32,000 bases of DNA from an uncultured Nitrososphaerota archaeon (GTDB lineage: Archaea > Korarchaeota > Korarchaeia > Korarchaeales > Korarchaeaceae). Below, piece after piece: positions 1 to 32,000 of this stretch. The notes below the pieces were generated by a model. The model did not search any database. It saw only the letters and a program-made list of their open reading frames with translations, and had not been told where the DNA came from. Both the position numbers and the translations under genes were made by a program. The stretch's first letter is position 1. Each line of letters begins with the position of its first letter. The stretch covers positions 1 to 32,000 of the forward strand of contig CAYZRF010000003.1 in NCBI GenBank assembly GCA_964480775.1. The letters are read 5' to 3'.

Positions 1-1594
1 CTGTTTTAAGGTTCTTAATTAAGAGATATGAGACAAAAGCTAGTATTCCGAAGAACAGATCGATAACAAGACCAATTCCAACCAGGGTGAAGATAAACCA
101 ACTTAGGACAATGAAGCTTAGGCTATAAATGAAAACCTGGGGTCGTATGAAATAGAAGCTGAAAAGTATCAACAAGCAAGTAAACGCGGTAAAAAGAGCC
201 CTAAAAGCACCTAAGAACGTTATTTTTCCCCTATACAACTTCAGTTCAGAAAGGGCTATAATCGTCAAAGAGAAGAGAATCCCTGCGTCTGCAACCTCAA
301 CCAACATCTCTGAGCTAAGAAGAGACATTGAGAATAGCGTTAGAAGGGTGAACAACCAGCTATACTGAGCAATTTTCTTTGGAACAATTTCGTCTTTCGC
401 TAACTCAGCCAAATGTCTCGAAGCTGCCAAATAAGATGGAGTAAGAGTTGTAACGGCTGCTAACATAAATATTGCTGAATTTAAGGCCAAAGGAGCACCA
501 CCAAATCGTTGAGCCACCTCTAGAGGCGGTATCTCCCCTGTAAGACTGAATTTCGACAGCACCACAGAATAGATAAGGAATATCCCTATAGAAACTATAA
601 CGGTAGCTTCCATGGCAAGGGGAACGAACCTGCTTCTATCTAACTTTCTTCCTATAATGCTGACATCACGCTTAGTGTCAGCTACAAGAGCCTGAATTTC
701 TTGAAAACCAAAAAGAACCAGATATATGTATCCCGCCGTGAAAATTGTGCTTGAAAAGTCAGGAAGATTCAGAAATCTCTCTATTGGACTGTAATCACCT
801 GGCATCTTGACGAAGAAGAAGAGCGTTCCGAATAGAAGTGCTAAGAAAGCAATTATAGAAATTACTTGGGCTTTTGCGACTTTTCTCTTCTTCTTACTTT
901 CATACCTTAACAGGAAATATAGCCAGTAAGTGAACAGGAGCCCAATTAAAGCGATAGCATAGTATCGTAAGGATCCCATACCAGCAGATTCCATGATCTG
1001 CGGAAGATACCTCATGAGGAAGTAGTAGAAAATTATCGCATTGAAAGCTGTAAGAGCCGTAGTTCCTATCCACATGCTAAGTCTACAAATAAAGTATGCC
1101 GCTCCTTTGCCAAATGCCTCCCTAACGAAGGCAGGTCCTCCAACTACAACCTTGCCCCTTTCTAAAGATTCTTTGTACATCCTACCATAGCCTACAGCAA
1201 GCATAAAGGATACTATGCCTGAAAGAACCGTTGCCCATAGCGTTGCAGAGGCAGAAAAGTTCTCAATGGCATAGGGTAAAACCGTCAGCATTGATGCTCC
1301 CATAGTTGAGCCCAAGCCTGCGACAAGAAGTTCAAAAAAACCATAGATAGGTTCTTCTTCCCTTGAAACTTCAGCGAACGTCTTTTTAGGGATAAAACCT
1401 GAGAGAATCTCACGAAACAAAACAGCGGTTCCAATTCCGAAAATTAAAGCCAAGGAACCCAACAATACTTTTGAAAGAGGCTCTATCGACTCAAGAAACA
1501 GTATGCCACTGACCAATGATCCAAATAAAAGCAGACAGAGCAAACCAGTTAGCATGTAGAGAGCTCTGAAGCCCCTTCTAACACGTGCGATCAA
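1..1594 (-). CDS. APC-superfamily amino-acid permease-like membrane protein (C-terminus lies outside the window)
   Basis: Absent from the supplied track because it has no stop in the window. My minus-strand translation is open from 1594 to base 1: (TTG)IARVRRGFRALYMLTGLL..ELLVAGLGSTMGASMLTVLPYAI..GGPAFVREAFGKGAAYF.. with at least 11 hydrophobic segments, an APC-like pattern. TTG 1592-1594 lies 3 nt after the upstream gene's TAG and about 8 nt after GAGGAGG. An alternative ATG is at 1553-1555. Confidence 0.6.
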   Translation of the reverse strand, partial: MIARVRRGFRALYMLTGLLCLLLFGSLVSGILFLESIEPLSKVLLGSLALIFGIGTAVLFREILSGFIPKKTFAEVSREEEPIYGFFELLVAGLGSTMGASMLTVLPYAIENFSASATLWATVLSGIVSFMLAVGYGRMYKESLERGKVVVGGPAFVREAFGKGAAYFICRLSMWIGTTALTAFNAIIFYYFLMRYLPQIMESAGMGSLRYYAIALIGLLFTYWLYFLLRYESKKKRKVAKAQVISIIAFLALLFGTLFFFVKMPGDYSPIERFLNLPDFSSTIFTAGYIYLVLFGFQEIQALVADTKRDVSIIGRKLDRSRFVPLAMEATVIVSIGIFLIYSVVLSKFSLTGEIPPLEVAQRFGGAPLALNSAIFMLAAVTTLTPSYLAASRHLAELAKDEIVPKKIAQYSWLFTLLTLFSMSLLSSEMLVEVADAGILFSLTIIALSELKLYRGKITFLGAFRALFTAFTCLLILFSFYFIRPQVFIYSLSFIVLSWFIFTLVGIGLVIDLFFGILAFVSYLLIKNLKT

Positions 1595-1597
1595 TCT

Positions 1598-2104
1598 CTA
1601 TTCCTCCTCAACCAAGCCAAGGGCGTATAATGTTTCACTTACATTTGAAAGGCTTGTTATGCACATTATTAGGAGCGCTAGACCTAGGAAGAAAGCCAAG
1701 AGGCGCGTTCCTCTAATGCTAGCGGAGCTTAGAAGATTAATTAAGCTGGCAATAACGGATTGAAACTCTTCCTCAGAACTTGGGATGATCAGGATCAGTC
1801 CAAAGACCAGAAAGATTGCAGACAAAAACATCTGCATTAACAGATAGAGAAACGTCAAGAACCTATTTCTTTGTAGCATTGGATGTCTGATTATGTAAAA
1901 GAGCTCCTTTACATCGCTATCCTTTTCTAGTTCATCCACTACTGTTGATAATTCTGCAGGATCATCTCCTATATCATCCAAAAGTGCTCTTGTGCTTTTC
2001 TTGAATTCTTCAATGGTCTTCTTTCTGATATCTTTCATACGTGAAATGCCGCTTTTATCAATTTTAAATGAATCGGAGAACCAAAGTTTTGCTCTTCTTA
2101 GCAT
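1598..2104 (-). CDS. Hypothetical protein: charged N-terminal region plus two C-terminal TM helices
   Basis: 168-aa ORF with an ATG start. It has an acidic/basic soluble N-terminal half and two long hydrophobic segments (FLTFLYLLMQMFLSAIFLVFGLILII and LLAFFLGLALLIMCITSL). Its last codons (GAG GAG GAA) form the SD for the downstream permease. I recognise no family. Confidence 0.55.
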   Translation of the reverse strand: MLRRAKLWFSDSFKIDKSGISRMKDIRKKTIEEFKKSTRALLDDIGDDPAELSTVVDELEKDSDVKELFYIIRHPMLQRNRFLTFLYLLMQMFLSAIFLVFGLILIIPSSEEEFQSVIASLINLLSSASIRGTRLLAFFLGLALLIMCITSLSNVSETLYALGLVEEE

Positions 2105-2143
2105 AGGTAATAGTAATTAATTATCGAAGATTACGTCAGAGAT

Positions 2144-2623
2144 ATGACTGTCTTTCAAGTAATTCTCGGCAGAAGATCCATTAGAAAATATCTAGATAAG
2201 CCCGTAGAAGACGACAAGCTCTTAAAAATTCTTGAGGCTGCAAGATGGGCTCCATCTTCCAGAAATAGCCAACCTTGGGCCTTTGTAGTAGTTAAAAACG
2301 AAGAAACTAGGAGAAAGTTAAAGGAACTTGCTTATGGACAGGATTTCATTTTACAAGCCCCTGTAGTTATAGCAGTATGCTCCAAGAAGGGATCAAACTG
2401 GGTTAATCTAGGGTTAACTATGCAGAACATTTGTCTCGAAGCATATGAACTTGGTTTGGGCACATGCATAGTTGGGTGGTTCGACAGAGAAAAGGCAAAG
2501 GAGCTGCTAGGGGTTCCAGACGGATGGGAAGTAGCCTATCTTATCTCACTAGGCTATGCTGCAACGTCTCCTAAATCAACAAGGAAAAAATTAGAGGAGA
2601 TCACTCATTGGGAGCGGTGGTAA
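2144..2623 (+). CDS. Nitroreductase family protein
   Basis: The N-terminal RRSIRKY and APSSRNSQPW strings are typical of FMN nitroreductases. 159 aa, ATG start, TAA stop. Confidence 0.85.
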   Translation: MTVFQVILGRRSIRKYLDKPVEDDKLLKILEAARWAPSSRNSQPWAFVVVKNEETRRKLKELAYGQDFILQAPVVIAVCSKKGSNWVNLGLTMQNICLEAYELGLGTCIVGWFDREKAKELLGVPDGWEVAYLISLGYAATSPKSTRKKLEEITHWERW

Positions 2624-2678
2624 AAAGCATCAAAACGATTTCGGCACCAAATTCTCAAATCAAATGTTGTAGAGAAAC

Positions 2679-2688
2679 ACGCATGCGT
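2679..2688. promoter_or_regulatory. Perfect 10-bp palindrome ACGCATGCGT in the nitroreductase/OYE intergenic region
   Basis: Read directly. It extends to 14 of 16 symmetric positions (AACACGCATGCGTCTT). It is flanked by the 8-bp inverted repeat TCTCAAAT (2653-2660) / ATTTGAGA (2715-2722). Function unknown. Confidence 0.25.
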
Positions 2689-2736
2689 CTTATCTGCACT
2701 ACTCAGGTTGTTGTATTTGAGAGCAATCGTCAAACT

Positions 2737-2746
2737 GACTTAAGTC
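2737..2746. promoter_or_regulatory. Perfect 10-bp palindrome GACTTAAGTC directly upstream of the OYE gene SD
   Basis: Read directly. It abuts GGGAGG (2747-2752), with the ATG at 2760. Candidate operator; function unknown. Confidence 0.25.
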
Positions 2747-2759
2747 GGGAGGCAGGAAT

Positions 2760-3743
2760 ATGACATCCCTTCTTGAAAAGCTCGTTGTGAAAGGCCACGT
2801 TATTAGGAACAGGATAGTGCTTCCTCCTATGGCAACAGAGCTAGCTAGCGAGAGAGGCGAGGTCACTGACGCTTTACTCAGACATTACAAGCTTAGGGCA
2901 AGAGGAACAGGCATCGTTATTGTAGAGCACACTTTCATCTCAGAAGAAGGAAGGCGCTCAAAAAACCAGCTTGGTATTTACAGTGACGAACTAATCTCTG
3001 GATTAAAAAGACTTGCCAGAACAATAAAAGAGGAAGGAGCTACAGCGATAATCCAACTAAACCATGCTGGAGCTAAAGCTCCCTCTGAAATCATTGGAAG
3101 AAGACCTGTGGGACCTTCTTCTGTTCAAGTACCAGGTAGTGAAGAGATTTCCAAGGAACTCAGCCGAGAGGAAATAGAAGAAATAATTGAAAAGTTCGTT
3201 AATGCAGCACGCAGAGCAATGGAGGCAGGATTTGATGGAGTTGAGATTCATGGTGCACACGGCTTTTTGCTAAGTGAATTCCTTTCTCCTCTAACAAATA
3301 AGAGGACAGATGAGTATGGAGGTAGCTTGGAGAACAGAATGAGGTTGCATCTAAAGACTGTTGATATGGTGCGAAGGCAGGTGGACGACCTTCTTTTCTT
3401 CAGACTCGGGGTGACAGATTACATGGAGGGAGGTCTTACCCTCGAAGAAGGGGTGAAAGTAGCTATGACCCTTGAAAAACATGGTGTAGATGTTATAGAT
3501 GTTTCAGGTGGGCTTTGTGGATCAAGACCTCCTTGGACCGCTGAGGAAGGGTATTTCCTAAATCTATCTGAAGCCGTTAAGACTAAAGTAAGCGTTCCAG
3601 TAATTGGAGTGGGAGGAATAAAGTCTCCTGTCTTTGCGGATAAAGCTCTAAAAGAAGGAAAAGCAAACCTCATAGCTGTTGGCAGGGCATTCTTAGCAGA
3701 TCCAGATTGGGCACTAAAAGCAATTGAGGCTCTAAGCGTTTAG
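2760..3743 (+). CDS. NADH:flavin oxidoreductase, Old Yellow Enzyme family
   Basis: HGAHGFLLSEFLSPLTNKRTDEYGGSLENR is the OYE/NADH oxidase signature region. There is an N-terminal PPM motif and a TIM-barrel length of 327 aa. Confidence 0.85.
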   Translation: MTSLLEKLVVKGHVIRNRIVLPPMATELASERGEVTDALLRHYKLRARGTGIVIVEHTFISEEGRRSKNQLGIYSDELISGLKRLARTIKEEGATAIIQLNHAGAKAPSEIIGRRPVGPSSVQVPGSEEISKELSREEIEEIIEKFVNAARRAMEAGFDGVEIHGAHGFLLSEFLSPLTNKRTDEYGGSLENRMRLHLKTVDMVRRQVDDLLFFRLGVTDYMEGGLTLEEGVKVAMTLEKHGVDVIDVSGGLCGSRPPWTAEEGYFLNLSEAVKTKVSVPVIGVGGIKSPVFADKALKEGKANLIAVGRAFLADPDWALKAIEALSV

Positions 3744-3789
3744 AAATCTAACTTATCTCTTCACTAAAATATTGTTAATGAAAATGCTT

Positions 3790-4848
3790 CTAAAATGATA
3801 GGACAAACTCTGCTAATATCCTCGAAGTGTGAATTATGTCTCTTAGATCAGCTACCTCTACACCGCTGTGCATATATTTGAGAGGAATTGATAGAAGAGC
3901 CGTTTTTACCCCTCCTCTCGCTACTTGAATAGCCCAGGTATCTGTGCCTGTTCCGCGAGGGGATGGTTCTATTTGGAAAGGCGATTTGATTTTCTCCGCC
4001 ACATTTCTCAGTTTCTCCACGATAACCGGGTGATATATTGGACCAATAGCTATTGCGGGTCCTTTTCCTAGTTTTACGACCACCTTGTCCTTAGTAGGAG
4101 GGGTAACTGCATGGGTTACGTCTACAACGACAGCAGCATCAGGCTTAAGTTTGTAACCTATCATACTCGCTCCTCTAAGCCCGATTTCCTCCTGAACCGT
4201 AGCAACTACGTCAAGCTCTACTTTTAGCTCAGATTTTCTTCCAAAGACTCTCTTAGCAGCCAATATGATTGAGGCAATCCCAGCCTTGTCGTCGAAGGCC
4301 ATGCCAGTGACTTTCGTACCCAAAAGATTTGAGAACTCGCTCGACAATAGAGCATAGGTTCCTACTTCAATGCCAAGCTTTTCAACTTCTTCCTTATTAT
4401 CTGCTCCAACATCTATCAATAGGTCTTCGATCTTGATCTCCTTAGCTTGTTCCTTTTTTCTTAAATGAGGTGGAATGCTTCCTATAACTCCAAGAACAGG
4501 ACCTTTCTTACCTAAGATGAGAACCCTTTGTCCGTAAGGGACCGATGCATCCCATCCTCCAACCTGCTGGATTCTCAAGAAACCCTCATCATCAATGCTC
4601 TTTATCATAAACCCAATCTGGTCGATGTGGGCCACCAAAGCTACTTTCTTTTCAGCTCCCGTATTTAGCTTTCCAATGTGATTGAACCAATCGTCCACGT
4701 GAAATTCGTCCACATAGGGAGCTAGAAGCTTTCTTAGTACTTCACTAGCCTTTGATTCCGTCCCTGTTACAGTAGGAACTTCAACAAGCTGTTTTAAGAC
4801 GTTACTTGCGTCTTCAATTTCCTTCTCCTTTACATCAGACTTCTCCAA
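3790..4848 (-). CDS. M42 family metallo-aminopeptidase (TET/FrvX type)
   Basis: Metal-ligand strings VAHIDQIGF, FDDKAG, QEEIGLRGA and DVTHA are present. 352 aa. TTG start at 4846-4848 is preceded by GAGGGTG. Confidence 0.85.
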   Translation of the reverse strand: MEKSDVKEKEIEDASNVLKQLVEVPTVTGTESKASEVLRKLLAPYVDEFHVDDWFNHIGKLNTGAEKKVALVAHIDQIGFMIKSIDDEGFLRIQQVGGWDASVPYGQRVLILGKKGPVLGVIGSIPPHLRKKEQAKEIKIEDLLIDVGADNKEEVEKLGIEVGTYALLSSEFSNLLGTKVTGMAFDDKAGIASIILAAKRVFGRKSELKVELDVVATVQEEIGLRGASMIGYKLKPDAAVVVDVTHAVTPPTKDKVVVKLGKGPAIAIGPIYHPVIVEKLRNVAEKIKSPFQIEPSPRGTGTDTWAIQVARGGVKTALLSIPLKYMHSGVEVADLRDIIHTSRILAEFVLSF

Positions 4849-4956
4849 AGCAACACCCTCAACTATTGTCGGTTAAAACGTTTAGATTTTTCTAATGCGA
4901 TGAGTATACCTATACCTTGAGCTTTTTAATAGAAAAAGGAGAGAGAAGGGAGTGGA

Positions 4957-5694
4957 CTATCCCCACTCTACTAACTCTGCTGTTACTGTACTCTGTCCGC
5001 TAGAAGACTCCCACTTAACTGGTATGGGAACTTGGTCTGATACCCAATATCGCGCTGTTCCTGTACTGGTTGTTGCTTCATACACGGTACAGCTAAATGT
5101 TCCAGCTGGAACCGTTATGGTCTCATGACCTACCTCTTTTATCTGAACTTCTTCTGATTCACCTTCGGTTGTGCCAGAGGTCTCTGTAGGAGCCTGATAG
5201 CAAGGTATAGATTGCCAAGGGCCGTTGTTTATTGACATTTCGGCTTTTATACACCCGAGAGTGGTTTTGTCAAACCACACCCTGTATCTAACCGCCATAC
5301 CCTTGCTTTGCATATTCATTTCCTGAAGCCAGCAGCTCCTTCCATTCAAAGTAGTGCTACTAATTGTGTATGAAACCGTAGCTTCCGTAGTTTGACCCTG
5401 TGCCACGGTCCTCATCCTGTAAGTGTAATGAGATACTCCAGCATAATTGAAGATGTCGACTAATGATGACTTGCCTGGAGATGGTGTTGGGGAGGGAGAC
5501 GGACTGGGCGTTGGGCTAGTTGTTGGTTTCGGGGTTTTCGTAGGCTTGGGGGGCTTTGTGGGCTTAGGAGGTTTTGTGGGCGTAGGTGTTGGGCTAGTTA
5601 TTCCTTTCCCTCGCGTTAGATTTAGATATATGTATATTCCTCCGACAACTATAATTAAAACAAGGATTATGGCTACTATAGCCCCCTTGCCCAT
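4957..5694 (-). CDS. Membrane-anchored extracytoplasmic protein with a Pro/Thr/Lys linker; unknown beta-rich C-terminal domain
   Basis: N-terminal TM (IVAIILVLIIVVGGIYIYL), then TSPTPTPTKPPKPTKPPKPTKTPKPTTSPTPSPSPSPTPSP, then a roughly 170-aa Ser/Thr-rich domain containing four Cys. ATG start with GGGAGGG upstream. Confidence 0.65.
   Translation of the reverse strand: MGKGAIVAIILVLIIVVGGIYIYLNLTRGKGITSPTPTPTKPPKPTKPPKPTKTPKPTTSPTPSPSPSPTPSPGKSSLVDIFNYAGVSHYTYRMRTVAQGQTTEATVSYTISSTTLNGRSCWLQEMNMQSKGMAVRYRVWFDKTTLGCIKAEMSINNGPWQSIPCYQAPTETSGTTEGESEEVQIKEVGHETITVPAGTFSCTVYEATTSTGTARYWVSDQVPIPVKWESSSGQSTVTAELVEWG
5474..5600 (-). repeat. Low-complexity coding repeat (KPPKPT / SP / TP units)
   Basis: Degenerate tandem codon units seen in the DNA. 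They create the spurious Gly/Val-rich antisense ORF 5447..5749. Confidence 0.6.
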
Positions 5695-5907
5695 TTTCGG
5701 GCCCTCCCTGGGATCTAATTATTTCTATTTAGATGAAATTTTTATTTAAAGTGAAATATATATTTTTCTTGATTCCTGTTACTTAGTTTCTTAACATAAG
5801 AAAAAACTCTCTTGCTAAAGAAAAATCGATAAAATCTTAAAACAAAAAGACCTAAACCTGAACTATTTGTGTTTTGGCCAACGTATCAAATGGAAAATGA
5901 ATGTAAA

Positions 5908-7206
5908 TTAGCTTACCCATAGACTAGCTTTTTTCAATACCTTTTCCTCATCCACGCGTAATATTTTTCTATTTTTCATCAGAAGCCTTCCGTTAATTAT
6001 TACATCATTGACGTTATTTCCGGAGGCAGAAAAAACCAAGTTTGAGACAACGTCGTTAAGAGGAGATAGCCTTGGTGTATTCAAATTAACAAGGATTATA
6101 TCAGCTCTTTTGCCCTTTTCTATAGAACCTATCTCTTTTTCCATCTTAAGGGCATATGCTGCCTTAATTGTAGCCATTTCGATTGCATCTAATGCCTTTA
6201 TAGCTGTAGGGTCTAGAAGGCGAACTCTCTGAAGGAAGCAGGCTAGTCTCATCTCCTCGAACATATCCAAATCGTCGTTACTCGCACAACCATCCGTACC
6301 AATCGAAACGTTTACTCCCTTCGAGATCAGCTCTTTGACTGGAGCGATTCCAGAACCAAGCTTAGCGTTGCTACTCGGACAATGAGATACTGAAACTCCC
6401 GTCTGAGCTAGTGTCCTTATCTCTTCATCGGTAAGCCAAACGCAGTGAGCTGCAAGCACGTTTGGACCCAAGAACCTCAGAGAATTCAGATATTCTACTG
6501 GTCTCATCCCAACAAGCTCCTTAATTTTCTGGACCTCTGCTTTCGTCTCGGAGAGATGTATGTTAAGCATAACGTTCATCTCATCTGCCATAGCTTTTGA
6601 AGCCAACAAAAGCTCCTTAGAACATGTATATGGGGCGTGAGGAGCTATCATACACCTTATTCTCCCTCCACTCGCCCCATGCCATTTTTCCACAAATTCT
6701 CTTGTGATCCTTAACTCCTGTTCTCTCTTCTCCTCAGAGGCAAGGTCTATCATTCCGTAGGAGAGGAATGCCCTAAGACCTGCGTCCAATACGGCTCTGG
6801 CTACTGCATCCTCCCTAAGATACATGTCAACGAAGCACGTGGTTCCTGACCTTATCATCTCCAAACATGCAAGCATGGCCCCCCAGTAGATGTCTTCTTC
6901 GGTTAATCTAGCCTCTCTTGGCCATATAGCTTCCTTCAGCCATCTATCAAGAGAAAGGCCATCTCCTACTCCTCTAAGAAGAGTCATAGGGGCGTGGGTG
7001 TGAGTATTAATTAATCCAGGTAGTGCACACGTTCTTTCCCTAATTAAAACCTCCTTTGCGATGAAGTTTGGCATTTTTTCCATTGGTCCAAAGTCTTCTA
7101 TCTTTCCATCATAAATAGCGATGAATCCTCTTTTAATAACTAATCCTCTGGGAACAACTGGCAAAATCATTGTGTTTTTAATTAGCAAATCAACCTCTTG
7201 TCTCAT
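5908..7206 (-). CDS. mtaD: 5-methylthioadenosine/S-adenosylhomocysteine deaminase-type amidohydrolase
   Basis: NTHTHAPMTLLRG (His-x-His), HLSET, AHCV and GTDGCASNDDLD motifs match the MtaD/DadD/guanine-deaminase clade. 432 aa. Confidence 0.75.
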   Translation of the reverse strand: MRQEVDLLIKNTMILPVVPRGLVIKRGFIAIYDGKIEDFGPMEKMPNFIAKEVLIRERTCALPGLINTHTHAPMTLLRGVGDGLSLDRWLKEAIWPREARLTEEDIYWGAMLACLEMIRSGTTCFVDMYLREDAVARAVLDAGLRAFLSYGMIDLASEEKREQELRITREFVEKWHGASGGRIRCMIAPHAPYTCSKELLLASKAMADEMNVMLNIHLSETKAEVQKIKELVGMRPVEYLNSLRFLGPNVLAAHCVWLTDEEIRTLAQTGVSVSHCPSSNAKLGSGIAPVKELISKGVNVSIGTDGCASNDDLDMFEEMRLACFLQRVRLLDPTAIKALDAIEMATIKAAYALKMEKEIGSIEKGKRADIILVNLNTPRLSPLNDVVSNLVFSASGNNVNDVIINGRLLMKNRKILRVDEEKVLKKASLWVS

Positions 7207-7307
7207 CTACATTCAATTTACGGTATAAAATAAAAGCCTTGAAAAATAGAGATACAAGCTAAAACCCCAATGGTACTTATTCATTAAATAAGTAACAAGC
7301 CCTCCCT

Positions 7308-8138
7308 TTGGGAATCGCCAATTTTTTATTCACGGGCTATATGGCTTTAACTATGCGATCTCTATCCAAAAAAATGATCATCGTACTAAGACTCCTTAGA
7401 CTGAAAGAGTACTCAAGTAATTTATTGGGAATTCCCTTCCTCATTTGGTTAATTTCCTCAAAAGAATTGTTTACTATGAAATCTATCATGATATTATCTG
7501 CCAATATATGTTTAACCGCATTTACGTTCTCTTTTAATGACATAGAAGACGCAGAAGATGATTTCTACGATTTGGTGAAGAGAGAAAGGAATGTAATAGC
7601 TAGTGGTTTACTTGGAAAGAGTTGGGCCTATCTCATATGTACCCTTTTGCTTATCACAGGTTTTGCCTTGTTATACTTCATTGCTCCTGAGCTGACTATG
7701 ATAGCTTCGATACTCTCAGTTAACTCCTTCCTCTACTCCTGGAGGAAGATAAGGTTCAAGTCCATACCCTTCATAGATCTTGTGTCTCATGCGCTAGCAA
7801 TAGGAATTCAACAATTATTAATAACATATTTTGCCTTCAAACCGTTAGATTCGGGAATAATACCGTATATAGGCCTTGTAACTTCATTTTCACTTGCGAC
7901 ACAGCTTTCGCAAGAGTTAAGAGATTACAGGGTTGACGAAATGACTAACATTAAAACAACAGCTCAAATATTAGGAGAGAGAAATGCAACCATTCTAATA
8001 GTAATTTTCAGTTTAATACCCACATTTACTGCATTATTTTTGCCAAAACCCCTCCCATACCTAGCTCCAATAATGGCTCCAGTGTATCTTCTTCATTTAA
8101 ACAAAAGATTGGGTCTTCATCTCAAAAAATTGTTCTAG
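7308..8138 (+). CDS. UbiA-family prenyltransferase
   Basis: First Asp-rich motif NDIEDAEDD, second acidic patch RDYRVDE, and about 8 hydrophobic helices. The start is uncertain: TTG 7308 in the track, with in-frame ATGs at 7332 and 7344. Confidence 0.7.
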   Translation: MGIANFLFTGYMALTMRSLSKKMIIVLRLLRLKEYSSNLLGIPFLIWLISSKELFTMKSIMILSANICLTAFTFSFNDIEDAEDDFYDLVKRERNVIASGLLGKSWAYLICTLLLITGFALLYFIAPELTMIASILSVNSFLYSWRKIRFKSIPFIDLVSHALAIGIQQLLITYFAFKPLDSGIIPYIGLVTSFSLATQLSQELRDYRVDEMTNIKTTAQILGERNATILIVIFSLIPTFTALFLPKPLPYLAPIMAPVYLLHLNKRLGLHLKKLF

Positions 8139-8192
8139 GTCTTTTTGATTATAATATTGAAAAGTAATAAAGCAAGATTCTGTGGACGAAAA

Positions 8193-8513
8193 TTAATACC
8201 CAGATCTCCTCTCTGGATGAACGGAACTCGACCTATATAGCCCTAGAAACAGAAGACCGTTGTCTCCAACCCCTTCCTTCATAACTAGAAAGCCTATCTC
8301 CTCAGCTATAAGCTTTAGCTCAGTTATATATGACAAAATCTCAAACTTTTGAGAGAAATTCATTTTTTCAAGCGGCATTCTTAACCTACCTATCGTGATA
8401 AGATCACCTCGTCTTGTGCTCCTGCGAAGTTCAAGAAGCCTTTTCTTGAACTCATCAACAGTAATAAAGAACTTCACCAGTGCTTTTTCTTGGTTTTTCT
8501 CGTTTGAAAGCAA
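8193..8513 (-). CDS. Hypothetical protein
   Basis: 106-aa ORF with a TTG start and no recognisable motif. The frame stays open upstream to about 8585 without an ATG. Coding status is uncertain. Confidence 0.4.
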   Translation of the reverse strand: MLSNEKNQEKALVKFFITVDEFKKRLLELRRSTRRGDLITIGRLRMPLEKMNFSQKFEILSYITELKLIAEEIGFLVMKEGVGDNGLLFLGLYRSSSVHPERRSGY

Positions 8514-8697
8514 AAACCCACCACTTGCGTTGATTTGAAGTAATAAAATAAGCTTTTCGACCGCCTTTCTGAACTAGCTTGTGAAACTTCTTGGAAATAT
8601 ATTGAAACTCAGGGGAACTAATGGAATTCTTCAAAATTTTGAACGTAAATCACATGCTTATATCTCCTACATGAAGGCAATAGCGGTACCATGTCGT

Positions 8698-9387
8698 TCA
8701 GTTTTTTGATCTCGCTGAATTACATAGCGCTTTTATTGGACATTTATAGCATTCAGGCTTTCTGGATTTACAATATGTTCTTCCTAGCTTTATGAAGAGA
8801 AGATGTGCCTTTAGATAGTCTTTAGGCTTGAAAACATTCATTAAACTCTTCCTAACTTTTTCATACCCTCCCTCCTTGGGTGCAAGTCCAATTCTTCTTG
8901 AAACCCTCATGACATGTGTATCCACTGGAATAGTTGGAAATCCAGAAGAAAAAAGAAGAAGGACATCAGCTGTCTTTGGTCCAATCCCAGGGATTGATGT
9001 TAATTCTCTTCTGGCGGCATCTAAGGATTTTTCTAGGATCTTACTTAACTTTCCATCATATTTATCCATTATGAAGGATGATACCTTCTTAATCGTCTTT
9101 GCCTTCTGAGCCTGCAAGCCAGCGGGCTTTATGGCATCCATTAGCTCTTTAACACTTACCTTGGAAAGAGTCTCTGGTCTAACATCAAACCTAGATTCTA
9201 AGCGACTTAAAGCTGCCTTGGAATTCCTATCATTCGTATTTTGTGAAAGTATAGTAGCTATCAATATCTTAAATGGGTCCCCAGATCTCTTAGCAATTAA
9301 GGCCACAAACTCCTTATGTTCCAAGTAGAATTCTTTTTCGAGAATCTTTAGAATTTCTTGGGCTTTAATTCTGCTTTCACGAGACAT
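8698..9387 (-). CDS. nth: Endonuclease III (HhH-GPD DNA glycosylase/AP lyase)
   Basis: LSQNTND, the helix-hairpin-helix GIGPKTADVLL, VDTHV, and a C-terminal 4Fe-4S loop C-x6-C-x2-C-x5-C (CKSRKPECYKCPIKALC). Confidence 0.9.
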   Translation of the reverse strand: MSRESRIKAQEILKILEKEFYLEHKEFVALIAKRSGDPFKILIATILSQNTNDRNSKAALSRLESRFDVRPETLSKVSVKELMDAIKPAGLQAQKAKTIKKVSSFIMDKYDGKLSKILEKSLDAARRELTSIPGIGPKTADVLLLFSSGFPTIPVDTHVMRVSRRIGLAPKEGGYEKVRKSLMNVFKPKDYLKAHLLFIKLGRTYCKSRKPECYKCPIKALCNSARSKN

Positions 9388-9593
9388 CGAACATTACCCC
9401 AGTCTAAATTACCAAAATAATCTTCGAAGTCACTTTAGTGCTTCCTGAAAACTTAGAATATTTTATTAACCAATCCCGCTTTTTACGTCTGGATGGCGTT
9501 TAAAAAGTTCCCTTTTAGTGTGCTCAGTTTCTTAATGGTAAAAAGTTCTTCTCAACTAAAGATCGTAGCTAAATCATCGGCGAGGTATGGCGA

Positions 9594-12500
9594 ATGAGGA
9601 TAAACAAAAACATAGTAGTGATTGCATTCTCTTTAATTTTCCTCGTCTCACTGATCGCTTTTCCAGTTTTATATTTCAAGTATTATATCCCCCTGTTAGA
9701 CAAGATATACGACTTAGAAAGAAACCTTCTTGTCCTGGATGGGGGAGTAAAATACAAAGATTATACTCTATTATTTTGGAAGTTTAGAATACCTTATTCT
9801 GATGGTCTGTTTTACAGAAACATAATAGTAAGCTTTTACGGAACAATATTCAACGCGTTAAAGTCAATTCCTCTTGATCCAGGGATAGTAATCTTTGGAG
9901 CATTTTTGTTGAGAACGAAAAGCTTCCTATTAGCCGCTTTATCTTTAATCGTATGGGCAATCTTTAGCCATTATGGTCTCCTGAGATTAAGAGACAAATT
10001 AGCTAATAGGGGCAGAGGGAACATAGCAACAATTTTAGACCTACTAATTTGGAGGTATTCGCTTATCTGGTTTGGCATTATGGTAGTGTACAACACACTT
10101 AAGAGAAAGCCCAAAGAAAAGTGGGATATAAGATCGTGGCACGCTCCTCCTTTGTTCTATTACTCCTTGGTTTTCGCAATACTCTTCTTTTCTTTACTAA
10201 GGGGGGCAGTGGGTGTTATTTCAGCGGCTTCAGCCACACCTCCAGGGCAATTACCCAATCTGGAAGAGGGGATGTTCTTATACGCGTATTCACATGGATA
10301 TGACTTTAACTTCACTATGGACACAGCTAAGAAACTATACGTCATGCATTTGACAAACTTTGACGAATACCATAGGCTGGGATATGTCGCTGGAATAATA
10401 AAAGGAGCCATACCCTTTCTGTCTCTCGCGTACCCTGCATTGAGCGGATTGTTTTGGAGAATAATAGGAACGTTTTTCTTATGGCTTGCCTTTCTAGCTG
10501 TTCTTCCTGGACCCAGAGAAATAAATAGCTTAAAGCGATACAGGCTGGGACCTAGGCTTGCGGCTTTTGCTGTTTTAATTCAAGGCTTTAGAACCCTGAG
10601 GTTGTATTGGGGCCTGGTATTCTCTAACATGCTTGTTGGATATGGTCCCAACAGCCTCGATTTGGCTGAGACATTTGTAACACCGATTTGGAACCAATTT
10701 AAACTAAAGATCAATTGGTTTTGGTGGCTTGCAGCAATTATTATGGTGATCTACGTTGCTTTGCCACAAAGAGTGGACCTTGCAATATTCCAGAAGTTAT
10801 TTCCACTTAGTTCATGGCTAAAGAGAAGGCTTGGCAAGGAGGATTTCAAACAAATAGCCTCTTCAATATCTGAGGCTACTGTCGCCCTTGCTTTGCTGGT
10901 GCTGATGATAGCTCTAATTTCTGGTTACACGAACTTTTTCTTCAAACCAAATGTGGTCACGCCCGTTCAAGAGGATCTACAGGCCCACCCTCAGAGACTC
11001 AAGCCACTTTGGGATGTAATAAGAGACGTAAACAGATTCGTCTATGATCTGGAGAGCATAGAGTACTCTTGGGTATCAACTGAGTTCGAAAATCCTAGTA
11101 CAGAATGGATAGATTCTAACAAGTATTTGTTTGATGTAATGAGGGTGATAGACAAGGAAAGAGCATATCTTATATCGCGAAAAGAGATTGGACAAAGACC
11201 TTATGTGGTAATTCCCGATCCAGACAACCCATATACAATGAGAGAAGCAGATGCTGATTTCATAGTACTCAACATAGGAGGCAAAGAGGTTCCTCTATGG
11301 GTTGTAGAAGTTCCATTGAAGTACGGGTCTCCAGTGACCGATGATTTCTTCAGAATGAGGCAGTATTATACGCATAGCGATGTAGGATTTGTAACGATAG
11401 TGGCTGGAGAAGAAAATGTTACTGAAGCTGTGCAGGTTTTCAAGGAAAAGAGAATGTATTTTGGTGCCTCTAGAGCTTATGATGAGATAAAATGGGTGTG
11501 TAAAGTCAAAGGAGAGGAGATCTCTGAGGTTGGAAACGTATCTTACGATGGAAAAGGGATTGTTTGGATTTCAGCCCCTAAAATCTACTTTTTCGACCAT
11601 AGATATGCTGACATACTACTTGATTCAGGTCCAAGAGCCCTCCGAAAAACTAACTCAGTATTCTATTGGAGATTCAAAGGATATGAAAGGAAAAACCTGA
11701 CAATAGGGCTTATCCTTTACCGATCACTGCCCGAGAGATTCAACTATTACCTCATGCCTCTGGACAAGACGAACTACGATGAGTATCCTCTGCCTTTTGA
11801 TAATAGAACTGTGTATCTCATGTGGGGAGCCAAGTTTTTCAGCACGAGGAACATCCCCTTTGCAATAGAATGGAAAGTTCCAGAAGATGTGGCTCCCCTA
11901 ATTGATTATCCTGAACAAAGAGGAGGTGGCAGACTCGTTGCTTTGGCGCTTGGAGACATATACGACGGAAAAGTTGATATTTACCTTCCATTCAACGACT
12001 TCTTGAGCAATTACTTCAGGGCAGTTTATGGAGATCTAGTAAAAGCAGACTTTCCTGAAGAGCTGAAAAAGGGAGGCTTGAGGTATCCAGAAAAATACTT
12101 TCTTTACAGGCAGTATTTCGATTGGTACCTGCATGTTGAGGACGTTTCAACCTTTAGGAGTGGTGAAGACTTCTTCAGGCTCCATACCGCACCAGAAGGT
12201 CCAATTACCGAGCTTAGATATGTGATATATCCTGAAGGGTTTGTGGGCATATATCCAGTTGGAGTCATGGGAGCAAAAGGCCCAAACATAGGAGCTCTTT
12301 ACGTGGTTAACAACGAGTTTGAAAACTTTGGAAATGTCAGATGCTATAGATTTCCGATTAAAGACTCTCCGTTTCTGTTCTTTTCTCCGAGCAAGGCAAA
12401 GAGCAATATCTTGTCTTTACCAGAAATAGAGCAATACATCAGACTCAAGAACCCAATAATAGGGCAGATCATCCTTTACAAGTTGAATGGAGGTTACTGG

Positions 12501-12839
12501 ATGTACGTCCTTCCCTTTTACAGAGTTGGTGCGGGGGGTGTTGTACAAATAGTTAGAGTCTCGGTCCTCTTCGCACACTATCCTGTTGGAAGAGAAGTCG
12601 AATTTTATGTTGGTTGGGGTGAAAACATAGAAGAAGCTGTACTTACAGCATCGGCAAGGATGATGGGGATAGAAATGCCCGAAAACATTACGGAAATCGT
12701 GGACATAAAAGCTTTGGTGGAGGAGTTCTATAAGTATAAGGAGCAGGGTGACTTTATCAACGCCTGGAAGGTTGCTGAGAAGATAATGGAAATCCTAAGA
12801 GAGGCTGAGAGCGTGGAAATCAGAGGAAGGGGTGGGTAA
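9594..12839 (+). CDS. UPF0182 (COG1615)-like large membrane protein
   Basis: 1081 aa. The N-terminal third is polytopic. The C-terminal region follows the UPF0182 pattern as I remember it: YPEKYFLYRQYFDWYLHVEDVSTFRSGEDFF (compare YPEDLF..Q....YHVTDP..FY..D.W), then ..YRFP.., then IILYKLNGGYWMYVLPFY....VVQIVRVSV. Confidence 0.6.
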   Translation: MRINKNIVVIAFSLIFLVSLIAFPVLYFKYYIPLLDKIYDLERNLLVLDGGVKYKDYTLLFWKFRIPYSDGLFYRNIIVSFYGTIFNALKSIPLDPGIVIFGAFLLRTKSFLLAALSLIVWAIFSHYGLLRLRDKLANRGRGNIATILDLLIWRYSLIWFGIMVVYNTLKRKPKEKWDIRSWHAPPLFYYSLVFAILFFSLLRGAVGVISAASATPPGQLPNLEEGMFLYAYSHGYDFNFTMDTAKKLYVMHLTNFDEYHRLGYVAGIIKGAIPFLSLAYPALSGLFWRIIGTFFLWLAFLAVLPGPREINSLKRYRLGPRLAAFAVLIQGFRTLRLYWGLVFSNMLVGYGPNSLDLAETFVTPIWNQFKLKINWFWWLAAIIMVIYVALPQRVDLAIFQKLFPLSSWLKRRLGKEDFKQIASSISEATVALALLVLMIALISGYTNFFFKPNVVTPVQEDLQAHPQRLKPLWDVIRDVNRFVYDLESIEYSWVSTEFENPSTEWIDSNKYLFDVMRVIDKERAYLISRKEIGQRPYVVIPDPDNPYTMREADADFIVLNIGGKEVPLWVVEVPLKYGSPVTDDFFRMRQYYTHSDVGFVTIVAGEENVTEAVQVFKEKRMYFGASRAYDEIKWVCKVKGEEISEVGNVSYDGKGIVWISAPKIYFFDHRYADILLDSGPRALRKTNSVFYWRFKGYERKNLTIGLILYRSLPERFNYYLMPLDKTNYDEYPLPFDNRTVYLMWGAKFFSTRNIPFAIEWKVPEDVAPLIDYPEQRGGGRLVALALGDIYDGKVDIYLPFNDFLSNYFRAVYGDLVKADFPEELKKGGLRYPEKYFLYRQYFDWYLHVEDVSTFRSGEDFFRLHTAPEGPITELRYVIYPEGFVGIYPVGVMGAKGPNIGALYVVNNEFENFGNVRCYRFPIKDSPFLFFSPSKAKSNILSLPEIEQYIRLKNPIIGQIILYKLNGGYWMYVLPFYRVGAGGVVQIVRVSVLFAHYPVGREVEFYVGWGENIEEAVLTASARMMGIEMPENITEIVDIKALVEEFYKYKEQGDFINAWKVAEKIMEILREAESVEIRGRGG

Positions 12840-13092
12840 GTTGTCTGGAAAATATATGATGGCTTTGATTATCTTGGGCGTCTTACTAGGTGTAGCTTTC
12901 TCTATATTCGCCATTTTTGTCCTCAGAGACGCCATGTTTTATGCCGCTCTCATGGAAGGTCTTGAGTTGCCCAAAGAATTCGTCTTCATTAGTCCTGTGT
13001 TAAGACTGGCACCAGAAATAACTCTGATTTCGTTTCTTTTGGTCTTGGTGTCTATATTTCTGAAAGCAAAAGAAACAAAATCAAAAGAATAG
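12832..13092 (+). CDS. Small two-TM membrane protein coupled to the UPF0182 gene
   Basis: The track start GTG 12832 overlaps the upstream stop. The start is more likely TTG 12841 (4 nt after GGGGTGGG and just after TAA 12837-12839) or ATG 12856. Two hydrophobic helices and a Lys-rich tail. Confidence 0.5.
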   Translation: MGKLSGKYMMALIILGVLLGVAFSIFAIFVLRDAMFYAALMEGLELPKEFVFISPVLRLAPEITLISFLLVLVSIFLKAKETKSKE

Positions 13093-13229
13093 ATGACCGC
13101 CTAAATCTTCCTAATCAATCGTATGGCATAGAAAAAGCTACACGTCCCAAGGACGGACACATCTCCATTTTCTTTTGCCATAATCGTTGTTTGGCATTAT
13201 TCCATTGGAATTCATGAAAATTTTATATT

Positions 13230-15011
13230 TTGGATTATCTGAGGCCTGTTTTAGGTGTATGCTTAGTGAGAAACGCCCGCTTCAGTTTACTAGCGTTTAT
13301 AATAGCCATATTTCTGTTTTATTCCCACTTCTCTACATTCATAGGGGCACAAGGTGGCAACACCTACTATGTATCACCAACAGGAAGTAACTCAAACCCT
13401 GGTACTAGGGATAAACCATGGGCTACGCCCGGATATGCATCAAGACAACTGAAACCTGGAGACACCCTGATAATCTTGGGAGGAAAATATACGTTAAGTC
13501 AGTACGACGATGACATAATAATCCCGCCATCAGGAACTGCCAACGCTTGGATAACAATTAAGGGAGAGGAGGGAAACAGGCCAGTCCTTGCTGGGAGCGA
13601 GAACCTTATAACAGCCATAGACCTCTCTGGCAAGAGCTACATAAGAATAGAGAACCTTGAAATAACGAGTGATAATGGTGCTTTGTTTAGAGACGGCATA
13701 GAAGCGCTTGGTGGACCTGTAAATCACGTGATACTAAAAGATCTGTACATCCATCACGTAGATGAGTTTGGAATAAACATTGCTGACGCAAACGATCTCC
13801 AGATAATCAACTGCTCCATCACATACTGTGGCTTTGGTTCGATAGGAGGGCCCGGTGGCCAGCAAGGAGGTTGGAGAAATGTTATCATTAGAGGGTGCTA
13901 TCTAGCTTATGCTGGCCATTATTACCAAGGAGGACCAGGTCCTGGACCTTACGACAGACCAGATGGCTTTGGGATAGAGCCATCCTTGGGACCAATCGAG
14001 ATATCCTATTGCTTGGTAGAACACAATAGAGGGGACGGAATCGACTCGAAGGCAGAAAACACTCATGTTTACAACTGTATAATTGCTAATAACTTTGCAG
14101 ACGGAGTGAAGCTATGGGGAGACGGTAGCAAGATAGAAAACTCTCTTATATACGGTAGAGGAGATGGAGACACACAAACTACTCCTTGGTCCCCAATAGT
14201 CATCAGTACAGAAAAGGAAAACGCAAGGTTTGAGATTTCAAGCGTAACTGTTGACGATTTTGTGGGAAATAACTACCTAATGCATGTTCAATACGATTTT
14301 CCGACGACATCGATAACTCTTGTAGTCAGGAACACTATATTCTGTGGTAGAGGACCAGAATCTCCGATCTTCATAGCTGGTTCCGTTAAGCTCACTATGG
14401 AACACAATTTATTCTACATGCCGAACAGCGCTTTTGTCTTGGTTTACGGAGACAAAACCTATGATTCATCTCAGATCGAACAGCTAGGAGCTGGGAACAT
14501 ATATGGGGATCCACTCTTTGTCTCTCCCGCCTTTGGAACTCAAGGAGACTACCACTTACAGGCCGGAAGTCCTGCTATAGATGCTGGCACATCTAACGAA
14601 GTTCCGAACTTCGATTTAGATGGGGGAAAGAGGCCCGTTGGATCGGGGTATGACATAGGAGCCTACGAGTACGGCTCCACACCTGGTGAGATAAAGCCCC
14701 CTTTAACGACCTTCCCTCCAAGCCCGACTCCAACCGGAGGACCAAGCCTATCACCAACTCCAACCAGAGGTCCTACATCAGAACCGCAGCCCTCTGGAAA
14801 AAGATCGATGTTGTTCGGCTTAGTTGCTGCAATTGTCATAATCGCTATCCTAACATCAGTCTTTATGATTAAAAGAGGTCCAACCAGGCAAAGAGAAATT
14901 TCTAGGGTCGATGAGAGAATAAGAAAACTCGATGAGGCGCTAAGAGAGGGCAGAATAAGTGAAGAAACTTATTGGGAGCTAAGAAAGAAATACGAAAAAG
15001 AAAAGAAGTAG
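13230..15011 (+). CDS. Right-handed parallel beta-helix (pectate-lyase-fold) surface protein with PT linker, TM anchor and cytoplasmic SHOCT-like tail
   Basis: After the signal peptide comes YYVSPTGSNSNPGTRDKPWAT, an entry typical of DUF1565/beta-helix proteins. Repetitive I/V-x-N/D-x rungs follow, with GYDIGAYEY near the end of the ectodomain. Then come PSPTPTGGPSLSPTPTRGPTSEPQP, the TM LFGLVAAIVIIAILTSVFMI, and RIRKLDEALREGRISEETYWELRKKYEKEKK. An in-frame GTG at 13266 would give a cleaner signal peptide (MRNARFSLLAFIIAIFLF). Confidence 0.75.
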   Translation: MDYLRPVLGVCLVRNARFSLLAFIIAIFLFYSHFSTFIGAQGGNTYYVSPTGSNSNPGTRDKPWATPGYASRQLKPGDTLIILGGKYTLSQYDDDIIIPPSGTANAWITIKGEEGNRPVLAGSENLITAIDLSGKSYIRIENLEITSDNGALFRDGIEALGGPVNHVILKDLYIHHVDEFGINIADANDLQIINCSITYCGFGSIGGPGGQQGGWRNVIIRGCYLAYAGHYYQGGPGPGPYDRPDGFGIEPSLGPIEISYCLVEHNRGDGIDSKAENTHVYNCIIANNFADGVKLWGDGSKIENSLIYGRGDGDTQTTPWSPIVISTEKENARFEISSVTVDDFVGNNYLMHVQYDFPTTSITLVVRNTIFCGRGPESPIFIAGSVKLTMEHNLFYMPNSAFVLVYGDKTYDSSQIEQLGAGNIYGDPLFVSPAFGTQGDYHLQAGSPAIDAGTSNEVPNFDLDGGKRPVGSGYDIGAYEYGSTPGEIKPPLTTFPPSPTPTGGPSLSPTPTRGPTSEPQPSGKRSMLFGLVAAIVIIAILTSVFMIKRGPTRQREISRVDERIRKLDEALREGRISEETYWELRKKYEKEKK

Positions 15012-15026
15012 TGCCCACATACTCCA

Positions 15027-15045
15027 TTTTTACTTTTTTCATTTT
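15027..15045 (+). terminator. Oligo-T tract, candidate archaeal terminator after the beta-helix gene
   Basis: TTTTT, TTTTTT and TTTT runs lie within 20 nt, about 15 nt after the TAG. Confidence 0.3.
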
Positions 15046-15070
15046 CTGGTAATCGTGTTCCTGAAAGACC

Positions 15071-16063
15071 TTGAAATCAGCTTATGAGTTCTCTCTATAC
15101 GGTCTCGACTCTTCACTTGTGAAAGAGTATTCTCTTAAGCCCTCTGCATTTTTGAAGACCTATGGTTTTTCTTCAGTTTTTGTAAAGGAGGATGAGAACC
15201 TTATCAGAGAACTTAAAGAAGCAGAAATCTCTGTATACGTAGAAGTACCGCTGTTTGTTGGCGATCAGCTCTGGAAAAAATTCCCAAGAAGCAGACCGAT
15301 CACTGAGGAAGGTGCTCCTCTCCAAAAGATAGGCTGGTACGCCGGAGTCAATCCCTCTATCCCAGAAGTGAGAGAGTTCTGTTTGGAAAAAGTAAGAAAG
15401 GTAGCCCTTCTTCCTATAAATGGTGTTTGGCTAGACTTCATCAGATGGCCGTGTAAATGGGAGTCTCCATCCCCAAGACTGGTTCAGACATCATTTGACG
15501 ACCTAACAATCGAACTTTTCTCAAGAGATACGGGAATCGAGGTTCCTCTTGCAAACCCAAAGGAGAGGGCTGAATTTATAATCAAAAATCATCTTGAGGA
15601 GTGGACCAATTGGAAATGCTTTCAGATCACTTCTTTTGTTAAAGAAGCTAGGAAAATCATTGGAAGGAATAAGAAACTTGGAATCTTCCTTGTACCTTGG
15701 CGGTTTGAGGACTATGGAGGGGCCATCAGGTCTATTGTTGGACAAGACATCGAAAAGCTCAAGGAATACACAGATGTCTTCTCTCCGATGGTGTACCACG
15801 CCATGTGTGGTAAAACAGTCGAGTGGATATCTGAAATAACTTCTTGGGTATGGAACAGAACTGGCAAGAAAGTTCTTCCCATTATACAAGTAGCTGACTT
15901 GCCTAGGCCTTTAAGCGAGGCCGAGATAGATCTGGCATTAAGCGCAGCCATAGGCGCTAAAGGATCTTCAGGAGTCATAATATTCTCAATGCACCACCTA
16001 AACAAGAAAAAGCTAGGAGTTATTGCAAGGAAAACAAGTAGTCGCCTCGATACAACCCTCTAA
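15071..16063 (+). CDS. Hypothetical cytoplasmic protein, possibly a glycoside-hydrolase-like TIM barrel
   Basis: 330 aa, TTG start, no signal peptide. NGVWLDFIRWP and an alternating beta/alpha pattern recall GHL-type putative glycosidases. The assignment is weak. Confidence 0.35.
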   Translation: MKSAYEFSLYGLDSSLVKEYSLKPSAFLKTYGFSSVFVKEDENLIRELKEAEISVYVEVPLFVGDQLWKKFPRSRPITEEGAPLQKIGWYAGVNPSIPEVREFCLEKVRKVALLPINGVWLDFIRWPCKWESPSPRLVQTSFDDLTIELFSRDTGIEVPLANPKERAEFIIKNHLEEWTNWKCFQITSFVKEARKIIGRNKKLGIFLVPWRFEDYGGAIRSIVGQDIEKLKEYTDVFSPMVYHAMCGKTVEWISEITSWVWNRTGKKVLPIIQVADLPRPLSEAEIDLALSAAIGAKGSSGVIIFSMHHLNKKKLGVIARKTSSRLDTTL

Positions 16064-16264
16064 CTATTTCTTTTTTCCAACGTATTCGACCTTAATCGCT
16101 CCAAACTCGCAGCTCTTGACACAATCTTCGCATCCATGACAGCTCTCGAGATCCGTAGGATAGGGAGTATCGTCTATGAGCTCCAGAACACTCATTGAAC
16201 AGGCTTTAACACAGTCTCCACATCCTCTGCAGATTTCATAATCTATTGTAACTCGATAGAGCAT
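16064..16264 (-). CDS. 2x[4Fe-4S] ferredoxin
   Basis: Two C-x2-C-x2-C-x3-C motifs (CRGCGDCVKAC and CHGCEDCVKSC) in 66 aa. GGGAGGTGG lies just upstream of the ATG. Confidence 0.85.
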   Translation of the reverse strand: MLYRVTIDYEICRGCGDCVKACSMSVLELIDDTPYPTDLESCHGCEDCVKSCEFGAIKVEYVGKKK

Positions 16265-16427
16265 CCACCTCCCACTTCAATCATCAATTAAAAGCCTATC
16301 TTCTACCTGTTGAAGTCCAGTAAGAGTAATGTGTTTTGAGCAAAAACTGATAAAACATAAAGGAGATCGGGTAAGATTCTTCGTAAGATCATCAAAGTAT
16401 TAAGTAATACCGAATTCGTTCAAGCGA

Positions 16428-16874
16428 ATGTGGATAGGTCACATATTATCAGCCCTCTTCATAGCATCCTTCTCCTTTACGAAGGAAAACTTAGCTATAG
16501 CTCTTTTTTTCAATTGGTTACCCAACGTTGATGCACTCCTCGTGAAAGCAGGTGTAAAGCCAAAGGATTTTCACGATGGTCCTACTCACAGCTTTTTGTT
16601 TGCTTTGGTCGTAGGGCTGCCTTTAGTCTTTCTTAGCATAGAGAAGGGAATTATCTCGTTTATTTCAATTTTAGCGCATTTACTGTGTGATTTTCCGACT
16701 GACAAGGGAATACCCCTTCTATACCCAATGAAAAGGAGGTTTTCACTAAACTTATGGAAGGAAACCGGGTTTCTTGGGATAAAGAGCGTATACGGCTTTT
16801 ACAGGCAAAAGTCTGCGCTATTAACTGAGGCATTTCTTCTAGCTCTCCTGATTATCAGGATACCCTCTTTGTGA
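16428..16874 (+). CDS. Membrane-bound metal-dependent hydrolase, YdjM/DUF457-like
   Basis: N-terminal MWIGH, conserved His/Asp positions (DGPTHS, AHLLCD), and 4 hydrophobic helices in 148 aa. Confidence 0.6.
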   Translation: MWIGHILSALFIASFSFTKENLAIALFFNWLPNVDALLVKAGVKPKDFHDGPTHSFLFALVVGLPLVFLSIEKGIISFISILAHLLCDFPTDKGIPLLYPMKRRFSLNLWKETGFLGIKSVYGFYRQKSALLTEAFLLALLIIRIPSL

Positions 16875-16934
16875 CCGATTATCCTCTTTAGGTTAAAGAT
16901 ATAGAATATATCCTCAAGATCTGAGCGATGAATC

Positions 16935-18728
16935 ATGTCAAAAAGAAGGAGTAGACTGTGGGAGGTAGAGAGATCCCTTGTAGATGTGGCGATGGGGAGG
17001 GCCAAGGCAGATCTTGTCATAAAAAGGGGTACTCTTGTGAACGTCTTCACAAAGGAGCTGATTGAAGAGGTTGATATTGCCATAAAATGCGACAGAATAG
17101 CGTTAGTAGGGAAGGCCGACCATACAATAGGCCCCAGAACTCTAGTAATAGATGCTAAGGGCAAATATCTCTCTCCTGGCTTCTTGGACGGTCACGTACA
17201 CATAGAAAGCAGCATGGTGACGGTAACTCAGTTTGCCAGGGCTGTTCTACCACGCGGGACTACCGCAGTTTTCATAGATCCTCACGAAATTGCCAATGTT
17301 TTAGGGTTGAAGGGAGTAAAACTCATGCTAGAGGAGGCTAAGGGGCTCCCTATGAAGGTTTACGTTTCTGTTCCTTCTTGCGTTCCTGCATCATTTCCGG
17401 AATTCGAGACGGCTGGAGCAGAAATAGGGCCTGCTGAAGTCGAGGAAGCAATGGGATGGGAGGGAGTGGTGGCTTTAGGAGAGGTGATGAACTATCCAGG
17501 CGTCATATATGGAGATGAGAAGATGCACAGAGAGATACAAGTATCACTAAAACATGGAAAAGTAGTTGAGGGTCATTGGGCGGGTCCGATTGGATCAGAG
17601 CTCTCGGCTTACGCTGCATCTGGAGTTAGCTCGAGTCATGAGTCAACAACAAAGGAGATGGGTCTTGCCAAGGCTAGATTAGGTATGTACACGATGGTTA
17701 GGGAAGGATCTGCTTGGAAAGACTTAGCTGATGTGATAAAGATCATTACAGAGGAAAGGATTGATGCTAGAAGGGTCTGCCTGGTTACGGATGACCGGCA
17801 TCCAGAGGATCTGATATCCGAAGGACACATTGATCACATAATCAGGAGAGCAATTGAGGAAGGCGTGGATCCGATTACTGCCATTCAGATGGCAACTATA
17901 AACATAGCTGAACATTTCAATCAAGATCAGGATATAGGATCGGTATCACCTGGAAAATTCGGTGATGTCCTAATCCTAGATGACTTGAAGAGCGTGGAAA
18001 TAAGCGTTGTTATCGCTGATGGCAAAGTTGTGGCCAAGAAGGGCAAGTTGATCGAGGAGCTTAGGCCACCAACTTATCCTAGCTTCGCAAAGAACACTGT
18101 GAGGGTTAAGAAAAGACCAACCCCGCCTGACTTAGAGATAAGAGTTCCCATCGATGAAGGATCAGTCAAAGTTCACGTGATTGGGGTTCTCGAAGGGAAG
18201 GTTAACACGAAGCATTTAGTTGAGGAGCTAGAGGTAAGGGAGGGTAAAATAATTCCAGATCCAGAGAGAGATCTAGCAAAAGTTGCCGTCATAGAGAGGC
18301 ATAAACTAACTGGTAACATAGGAAAGGGCTTTGTTAAGGGATTTGGATTCAAGAAAGGAGCTGTTGCGTCTACCGTTGCTCACGATAGTCACAATCTCCT
18401 TGTCGTGGGTACGAATGACAAGGATATGGCTGTGGCAGCTAACAAGCTCATAGATGTAGGTGGTGGGATGATAGCCGTTTTTAAGGGAAGTATCTTGGGC
18501 TTGGTTGAACTTCCAATAGCTGGGATAATGTCCGACCAGCCCATAGAGGACGTAGCTGAAAAAGTTGAGAAATTGGAAAAGGCATGGAGGGAACTTGGCT
18601 GCGAGATGGCATCTCCTTTCATGACAATGTCTCTTTTGGCACTTTCTGTTTTGCCTGAATTAAGAATTACTGATAAGGGTTTGATAGATACTATCAAGTT
18701 TAAGAAAATAGATCTTGTAGCTGATTAG
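16935..18728 (+). CDS. ade: Adenine deaminase
   Basis: 597 aa. LVIKRGTLVNVFT..., PGFLDGHVHIESSM (His-x-His), and HES/HD motifs with the two-domain length characteristic of Ade. Confidence 0.88.
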   Translation: MSKRRSRLWEVERSLVDVAMGRAKADLVIKRGTLVNVFTKELIEEVDIAIKCDRIALVGKADHTIGPRTLVIDAKGKYLSPGFLDGHVHIESSMVTVTQFARAVLPRGTTAVFIDPHEIANVLGLKGVKLMLEEAKGLPMKVYVSVPSCVPASFPEFETAGAEIGPAEVEEAMGWEGVVALGEVMNYPGVIYGDEKMHREIQVSLKHGKVVEGHWAGPIGSELSAYAASGVSSSHESTTKEMGLAKARLGMYTMVREGSAWKDLADVIKIITEERIDARRVCLVTDDRHPEDLISEGHIDHIIRRAIEEGVDPITAIQMATINIAEHFNQDQDIGSVSPGKFGDVLILDDLKSVEISVVIADGKVVAKKGKLIEELRPPTYPSFAKNTVRVKKRPTPPDLEIRVPIDEGSVKVHVIGVLEGKVNTKHLVEELEVREGKIIPDPERDLAKVAVIERHKLTGNIGKGFVKGFGFKKGAVASTVAHDSHNLLVVGTNDKDMAVAANKLIDVGGGMIAVFKGSILGLVELPIAGIMSDQPIEDVAEKVEKLEKAWRELGCEMASPFMTMSLLALSVLPELRITDKGLIDTIKFKKIDLVAD

Positions 18729-18766
18729 ACTTGTTCACAAGAACTCGTTAAAAGGAGGGAGAGGGG

Positions 18767-19834
18767 TTGAGGGGGGAAGTTGAGGATGCACTGAAATTAA
18801 TAACAAAGTTGGAAGAGTCTTGGACAGTAAAAAGACTAACTGAAATAGACCTATCTGTAATTCCATTTTGGATAGTTGAAGAGCTAGCATTAGCAAGCAG
18901 ATACGAACATTCAACGCACGTAGCACATCTTGCACTCATTGCCAGCCTAAAATTAGGGCTTGATCCCTTGATCTTATCAGTTTCAGGACTTCTGCATGAT
19001 GCTGGCTGCGGTCCCTTCCCTCACATAACAGATGAGCTGATGAGGATATTAATGGGAAGAGAACACCCTCATAACGTCAAATTCGTTTTGGAGAAAAGCC
19101 CTGACAAGGAATTGGACTACTTGGAAGAATTTGGGTTAGATATCTCAGAAATCTGTCAAGTAATAGCAGGTGAACATGAGTACTCCCCTTTAATAAATGG
19201 AGAAATAGATCTGGACAATGCTGACAACATATACAGGTATATATCAACAATGCCTTCTCTTCCTCTAGGAGAGCCTAGTTACAAACCTCTTGAAGTAGTT
19301 TCTTCGATGTGGATAGATAAAGGAAAACTAAAAGTCGGGCGAGATGTGAGAAACAGATGGATAGAAGATAGGAGAAAGATATACTCTTTTTTGGAGAACC
19401 ATGAAGGGAACATCTCTGCTTGGGTCATGTTAAGCAGGGCTATGAGGCTGTTAATGTCAGAACTAAGCGTAAACTTCTTTTTGCTCTCAAACAAAAGTGC
19501 CTTCTCTCTTATAGCCTCTAAGTTACCAGAATTAACTAATAATCTGCTGGAAGGAGATTTTTTACTACTTGAGAACGTAGAAGTATCTGAGCTTAGCTCT
19601 GAAGCTAGATCGTTTGTAAGGAAAAATAGAGCAGACTGGACTCTTATTGCTGAGCTAGAGGAACAAATCTGTTCAGAACTAGGGTTTGAGAGATGGTCTG
19701 TGGGAATAGAGATACTTTTTTCGAAGACTAACCCATATTGGGAAAGAAAGAGTTCGTGGAAACTCTATTTGGTCTCTATACGCGACGATGACAAATTACG
19801 TAAAACTTGGAGGAAATATATGGGTCTTCTGTGA
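18767..19834 (+). CDS. Divergent HD-domain phosphohydrolase (COG1078 / SAMHD1-like core) with an uncharacterised C-terminal half
   Basis: RYEHSTHVAHLA (R-x-x-H-S), LLHDAGCGPFPH (the HD motif, with GHGPFSH degenerated to GCGPFPH), and IDLDNADNIYRY in place of D-x-D-R-x-D-Y-L-x-R-D. TTG start is preceded by AAGGAGGGAGAGGGG. Confidence 0.6.
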   Translation: MRGEVEDALKLITKLEESWTVKRLTEIDLSVIPFWIVEELALASRYEHSTHVAHLALIASLKLGLDPLILSVSGLLHDAGCGPFPHITDELMRILMGREHPHNVKFVLEKSPDKELDYLEEFGLDISEICQVIAGEHEYSPLINGEIDLDNADNIYRYISTMPSLPLGEPSYKPLEVVSSMWIDKGKLKVGRDVRNRWIEDRRKIYSFLENHEGNISAWVMLSRAMRLLMSELSVNFFLLSNKSAFSLIASKLPELTNNLLEGDFLLLENVEVSELSSEARSFVRKNRADWTLIAELEEQICSELGFERWSVGIEILFSKTNPYWERKSSWKLYLVSIRDDDKLRKTWRKYMGLL

Positions 19835-19871
19835 TAATTAACAATATATCTGTCTTTTAGACATAACAGAT

Positions 19872-21086
19872 CTATCCTGAGGTCACAGAAATCCAAAAGT
19901 CATATTCTTCTTTAGCTCTCTGTATCTCTGACTTGAAACCACCTTCTACAAGATAACCATCCCACTCTTCAACGTATTTCTCCAATATTGTGCTCTCGCT
20001 CGCTTTTGCCAAAAAGTATAGGAGCCTTATGTGTAGTCTATGATATCTTTCGCTTGCTATTCTCGTATTGTAATATTGTTGATGGGTTCTGGAGTTCTGA
20101 TCGCTGAGAAGGGAATATGCTGACCAATATCCCAGATCATACTTTGGAAGAAGCAACTCTAGTGTGTTAATTCCAGAGTAGAACGTGTTTAGTGCGGCGG
20201 AATCTTCTATCAGCTGGGAATATATCCATAAACCCTTTAGAGATAGCATAAATCCGTTCAAAACTAAATCATACGGTGCATTTGAGTATTCTAAGTAGAA
20301 CGGACCAAAATCAAGTTCGGCTCTAAAACCTCCTTTTTCAAAAGGAACTTGGAACGAGTTGGCTAGAAGTATAGCTGCTCTTTTGAATTCATATTCCCCA
20401 GTGATCGAATATGCGATGGCAAAATAGGCACAACCTATGCCTTGGGATATAGAAGAGATCCAAGGTATATCCTCATTTTCCCAGGCAAAGTAGAACTTAA
20501 AGACCCCGTACTCTAGGTCGCCTATGTTTTTATCCTCTACGAATAACAGCATGTCTCTCATTACTTCTAAAAAGCCACGGAGGTTCTTCTTATATTCAAA
20601 AAGCTCAGTTGCATAATTCAGGGCATTTGTTGGGTGGAAATTGAAGCCCTGACCCTCTATGTATACGAAAGGAAAACTTAGAGAAGTGTCAAAAAATCTT
20701 TCGAAGAGAACTGGCTCCTTTTGACTTGAGTTTATGTATTTTAGGTTCACTTCCACTGTTTTTTCCAAAATAAATAAGTCTATTTTGCTTAGTCCTTTGG
20801 TTTTAGCCATTTTTTCAAATTTATTGAGAATGGCGGCAAGATCATCCGCAAGCGGATGTCCAGAAGAAATGATTTCTTCTGACTTAGATAAAAGAGAAAG
20901 CAAGTATAGAGCCTCGTCTTTTTCTATCAATTTAGAACTAACAGCCATTTCAATGAAATACGATAGGTTTTCTTCACTTGAAGAGACAAAGTTTGGTTCT
21001 TTGGTTAGATTTGTGATACCGATGAGGATTGTTAGGAGTAAAAGAGCAAACAAAAGCAAGTAAGCCGAAGTTCTTCCTTTAATCAA
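19872..21086 (-). CDS. D-glucuronyl C5-epimerase C-terminal-domain homolog, N-terminally membrane-anchored
   Basis: Strings parallel animal GLCE as I remember it: PWISSISQGIGC (WYSAMAQGQAIS), FYLEYS (WYEEYP), VLNGFMLSLKGLW (VLNGFMYSLIGLY), LPKYDLGYWSAYSL (LPLYDTGSGTIYDL), YHRLHIRLLYFLA (YHTTHINQLQLLS), EKYVEEWDGYL (KEFVKRWKSYL). N-terminal TM AYLLLFALLLLTILIGI. TTG start. Confidence 0.7.
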   Translation of the reverse strand: MIKGRTSAYLLLFALLLLTILIGITNLTKEPNFVSSSEENLSYFIEMAVSSKLIEKDEALYLLSLLSKSEEIISSGHPLADDLAAILNKFEKMAKTKGLSKIDLFILEKTVEVNLKYINSSQKEPVLFERFFDTSLSFPFVYIEGQGFNFHPTNALNYATELFEYKKNLRGFLEVMRDMLLFVEDKNIGDLEYGVFKFYFAWENEDIPWISSISQGIGCAYFAIAYSITGEYEFKRAAILLANSFQVPFEKGGFRAELDFGPFYLEYSNAPYDLVLNGFMLSLKGLWIYSQLIEDSAALNTFYSGINTLELLLPKYDLGYWSAYSLLSDQNSRTHQQYYNTRIASERYHRLHIRLLYFLAKASESTILEKYVEEWDGYLVEGGFKSEIQRAKEEYDFWISVTSG

Positions 21087-21250
21087 CCTAATTAAAGAGA
21101 AACTTAATCTCTTATATCTTTTCTTTTTAATTCATCTTGAGGCTAGAGAAGATTAAAGATGAAATTAAAATGATGAATTTCTCTTGCAGTGCTTTATAGG
21201 CACAGAATGTAAAATCTAAATCTACAATATATTGTAATCTCCAAAGAAAG

Positions 21251-21820
21251 ATGGATAGTAAGAAGATAAGGCTCAGCAAACTATTAAGTCTTGTTTTGAG
21301 GCATAAACCCTCTCTCCTAGGCATCTCGTTGGATTCTGAAGGATTTTCAGATGTTAACATAGAAGAACTAGCTGAAAGGATAAGGAAGCTGAGAGGTTAT
21401 CAATGAGTTACTTCTGAAGATATCGTAAAGATCGTGGAGACGGATGAAAAAGGTAGATTTGAAATAAGAAACGGTAGGATAAGGGCAACTTATGGCCACA
21501 GCATATCAGTTAAGCCAAAATACGAAGAAGCGTCTGAAGTACCTAAACTTTTCCACGGAACAACGAGAAAGGCGTGGGAAAAAATCAAGAAAAATGGGCT
21601 TCTTCCAATAAGTAGGAAATTTGTGCATTTGACGTCTAAACGGGAAATAGCCATAGAAGTGGCTAAGAGGCATGGTAAGAATCCAATTCTGTTAGAAGTG
21701 GACGGAAATTCCATGATTAGAGATGGATTGCTCTTGTGGAAGGCAAGTAACGTTATTTACTTGGCAAAAAAAGTACCACCAAAATACATCAAAGCAATTG
21801 AATTTAAGATGTCCAATTGA
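21251..21820 (+). pseudogene. kptA: RNA 2'-phosphotransferase KptA/Tpt1 interrupted by an in-frame TGA (21404-21406)
   Basis: ATG 21251 gives MDSKKIRLSKLLSLVLRHKPSLLGISLDSEGFSDVNIEELAERIRKLRGYQ, then TGA, then VTSEDIVKIVETDEKGRFEIRNGRIRATYGHS...HGTT...VHLT.... All parts are in one frame (21404-21251=153; 21434-21251=183). The track only reports the GTG-started 21434..21820 fragment, which lacks the LRH catalytic residues. Confidence 0.7.
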
Positions 21821-21884
21821 ACGGGCAAAATATTTCCAAAATCAATATTAAGGATGTCAACTAAGTAAGGTAGGTGAGAAGTAG

Positions 21885-22034
21885 GTGAAGTTCAAGGACC
21901 TAATACTGTTATTAATCGCGCTAATCATCGCCATATTGCTATGGAGGATGCTTTGGTTTATCTTCAGGATTATTGTATTATTAGTAATAGCCTTTGTGAT
22001 TTTTATCTTCCTAAGAAGGATTTTCAGAGATTAG
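21885..22034 (+). CDS. Small (49-aa) two-TM membrane protein, not in the ORF track
   Basis: GTG 21885 lies 8 nt after AGGTGA. The product is VKFKDLILLLIALIIAILLWRMLWFIFRIIVLLVIAFVIFIFLRRIFRD, ending at TAG 22032-22034. It fills the kptA/MBL gap. Confidence 0.4.
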   Translation: MKFKDLILLLIALIIAILLWRMLWFIFRIIVLLVIAFVIFIFLRRIFRD

Positions 22035-22062
22035 ACAAATAGGCATTTCAACAATCCGGTGA

Positions 22063-22707
22063 TTGGGTTTGTCCCTTCTCGTCAAGACATTTCCATTTGG
22101 ACTTTTAAAAAGCAACGTGTATCTGGTATATGAAAAAGAGACGAAAGAAGCTCTGATAATCGATGCAGGCGGGGGATTGCAGTATGTCATGCGGGAGATT
22201 AGAAAAGAAGCCTTAAAACCTAAGTTTATCCTACTAACGCATGGGCACTTTGACCACGTCTTTGAAGTAACTGATTTCAGAAAAACCTTGAAAGTTGAAG
22301 CTTACATACATAGAGAGGATCTTTGGACGCTCGAAATGTTGTGGGATTCAGGTTTATCAATGTTTGGGCTTAAACTGCCTAAACCCATTATAAATAAGTC
22401 CTTCGAGGACGAACCTCTCTTTATGCTTGGTTCCCAGTCTATCAGAGTTATTCACACTCCTGGACACACGCCCGGAGGTGTGTGCTACTTCTTACCAGAT
22501 TCAGGCATATTATTCACAGGAGATACTCTGTTTCGAGGATCAATTGGGAGAACAGACCTACCCGGAGGAAATAGTTCTTCAATGAGGAATTCTCTTAAGA
22601 AATTGTTATCTCTAAATGATGATATCGTAATATATCCTGGTCATGGTTCTCAAACTACGATTGGAAGGGAACGAAGATCAAACCCTTTCTTGGCAGAGTT
22701 AACTTAA
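22063..22707 (+). CDS. MBL-fold metallo-hydrolase (glyoxalase II-like)
   Basis: NVYLVYE...ALIIDAGG, LLTHGHFDH (H-x-H-x-D-H), HTPGHTPGG, GDTLF and PGHG motifs. 214 aa. Confidence 0.85.
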   Translation: MGLSLLVKTFPFGLLKSNVYLVYEKETKEALIIDAGGGLQYVMREIRKEALKPKFILLTHGHFDHVFEVTDFRKTLKVEAYIHREDLWTLEMLWDSGLSMFGLKLPKPIINKSFEDEPLFMLGSQSIRVIHTPGHTPGGVCYFLPDSGILFTGDTLFRGSIGRTDLPGGNSSSMRNSLKKLLSLNDDIVIYPGHGSQTTIGRERRSNPFLAELT

Positions 22708-22744
22708 GCGAGAAAAATGTTATGGCTCATCTCTCTAACTGCCG

Positions 22745-23583
22745 TTAGGTATGAGGTTCTACATGAACTACCACGTCTTTTGTATTTGGGAGTTCCAACT
22801 TAATTCTCCTAAGAACCTCATCGGCTAGATCGTGTGCATTCTTAACACTCATGCTGGGATCAACTAGAACATGTAAATCCAAGAATATATCCACACCAAC
22901 TTTTCTGGCCCTTATCTTGTGAACTTCTCTAACACCTTCAATAGAGTTTACGATTTTACTTACCCTCTCTATGTAATTCGTGCCAGGAGACACATCAGTA
23001 ACTGAATTTTTGATTTCTACAAAGCTCTTAATAGAAGACCAGCCCATAAAAAAGATAACTACAAACAATGCAATCGTATCCCATAACGGGGAAAGGAATG
23101 AAGCCAGCAATACCCCGAGAAATACAGAAATCCCTTCCACAATGTCAGAGATTACATGAAGCTCTTCTGTCTTTACTGCGAGGCCTGAAAACCCCGATTT
23201 TCTGTAGAATACCAAGGCTAACGCGTTGAAAATTAAGGAGATTAATGCATAAGCAGGCGCCTTTTCTCCGATAGAAACTATATGTTCTGTAGTTATTCTT
23301 TCAAATAGAGCATGAATCAGAATTATCATCATAGAGAGAACATAAGAAAAGGTTATGATGGCTGAAAGAGCCTCAAATCTCACGTGTCCATATAGATGAT
23401 CTTCGTCTGGTGGTTCTAAGGTTTTTCTGACAAAAAAGCTGTAAAAAAGGAGGATATCACATTTCCGAAGGAATCAACCCCATCTGCAACTAAAGCTAAA
23501 CTTCCTGTAAATATTCCACCAAACGTACTAACTATTACTTTGAAGCAACTTAACACAAACGGGATCCACAGCTTTTTTGTCAA
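22745..23583 (-). pseudogene. Cation diffusion facilitator (CDF) transporter with a frameshift near 23420-23440
   Basis: The C-terminal frame (track ORF 22745..23383) is open up to 23473 and reads ..RKTLEPPDEDHLYGHVRFEALSA.., the CDF P-x-D-x-x-H-P-Y-G-H-x-R-x-E motif. A second frame (TTG 23583 to TAG 23416) encodes the missing N-terminus MTKKLWIPFVLSCFKVIVSTFGGIFTGSLALVADGVDSFGNVISSFFTAFLSEKP. The two frames overlap across T6/T6/A5 homopolymers (minus strand). Confidence 0.75.
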
Positions 23584-23711
23584 TCCCAGGAATCGTTTCT
23601 AAAAGCCACTTAAAAGGATGAAGGTTTGGACAAAGATGGTTTTTGGCATATCCATCTCGCAACTGATCTCAACTAAGACATAAAAACACCTTTTCCCTAT
23701 ACAAAGTGTAA

Positions 23712-24230
23712 CTATTCAAGGGTAGCGTGCCTTCTAGCGAGATCTTCCTCCGTCTTTCCTAATCTTGAGGCCAACTCAGAGATCAAAGCATCGCAAAATA
23801 CAAGAGTAGAGATCTCAAATAGTGTGCCTAGAGGGGTTAGTGGTTCATGAAGTCCCATGATTTGTCTTGATTCGTAATCCATATGGGTGGCTGGCAGAAC
23901 CCTTCCCTTTATAACAACAGAAACATCTGCCATCCTTCCCAATGTAGAATCTGGGTAGCTTGTTATAACTGCAAGAATACCACCTATCTCTTTGACCTGT
24001 TTTGCTATCGTTACAGGATAAAGAGTCTCTCCAGATCCACTTATAACTATCAAGAGATCCCCTGGATCCATTCTAGGGGTTATGGTCTCTCCAACTACAT
24101 GAACTGAAAAGCCAAGGTGCATTAACCTCATAGCGAAGGCCTTTGCAACAAGTCCAGATCTCCCAGCACCTACGATGAAGATCTTGCGGTCTCCTAGCGT
24201 TCTGAGAACTGCCGATGCCAAGAGCTCCAC
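23712..24230 (-). CDS. hxlB: 6-phospho-3-hexuloisomerase (SIS domain)
   Basis: KIFIVGAGRSGLVAKAFAMRLMHLGF, VGETITP, LLIVISGSGET and C-terminal RRHATLE closely parallel archaeal PHI (for example the M. jannaschii enzyme, from memory). The conserved N-terminal helix continues in frame to 24314 without a canonical start (see findings). Confidence 0.88.
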   Translation of the reverse strand: MELLASAVLRTLGDRKIFIVGAGRSGLVAKAFAMRLMHLGFSVHVVGETITPRMDPGDLLIVISGSGETLYPVTIAKQVKEIGGILAVITSYPDSTLGRMADVSVVIKGRVLPATHMDYESRQIMGLHEPLTPLGTLFEISTLVFCDALISELASRLGKTEEDLARRHATLE

Positions 24231-24397
24231 TTCTGACTCATTAATGTCAGAAAGAACGTTTGCTACAGCTTTAACTATCTTCTGAGCTCTGTCTCTGACC
24301 TCCAGAAGTATCCCCTAGAACCATGAGTGCCTAATAATATTATTTTTACACAAGATTTTATTGTTTAGTTGATAACAGAACATTTGTAGGACTGAAA

Positions 24398-25774
24398 TCA
24401 GCCCTCGATTATGAAGGCTGATGAAGTAACATAACCCATCCTCCCAGCATGTTTCGGCCATACCGCTACAAATATACCTATGAATTCTCCCTCTTTAGAT
24501 TCAATGCTTGCTGTGTAATTCTGTCCATTTTCTGTCATCATTAAAGAGTTCCAACTCACTTGAGTGAAGTCCTTAGTATCGCTGTACGCATACCAAAGCT
24601 CAATTCTATCTATGGCCGCCCCGTTATCATTGACCTTAACTGAAAAATCTATATTTTCGTTCGAACTAAACATATCGATGCTAATAACGTTGGGAATTGG
24701 TGTTTCGAGGACTATATTCTTTAAAAACATCCTCCAGGCAATTTCTGCCTCTATAGAAGAGTGAAGAGAGGTATGGGTTGCGCTCGGCACATATGCTATG
24801 TAAAGATTTCCCGAATACGCTTCTTGATACGTTCTTTCTATACCTAAAGGGTTTAAAACATCATTTGAGCCTAATAGTAGCATTACTTTGAGATCCTTTC
24901 TCTTCATAACGGTTATTGGATCATAATACTTTGCAAAGTCATCCCAGAGAGGTGTATCAATCTTTTCAGTGAGACCAGACTTAGAGAGAGATTCCAAAAC
25001 CCCTCTCAATTCACCATATACCTCAAGATGGGTGTTCATCAGAGCTTTAAGGTCAAAACCTGCGAAAGATCTCGGAGCTATGGCAACAATTCTTGGGTCT
25101 GCAGCGGCAGCTATACAACTAGCCCAGCCCCTTTTGCTCCCGCCCGATAGAATGAACTTTGTTGGATGAGAACTCAGAAGGTTGTTTAATAGCGTGGCAG
25201 CTCTCATGTAAGCGGCGGCCATAGGATAGGGTAGAGGCCATTTAATGTCGCCAGTCTCAAAATATTTCTCTAAGGAGAACGCTAAGAGTTCTTCTTCATC
25301 ATTTATTCCGAACTGGGGCATAAATGGTACATCTGTAACGACAAAAACTGGTATTCTAGCCTCAGCAGCAGCTTTCAATCCGAATTCTTCTAGAAAAGAC
25401 TCAGGTTTCTCGCCCATACCTCCAAAAACTATTGCCGCATATTCACTTGCTGCACCTACTGGCTGAAAGATAACCCCCCTGTGATACCATTTGTTTCCCA
25501 TCCAATCTATGCTATGGAAGGATAGGACAGTGACGTTAATAAGAACACCTCCGCTCCTTTGCTCCTCTTGTGTTGCAAAATGTAGCTCTAAGGTTTCAGG
25601 ATCGAATATTTTCTCTGCATCGAATATATCTAGATTTAAACTCAGATTTCCCATGATGGGTTTGGTTGTTCCCGTTGTCTCTTCACTTTCTTTTCTTATC
25701 TGAAAATACGCTAAAGCCAAAAGCGTAAAGATCAATAAGAGTAAAAGTGCAATAGTTGTTCTTTGCTTCATCAT
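24398..25774 (-). CDS. Secreted alpha/beta hydrolase of the PhoPQ-activated pathogenicity-related (PqaA) type
   Basis: N-terminal signal anchor (TIALLLLLIFTLLALAYF). LSGGSKRGWASCIAAAADPRIVAIAPRSF matches the G-x-S-K-R-G-W..D.R..a..P core I associate with this family. 458 aa. Confidence 0.5.
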   Translation of the reverse strand: MMKQRTTIALLLLLIFTLLALAYFQIRKESEETTGTTKPIMGNLSLNLDIFDAEKIFDPETLELHFATQEEQRSGGVLINVTVLSFHSIDWMGNKWYHRGVIFQPVGAASEYAAIVFGGMGEKPESFLEEFGLKAAAEARIPVFVVTDVPFMPQFGINDEEELLAFSLEKYFETGDIKWPLPYPMAAAYMRAATLLNNLLSSHPTKFILSGGSKRGWASCIAAAADPRIVAIAPRSFAGFDLKALMNTHLEVYGELRGVLESLSKSGLTEKIDTPLWDDFAKYYDPITVMKRKDLKVMLLLGSNDVLNPLGIERTYQEAYSGNLYIAYVPSATHTSLHSSIEAEIAWRMFLKNIVLETPIPNVISIDMFSSNENIDFSVKVNDNGAAIDRIELWYAYSDTKDFTQVSWNSLMMTENGQNYTASIESKEGEFIGIFVAVWPKHAGRMGYVTSSAFIIEG

Positions 25775-25864
25775 CCTGTGCTATAACATTTTCATTAAAA
25801 AGTCCTCTCCCTGTACTAACAGATAACGAGAGGGTTATATTTTCTATGAGATCTGTATCGATGG

Positions 25865-26179
25865 ATGCTTCGAATACATTTGGCAAGGAAGAAAGACTTC
25901 GTTAGAATCATAAGAGAATGCCTTTTGGAGACTAGAGGGAAAGTAATACTTTTTTGGAAGGAAAAAATCGAAGAAGAAAGTGAAGGAAGGAGAACAATTC
26001 TTCTCCTAGTTCCCATTTATTACCCAAACGTTGGAGAGTGGATTCTCTGGTGCTATAATCAAAAACTTGAGGAAGAAAGTCCTGAAGAAATAGCTAAGGT
26101 CTTAGCAAAAGAGATAGGAATAACGCATACAGCAGAGATAGTGAAGATATCTGCTAACGGAGAAGAAGTAGATGCTTAG
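25865..26179 (+). CDS. Hypothetical protein (104 aa)
   Basis: ATG-started ORF, Glu-rich, with no motif I recognise. Its TAG (26177-26179) overlaps the TAA (26176-26178, minus strand) of the GTPase gene. Confidence 0.4.
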   Translation: MLRIHLARKKDFVRIIRECLLETRGKVILFWKEKIEEESEGRRTILLLVPIYYPNVGEWILWCYNQKLEEESPEEIAKVLAKEIGITHTAEIVKISANGEEVDA

Positions 26180-26883
26180 AGAAGTTTTTCTTTTTTCAGA
26201 ATTGTTTTAACAAGCTTTCTAACTGCTTCATTTATGTTTTTTCCAGTAAGTGCGCTGGTATTAAGATAACCAACGAAACCAAACTCTTGAACATACTTCA
26301 TAGGATTTCCAGAGATTTTTACACCTAAATCGCTTTTTGTCCCTATAAGAAGCATAGGAACCTCGCCGAGATTATCTCTAACCTCTTTTACCCATCCTGG
26401 GACATCTCGAAAGCTTTTATCGTCCACTAGACTGAATGCCACAAAGCCACCAGCACTTCCTCTGTAAAAGTTCGGTCTCATAAGGCCAAACCTTTCCTGA
26501 CCAGCTAGATCCCAAATCACCAATCTAATCAGATATCTTTCAATAAAATGGTGTTTTGAGTAGAAATCCACACCTATAGTGGTCTTATAGCTCTTATCAA
26601 AACTTCCCAAGGCAAATCTTCTACAAAATGATGTTTTACCCACTCTTGGGTTGCCACACACAAAAAGCTTGATAGGTATCGTTCCTTTGAGGAGATTTAC
26701 CTCCCCTAAGATCTCTATGACTCTATCATGCCCGAAGGCACTAAGGGCTTTTTCATATAGGGACGTAAGAACGAAATCATCTAACTCTACGTCATCTCCT
26801 AAACTCATTTCAAAAATCCAATTATCTAATTGCTCCCCAAAGTAACTTTTAAGCAATTCTTTGTATTCAGCCAGCTTCGGCAA
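26176..26883 (-). CDS. Rab-like Ras-superfamily small GTPase with a ~70-aa N-terminal extension
   Basis: G1 GNPRVGKT (aa 77-84), switch I YKTTIGVDF, G3 WDLAGQERF, G4 GTKSD, G5 TSAL. Rab-family-like strings are IGVDF, RLVIWD and FYRGSAGG. There is no C-terminal Cys (it ends KKEKLL). TTG start lies 9 nt after AAGGAGGT. Confidence 0.85.
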   Translation of the reverse strand: MPKLAEYKELLKSYFGEQLDNWIFEMSLGDDVELDDFVLTSLYEKALSAFGHDRVIEILGEVNLLKGTIPIKLFVCGNPRVGKTSFCRRFALGSFDKSYKTTIGVDFYSKHHFIERYLIRLVIWDLAGQERFGLMRPNFYRGSAGGFVAFSLVDDKSFRDVPGWVKEVRDNLGEVPMLLIGTKSDLGVKISGNPMKYVQEFGFVGYLNTSALTGKNINEAVRKLVKTILKKEKLL

Positions 26884-27619
26884 GCTCTATAACCTCCTTG
26901 AGCCCTCTCACCTTCTTAAAATAAAAGAATGCCAAGAAAGTGAGAAAAATGAAGGAAAAGGAGGCTATCACCTCTTCAAATGGCTTAAGGACGGTGAACA
27001 GAGTATAGGTCTTCTCGCCGTATCTTATAAAGTCAGAAATCATTGAAGGAAGGGCAGCAATCTGAATAGAGGCTAAAACATCGTTTGGAAGGCCTCTTGG
27101 GAATAGAAGAACGCTAATACTAGCGAGAAAGAAGCAGATCAAATCAAAGGCAACATAACTCAATAGAATTGGAGACTGCTGGGCTAAGTACAGCATGAAA
27201 AGGGGCAGAAAAACAAGGACGATCTTGACAGATTTTCTTCCAGTAGCTGCAAACCATCTGACGGAAATCATCTTTGATATCCCATATAAGAGGCTCATGT
27301 ATCCTATCAAGTTAGCTAATGCTGAAATTTGATACAATCTAAAGTTTGGAGAAAGAAAGTAAAGAAGCTTTTGGGCAACTCCAGAGAACAAGACAAATAT
27401 CGCAATGGAAAGCGACATCACCCTAGCAGTTGATCCACTTGAGTGTAAAGTAGCAGTTAAGAGCCATAAAATCGCACCAATTGTGGACAGTGCTATGAAC
27501 AAAACAACTTGAATGATCTTTGATCCTTTTATAAGGAGAAAAAATTGGACCCCAGAGAAGGAAAAGGAAAAAAGACCGAGGAGGAAAATCTCACTGAAGG
27601 ATAGCGAAGGTCGCTCCAA
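26867..27619 (-). CDS. Polytopic membrane protein (about 8 TM), unknown family, middle gene of the GTPase operon
   Basis: 250 aa with eight hydrophobic segments. TTG start is preceded by GGTGGTG. The 3' end overlaps the GTPase start by 17 nt. Confidence 0.7.
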   Translation of the reverse strand: MERPSLSFSEIFLLGLFSFSFSGVQFFLLIKGSKIIQVVLFIALSTIGAILWLLTATLHSSGSTARVMSLSIAIFVLFSGVAQKLLYFLSPNFRLYQISALANLIGYMSLLYGISKMISVRWFAATGRKSVKIVLVFLPLFMLYLAQQSPILLSYVAFDLICFFLASISVLLFPRGLPNDVLASIQIAALPSMISDFIRYGEKTYTLFTVLKPFEEVIASFSFIFLTFLAFFYFKKVRGLKEVIELAEAG

Positions 27620-27629
27620 GGGGCACCAC

Positions 27630-28544
27630 CTACATCAGCTCTTTTACGGTTTGCCTTAACTTCCTTAAAGCCATTTCAAGGGTGTAACCCTGTCTCCTAA
27701 GGGCATCTATATCCTTTTGAAGACTCTTCACGGGTTCAGAGTAAAGCAGAGAATATACCCTAAGAAGAGCTCTATACTCGGGCTCTATAGAGCTTGGAAC
27801 ATAAGATATAGCGTCGGTTGCAGATCTAAGTTCACCTAGAGTCCTTAAACGCTCAATCTTTTGAATTACAGACTGTATATCGACTCCTTCCTCTTTAATG
27901 CCGAGGAAAACGATACCCTCGGATCCTATTGGAGCTAAAATAACTGGTCCCAAAGCACTTTTAATCTTCATAATGGCTCCGCTTTCTGCCATTGAGTTGA
28001 CTTTATCTCCAAATTTATCTTTGAGATCCTCACAGAACTTGATAATGTTCTTAGATGGCATGTTGCCTTTTGTGTGCCACCTATTCTCCCTCTCATCATA
28101 GAAACCGACAAAAGTAACTCCAGAGATCTTCGCTAAATCTAATCTAGCAAACTCTCCTAATCCAACAGTACCTAATACGATCTTATCTACCTCTTGTTGA
28201 AACTCTTTGGATGTCTCGGCACTAAGAGACTGTGGTCCCTCTCCAAACTTTCTCTGGAAAACCGTGGCTAGCTCTTCACTAACTTTTTCTGCAAGAGCCG
28301 GATCGAGCTCTCTTTCAGCATAAATAACGAACAGAAAATCGCCAGAATTATAAAACGATATAAAATCCTTACCTACAGAAAAATAGCCAGAACTAGTCTT
28401 TCCAATTTCCTCTACAAGTGGCATTATCATGCTTAGAATGCCCGCCGTTGCTGTCATCTGAGAATTTGTGAATGAGCCGTAGTTACGTCGAAATAGCACT
28501 ACGCCAGCATTTCTATCGATCACAAGAATGTCATGAACTGGCAA
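27630..28544 (-). CDS. Putative GTPase regulator: longin-like N-domain + Roadblock/LC7-like domain + helical tail
   Basis: Topology read from hydrophobic periodicity only. Residues 1-100 read as beta-beta-alpha-beta-beta-beta-alpha (ILVIDRNAGVVLFRRNY / ATAGILSMIMPLVEEIG / YFSVGKDFISFYNSGDFLFVIYA / PALAEKVSEELATVFQRKF). Residues 113-232 read as alpha-beta-beta-alpha-beta-beta-beta-alpha (KEFQQEVDKIVLG / FARLDLA..VTFVGFYD / SKNIIKFCEDLKDKFGDKV / AIMKIKS, PVILAPIG, GIVFLGIKE / IQSVIQKIERL). Residues 233-304 are helical. TTG start. Confidence 0.45.
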   Translation of the reverse strand: MPVHDILVIDRNAGVVLFRRNYGSFTNSQMTATAGILSMIMPLVEEIGKTSSGYFSVGKDFISFYNSGDFLFVIYAERELDPALAEKVSEELATVFQRKFGEGPQSLSAETSKEFQQEVDKIVLGTVGLGEFARLDLAKISGVTFVGFYDERENRWHTKGNMPSKNIIKFCEDLKDKFGDKVNSMAESGAIMKIKSALGPVILAPIGSEGIVFLGIKEEGVDIQSVIQKIERLRTLGELRSATDAISYVPSSIEPEYRALLRVYSLLYSEPVKSLQKDIDALRRQGYTLEMALRKLRQTVKELM

Positions 28545-28572
28545 TGATGTTCAATGTTTAATGATCTTATTG

Positions 28573-28581
28573 TAATTTAAT
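28573..28581 (-). promoter_or_regulatory. TATA-like box (ATTAAATTA on the minus strand) upstream of the GTPase operon
   Basis: It lies 28 nt upstream of TTG 28544, and no SD sits in between. This is consistent with a short-leader or leaderless archaeal transcript. A pattern match only. Confidence 0.25.
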
Positions 28582-28931
28582 TCTTTTGTTGGATTGGAAG
28601 TACAGCTTAATCACTTTAATCCAGTTTTGTTAATATATTTTTTCAAACAGAAAAAATTACTTTTTAGAAATCTTTTTCATAGTAGAGTCCCGAATGAAAA
28701 TAGGGGAAACGCTACACCTGGTTTTACTTGTTGGGTTCAACTTCGCTGCCAGCTTAAAAGATTTTAATTTTTAATTCACATTTAGTTCAAATAGAAAAAA
28801 CATTTATGTTCACTAACTGAGCAATGCCTTTTAATTCGAAGGCGAGCAACGCTAAGGGTTTTCTTCATCAAGTAATAAATTAGATATTTACCTGAGATGT
28901 TTATTTTCTATGTCCTGGTGTTGAACAATGT

Positions 28932-29330
28932 ATGCCTGAAAAAACTCTAAGAACGGGAATTAAGAAAGAGATTAGAGTTATGATAAGAGAAGAACATTCT
29001 GCGAAGTCTGTCGGTAGTGGAGATGTAAAAGTTCTTTCAACGCCATCTATGATAGCCTTTATTGAGGCAGTATCAAGGGATCTCGTCCAACCATATCTTC
29101 CGGACGGCTACACTACCGTTGGAACCCATGTTGATGTAAGACATCTTGCCCCAGCTCCCATAGGAAGAGAGATAGATGTAAAATCAGAGCTAATATCCAT
29201 AGATGGAAGGAAACTTACTTTCAAAGTCGAAGTGTTTTGGAATGAGAAAATTATAGGTGAGGGAAAACACGAACGGTATATAGTTAACTTAGAGCGCTTC
29301 TTAGACAAAATAAGAAAGAATATCACTTAA
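28932..29330 (+). CDS. Hotdog-fold thioesterase (COG5496 / FlK-like)
   Basis: HSAKSVGSGDVKVLSTPSMIAFIEAVS matches the h-tA..lGSG.l.VlaTP.mia.mE pattern of this family. 132 aa. Confidence 0.7.
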   Translation: MPEKTLRTGIKKEIRVMIREEHSAKSVGSGDVKVLSTPSMIAFIEAVSRDLVQPYLPDGYTTVGTHVDVRHLAPAPIGREIDVKSELISIDGRKLTFKVEVFWNEKIIGEGKHERYIVNLERFLDKIRKNIT

Positions 29331-30651
29331 ATAGAATCCATCTAAATCTTCTTACAGCAAGTATTATTGTTAAGAATAAGAAAGGAGTTAAAAGGAACAA
29401 CAATAAGAGAAACTGTCTCTGTTCCAAGCTCATTTCTATTTCCATAGCCATGGACAGAGCTTTTTGACTATGAATATAAGCACTAGAAAAGCTACCTTGA
29501 TCTAATTCCCTCAATGATTCTTCTATAAGATCTCTAATTTCCTTTAGATATGTGCTATTCTGAGCTTTATTCACCTGGAAAAGGATTTTCTCAACTCTAT
29601 TGATTGAAGAAAGTGTTTTTTGGGCTTCAGGTATTGGAGCCCAGACTGCTTTGGCTCTTAATACAACTCCTTTAACTTTAGGATCTAAAGTCGGCAAATA
29701 ACTCCAACCTAAATATCTAGAGCTACCTCCTCTTCTCACAAAAGCAAAAGAAGTGTCTCTTAGTGAAAATAGAAACTCTCTTGTGTTATACCCCTCATCA
29801 TAAGTTACGTCGACTGGAAGCCATCCATAGTTTGGGATGTAGACCTCTACCCACCTGTGGAACATGTAATCAATAATTTCCGTTGTAAGCATATTTCCAG
29901 CTAGGCTTGGATCTATTACAGTTCCACCAGCAAACCTTGAAGGAACCCCGGCTGCTCTACATAGAGAAATATAAACAAAAGTGTATTCGGAGCAGGACCC
30001 CTCTCCTCTCCTTAGAGTGGTTGGGGCATCATCCCATCTCGAGTCCAGTTTATAGCTGAGTCTCTCTATAACATAATCATGAAGACGCACTACAATGTTA
30101 TATGCACTTTTTGTGTCTCCAATAGCTTCATCAATACAAGAAATGACTATAGGATCTTGAATTTTGTACATTTCTTCGTCTCTAGTGTAGAGCACTCTTA
30201 TTTGTTCTGGAATTTCACTTAAAGACCCAATTTTTTCGGGATCTACGCTGTACTCGATTGAAACAAGCCTTGCTACGCAAGACATACTTATCTCTTGGAT
30301 CTCACCCTCTTTCATAGAGGAAATTTTGAACATTGCAATGCTTTGATTCCACTCATCCTGTAGTATTTCATCTGGATCTCTACTAAAACTTAGAGAAATC
30401 ACTTTCTGATTGTCTGCATCGAATGGTATCGGGAAATATACATCAAATGCTTCAGATATGTCTCTATCGCTGAAAATGTAAATGAACAAGGTAATGTTAA
30501 CATATCTAGTGTTGTTATTCATAGTTTGCACGTTTTTGTTAAAGGATTGCAGGTAAGAGCCTATCAAAATTAGAATGATAACAATAGCAAAGCTTACAGA
30601 AATCGCTGATTTTTTGCCCTCGATAATCTTTAGCATCCTTGATGTAATCAT
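29323..30651 (-). CDS. Transglutaminase-like cysteine protease-fold protein, bitopic (N- and C-terminal TM)
   Basis: Cys-His-Asp core: GEGSCSEYTFVYISLCRAAGVPSRFAGG, FHRWVEVY, GWLPVDVT. TM helices lie at both ends. The stop overlaps the thioesterase gene by 8 nt. Confidence 0.8.
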   Translation of the reverse strand: MITSRMLKIIEGKKSAISVSFAIVIILILIGSYLQSFNKNVQTMNNNTRYVNITLFIYIFSDRDISEAFDVYFPIPFDADNQKVISLSFSRDPDEILQDEWNQSIAMFKISSMKEGEIQEISMSCVARLVSIEYSVDPEKIGSLSEIPEQIRVLYTRDEEMYKIQDPIVISCIDEAIGDTKSAYNIVVRLHDYVIERLSYKLDSRWDDAPTTLRRGEGSCSEYTFVYISLCRAAGVPSRFAGGTVIDPSLAGNMLTTEIIDYMFHRWVEVYIPNYGWLPVDVTYDEGYNTREFLFSLRDTSFAFVRRGGSSRYLGWSYLPTLDPKVKGVVLRAKAVWAPIPEAQKTLSSINRVEKILFQVNKAQNSTYLKEIRDLIEESLRELDQGSFSSAYIHSQKALSMAMEIEMSLEQRQFLLLLFLLTPFLFLTIILAVRRFRWILFK

Positions 30652-30731
30652 GGCTTTATCCTTAATACATTTAACACATCCTAATCATTCCTATTTTATT
30701 TATTATTACAAGAAGAGCTTGAAGGTTTGAA

Positions 30732-31277
30732 ATGTCGTTCCGATACGATGATGTGGTTATAGAGGTTCTTGATGGAGACATTACTGAGATGATGGTTGAT
30801 GCCATCGTAAATCCAGCAAACTCTTACCTATTAATGGGGGGTGGTGTTGCTGGAGCTATTAAGAGAAAAGGGGGTGTAGAGATAGAAAAAGAAGCTAGAA
30901 AAATGGCTCCAATAGAGATAGGTCAAGCAATTGTGACACCCGCTGGAAATCTCCCTACTAAATGGATCATACATGCTCCCACGGTTAAACGCCCCGCGGG
31001 AAAAGCATCTTTAGAATCTGTTTCTCTAGCTACAAGAGCAGCCCTAAGAATTGCGGAAAGAATTGGTGCTCGGTCTTTAGCCTTTCCTATAATGGGAACG
31101 GGGGTCGGTGGGCTTTCTATTGCGAAAGCTGCAAAAACCATGCTCAATGAGATAACATCACACATAAACCATGGGACAAACCTTAGAAAAATTGTATTGG
31201 TCGCATGGGGAGAAAAAGCATTTGCAGATCTCTTTTCTGTAGCAAAAGGATTGCTAAAATCTTACGCCACGAAATGA
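30732..31277 (+). CDS. Macro domain protein (ADP-ribose binding/hydrolase, AF1521-like)
   Basis: GDITEMMVDAIVNPANSYLLMGGGVAGAI and FPIMGTGVGGL are canonical macro-domain motifs. 181 aa. Confidence 0.9.
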   Translation: MSFRYDDVVIEVLDGDITEMMVDAIVNPANSYLLMGGGVAGAIKRKGGVEIEKEARKMAPIEIGQAIVTPAGNLPTKWIIHAPTVKRPAGKASLESVSLATRAALRIAERIGARSLAFPIMGTGVGGLSIAKAAKTMLNEITSHINHGTNLRKIVLVAWGEKAFADLFSVAKGLLKSYATK

Positions 31278-31366
31278 CCTCTTAGGCGTAGAATACTAAT
31301 TCCCTCTAGGACTAAAGATAGCAAACCTCAAAAATCCTTAGTACATAGGGTTCAAATTAGTTTTGC

Positions 31367-32000
31367 TCAGCCAATCCTCTCCTTTCTAACTATCACCTTC
31401 TCTAACATGTCTTCTTTAACTTCAACTCCTATTCCGGGCGCGCTAGGAACACTTATTGTTCCATCAGGGTTTAGCCTCCACTCAGGTTCCACAATGTCCT
31501 CTTTGAAGTATCTAGAACTTGCAGATATATCGTTGGGGAATTTAACTCCAGGAAGTGAAGCCATAGCTACCAAGAAACCTCTTCCTATCCCGGTCTCAAG
31601 CATTCCTCCAATCCATATGGGGATTCCCAAACTCAAACATAGATCGTGAATTTCCAATCCCTTAGTAATGCCACCAACTCTTGAGGGCTTCAGATTTACT
31701 ATTTCACAGCTTCCTAGAAGATAAGCAGCCTTCACATCAAAAATAGTTTTGATACTTTCATCTAAGCAAATTGGAGTAGAGATCTTTCTAGCGAGCTGAG
31801 AGTGATCGGCTAAATCATCCTCATCTAGCGGCTGTTCTATCATAAGAAGGTCAAATTGATCAAGCTTTCTGAGAGAAGAATAATCATCAAGTGTATAAGC
31901 AGCGTTTGCATCTACTTGGAGGAGGATATCTGGATACTCTCTTCTAACCTTTTTTAGCACCTCTACATCCCATCCTGGCTTTATTTTCAGCTTAACCCTT
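31367..32000 (-). CDS. Enolase-superfamily enzyme, o-succinylbenzoate synthase / N-acylamino-acid racemase type (N-terminus outside the window)
   Basis: VDANAAY, LMIEQPL and ICLDES metal-ligand motifs. The frame stays open upstream of the track's GTG to the window edge (..VKLKIKPGWDVEVLKKV..). Confidence 0.8.
   Translation of the reverse strand, partial: RVKLKIKPGWDVEVLKKVRREYPDILLQVDANAAYTLDDYSSLRKLDQFDLLMIEQPLDEDDLADHSQLARKISTPICLDESIKTIFDVKAAYLLGSCEIVNLKPSRVGGITKGLEIHDLCLSLGIPIWIGGMLETGIGRGFLVAMASLPGVKFPNDISASSRYFKEDIVEPEWRLNPDGTISVPSAPGIGVEVKEDMLEKVIVRKERIG

Follow-up and report, generated by a model that had tools for sequence, protein, structure and literature searches.

A kptA reading frame with one internal stop codon

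The window, the whole stretch of DNA analyzed here, covers the initial 32 kb of a contig of 110 kb (C3) in a metagenome-assembled genome (MAG) of 1.82 Mb (assembly G000; 49 contigs, 90% complete). On its plus strand it carries a reading frame for KptA (Tpt1), an RNA 2'-phosphotransferase, which is open apart from a single codon. The features of this frame are as follows.

21251..21820, plus strand: kptA/Tpt1 (RNA 2'-phosphotransferase) reading frame, 189 sense codons and one internal TGA; matches PF01885 and archaeal Tpt1 chains
21404..21406, plus strand: in-frame TGA, codon 52; TGG (Trp) in 19 of 19 close homologs
21251..21406, plus strand: N-terminal fragment, 51 amino acids and the stop; contains Arg17-His18 (codons 21299-21304) and is aligned to PhoTpt1 (8tfi)
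21434..21820, plus strand: GTG-started C-terminal ORF of 128 amino acids (P0006); contains Arg69 (21455-21457), Arg122 (21614-21616) and the NAD+ lobe

The frame runs from an ATG at 21251 to a terminal TGA at 21818-21820, and its sole internal stop lies in the context RKLRGYQ-stop-VTSEDIVK. P0006, the gene-caller output for kptA, lacks both the Arg-His pair and residues 52-61; it is the entry of a public protein collection for the window's own protein, with 99% identity across 68% of the query. A profile search of the genome found kptA in single copy, with no back-up copy.

When the stop is read through, the 189-amino acid product matches PF01885 from profile position 2 to 176 of 177 (129.9 bits against a cut-off of 26, E = 1.4e-37), and the same match was recovered when the whole genome was searched. 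The best PDB matches are archaeal Tpt1 chains, namely 8tfi (E = 5.8e-37), 9ld4 and 1wfx, with E values ranging from 1e-33 to 6e-37. Since the family match continues across the stop without a change of frame, this is no chance ORF. The original prediction of a full-length KptA in one frame, open except for the TGA at 21404-21406, is borne out by the same match. The best NCBIfam equivalog model (NF002013) scored 193.7 bits, below its cut-off of 231; a score under the cut-off is what a divergent lineage would be expected to give, and it says little.

An Arg-His-Arg-Arg set of residues forms the essential catalytic tetrad of Tpt1 (PMC10622864). Alignment to PhoTpt1 (8tfi) identified all four in the kptA product as R17, H18, R69 and R122, with R17-H18 aligning with Arg14-His15 of PhoTpt1. 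The TGA splits the tetrad, leaving Arg17-His18 upstream of the stop and Arg69 and Arg122 downstream, and therefore neither fragment should be active by itself. That the Arg-His pair lies upstream, so that the downstream GTG-started fragment alone would be inactive, had been anticipated, and the 128-amino acid fragment does lack two tetrad members. As sequenced, the TGA prevents an uninterrupted single polypeptide with both lobes, and the locus would be classed as a Tpt1/KptA pseudogene rather than a working member of the family.

Codon 52 in related archaea

A codon-level alignment was made with the 19 nearest homologs, taken at every level from genus through family, order and class to phylum. 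TGG is found opposite the TGA in all 19, and the change is therefore a single G-to-A transition from TGG to TGA, as first proposed. The nearest named homologs belong to Guaymas-type 'Thermoproteota archaeon' MAGs and to Candidatus Methanodesulfokora washburnensis, and one database name is 'Candidatus Korarchaeota'; the genome is therefore assigned to an uncultured, Korarchaeia-type hyperthermophile from a hot vent. The Pyrococcus motif YPWVTEEY, given in the original prediction as having Trp at the site, is seen in the alignment with 8tfi (Pyrococcus horikoshii), where the W is aligned with the stop.

The wider family is more variable. Among 120 database homologs, 32 have W at this position and the others L, Q, K or D, while chain 9ld4 has E. 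Trp52 is therefore conserved in the clade and is neither family-wide nor catalytic. The expectation that archaeal homologs carry Trp here thus holds for the Korarchaeia-type clade (19 of 19) and some other archaea, but not for archaeal KptA generally.

We searched 43 genomes of the phylum, 33 of which have a kptA match. The internal TGA is private to this genome, being present in none of the other 32 kptA-bearing genomes, and no relative among the phylum genomes searched has a kptA split at codon 52. An alignment of orthologs had been named as a check on the original prediction; in the close relatives the site is Trp and none has a split gene there.

Distribution of kptA in the phylum

KptA removes the 2'-phosphate that the kinase ArkI places on tRNA U47 in thermophilic archaea (PMC10622864, PMC9095486). 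Strains of T. kodakarensis with kptA knocked out have been constructed (PMC9095486, methods). No kptA match was found in 10 of the 43 phylum genomes, including 99%-complete ones in one to two contigs. Three phylum genomes encode a broken kptA. In G024 the gene is frameshifted between residues 47 and 58, in G030 it is spread over several frames, and in G027 an exact 243-nt (81-codon), stop-filled insert sits between residues 116 and 117 (L040, C61:26600-27950, minus strand). An archaeon outside the phylum, G037, has a kptA frameshifted at residue 124. Given the 10 genomes with no match, the three with broken copies and the T. kodakarensis knockouts, kptA is dispensable, with a defined but non-essential role in archaea.

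The G027 gene is from a genome of the same class. Each of its halves is undamaged, the two share one frame, and the insert, folded together with its flanks, is strongly structured (-92 kcal/mol). This insert may be a small mobile element, or it may be comparable to an intron in a protein gene.

We also searched for ArkI (COG2112) in the genome with RIO1, Pkinase and Kdo profiles, and the only matches were a RIO-type kinase and Bud32. The U47 mark requires a variable loop of 5 bases that ends in U47-C48 (rule: PMC10622864), and the tRNAs of this genome have such loops. Separately, a short intergenic frame (C13:12383-12532, minus strand; L058:1435-1554) encodes the kinase catalytic-loop-like motif RDLKPEHIL, which is surrounded by stops. 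The frame may be what is left of a gene for a protein of the kinase fold; nothing ties it to ArkI.

Preservation of kptA and of its surroundings

Counted leave-one-out over the 19 aligned sequences, the TGA is the sole departure of this kptA from invariant or near-invariant columns, where the other sequences have 0 to 8. The protein is 76% identical to that of G004, and the flanking genes are 67-79% identical. The gene order is kept in the genus: an HD-domain protein, a C5-epimerase-like protein (minus strand), kptA, a 49-codon ORF, a metallo-beta-lactamase and a cation-diffusion-facilitator (CDF) protein (minus strand). Private substitutions, identity and gene order therefore give no sign of prolonged neutral decay in kptA. 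As the gene is otherwise undamaged and conserved like its neighbors, the lesion is either recent or artefactual, and the sequence comparison would have the change very young, absent from the organism, or harmless.

The simplest account, to which we give slightly better than an even chance, is a real and recent TGG-to-TGA nonsense allele that knocks out a dispensable kptA. Such an allele could already be fixed, or it could still be segregating. A recent G-to-A transition would have turned the clade-invariant Trp52 codon into a stop, and translation would end after 51 residues. The allele would be null or near-null because the product restarted at the GTG at 21434 would lack the essential Arg-His pair. 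For this account we infer that the base is truly A in the organism, that the interrupted gene makes no active product, and that tRNATrp(CCA), through its basal misreading of UGA, would give only a trace of full-length, wild-type protein.

A consensus error fits the facts nearly as well, as this is a 49-contig MAG and the 5.8-billion-protein collection holds no second assembly of the same species by which the base could be independently confirmed. We regard such an error as possible, if on the unlikely side. The TGA would then have arisen in assembly or base calling, or be a minority variant that entered the consensus, and the gene of the organism would have TGG and be intact and functional. 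The 90% completeness of the assembly is in keeping with this, as is the flawless state of the rest of the gene, which has no further private substitutions and is conserved like its neighbors. So is a homopolymer frameshift that lies nearby, in the first of two damaged or unusual genes downstream of kptA.

22745..23583, minus strand: CDF gene, frameshifted at a T-run near 23,395, with T6 where the protein alignment needs T7
23712-24330, minus strand: SIS-domain (PHI-like) gene, with no ATG, GTG or TTG near the conserved N-terminal start; the ATG close by is shifted out of frame by one base

The CDF gene lies 1.3-2.2 kb downstream of kptA and its T-run frameshift about 1.9 kb away. The ortholog in G004 (L022:4501-5136) has three frame changes, at other places, and no CDF gene was found beside the metallo-beta-lactamase gene of G002 within the DNA fetched. 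Decay of the CDF gene seems to extend across the genus. As it is frameshifted here and independently in a second species, real gene decay does occur at this locus, and the nearby lesion looks biological rather than like an error of assembly. The start of the SIS/PHI gene is also non-canonical in G004, with a CTG conserved in both genomes. The start could be non-canonical or the damage shared; since G004 too has no canonical start there, the defect is not specific to this assembly, which again tells against an error-prone consensus. A view of kptA, CDF and SIS/PHI as three clustered lesions that mark a poorly assembled stretch is thus upheld only in part.

To the same side belongs the nature of the change in kptA, which is a substitution and not the homopolymer-length error typical of assemblies, and so does the low number of broken genes. 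For a survey of orthologs, we took the longest non-overlapping ORFs from 796 kb of the congener G002 and compared them by tblastn, which gave 588 ortholog-like genes and 178,570 aligned amino acids. Broken genes make up about 1% of the 588 sampled (about 30% of the genome surveyed), and all the stop codons are involved, so the consensus is not generally poor. A PadR-like regulator (C48:57-593, plus strand), 81% identical to its G002 ortholog over 179 amino acids, is a second gene that is intact but for one nonsense codon, an in-frame TAG at codon 46 (Glu in G002). One decayed remnant contains three different stops, and about four genes have frameshift-like breaks; an N-gap in the scaffold explains a fifth.

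TGA as a stop codon in this genome

The nonsense allele presupposes that TGA means stop. A single stop in a perfectly preserved gene is also how a functional read-through gene is expected to look, and we therefore examined TGA usage and the decoding apparatus of the genome.

Among ORFs of at least 300 codons, TGA is the stop in 299 of 804 (37%), with TAA in 309 and TAG in 196. Pairs of same-frame ORFs with one stop between them and coding-like composition on both sides number 111 for TGA, 103 for TAA and 90 for TAG, so TGA is not in excess. In the survey of 588 genes, which covers about 2,090 aligned Trp sites, Trp in G002 corresponds to Trp here 1,982 times and to a stop four times. We put kptA into this survey as a positive control and the pipeline recovered it; no other credible gene has a Trp-to-TGA change among those sites. 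Another Trp-to-stop case is a low-complexity, antisense-type ORF and no real gene. A further one is a TAG seven alignment columns into the match, which we read as an over-extended ORF start.

No tRNASec was found above the Rfam gathering score in the 90%-complete genome (best 40.1 bits against 47), and SepSecS likewise had no match. A search of 20900-22300 for SECIS or other Rfam elements gave nothing at E < 0.1, the top result being a sub-threshold LOOT match (E = 0.18). In the 106 nt from the stop onward (21395-21500), folding is no stronger than in shuffled controls (z = +0.58). Neither ARAGORN nor a pattern scan of the genome yielded a credible tRNA with a UCA anticodon.

Two ARAGORN intron-mode calls would bear on this if taken at face value. 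The 'tRNA-SeC(tca)' at C5:68672-68798 (minus strand; L037:373-499) proved to be a tRNAArg(UCG) with a 51-nt canonical 37/38 intron. Its mature length is 76 nt and it has no long extra arm. With the 37/38 splice its loop becomes CUUCGGA, parallel to CUGCGGA and CUCCGGA of the near-identical tRNAArg(GCG) and tRNAArg(CCG). Only this splice suits the intron-containing orthologs in G004 and G002, whose introns are similar in size. The 'tRNA-Trp(cca)' at C15:37317-37409 (plus strand; L038), with a 15-nt intron, is more likely a tRNAArg(CCU). It has CUCCUA before the intron and a body nearly identical to that of the tRNAArg(UCU) at C5:31742-31819. By mislabeling these two intron-containing tRNAArg genes, intron mode may misdirect hunts for suppressor tRNAs.

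The pattern scan instead pointed to a probable tRNATrp(CCA) at C6:73529-73686 (plus strand). It has A73, a 5-bp anticodon stem and two introns, of which one lies in the D-loop region and the other, of 47 nt, after position 37. ARAGORN had called it a tRNAAsp with a 71-nt intron, which is a miscall. Searches of the assembly did not turn up several tRNAs, Met and Ile among them. At the end of one contig (C4:88761-88800, minus strand), 40 nt repeat the 5' half of tRNAArg(GCG) as far as the anticodon loop, and unrelated AT-rich DNA follows. Half of a split tRNA, or what is left of an integration site, could account for this copy.

Functional read-through, in which a real TGA is decoded by the near-cognate tRNATrp(CCA) and the leaky stop turns expression of the eraser down but not off, is in our view improbable. 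Insertion of Trp by tRNATrp would give back the exact ancestral protein, and the frame downstream of the TGA is fully preserved. In bacteria and eukaryotes tRNATrp is known as the main natural suppressor of UGA (see PMC4150775, PMC13092985), and a 4-bp anticodon stem of tRNATrp(CCA) has been linked with UGA decoding (PMC13092985). The probable tRNATrp here, however, is normal, with its CCA anticodon and 5-bp stem. The absence of the TGA from the other kptA-bearing genomes gives no sign of selection for the stop, the downstream RNA has neither a stable structure nor an Rfam element, and TGA serves at no other Trp position surveyed. The only archaeal read-through of stop codons shown so far is that for Sec and Pyl (PMC8211752). 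The stronger version, in which a real TGA is tolerated because useful read-through by tRNATrp keeps the eraser of tRNA 2'-phosphouridine very low in a hyperthermophile, would make this the first archaeal read-through without Sec or Pyl; we consider it more doubtful still. As a programmed event, read-through would sit poorly with a TGA that is private among 33 kptA-bearing genomes and has no structured RNA downstream.

Recoding of the TGA as Sec, a lineage-wide code in which UGA is Trp, and a natural two-piece enzyme are together highly improbable and effectively excluded: the one hint of a tRNASec is the tRNAArg(UCG) on C5, SepSecS has no match, the homologs have Trp and not Cys at the site, TGA is a common stop with neither a UCA tRNA nor a second Trp-to-TGA change beside it, and no relative is split at codon 52, where the C-terminal fragment would lack residues 52-61. 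The original prediction had left three alternatives. Programmed or genome-wide decoding of TGA as Trp is argued against by these results, and a recent nonsense mutation and a base-call error are the two that stand.

Annotation of the locus and comparison with known systems

As it stands the find matters little. It is either a textbook case of a nonsense lesion made by one transition or an error in the consensus, and the gene concerned is dispensable. The locus should be labeled an interrupted kptA and not a 128-amino acid 'RNA 2'-phosphotransferase'. Were the nonsense allele real, the population would be without the only known eraser of the 2'-phosphate on tRNA U47, which fits the patchy occurrence of kptA across Korarchaeia.

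This kptA shares with the archaeal Tpt1/KptA enzymes (PhoTpt1, 8tfi; ApeTpt1 of Aeropyrum pernix, 1wfx; T. kodakarensis KptA) the fold family, a length of about 180-190 amino acids and the catalytic tetrad. The 2'-PO4 cage of PhoTpt1, formed by Lys60, Tyr74 and Arg133, corresponds to Lys67, Tyr81 and Arg140. Unlike in these enzymes, the frame is broken by a TGA at codon 52, and the product falls short of the NCBIfam equivalog cut-off.

The likeness to systems that decode UGA as Trp, such as genetic code 4 (Mycoplasma, mitochondria) and the tRNATrp(CCA) with a 4-bp anticodon stem, lies in having UGA where Trp is expected. In contrast to them, UGA is a frequent true stop here, there is no UCA tRNA, the stem of the probable tRNATrp is 5 bp and no other Trp site is TGA.

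A further parallel is with ordinary nonsense pseudogenes in genes that can be dispensed with, to which we count the broken kptA copies of G024, G027, G030 and G037. The family is patchy, having been repeatedly lost or broken in the phylum. Those copies have frameshifts, an insertion or several lesions, whereas this one has a single point mutation and no other decay. Compared with them, and going by its sequence, this kptA would represent the youngest stage of such a loss, or a lesion that is not real.

Follow-up and report, generated by a model that had tools for sequence, protein, structure and literature searches.

A korarchaeal operon joining a Rab-like small GTPase to a predicted longin-type protein and a polytopic membrane protein

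Introduction

Membrane identity in eukaryotes depends centrally on small GTPases paired with longin or roadblock regulators, and in Asgard archaea these are classed as "eukaryotic signature" proteins. Paired longin/roadblock domains serve as a GTPase platform in MglB-MglA, TRAPP-Ypt1, Mon1-Ccz1-Ypt7, Ragulator-Rag, and SRX-SRbeta. That such pairs form platforms for GTPases is a general rule (Levine et al. 2013, PMC3747258). Asgard genomes mostly do not encode GTPases beside their regulators, as exemplified by the cultured MK-D1, whose GTPase genes generally do not share operons with roadblock or longin genes; which regulator belongs to which GTPase is therefore not apparent from the genome (PMC10933270). 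Whether operons reveal the partners and membrane links of archaeal GTPases is a question posed previously (PMC4917890). For Korarchaeota, GTPases were discussed in the literature searched only with regard to an Arf-related gene that came from Asgard archaea.

Here, we describe a three-gene operon found in a window of 32,000 nucleotides, the first part of contig CAYZRF010000003.1. The operon encodes one two-domain longin-type protein (A), one membrane protein (B), and one GTPase (C) in fixed order, and the likely partners of the GTPase can therefore be read from gene order. It also extends the pairing of a Rab-like GTPase and a longin partner to Korarchaeota. Since the source is a thermophile, the proteins should be stable, which would make binding, exchange or GTPase-activating activity, and membrane recruitment directly testable. 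The operon belongs to hot-vent Korarchaeota and is rare. The A family comprises 8 clusters among 5.8 billion proteins, and its members with a source name are assigned to Korarchaeota or Thermoproteota, save for one labeled "Nitrososphaerota". The rarity of the family limits its general importance.

Comparison with described GTPase modules

The MglA-MglB system of bacteria and archaea, a Ras-like GTPase and its roadblock GAP, resembles the A-C pair in that a small GTPase gene lies beside that of a longin/roadblock-superfamily partner forming a platform (PMC4316618, PMC3747258). However, C carries a canonical DxxGQ motif, is Rab/Ras-like rather than MglA-type, and clusters with Rab-like proteins. 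MglB is a single roadblock domain of ~150 aa, whereas A has two domains and lacks a Robl_LC7 match, and only the korarchaeal operon includes a polytopic membrane protein. The WDLAGQE motif of C and the two-domain structure of A set the operon apart from an MglA/MglB module.

The actinobacterial conservon (the membrane sensor kinase CvnA, the roadblock protein CvnB, CvnC, and the GTPase CvnD) is another prokaryotic operon in which the gene for a small GTPase is accompanied by those for a membrane protein and a roadblock-superfamily protein (PMC4316618). Unlike the histidine kinase CvnA, B has no recognizable domain; CvnD belongs to the MglA family, no equivalent of CvnC (DUF742) is present in the korarchaeal operon, and conservons are bacterial. 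The operon is thus not a conservon, given the lack of a kinase domain in B and of a CvnC-like fourth gene.

An Asgard operon with LAMTOR1-like, Rab-like, and DENN genes (Liu et al., bioRxiv 10.1101/2020.10.19.343400) is likewise archaeal and likewise brings together a Rab-like GTPase and candidate roadblock/longin regulators. The korarchaeal operon differs from it in lacking DENN, in its fused regulator, in its membrane protein, and in its host. Rag-Ragulator-SLC38A9 of lysosomal nutrient sensing in eukaryotes, with which the preliminary description compared the operon, shares the logic of a GTPase, a roadblock platform, and a polytopic membrane protein, but by analogy only. C has no C-terminal roadblock domain and hence is not Rag-like, and B resembles neither SLC38 nor any other family of transporters.

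Asgard archaea also encode Rag-like and Arf-like fusions of longin domains to GTPases (architectures in PMC10933270). The longin domain of A is detectably homologous to the longin-like N-terminal domain of a longin-Arf-like fusion, P0009 (hhalign probability 96.5%), an observation of the "Rosetta stone" type in favor of A and C as partners. In Korarchaeota, however, the longin protein and the GTPase are encoded by separate genes, and C is Rab-like rather than Arf- or Rag-like.

The eukaryotic tri-longin Rab GEFs (Mon1-Ccz1, HPS1-HPS4 of BLOC-3, and Fuzzy-Inturned of CPLANE) share with A the tandem longin-type domains in one chain and the Rab-type GTPase partner. They contain three longin domains per chain and act as heterodimers of two paralogous subunits, whereas A consists of two domains and a helical tail and is encoded by one gene. 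The global TM score of 0.25 to 0.29 indicates a different domain arrangement, no sequence match of A to them exceeds the curated threshold, and the host of A is not an Asgard archaeon.

The preliminary description of the locus, made from sequence, had named no characterized prokaryotic module of such composition. This holds for the exact composition, but MglA/MglB, the conservon, and the Asgard LAMTOR1-like/Rab-like/DENN operon are analogues.

Organization of the operon

The three genes lie on the minus strand in the order A-B-C (Table 1), with divergent and convergent neighbor genes on either side. A and B are separated by 10 nt (27620-27629), and B and C overlap by 17 nt (26867-26883). These values, as well as the coordinates, strand, lengths, and TTG start codons given in the preliminary description, matched the sequence base for base. 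In comparisons of the window with L005 or L001, two related loci, pN was far below pS for A, B, and C (dN/dS was 0.03 for A and 0.08 for B), and all three are therefore real genes.

The TTG starts are supported by comparison with relatives. The start codons of B and C align with the ATG starts of diverged homologues (L009, L007, and L006), and A begins with TTG-CCx in every clade with a fused A. The standalone longin gene of L015 has an ATG start. In the window, the TTG of A is preceded, three codons earlier, by a stop codon.

The Shine-Dalgarno motif for the GTPase was found where it had been described, inside the last codons of B, and the sequence (A/G)(A/G)GGAGGT ahead of C is kept in L011, L005, L001, and L013. 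At the junction of A and B, where the stop codon of A is fused to a Shine-Dalgarno-like motif, the sequence is TAGGTG in the window clade and TAGGAT in L009 and L007. No Shine-Dalgarno motif was found ahead of A. The promoter-like element lies so close to the TTG of A that the mRNA would have a very short leader or be leaderless. A AAAAGAATTAAATTA box is conserved 28 to 36 nt upstream of A in six related loci, where the block AAAAG(A/G)ATTAAATT(A/C)CAA is invariant or nearly so despite diverged flanks; we infer that this box is the promoter. Taken at the level of sequence, the layout is that of a single translationally coupled operon in a Guaymas-type korarchaeon.

Table 1. Positions of genes, signals, and protein regions of the operon within the window
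Feature	Position	Strand	Description and basis
Gene A	27630..28544	(-)	304-aa cytosolic protein, predicted longin plus longin/roadblock-type domains with helical tail; TTG start
Gene B	26867..27619	(-)	250-aa polytopic membrane protein, 6-8 hydrophobic segments, orphan family; TTG start
Gene C	26176..26883	(-)	235-aa Ras-superfamily (Rab-like) small GTPase; TTG start; 17-nt overlap with B
Promoter-like element, purine-rich BRE-like CAAAAGAA then TATA-like TTAAATTA	28573..28588	(-)	28 nt upstream of the TTG of A
TAGGTGGTG, stop codon of A fused to Shine-Dalgarno-like motif for B	27624..27632	(-)	4 nt before the TTG of B
Shine-Dalgarno motif for C, AAGGAGGT	26892..26899	(-)	Within the last codons of B; 8 nt upstream of the TTG of C
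A, longin-topology domain, residues 1-127	28164..28544	(-)	beta-beta-alpha-beta-beta-beta-alpha-alpha; DSSP of model
A, second alpha/beta sandwich domain, residues 129-243	27816..28160	(-)	alpha-beta-beta-alpha-beta-beta-beta-alpha; DSSP of model
A, C-terminal tail, residues 251-303	27636..27794	(-)	Three conserved helices; model and alignment
C, N-terminal extension, residues 1-68	26680..26883	(-)	Conserved, acidic; alignment
C, G1/P-loop GNPRVGKT, residues 77-84	26632..26655	(-)	Sequence and alignment
C, G3/switch II WDLAGQE with catalytic glutamine, residues 124-130	26494..26514	(-)	Sequence and alignment

A complete Rab-like GTPase

Motifs and database matches identify C as a Ras-superfamily GTPase with all its parts, most similar to Rabs. 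Besides the G1 and G3 motifs listed in Table 1, it contains TIGVDF in switch I, GTKSD as G4, and TSA (TSAL) as G5, and thus conforms to the superfamily patterns GxxxxGK[ST], switch I Thr, DxxG, [NT]KxD, and SA[KL]. It matched Pfam Ras with an E value of 2.2e-37 (128.6 bits; cutoff, 21.6) and TIGR00231 with 56.8 bits (cutoff, 42.5). The best 60 matches listed among PDB sequences were all Rabs, including one from Thorarchaeota. The RabF1-F5 motifs, reportedly defined by Pereira-Leal and Seabra in 2000 as IGVDF, KLQIW, RFRSIT, YYRGA, and LVYDIT, are matched to differing degrees: IGVDF occurs unchanged, the second and fourth have similar counterparts in RLVIW and FYRGS, and the third and fifth match poorly, with RFGLMR and VAFSLV. 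A blastp search against a set of human sequences, which provides a lead only, placed Rab above Ran, Ras, Rho, and Arf. The complete G1-G5 set and, by best matches, the Rab-like character noted in the preliminary description were both recovered. According to Vargova et al., no archaeal sequences are specifically sister to Rabs (bioRxiv 10.1101/2024.02.28.582541).

The N-terminal extension of C, ~68 aa in length and presumably helical, is specific to the GTPases linked to this module and is missing from stand-alone korarchaeal paralogues in the alignment; a domain search with it returned no family match. No prenylation motif with a C-terminal cysteine was found: the C terminus of the window protein reads ...KKEKLL and lacks a lipid-anchor motif, and the GTPase of the third clade alone ends in ...ACVNI.

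Predicted fold of protein A

The AlphaFold2 model of A, built from an alignment of only 9 sequences, had a pLDDT of 81 and a pTM of 0.73. In this model, residues 1 to 127 follow the longin order around a five-stranded sheet (E3-10, E15-21, H28-47, E52-57, E60-67, E70-77, H82-100, and H109-127 by DSSP). The second domain (H129-137, E143-150, E155-158, H164-188, E192-196, E199-206, E210-216, and H223-243) would be roadblock-like if helix 129-137 is counted in the fold and longin-like if helix 251-267 is. The tail contains the invariant residues Y257, L261, Y264, Y268, D278, G286, and K295.

The best full-length Foldseek matches of A were Mon1-Ccz1 (E value of 2e-6), BLOC-3, and CPLANE (2e-6 to 1e-4 for the three together), which may reflect the fact that these are the sole tandem longin chains in the PDB. 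Among single-domain matches were Sec22b, VAMP7, AP sigma, zeta-COP, and LAMTOR. Single longin domains aligned with TM scores of 0.6 to 0.75 and rmsd values of 3 to 4 Å, and the Sec22b longin reached 0.74 to 0.75 (normalized by target length) at 3.1 to 3.4 Å. LAMTOR chains matched with E values of 5e-4 to 8e-4, over a query range that the Foldseek output does not give.

Hints at the sequence level pointed to longins. Subthreshold Pfam Longin matches were present in 6 of the 9 A members. The window protein scored at best 16.1 bits against Longin (PF13774) and Fuz_longin_1 (PF19036), below the gathering cutoff of 26.2, and the standalone longin of L015 scored 19.1 bits, below 26.1. Two members had subthreshold matches (E values of 0.0015 and 0.014) to Fuz_longin_1, the first longin domain of FUZ, MON1, and HPS1. 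With the N-terminal domain profile, the VAMP7 longin ranked first in the PDB (E value of 0.013), and the longin of L015 was recovered with an hhalign probability of 95%. None of the 9 members matched Robl_LC7 in Pfam at E values up to 5, and the profile of the second domain found no roadblock protein among PDB sequences. The N-terminal longin domain proposed in the preliminary description was therefore borne out, as was a second domain of longin/roadblock type, but the specific assignment of the latter to the circularly permuted roadblock topology, as opposed to a second longin, was not, since the secondary structure fits both and no Roadblock signal was found in the sequence.

Proposed mechanism and alternatives

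On balance, and with moderate confidence, we favor a membrane-associated GTPase switch, in which A would act as the GTPase-binding platform or regulator, C as the Rab-like switch, and B as the membrane element. With its canonical P-loop, switch I threonine, and DxxGQ motif, C is predicted to be competent for hydrolysis. The longin/roadblock-type domain pair of A would provide, in one chain, the platform on which the small GTPase sits; A would bind C directly and set or read its nucleotide state, a role as exchange factor or platform being somewhat likelier than that of a folliculin-type GAP. B, translated between A and C, would either bring the complex to the cytoplasmic membrane or be controlled by the switch. 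It may thus be the membrane platform suggested in the preliminary description.

A may instead be an MglB-like or folliculin-like GAP or GAP cofactor, with A and C forming an MglA/MglB-type switch for polarity or positioning built on a Rab-like GTPase, but this appears unlikely. Prokaryotic roadblock proteins beside small GTPases are typically MglB-type GAPs (PMC4316618, PMC3747258), C keeps the catalytic glutamine, so that GAP stimulation is conceivable, and R19/R20 of A, at the end of beta2, are invariant in all 9 fused members. However, the third clade's standalone longin has A-K in place of these arginines, and P0009 has Q instead of R19. GAP-type longins (FLCN, NPRL2, and SMCR8/C9orf72) carry a GP motif in the loop before beta2, next to an arginine finger (PMC12290439), whereas A has D-R-N-A-G-V in this loop and hence lacks the proline; G14 is invariant in the extended family, in which S and T also occur at A13. 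C is not MglA-like, as its G3 motif is canonical, and the top full-length structural matches of A are GEF subunits.

The second alternative holds that B is a passenger gene and that only the longin protein and the GTPase form the functional unit. Linkage of the longin protein and the GTPase was observed in four clades, at identities of A as low as 30%, and B is present in two of these, replaced by small transmembrane proteins in one, and absent from one. In L006, A and C occur without B, and the 480-nt spacer contained neither an open reading frame nor a tblastn signal; in L015 and L016, unrelated transmembrane proteins of 73 and 121 aa take its place. The conserved core is therefore the longin protein with the GTPase, and B may be accessory. 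Neither of two outcomes named beforehand as refuting the preliminary interpretation occurred, since the model of the 304-aa protein shows a longin topology and the gene set recurs in related genomes, but of the proposed trio, only the longin protein and the GTPase proved constant. Against a passenger role, the signals of translational coupling in the window clade tie B to both A and C, the genes that flank it, and B occupies the same position in the L009/L010 clade, in which A is only 30% identical. In the third GTPase clade, where a standalone homologue of the longin domain of A overlaps the start of the GTPase gene, two small transmembrane proteins are again encoded directly upstream. In the window clade, C also lacks a lipid anchor itself, and the purifying selection on B likewise speaks against a passenger role. 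B belongs to an orphan family: it matched nothing in Pfam, NCBIfam, PADLOC, or the PDB, and its homologue in L009 is 27% identical (E value of 3e-14). The ~8 transmembrane segments first described are plausible, but the hydropathy profile, with 6 strongly and 2 weakly hydrophobic segments, allows 6 to 8. Overall, we consider a passenger role for B improbable.

A narrower form of the favored switch, which we regard as doubtful, is that A is related to the tri-longin Rab GEFs as a minimal prokaryotic form with two domains and activates C at a dedicated polytopic membrane receptor. Were A such a relative, the Rab/longin-GEF/membrane-receptor logic of organelle identity in eukaryotes would exist in operon form in archaea other than Asgard, either as an ancestral trait or through an old transfer. 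Each locus had only one A-type gene, and no paralogous second subunit was found in the operon or flanks of any locus.

There is also a small chance that A is an effector or adaptor that GTP-bound C recruits and that leaves the nucleotide state of C unchanged, as the SRX longin of SR-alpha does on SR-beta-GTP, with B as the true regulator or anchor. SRX and the Rag C-terminal domains are examples of longin and roadblock domains that bind a GTPase but act neither as GEF nor as GAP (PMC3747258), and the extra conserved three-helix tail of A could engage another partner. No particular observation speaks against this alternative.

That A is a tandem PAS/GAF-like small-molecule sensor, resembling longin/roadblock proteins only as a generic alpha/beta sandwich, is very improbable: phytochrome PAS-GAF-PHY chains are among its Foldseek matches (E values of 3e-5 to 1e-3), and the PAS/GAF superfamily is considered to include longins (PMC4917890), but the phytochrome matches cover little of the target (TM of about 0.17 by target length, as opposed to the values for single longins given above), the single long helix between beta2 and beta3 together with two C-terminal helices is typical of longins and not of PAS, every sequence-level hint points to longins, and A is linked to a GTPase in four clades.

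Across the loci compared, no fourth conserved gene was found in the operon or its flanks. A, B, C, and D had no match in PADLOC (anti-phage defense), and A had no tblastn match in plasmids or phages. Counting against the favored reading, in the lineage of L007, L008, and L014 a deletion took the start codon and the N-terminal extension of C, and A is intact, with a dN/dS of 0.07 relative to L009; A may act independently of C there, or the loss may be recent.

Operon organization and expression signals

Proteins A (a two-domain longin-type protein), B (a polytopic membrane protein), and C (a Rab-like GTPase) are encoded by three minus-strand genes. Direct reading of the strand bore out the gene coordinates, the 10-nt gap between A and B, the 17-nt overlap between B and C, and the TTG starts of the preliminary description, as well as the Shine-Dalgarno motif for C (AAGGAGGT) that it had placed inside the last codons of B. 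The motif preceding B is joined to the stop codon of A (TAGGTGGTG). No Shine-Dalgarno motif was present upstream of the TTG of A, which is preceded by a stop codon three codons away.

Features of the operon and its surroundings (window positions, or residues of A)
Feature	Position	Strand	Description
Gene A, 304 aa	28544..27630	-	TTG start
Gene B, 250 aa	27619..26867	-	TTG start
Gene C, 235 aa	26883..26176	-	TTG start
AAGGAGGT	26899-26892	-	within final codons of B, 8 nt upstream of C's TTG
TAGGTGGTG	27632-27624	-	A stop codon and Shine-Dalgarno-like motif, 4 nt upstream of B's TTG
AAAAGAATTAAATTA box	28573-28588	-	28-36 nt upstream of A
ACTTCCAATCC block	28589-28600	-	directly upstream of the box
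FlK-type thioesterase	28932..29330	+	divergent from operon
ORF D, 104 aa	25865..26179	+	converges on C, overlaps C stop codon by 4 nt
ORF, 1081 aa	9594-12839	+	
A, first domain	residues 1-127		beta-beta-alpha-beta-beta-beta-alpha-alpha, longin order (AF2 model)
A, second domain	residues 129-243		alpha-beta-beta-alpha-beta-beta-beta-alpha (AF2 model)
A, C-terminal part	residues 251-303		three helices (AF2 model)

The TTG-CCx at the start of A is kept across every fused-A clade, and the first codons of B and C align with ATG starts of diverged relatives. This comparison argues that the TTG starts are not an artifact of ORF listing. Since the flanking genes are divergent on one side and convergent on the other, the transcription unit would consist of A, B, and C alone. 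The AAAAGAATTAAATTA box is kept in six related loci despite diverged flanks, and we infer that it is a BRE/TATA-like promoter with a very short leader. A second conserved block, ACTTCCAATCC, adjoins the box in all six aligned loci and may be a regulator binding site. Purifying selection acts on all three genes: between the window and L005, a locus of the same clade, A had a dN/dS of 0.03 and B one of 0.08, and pN was far below pS for A, B, and C in every pair compared.

The GTPase

Residues 72-229 of C matched Pfam Ras with an E value of 2.2e-37. The reading of C as a Rab-like GTPase with complete G1-G5 motifs held, with GNPRVGKT (G1), TIGVDF (switch I), WDLAGQE (G3), GTKSD (G4), and TSA (G5) all in place and the catalytic glutamine present. 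The best 60 of 696 matches to PDB sequences (E up to 1e-10) were all Rabs, among them Rab6, 38, 29, 32, 43, 23, and 1, Sec4, and the solved "Thorarchaeota Rab." In a rough blastp comparison with human GTPases, taken as a lead only, Rab1A scored highest (94.7 bits), followed by Rab5A, Rab7A, Ran, HRas, RhoA, and Arf1 (31.2 bits).

The N-terminal ~68 residues of C form an acidic, presumably helical extension that matched no known family. All GTPases linked to the module share this conserved extension, and it is missing from the stand-alone paralogues of Korarchaeota (e.g., P0021 and P0027). The window C has no C-terminal cysteine and no lipid anchor. A CaaX-like terminus, ...ACVNI, occurs on GTPases of a third clade (L015 6001-6717; P0022, P0024, P0025, P0048, and P0050), which is without a B-type membrane protein.

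Folds of A and B

An initial AlphaFold2 (AF2) model of A, for which five close sequences were used, was of low quality (pLDDT 63) and was replaced by one based on a nine-sequence alignment that included clades 30% identical (pLDDT 81, pTM 0.73). The top Foldseek matches of this model in PDB were Mon1 and Ccz1 chains (E values of 2e-6 to 3e-5), with BLOC-3 (HPS1/HPS4) and CPLANE (Fuzzy/Inturned) also among them. Single-longin matches comprised Sec22b (TM 0.74-0.75 normalised by target length, rmsd 3.1-3.4 A), VAMP7, AP sigma subunits, and zeta-COP, and LAMTOR roadblock chains were matched as well (5x6u_B at 0.61). Phytochrome PAS-GAF-PHY chains were interleaved in the list with small target coverage (about 0.17).

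Sequence-level matches agree with the longin fold modelled for the first domain. Pfam Longin was matched by six of nine A-family members, always below the curated threshold (E = 0.011 for the window A). Fuz_longin_1 was matched, also below threshold, by P0005, a related protein (E = 0.014), and by the standalone longin of L015 (E = 0.0015 over nearly the entire model). The four best PDB matches of the N-domain profile were all VAMP7 longin domains (E values of 0.013 to 0.02, below the curated threshold); the full-length profile found nothing meaningful among PDB sequences.

A had been described as a longin module followed by a Roadblock module. The first half of this description is supported by the model. 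The second domain gave no sequence-level signal at all, roadblock or other, either with the nine members against Pfam or with the domain profile against PDB, and its element order, counting helix 251-267, fits a second longin equally. We therefore call it longin/roadblock-type, a name that covers either permutation. An internal duplication within A was rejected: aligned with hhalign, its N-domain and C-domain showed no detectable similarity (probability 24%).

Of the approximately eight transmembrane segments proposed for B, six are strongly hydrophobic and two are weaker. Searches of Pfam, NCBIfam, PADLOC, and PDB yielded nothing that matched B.

Distribution and gene order among relatives

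The A family is very small: 8 clusters were recovered from 5.8 billion protein clusters by a word-indexed search. When 1.84 billion representatives were scanned exhaustively with HMMER, three full-length 50%-identity clusters emerged, along with one weak match, to the N-domain of P0009. This protein carries an Arf-like GTPase fused to its longin-like domain, which aligned with the A longin domain with an hhalign probability of 96.5%. P0009 is the only outside relative of the A N-domain detectable; its gene, on a metagenome contig of 4.1 kb, converges with one for another Arf-like GTPase (L019 2522-3418 and 3526-4080). Two long repeat proteins matching the A profile (P0007 and P0008) were spurious, being MBG-repeat surface proteins, and a 316-aa neighbor of a stand-alone korarchaeal GTPase (L018) proved unrelated to A. 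Scans of genome and metagenome contigs returned only the clades already found. Where names were given, the sources were MAGs of Candidatus Korarchaeota or Thermoproteota, most of them from Guaymas Basin assemblies, with one lineage (L014) labelled "Nitrososphaerota."

The neighborhood survey proposed in the preliminary description found the longin protein and the GTPase co-located down to A sequences 30% identical to that of the window. Co-location of the entire trio held in the window clade and in L009/L010 but not throughout. In the window clade, A is 71-94% identical (94% in MAG B15_G15, L011), and the order A-B-C and the same 17-nt overlap are kept. L009/L010 have the same order, with A 30% identical and B 27% identical (E = 3e-14) to their window counterparts. 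In L006, where GC is higher and A is 37% identical, A and C lie ~480 nt apart (8943-9434), and neither a B-like ORF nor any trace of B by tblastn is present in this spacer. In the third clade (Korarchaeota accessions RLG36753.1 and MDK2464844.1), C is 41% identical and retains the N-terminal extension, and the gene for a 138-aa standalone homologue of the A longin (hhalign probability 95%, E = 1.7e-8) overlaps the GTPase start. Upstream of it lie two genes for small membrane proteins (73 aa and 121 aa) without similarity to B. A 220-aa protein encoded 4.4 kb upstream of this module (L015 940-1602) had a weak, below-cutoff bactofilin match (E = 8e-5).

L007, L008, and L014 share the L009-type arrangement with a ~480-nt deletion that removed the C terminus of B, the spacer, and the N-terminal extension of C. 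It leaves a B shortened to 217 aa adjoining the GTPase G domain (L007 9380-9700). In L007, the P-loop codons KLFISGNGGVGKT are still in frame with the GTPase, at +1 to the frame of B, and no ATG, GTG, or TTG precedes the Met at 9570 in that frame. The three assemblies are alike in this state, with a single mismatch each in 1080 nt. Either the module is decaying or its expression takes an unusual route.

Taken across clades, the gene orders point to a conserved core of a longin protein and an N-extended Rab-like GTPase, which a membrane protein accompanies in most but not all cases.

Proposed working of the module

Longin and roadblock domains pair side by side into a platform whose single-helix face holds a small GTPase, as in MglB-MglA, TRAPP-Ypt1, Mon1-Ccz1, Ragulator-Rag, and SRX-SRbeta (PMC3747258). 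A has two domains of this type in a single chain, and the pTM of its model suggests that they have a defined mutual arrangement. The single-domain version of the third clade could reach the same state as a homodimer. We infer that A is a binding partner of C and either controls the nucleotide state of C or reads it out. A role as exchange factor or platform is somewhat favored because Rab GEF subunits rank first among the full-length structural matches and because A lacks the GP motif characteristic of GAP-type longins (PMC12290439), its loop before beta2 reading R-N-A-G-V. Since C is without a lipid anchor, B, translated between A and C, would be the obvious means of membrane association; alternatively, B could be the target of the switch. 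This functional scheme as a whole is plausible, with the role of B its weakest link.

Comparison with known systems

The structural and operon reading of the preliminary description is supported, and the module appears to belong with the prokaryotic pairings of a small GTPase and a longin/roadblock partner. It shares such a pair with MglA/MglB, conservons, the Asgard LAMTOR1-like/Rab-like/DENN operon, and tri-longin GEFs. However, C is not of the MglA type, A is not a single roadblock domain, neither a kinase nor CvnC is present as in conservons, and there is no DENN domain. A, with two domains in one gene, also differs from tri-longin GEFs in the strict sense. Assignment to a defense system was rejected for lack of PADLOC matches, and to a mobile element because A had no plasmid or phage matches. 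We found no description of the korarchaeal module in the literature searched, where the sole korarchaeal small-GTPase work found concerned an Arf-related gene thought to be Asgard-derived. The operon is of interest because it points to a cognate set of parts, while the rarity of the family limits its importance.

Flanking genes

Flanking genes differ from clade to clade, which argues that no further gene belongs to the module. ORF D is retained under purifying selection in the window clade (L001, L005, and L011) and matched no family; it was rejected as a module part, being absent beside the module in other clades. The whole window lacks Rfam families and tRNA genes. The neighbors of the operon (28932-31277 and 23712-25774) encode the FlK-type thioesterase, a transglutaminase-core membrane protein, a macro-domain protein, a PhoPQ-activated-pathogenicity-related family protein, and a SIS-domain protein. 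The 3' end of the transglutaminase-core gene overlaps the thioesterase gene by 8 nt. The thioesterase gene and the SIS gene accompany the module again in other loci of the window clade, but in no other clade. Elsewhere in the window, the 1081-aa ORF had as its sole match a weak one to UPF0182 in its C-terminal part (E = 1.2e-7).

Follow-up and report, generated by a model that had tools for sequence, protein, structure and literature searches.

A predicted longin–Roadblock protein encoded next to a membrane protein and a putative Rab-like GTPase in a conserved korarchaeal gene unit

Results

Gene, Family, and Sequence Searches

The gene at nt 27630–28544 (minus strand) of the window, the 32,000-nucleotide stretch of korarchaeal DNA analyzed here, encodes a 304-amino acid protein that is predicted by AlphaFold2 to combine a domain of longin order (ββαβββαα), a domain of Roadblock order (αββαβββα), and three C-terminal helices. 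Because the gene sits in a conserved unit with genes for a membrane protein and a small GTPase, a role at the GTPase is most likely, and by analogy with regulators of the Mon1-Ccz1 type the protein would regulate or dock this apparently Rab-like enzyme at the membrane.

The open reading frame starts with a TTG codon (28544–28542) and terminates at 27630–27632. Relatives P0001–P0004, L010, and L011 align with the protein from end to end at 71–94% identity and P0005, P0006, P0010, and P0011 do so at 30–37% identity, with the N-terminal sequence MP[VI][HR]D common to the relatives that have a complete N terminus (P0003–P0006 and P0010). As close and distant relatives alike align over the full length and share the same N terminus, the ORF is a genuine conserved gene. 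Two word-indexed searches and a full HMMER scan of 1.8 billion representatives revealed ∼10 family members in total, each of which comes from a metagenome genome of Korarchaeia-like or other Thermoproteota origin. The full scan also returned P0007 and P0008, long repeat proteins whose matches consisted of eight and six short stretches, respectively, and these were dropped as spurious. Outside the family, the closest sequence was P0009, in which a longin domain is joined directly to an Arf-like GTPase (E = 3.4e-4 among 1.8 billion proteins), and a further search seeded with the longin-domain alignment and P0009 together produced one 101-amino acid fragment and nothing else.

No NCBIfam model matched the 304-amino acid protein, and in Pfam neither the protein nor any other member matched a model above threshold, the only matches being sub-threshold ones of Longin type. 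Searches of all PDB sequences with phmmer and a profile of the whole protein returned nothing meaningful, as did a profile of residues 1–108. Against the possibility, raised when the protein was first read from its sequence, that profile searches would place it confidently in a different known family, the searches with the whole protein and with its halves assigned it to none, longin and Roadblock included.

Predicted Fold and Domain Boundaries

A first AlphaFold2 model, built from a 5-sequence alignment, had a pLDDT of 62.8 and was discarded for the N-terminal domain, its quality being too low. A second model, for which nine sequences were used, five of them close relatives, reached a pLDDT of 81.0 and a pTM of 0.73. 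In this model, the first domain is composed of strands 3–10 and 15–21, helix 28–47, strands 52–57, 60–67, and 70–77, and helices 82–100 and 109–127. The second domain follows with helix 129–137, strands 143–150 and 155–158, helix 164–188, strands 192–196, 199–206, and 210–216, and helix 223–243, and the chain is completed by helices 251–267, 271–284, and 289–303. The sequence-only reading had proposed two strands, a helix, three strands, and a helix (longin order) for residues 1–100, a helix, two strands, a helix, three strands, and a helix (Roadblock order) for residues 113–232, and a helical tail at residues 233–304; the model reproduces both orders and places the tail helices at residues 251–303.

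The earlier domain border is refined by helix 109–127, which aligns with the helix that directly precedes the G domain in P0009, with Phe115 and Asp120 invariant, and is α3 of the longin domain. The Roadblock-order domain consequently has a short α1 of its own (residues 129–137), and both domains are complete. A profile-profile comparison of the two halves gave a probability of 26% with an alignment that is out of register; thus, nothing indicates that one domain was recently copied from the other, and a recent internal duplication was set aside.

The longin domain (residues 1–127; nt 28164–28544, minus strand) was delimited from the model, Foldseek, sub-threshold Pfam matches, and the alignment with P0009, the longin part of which is co-linear with it. 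Longin domains are defined by a ββαβββαα arrangement around a five-stranded antiparallel β-sheet (PMC3747258, PMC8833172), and residues 1–127 show this order in the AlphaFold2 model. In a Foldseek search of the PDB, the model matched Sec22b (1ifq_A/B; TM 0.74–0.75, r.m.s. deviation 3.1–3.4 over 121–123 columns), 2nut_C (TM 0.69), VAMP7 (0.58–0.63), σ-adaptins (up to 0.68), and ζ-COP, with a Foldseek probability of 1.00 for the Sec22b, 2nut_C, VAMP7, and σ-adaptin matches. These structural matches to known longin proteins support the predicted fold of at least one domain. The Pfam Longin model (PF13774) was matched by residues 60–119 below its gathering threshold (16.1 bits, cut-off 26.2; E = 0.011), and sub-threshold matches to it recurred in six of nine members (best E = 0.004). 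None of the members belongs to the Pfam Mon1, CCZ1, Fuz_longin, or Intu_longin models, where the only match was a sub-threshold one of P0005 to Fuz_longin_1 (E = 0.014; 16 bits, cut-off 26.1).

Conservation of the protein peaks in the β2-loop-α1 region of the longin domain, with 12 of 37 residues invariant at positions 15–51, and Arg19 and Arg20, at the end of β2, are invariant in the alignment. The β1–β2 loop ends in an invariant Gly14, followed by Val, Ile, or Met and never by Pro. In the GAP longins FLCN, NPRL2, and SMCR8/C9orf72, a Gly-Pro (GP) motif is found at the end of this loop (PMC12290439), and a DENN or related module follows; as the alignment has no such motif after the β1–β2 loop, assignment to the GAP-type longins was rejected. 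The Pfam search and the AlphaFold2 model likewise showed no DENN-like region.

The second domain (residues 129–243; nt 27816–28160, minus strand) was delimited from the secondary structure of the model, in which it matches the Roadblock order αββαβββ(α), a circular permutation of the longin fold. The order of its secondary structure elements, taken on its own, thus points to a Roadblock permutation. LAMTOR chains were among the Foldseek matches (5x6u_B, TM 0.61; 6ehr_B, 0.47) in a table that is silent on which query domain was aligned, and Gtr2 (4arz_B) was among the matches of the first, 5-sequence model, again with the aligned query domain not given. No member matched the Pfam Robl_LC7 model (PF03259) at E values up to 1–5, and a profile of residues 106–246 found no Roadblock protein among the PDB sequences. 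This domain is the least conserved part of the protein, with a single invariant residue among the 25 of its “top” helix.

The three-helix tail (residues 251–304; nt 27633–27794, minus strand), defined from the model, is conserved on a par with the longin domain and contains eleven invariant residues (Tyr257, Leu261, Tyr264, Tyr268, Leu275, Asp278, Leu282, Gly286, Leu293, Lys295, and Leu296). It may act as a docking or dimerization element.

Neighboring Genes and the Conserved Trio

A multi-pass membrane protein of 250 residues (nt 26867–27619, minus strand), recognized from the ORF list and a hydropathy scan, is encoded immediately downstream on the same strand, its start lying 10 nt past the stop of the longin-Roadblock gene. 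The scan revealed about 6–7 hydrophobic segments, and no Pfam or NCBIfam family was matched. The gene keeps its position in relatives, and the protein is homologous to its counterpart in L013 (28% identity over 125 residues, pairwise E = 4e-10); it is proposed to be the membrane anchor or receptor of the module.

Overlapping the membrane-protein gene by 17 nt is a gene for a 235-residue small GTPase (nt 26176–26883, minus strand), comprised of an N-terminal extension (residues 1–70; nt 26674–26883) and a G domain (residues 71–235). It matched the Pfam models Ras (2.2e-37) and Roc (3.7e-26), and the best 60 PDB sequence matches listed are all Rab or Ypt proteins, with matches to Rab6 (7.8e-28), Rab38/32, Rab7L1, Rab23, and a Thorarchaeota Rab (5.5e-25). 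The sequence contains the motifs GNPRVGKT, TIGVDF (a Rab-type switch I), WDLAGQE, TKSD, and SAL, and the C terminus, KKEKLL, has no cysteine and no prenylation site. By its sequence, the neighboring GTPase is Rab-like.

A convergent ORF of 104 residues (nt 25865–26179, plus strand; ORF list and tblastn) overlaps the stop of the GTPase gene with its own stop by 4 nt. Its counterpart is called as a gene of 101–104 residues in L001–L003 and L005, and tblastn revealed 69–77% identity in L001–L003, L005, L010, and L012. It has no family match in Pfam or NCBIfam and is not found beside the distant relatives in L006 and L007. As it is kept only in the Korarchaeia-like clade, its place in the module is uncertain.

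The grouping of longin-Roadblock, membrane-protein, and GTPase genes recurs across three clades whose proteins are only 30–37% identical. The full trio is present in Korarchaeia-like contigs at 71–94% identity, and its linkage extends to a clade at 30% identity (L007, L013, and L017). In the clade at 37% identity (L006), the longin-Roadblock and GTPase genes are found together without the membrane-protein gene, which is thus not indispensable. The adjoining genes, and the retention of the trio in distant relatives, strongly suggest a role as a GTPase-regulatory platform, which the sequence-only reading had raised in the form of a possible single-chain mimic of a heterodimer; beyond that role, contact with the GTPase, the surface involved, the number of chains in the complex, and whether the enzyme would be switched on or off are features that we infer.

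In L013, L007, L008, and L018, a P-loop-coding stretch without a start codon overlaps the end of the membrane-protein ORF. A “Rosetta stone” fusion of membrane protein and GTPase was considered for these contigs and rejected, the arrangement being an out-of-frame deletion of ∼600 nt relative to L017 (2211–2809 of L017) through which the 3′ part of the membrane-protein gene and the 5′ part of the GTPase gene are lost.

Comparison with Known Systems

The view that longin and Roadblock folds are usually found on different chains, and that their covalent linkage would be unusual, is not supported in that form, given LD1–LD2 of Mon1 and Ccz1 (PMC8833172) and the longin-GTPase-Roadblock chains of Asgard archaea (PMC10933270). 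In Mon1 and Ccz1, a canonical longin domain (LD1, ββαβββαα) comes first and a Roadblock-type domain (LD2, αββαβββα) second, as in the present chain (Klink et al. 2022, PMC8833172). The longin-then-Roadblock architecture is therefore not unprecedented but is the LD1–LD2 order of tri-longin RabGEF subunits in eukaryotes. These proteins (Mon1, Ccz1, Fuzzy, Inturned, HPS1, and HPS4) likewise carry a longin and then a Roadblock-type domain on one chain and act on Rab GTPases, as the gene partner here is Rab-like. They differ in their third, lamtor-type domain (LD3, completed by helix αX), which is absent here: past residue 243 the model shows the three helices of the tail in its place and no strands. 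Moreover, they form from two paralogous subunits, whereas the operon holds one such gene, and the host here is a non-Asgard archaeon with a partner GTPase devoid of a prenylation site.

The best whole-chain Foldseek matches were Mon1-Ccz1 chains (9lol_B, 2.1e-6; 9rs7_A, 8jbe_C, and 7qla_A), with BLOC-3 (8zwc_A/B) and CPLANE or Fuzzy-Inturned (7q3d_B and 9rs8_A) also among the top matches. The superpositions are poor, with TM-scores of 0.25–0.33 (about 0.3 for the tri-longin RabGEFs) and r.m.s. deviations of 17–20 Å, and the PAS-GAF-PHY modules of bacteriophytochromes score nearly as well (6r27_C, 3.0e-5, and many others). Consequently, the tri-longin match reflects two co-linear α/β sandwich domains, and the relationship it indicates is unspecific.

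In Asgard archaea, fusions of the types longin-GTPase, GTPase-Roadblock, and longin-GTPase-Roadblock link the same three building blocks functionally (PMC10933270; bioRxiv 10.1101/2020.10.19.343400), and P0009, the sole relative found outside the family, is built as a longin-Arf-like GTPase fusion. In contrast to those fusions, which are described as Rag/Arf-like, longin and Roadblock are joined directly here, and the GTPase is separate, apparently Rab-like, and encoded in the same operon. In the Asgard strain MK-D1, GTPase genes are reported to lie generally outside operons with longin or Roadblock genes (PMC10933270). The Ragulator (LAMTOR1–5)-Rag system resembles the module in that a Roadblock-fold platform holds GTPases at the membrane through a separate anchoring subunit, and LAMTOR chains recur in the structural matches; its single-domain subunits are separate and wrapped by lipidated LAMTOR1, whereas in the module here both domains lie on one chain, accompanied by a multi-pass membrane protein. 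The literature searched yielded neither a longin-Roadblock tandem from Korarchaeota or TACK archaea nor an archaeal Mon1/Ccz1-like protein, which does not by itself prove their absence.

Discussion

The data are probably best explained by a soluble two-domain platform that acts as nucleotide-state regulator and membrane recruiter, together with the downstream membrane protein and the Rab-like GTPase. Longin/Roadblock pairs form platforms that bind small GTPases on the face to which each domain contributes a single helix (Levine et al. 2013, PMC3747258). In the present protein, the corresponding “top” face of the longin domain, which carries β2-loop-α1, would bind the switch region of the GTPase. 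Pairing would occur through β-sheet edges, either between the longin domains of two chains, as in Mon1-Ccz1, or between both domains within one chain. The tail, the 70-residue N-terminal extension of the GTPase, or both may hold the complex on the membrane protein, and control over the nucleotide state of the GTPase would thereby be exerted at the membrane without a lipid-anchor cysteine. Action as an exchange factor or scaffold, in the manner of Mon1-Ccz1, TRAPP, or Ragulator, is somewhat favored over an MglB-like stimulation of GTP hydrolysis.

In that second mode of action, the Roadblock domain and the longin domain as its pseudo-partner would bind the GTP form, position the catalytic glutamine of the GTPase itself, and switch it off; we consider this unlikely. 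A Roadblock-fold gene beside a Ras-superfamily GTPase is the classic prokaryotic arrangement, as in MglB-MglA and other gene pairs, and is expected to form a platform, with MglB being a GAP that contributes no catalytic residue of its own (PMC4316618, PMC3747258). The GTPase here retains the switch II glutamine (in WDLAGQE), and the invariant Arg19 and Arg20 would also suit such a mechanism. However, the partner is Rab-like in sequence rather than MglA-like, the Roadblock-order domain with its “top” helix is the part least conserved, and the GP motif of GAP-active longin domains is missing. MglB consists of a single Roadblock domain and forms homodimers, whereas the present chain has a longin domain ahead of its Roadblock-order domain and a helical tail after it, the unit includes a membrane protein, and Robl_LC7 is not matched. 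The pattern of MglB-type GAPs, a single Roadblock domain with an MglA-family GTPase, is therefore not what was found, the protein having two domains plus a tail and a partner that matches Rab and Ypt.

The platform might also take a more specific form, that of a simple Mon1-Ccz1-type Rab exchange factor surviving outside the Asgard archaea, in which a homodimer formed through the longin domains would activate the Rab-like GTPase of the operon while held by the multi-pass receptor. This version is distinctly improbable.

Very unlikely is a longin adaptor in the style of the adaptin or coatomer small subunits or of the SNARE longins, which would engage the membrane protein or direct its sorting, the GTPase serving as an upstream recruiter and not as the regulated target. 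The best single-domain structural matches are indeed σ-adaptins, ζ-COP, Sec22b, and VAMP7, the membrane-protein gene lies directly downstream, and the highly conserved helical tail could dock its product. Nonetheless, the adaptin, COP, and SNARE matches mirror the generic longin fold, no SNARE motif or other coat subunit was found in the neighborhood, and in L006 the membrane-protein gene is gone, yet the longin-Roadblock and GTPase genes stay paired.

A tandem PAS/GAF-like small-molecule sensor, beside which the GTPase gene would lie by mere coincidence of gene order, can be set aside as extremely improbable, for although phytochrome PAS-GAF-PHY modules rank high in the Foldseek search and no sequence family ties the protein to longin or Roadblock, the single-domain matches with good TM-scores are longin or LAMTOR and never PAS/GAF, the order of elements in the model is exactly that of longin plus Roadblock, the sub-threshold Pfam matches are repeatedly to Longin or Fuz_longin_1 and in register, the nearest outside relative is a longin-GTPase fusion, the linkage to the GTPase gene persists down to 30% identity, and an output domain is lacking.

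Longin and Roadblock domains are universal platforms for switching small GTPases, and their elaboration into the multi-domain regulators of eukaryotes is a question in the study of how membrane traffic originated. Asgard genomes encode many GTPases and many candidate regulators, which operons seldom link, so that partners cannot be assigned (PMC10933270). Here, one longin-Roadblock chain, one GTPase that appears to be Rab-like, and a membrane protein form a conserved unit in small, non-Asgard genomes. The three-component system is expressible and can be tested directly for binding, for nucleotide exchange or hydrolysis, and for membrane recruitment without a lipid anchor. Were the protein truly a simple Rab exchange factor, the LD1–LD2 core of the tri-longin RabGEFs, already paired with its substrate, would be present in Thermoproteota (TACK) archaea. 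If the likeness to LD1–LD2 of Mon1-Ccz1-type RabGEFs reflects common descent, this architecture would have a more ancient origin, or a wider distribution, than has been assumed; in the case of convergence, the order of the domains would be a favored solution.

Predicted Structure of the Longin-Roadblock Protein

The AlphaFold2 model of the longin-Roadblock protein, the 304-residue product of a genuine protein-coding gene (27630–28544, minus strand, TTG start), comprises two successive domains and a helical tail. An alignment of five sequences yielded a poor model (pLDDT 62.8), and after four distant relatives were added the pLDDT was 81.0, with a pTM of 0.73. The predicted elements of the first block (strands 3–10 and 15–21, helix 28–47, strands 52–57, 60–67, and 70–77, and helices 82–100 and 109–127) follow the longin order ββαβββαα, and those of the second (helix 129–137, strands 143–150 and 155–158, helix 164–188, strands 192–196, 199–206, and 210–216, and helix 223–243) are assigned by their order, αββαβββα, to the Roadblock type, a circular permutation of the longin order (Levine et al. 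2013, PMC3747258). Helices 251–267, 271–284, and 289–303 form the tail. A sequence-only reading had proposed both orders and the helical tail, and the order of elements in the higher-confidence model bears this out, with one refinement of the boundary: helix 109–127 is the third longin helix and not the first Roadblock helix, and its counterpart in P0009, a fusion of a longin domain to an Arf-like GTPase, is the helix that immediately precedes the G domain, F115 and D120 being invariant across this alignment.

Comparison with Known Structures and Sequence Families

The best single-domain matches in the PDB (Foldseek) are longin domains, with Sec22b at a TM of 0.74–0.75 and an r.m.s. deviation of 3.1–3.4, and further matches to VAMP7, sigma-adaptins, and zeta-COP. 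The matches further include LAMTOR chains (TM 0.61 and 0.47), listed for the whole model and not per query domain. The best whole-chain matches of both models are chains of the Mon1-Ccz1, BLOC-3, and CPLANE/Fuzzy-Inturned complexes, with E values down to 2.1e-6. Because superposition on these tri-longin complexes gives only a TM of 0.25–0.33 with an r.m.s. deviation of 17–20 Å, and phytochrome PAS-GAF-PHY modules, which likewise consist of tandem α/β sandwiches, rank not far below (3e-5), no homology to the tri-longin proteins is claimed; the link to eukaryotic proteins is one of structural resemblance only. Unlike that family, the longin-Roadblock protein lacks a third domain, matches no sequence model, and is the product of the only such gene in its operon. 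Mon1 and Ccz1 carry a canonical longin domain as LD1, a Roadblock-type LD2, and a lamtor-type LD3 (PMC8833172), and the LD1-LD2 pair is thus a precedent for the covalent tandem that had been thought unusual.

Sequence-level support for longin or Roadblock membership is weak. Pfam Longin (PF13774) gave below-threshold matches in six of nine members (best E = 0.004) and Fuz_longin_1 gave one in the relative P0005 (E = 0.014), in register with the domain start. Pfam Robl_LC7 matched neither the longin-Roadblock protein nor the members, and NCBIfam had no match for the protein. Profile searches of all PDB sequences, run with the full-length protein and with its halves separately, found nothing, and no similarity between the two halves was detectable (hhalign probability 26%, out of register).

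A Small Family

The protein aligns end to end with four relatives at 71–91% identity and four more at 30–37%; the copy on contig L010 is 94% identical. The relatives with a complete N terminus (P0003–P0006 and P0010) share the start MP[VI][HR]D. The closest copies are on contigs named as Thermoproteota or Candidatus Korarchaeota metagenome-assembled genomes (Guaymas B15_G15 and B8_G17; "Kor4"), and a Nitrososphaerota-labelled genome carries one distant copy. The family is tiny, with ∼10 distinct sequences in the collections of billions of proteins searched. Its sole significant relative from outside is the 298-residue P0009 (E = 3.4e-4 against 1.8 billion proteins), encoded on contig L009, where the fusion and an adjoining GTPase gene occupy 2522–3418 and 3526–4080; this second gene is Arf/SRβ-like and lies on the opposite strand.

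A Conserved Three-gene Module

Ten nucleotides past the longin-Roadblock stop begins the gene of a 250-residue membrane protein (26867–27619, minus strand), which has ∼6–7 hydrophobic segments and belongs to no known family in Pfam or NCBIfam. Its end overlaps by 17 nt the gene of a 235-residue small GTPase (26176–26883, minus strand; Pfam Ras, 2.2e-37). The best 60 PDB sequence matches listed for this GTPase are all Rab or Ypt, including Rab6 (7.8e-28), Rab38/32, Rab7L1, Rab23, Rab1, Sec4, and a Thorarchaeota Rab (5.5e-25). It contains the motifs GNPRVGKT, TIGVDF, WDLAGQE, TKSD, and SAL and has no C-terminal cysteine. The P loop reads GNAAVGKT at locus L006, where the longin-Roadblock protein is 37% identical, and GNGGVGKT at L017, where it is 30% identical. 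A conserved N-terminal extension (residues 1–70; 26674–26883, minus strand) matches no family and recurs at both loci as MPK..(L/I)..LLK.YFG...D.W.

Gene order is kept in all Korarchaeia-like copies (L001–L005 and L010–L012) and in the 30%-identity clade, where L017 encodes proteins of 294, 267 (membrane protein), and 238 (GTPase) residues in turn, the clade's membrane protein, compared at L013, being homologous to that of the window (28% over 125 residues, E = 4e-10). L006, on a contig of 57.6% G+C, retains the GTPase gene and lacks the membrane-protein gene, the two remaining genes lying 480 nt apart (8942–9435) with no hydrophobic ORF between them. The linkage of the longin-Roadblock and Rab-like GTPase genes is therefore the most stable feature of the module.

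Elsewhere in the distant clade (L013, 6420–6560; likewise L007, L008, and L018), an out-of-frame deletion of ∼600 nt relative to L017 (2211–2809) has taken away the last ∼74 codons of the membrane-protein gene, the spacer between the two genes, and the GTPase start with its N-terminal extension. The intact P-loop-coding stretch that follows, KLFISGNGGVGKTS, has no ATG, GTG, or TTG start, and the deletion-bearing sequence is identical in four assemblies. Either the deletion is a recent inactivation or a +1 frameshift is required for a membrane protein-GTPase fusion.

Convergent to the GTPase gene, with stop codons overlapping by 4 nt, is a 104-residue ORF (25865–26179, plus strand) that matches no family, is 69–77% identical across all Korarchaeia-like module copies, and is absent beside the distant ones. 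On the other side, an A+T-rich spacer of 387 nt (28545–28931), presumably holding the promoters of both, separates the module from a divergent FlK-type thioesterase gene (28932–29330). Beyond these genes, the window is unremarkable chromosomal DNA (amidohydrolases, an M42 peptidase, adenine deaminase, a SIS-domain isomerase, and a macro-domain-like ORF), and no tRNA genes were found in it. A 1081-residue ORF (9594–12839, plus strand) has only a weak C-terminal UPF0182 match (E = 1.2e-7), followed downstream by a beta-helix protein and a putative glycosyl hydrolase; these bear no relation to the module.

Proposed Mechanism

When longin/Roadblock domains pair, the resulting platform binds a small GTPase through the face to which each domain contributes one helix, and it serves as an exchange factor, an indirect GAP, or a scaffold (PMC3747258). 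Conservation in the family peaks at the longin β2-loop-α1 segment (residues 15–51), where 12 of 37 residues are invariant (R19, R20, Y22, G23, S24, T33, A34, I36, P42, L43, E45, and T50), compared with 1 of 25 in the corresponding Roadblock-domain helix; the three-helix tail is also conserved. As this peak lies on the longin single-helix face, the longin top face is proposed as the GTPase-binding side, where it would bind the co-encoded Rab-like GTPase. The protein is also proposed to pair through its β-sheet edges, and the tail, the GTPase N-terminal extension, or both to join the complex to the membrane protein, a connection that would stand in for the lipid anchor missing from the GTPase. 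The conserved gene context with a Rab-like GTPase strengthens the earlier suggestion of a GTPase platform.

Longin platforms are mostly GEFs. Since the longin domain is also the conserved part, we lean toward an exchange-factor or scaffold role, the direction of regulation being inferred. An MglB-like GAP role is a serious rival; against it, the GP motif that longin GAPs typically carry is absent. Identity with MglB itself is rejected, given the two domains plus tail, the Rab-like partner, and the lack of a Robl_LC7 match.

Asgard archaea encode longin-GTPase, GTPase-Roadblock, and longin-GTPase-Roadblock chains (PMC10933270; bioRxiv 10.1101/2020.10.19.343400), and their GTPase genes generally lie outside operons with longin or Roadblock genes (PMC10933270). 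In the literature searched, no chain joining longin directly to Roadblock was described alongside a Rab-like GTPase and a membrane protein encoded separately in its operon, and no such system was reported from Korarchaeia. We class the protein as a two-domain longin/Roadblock platform that ends in a helical tail, is an orphan by sequence, and belongs to a conserved three-gene module of non-Asgard archaea. The module is small, defined, and amenable to direct testing and, though the family is rare, is relevant to how the architecture of eukaryotic RabGEFs arose.
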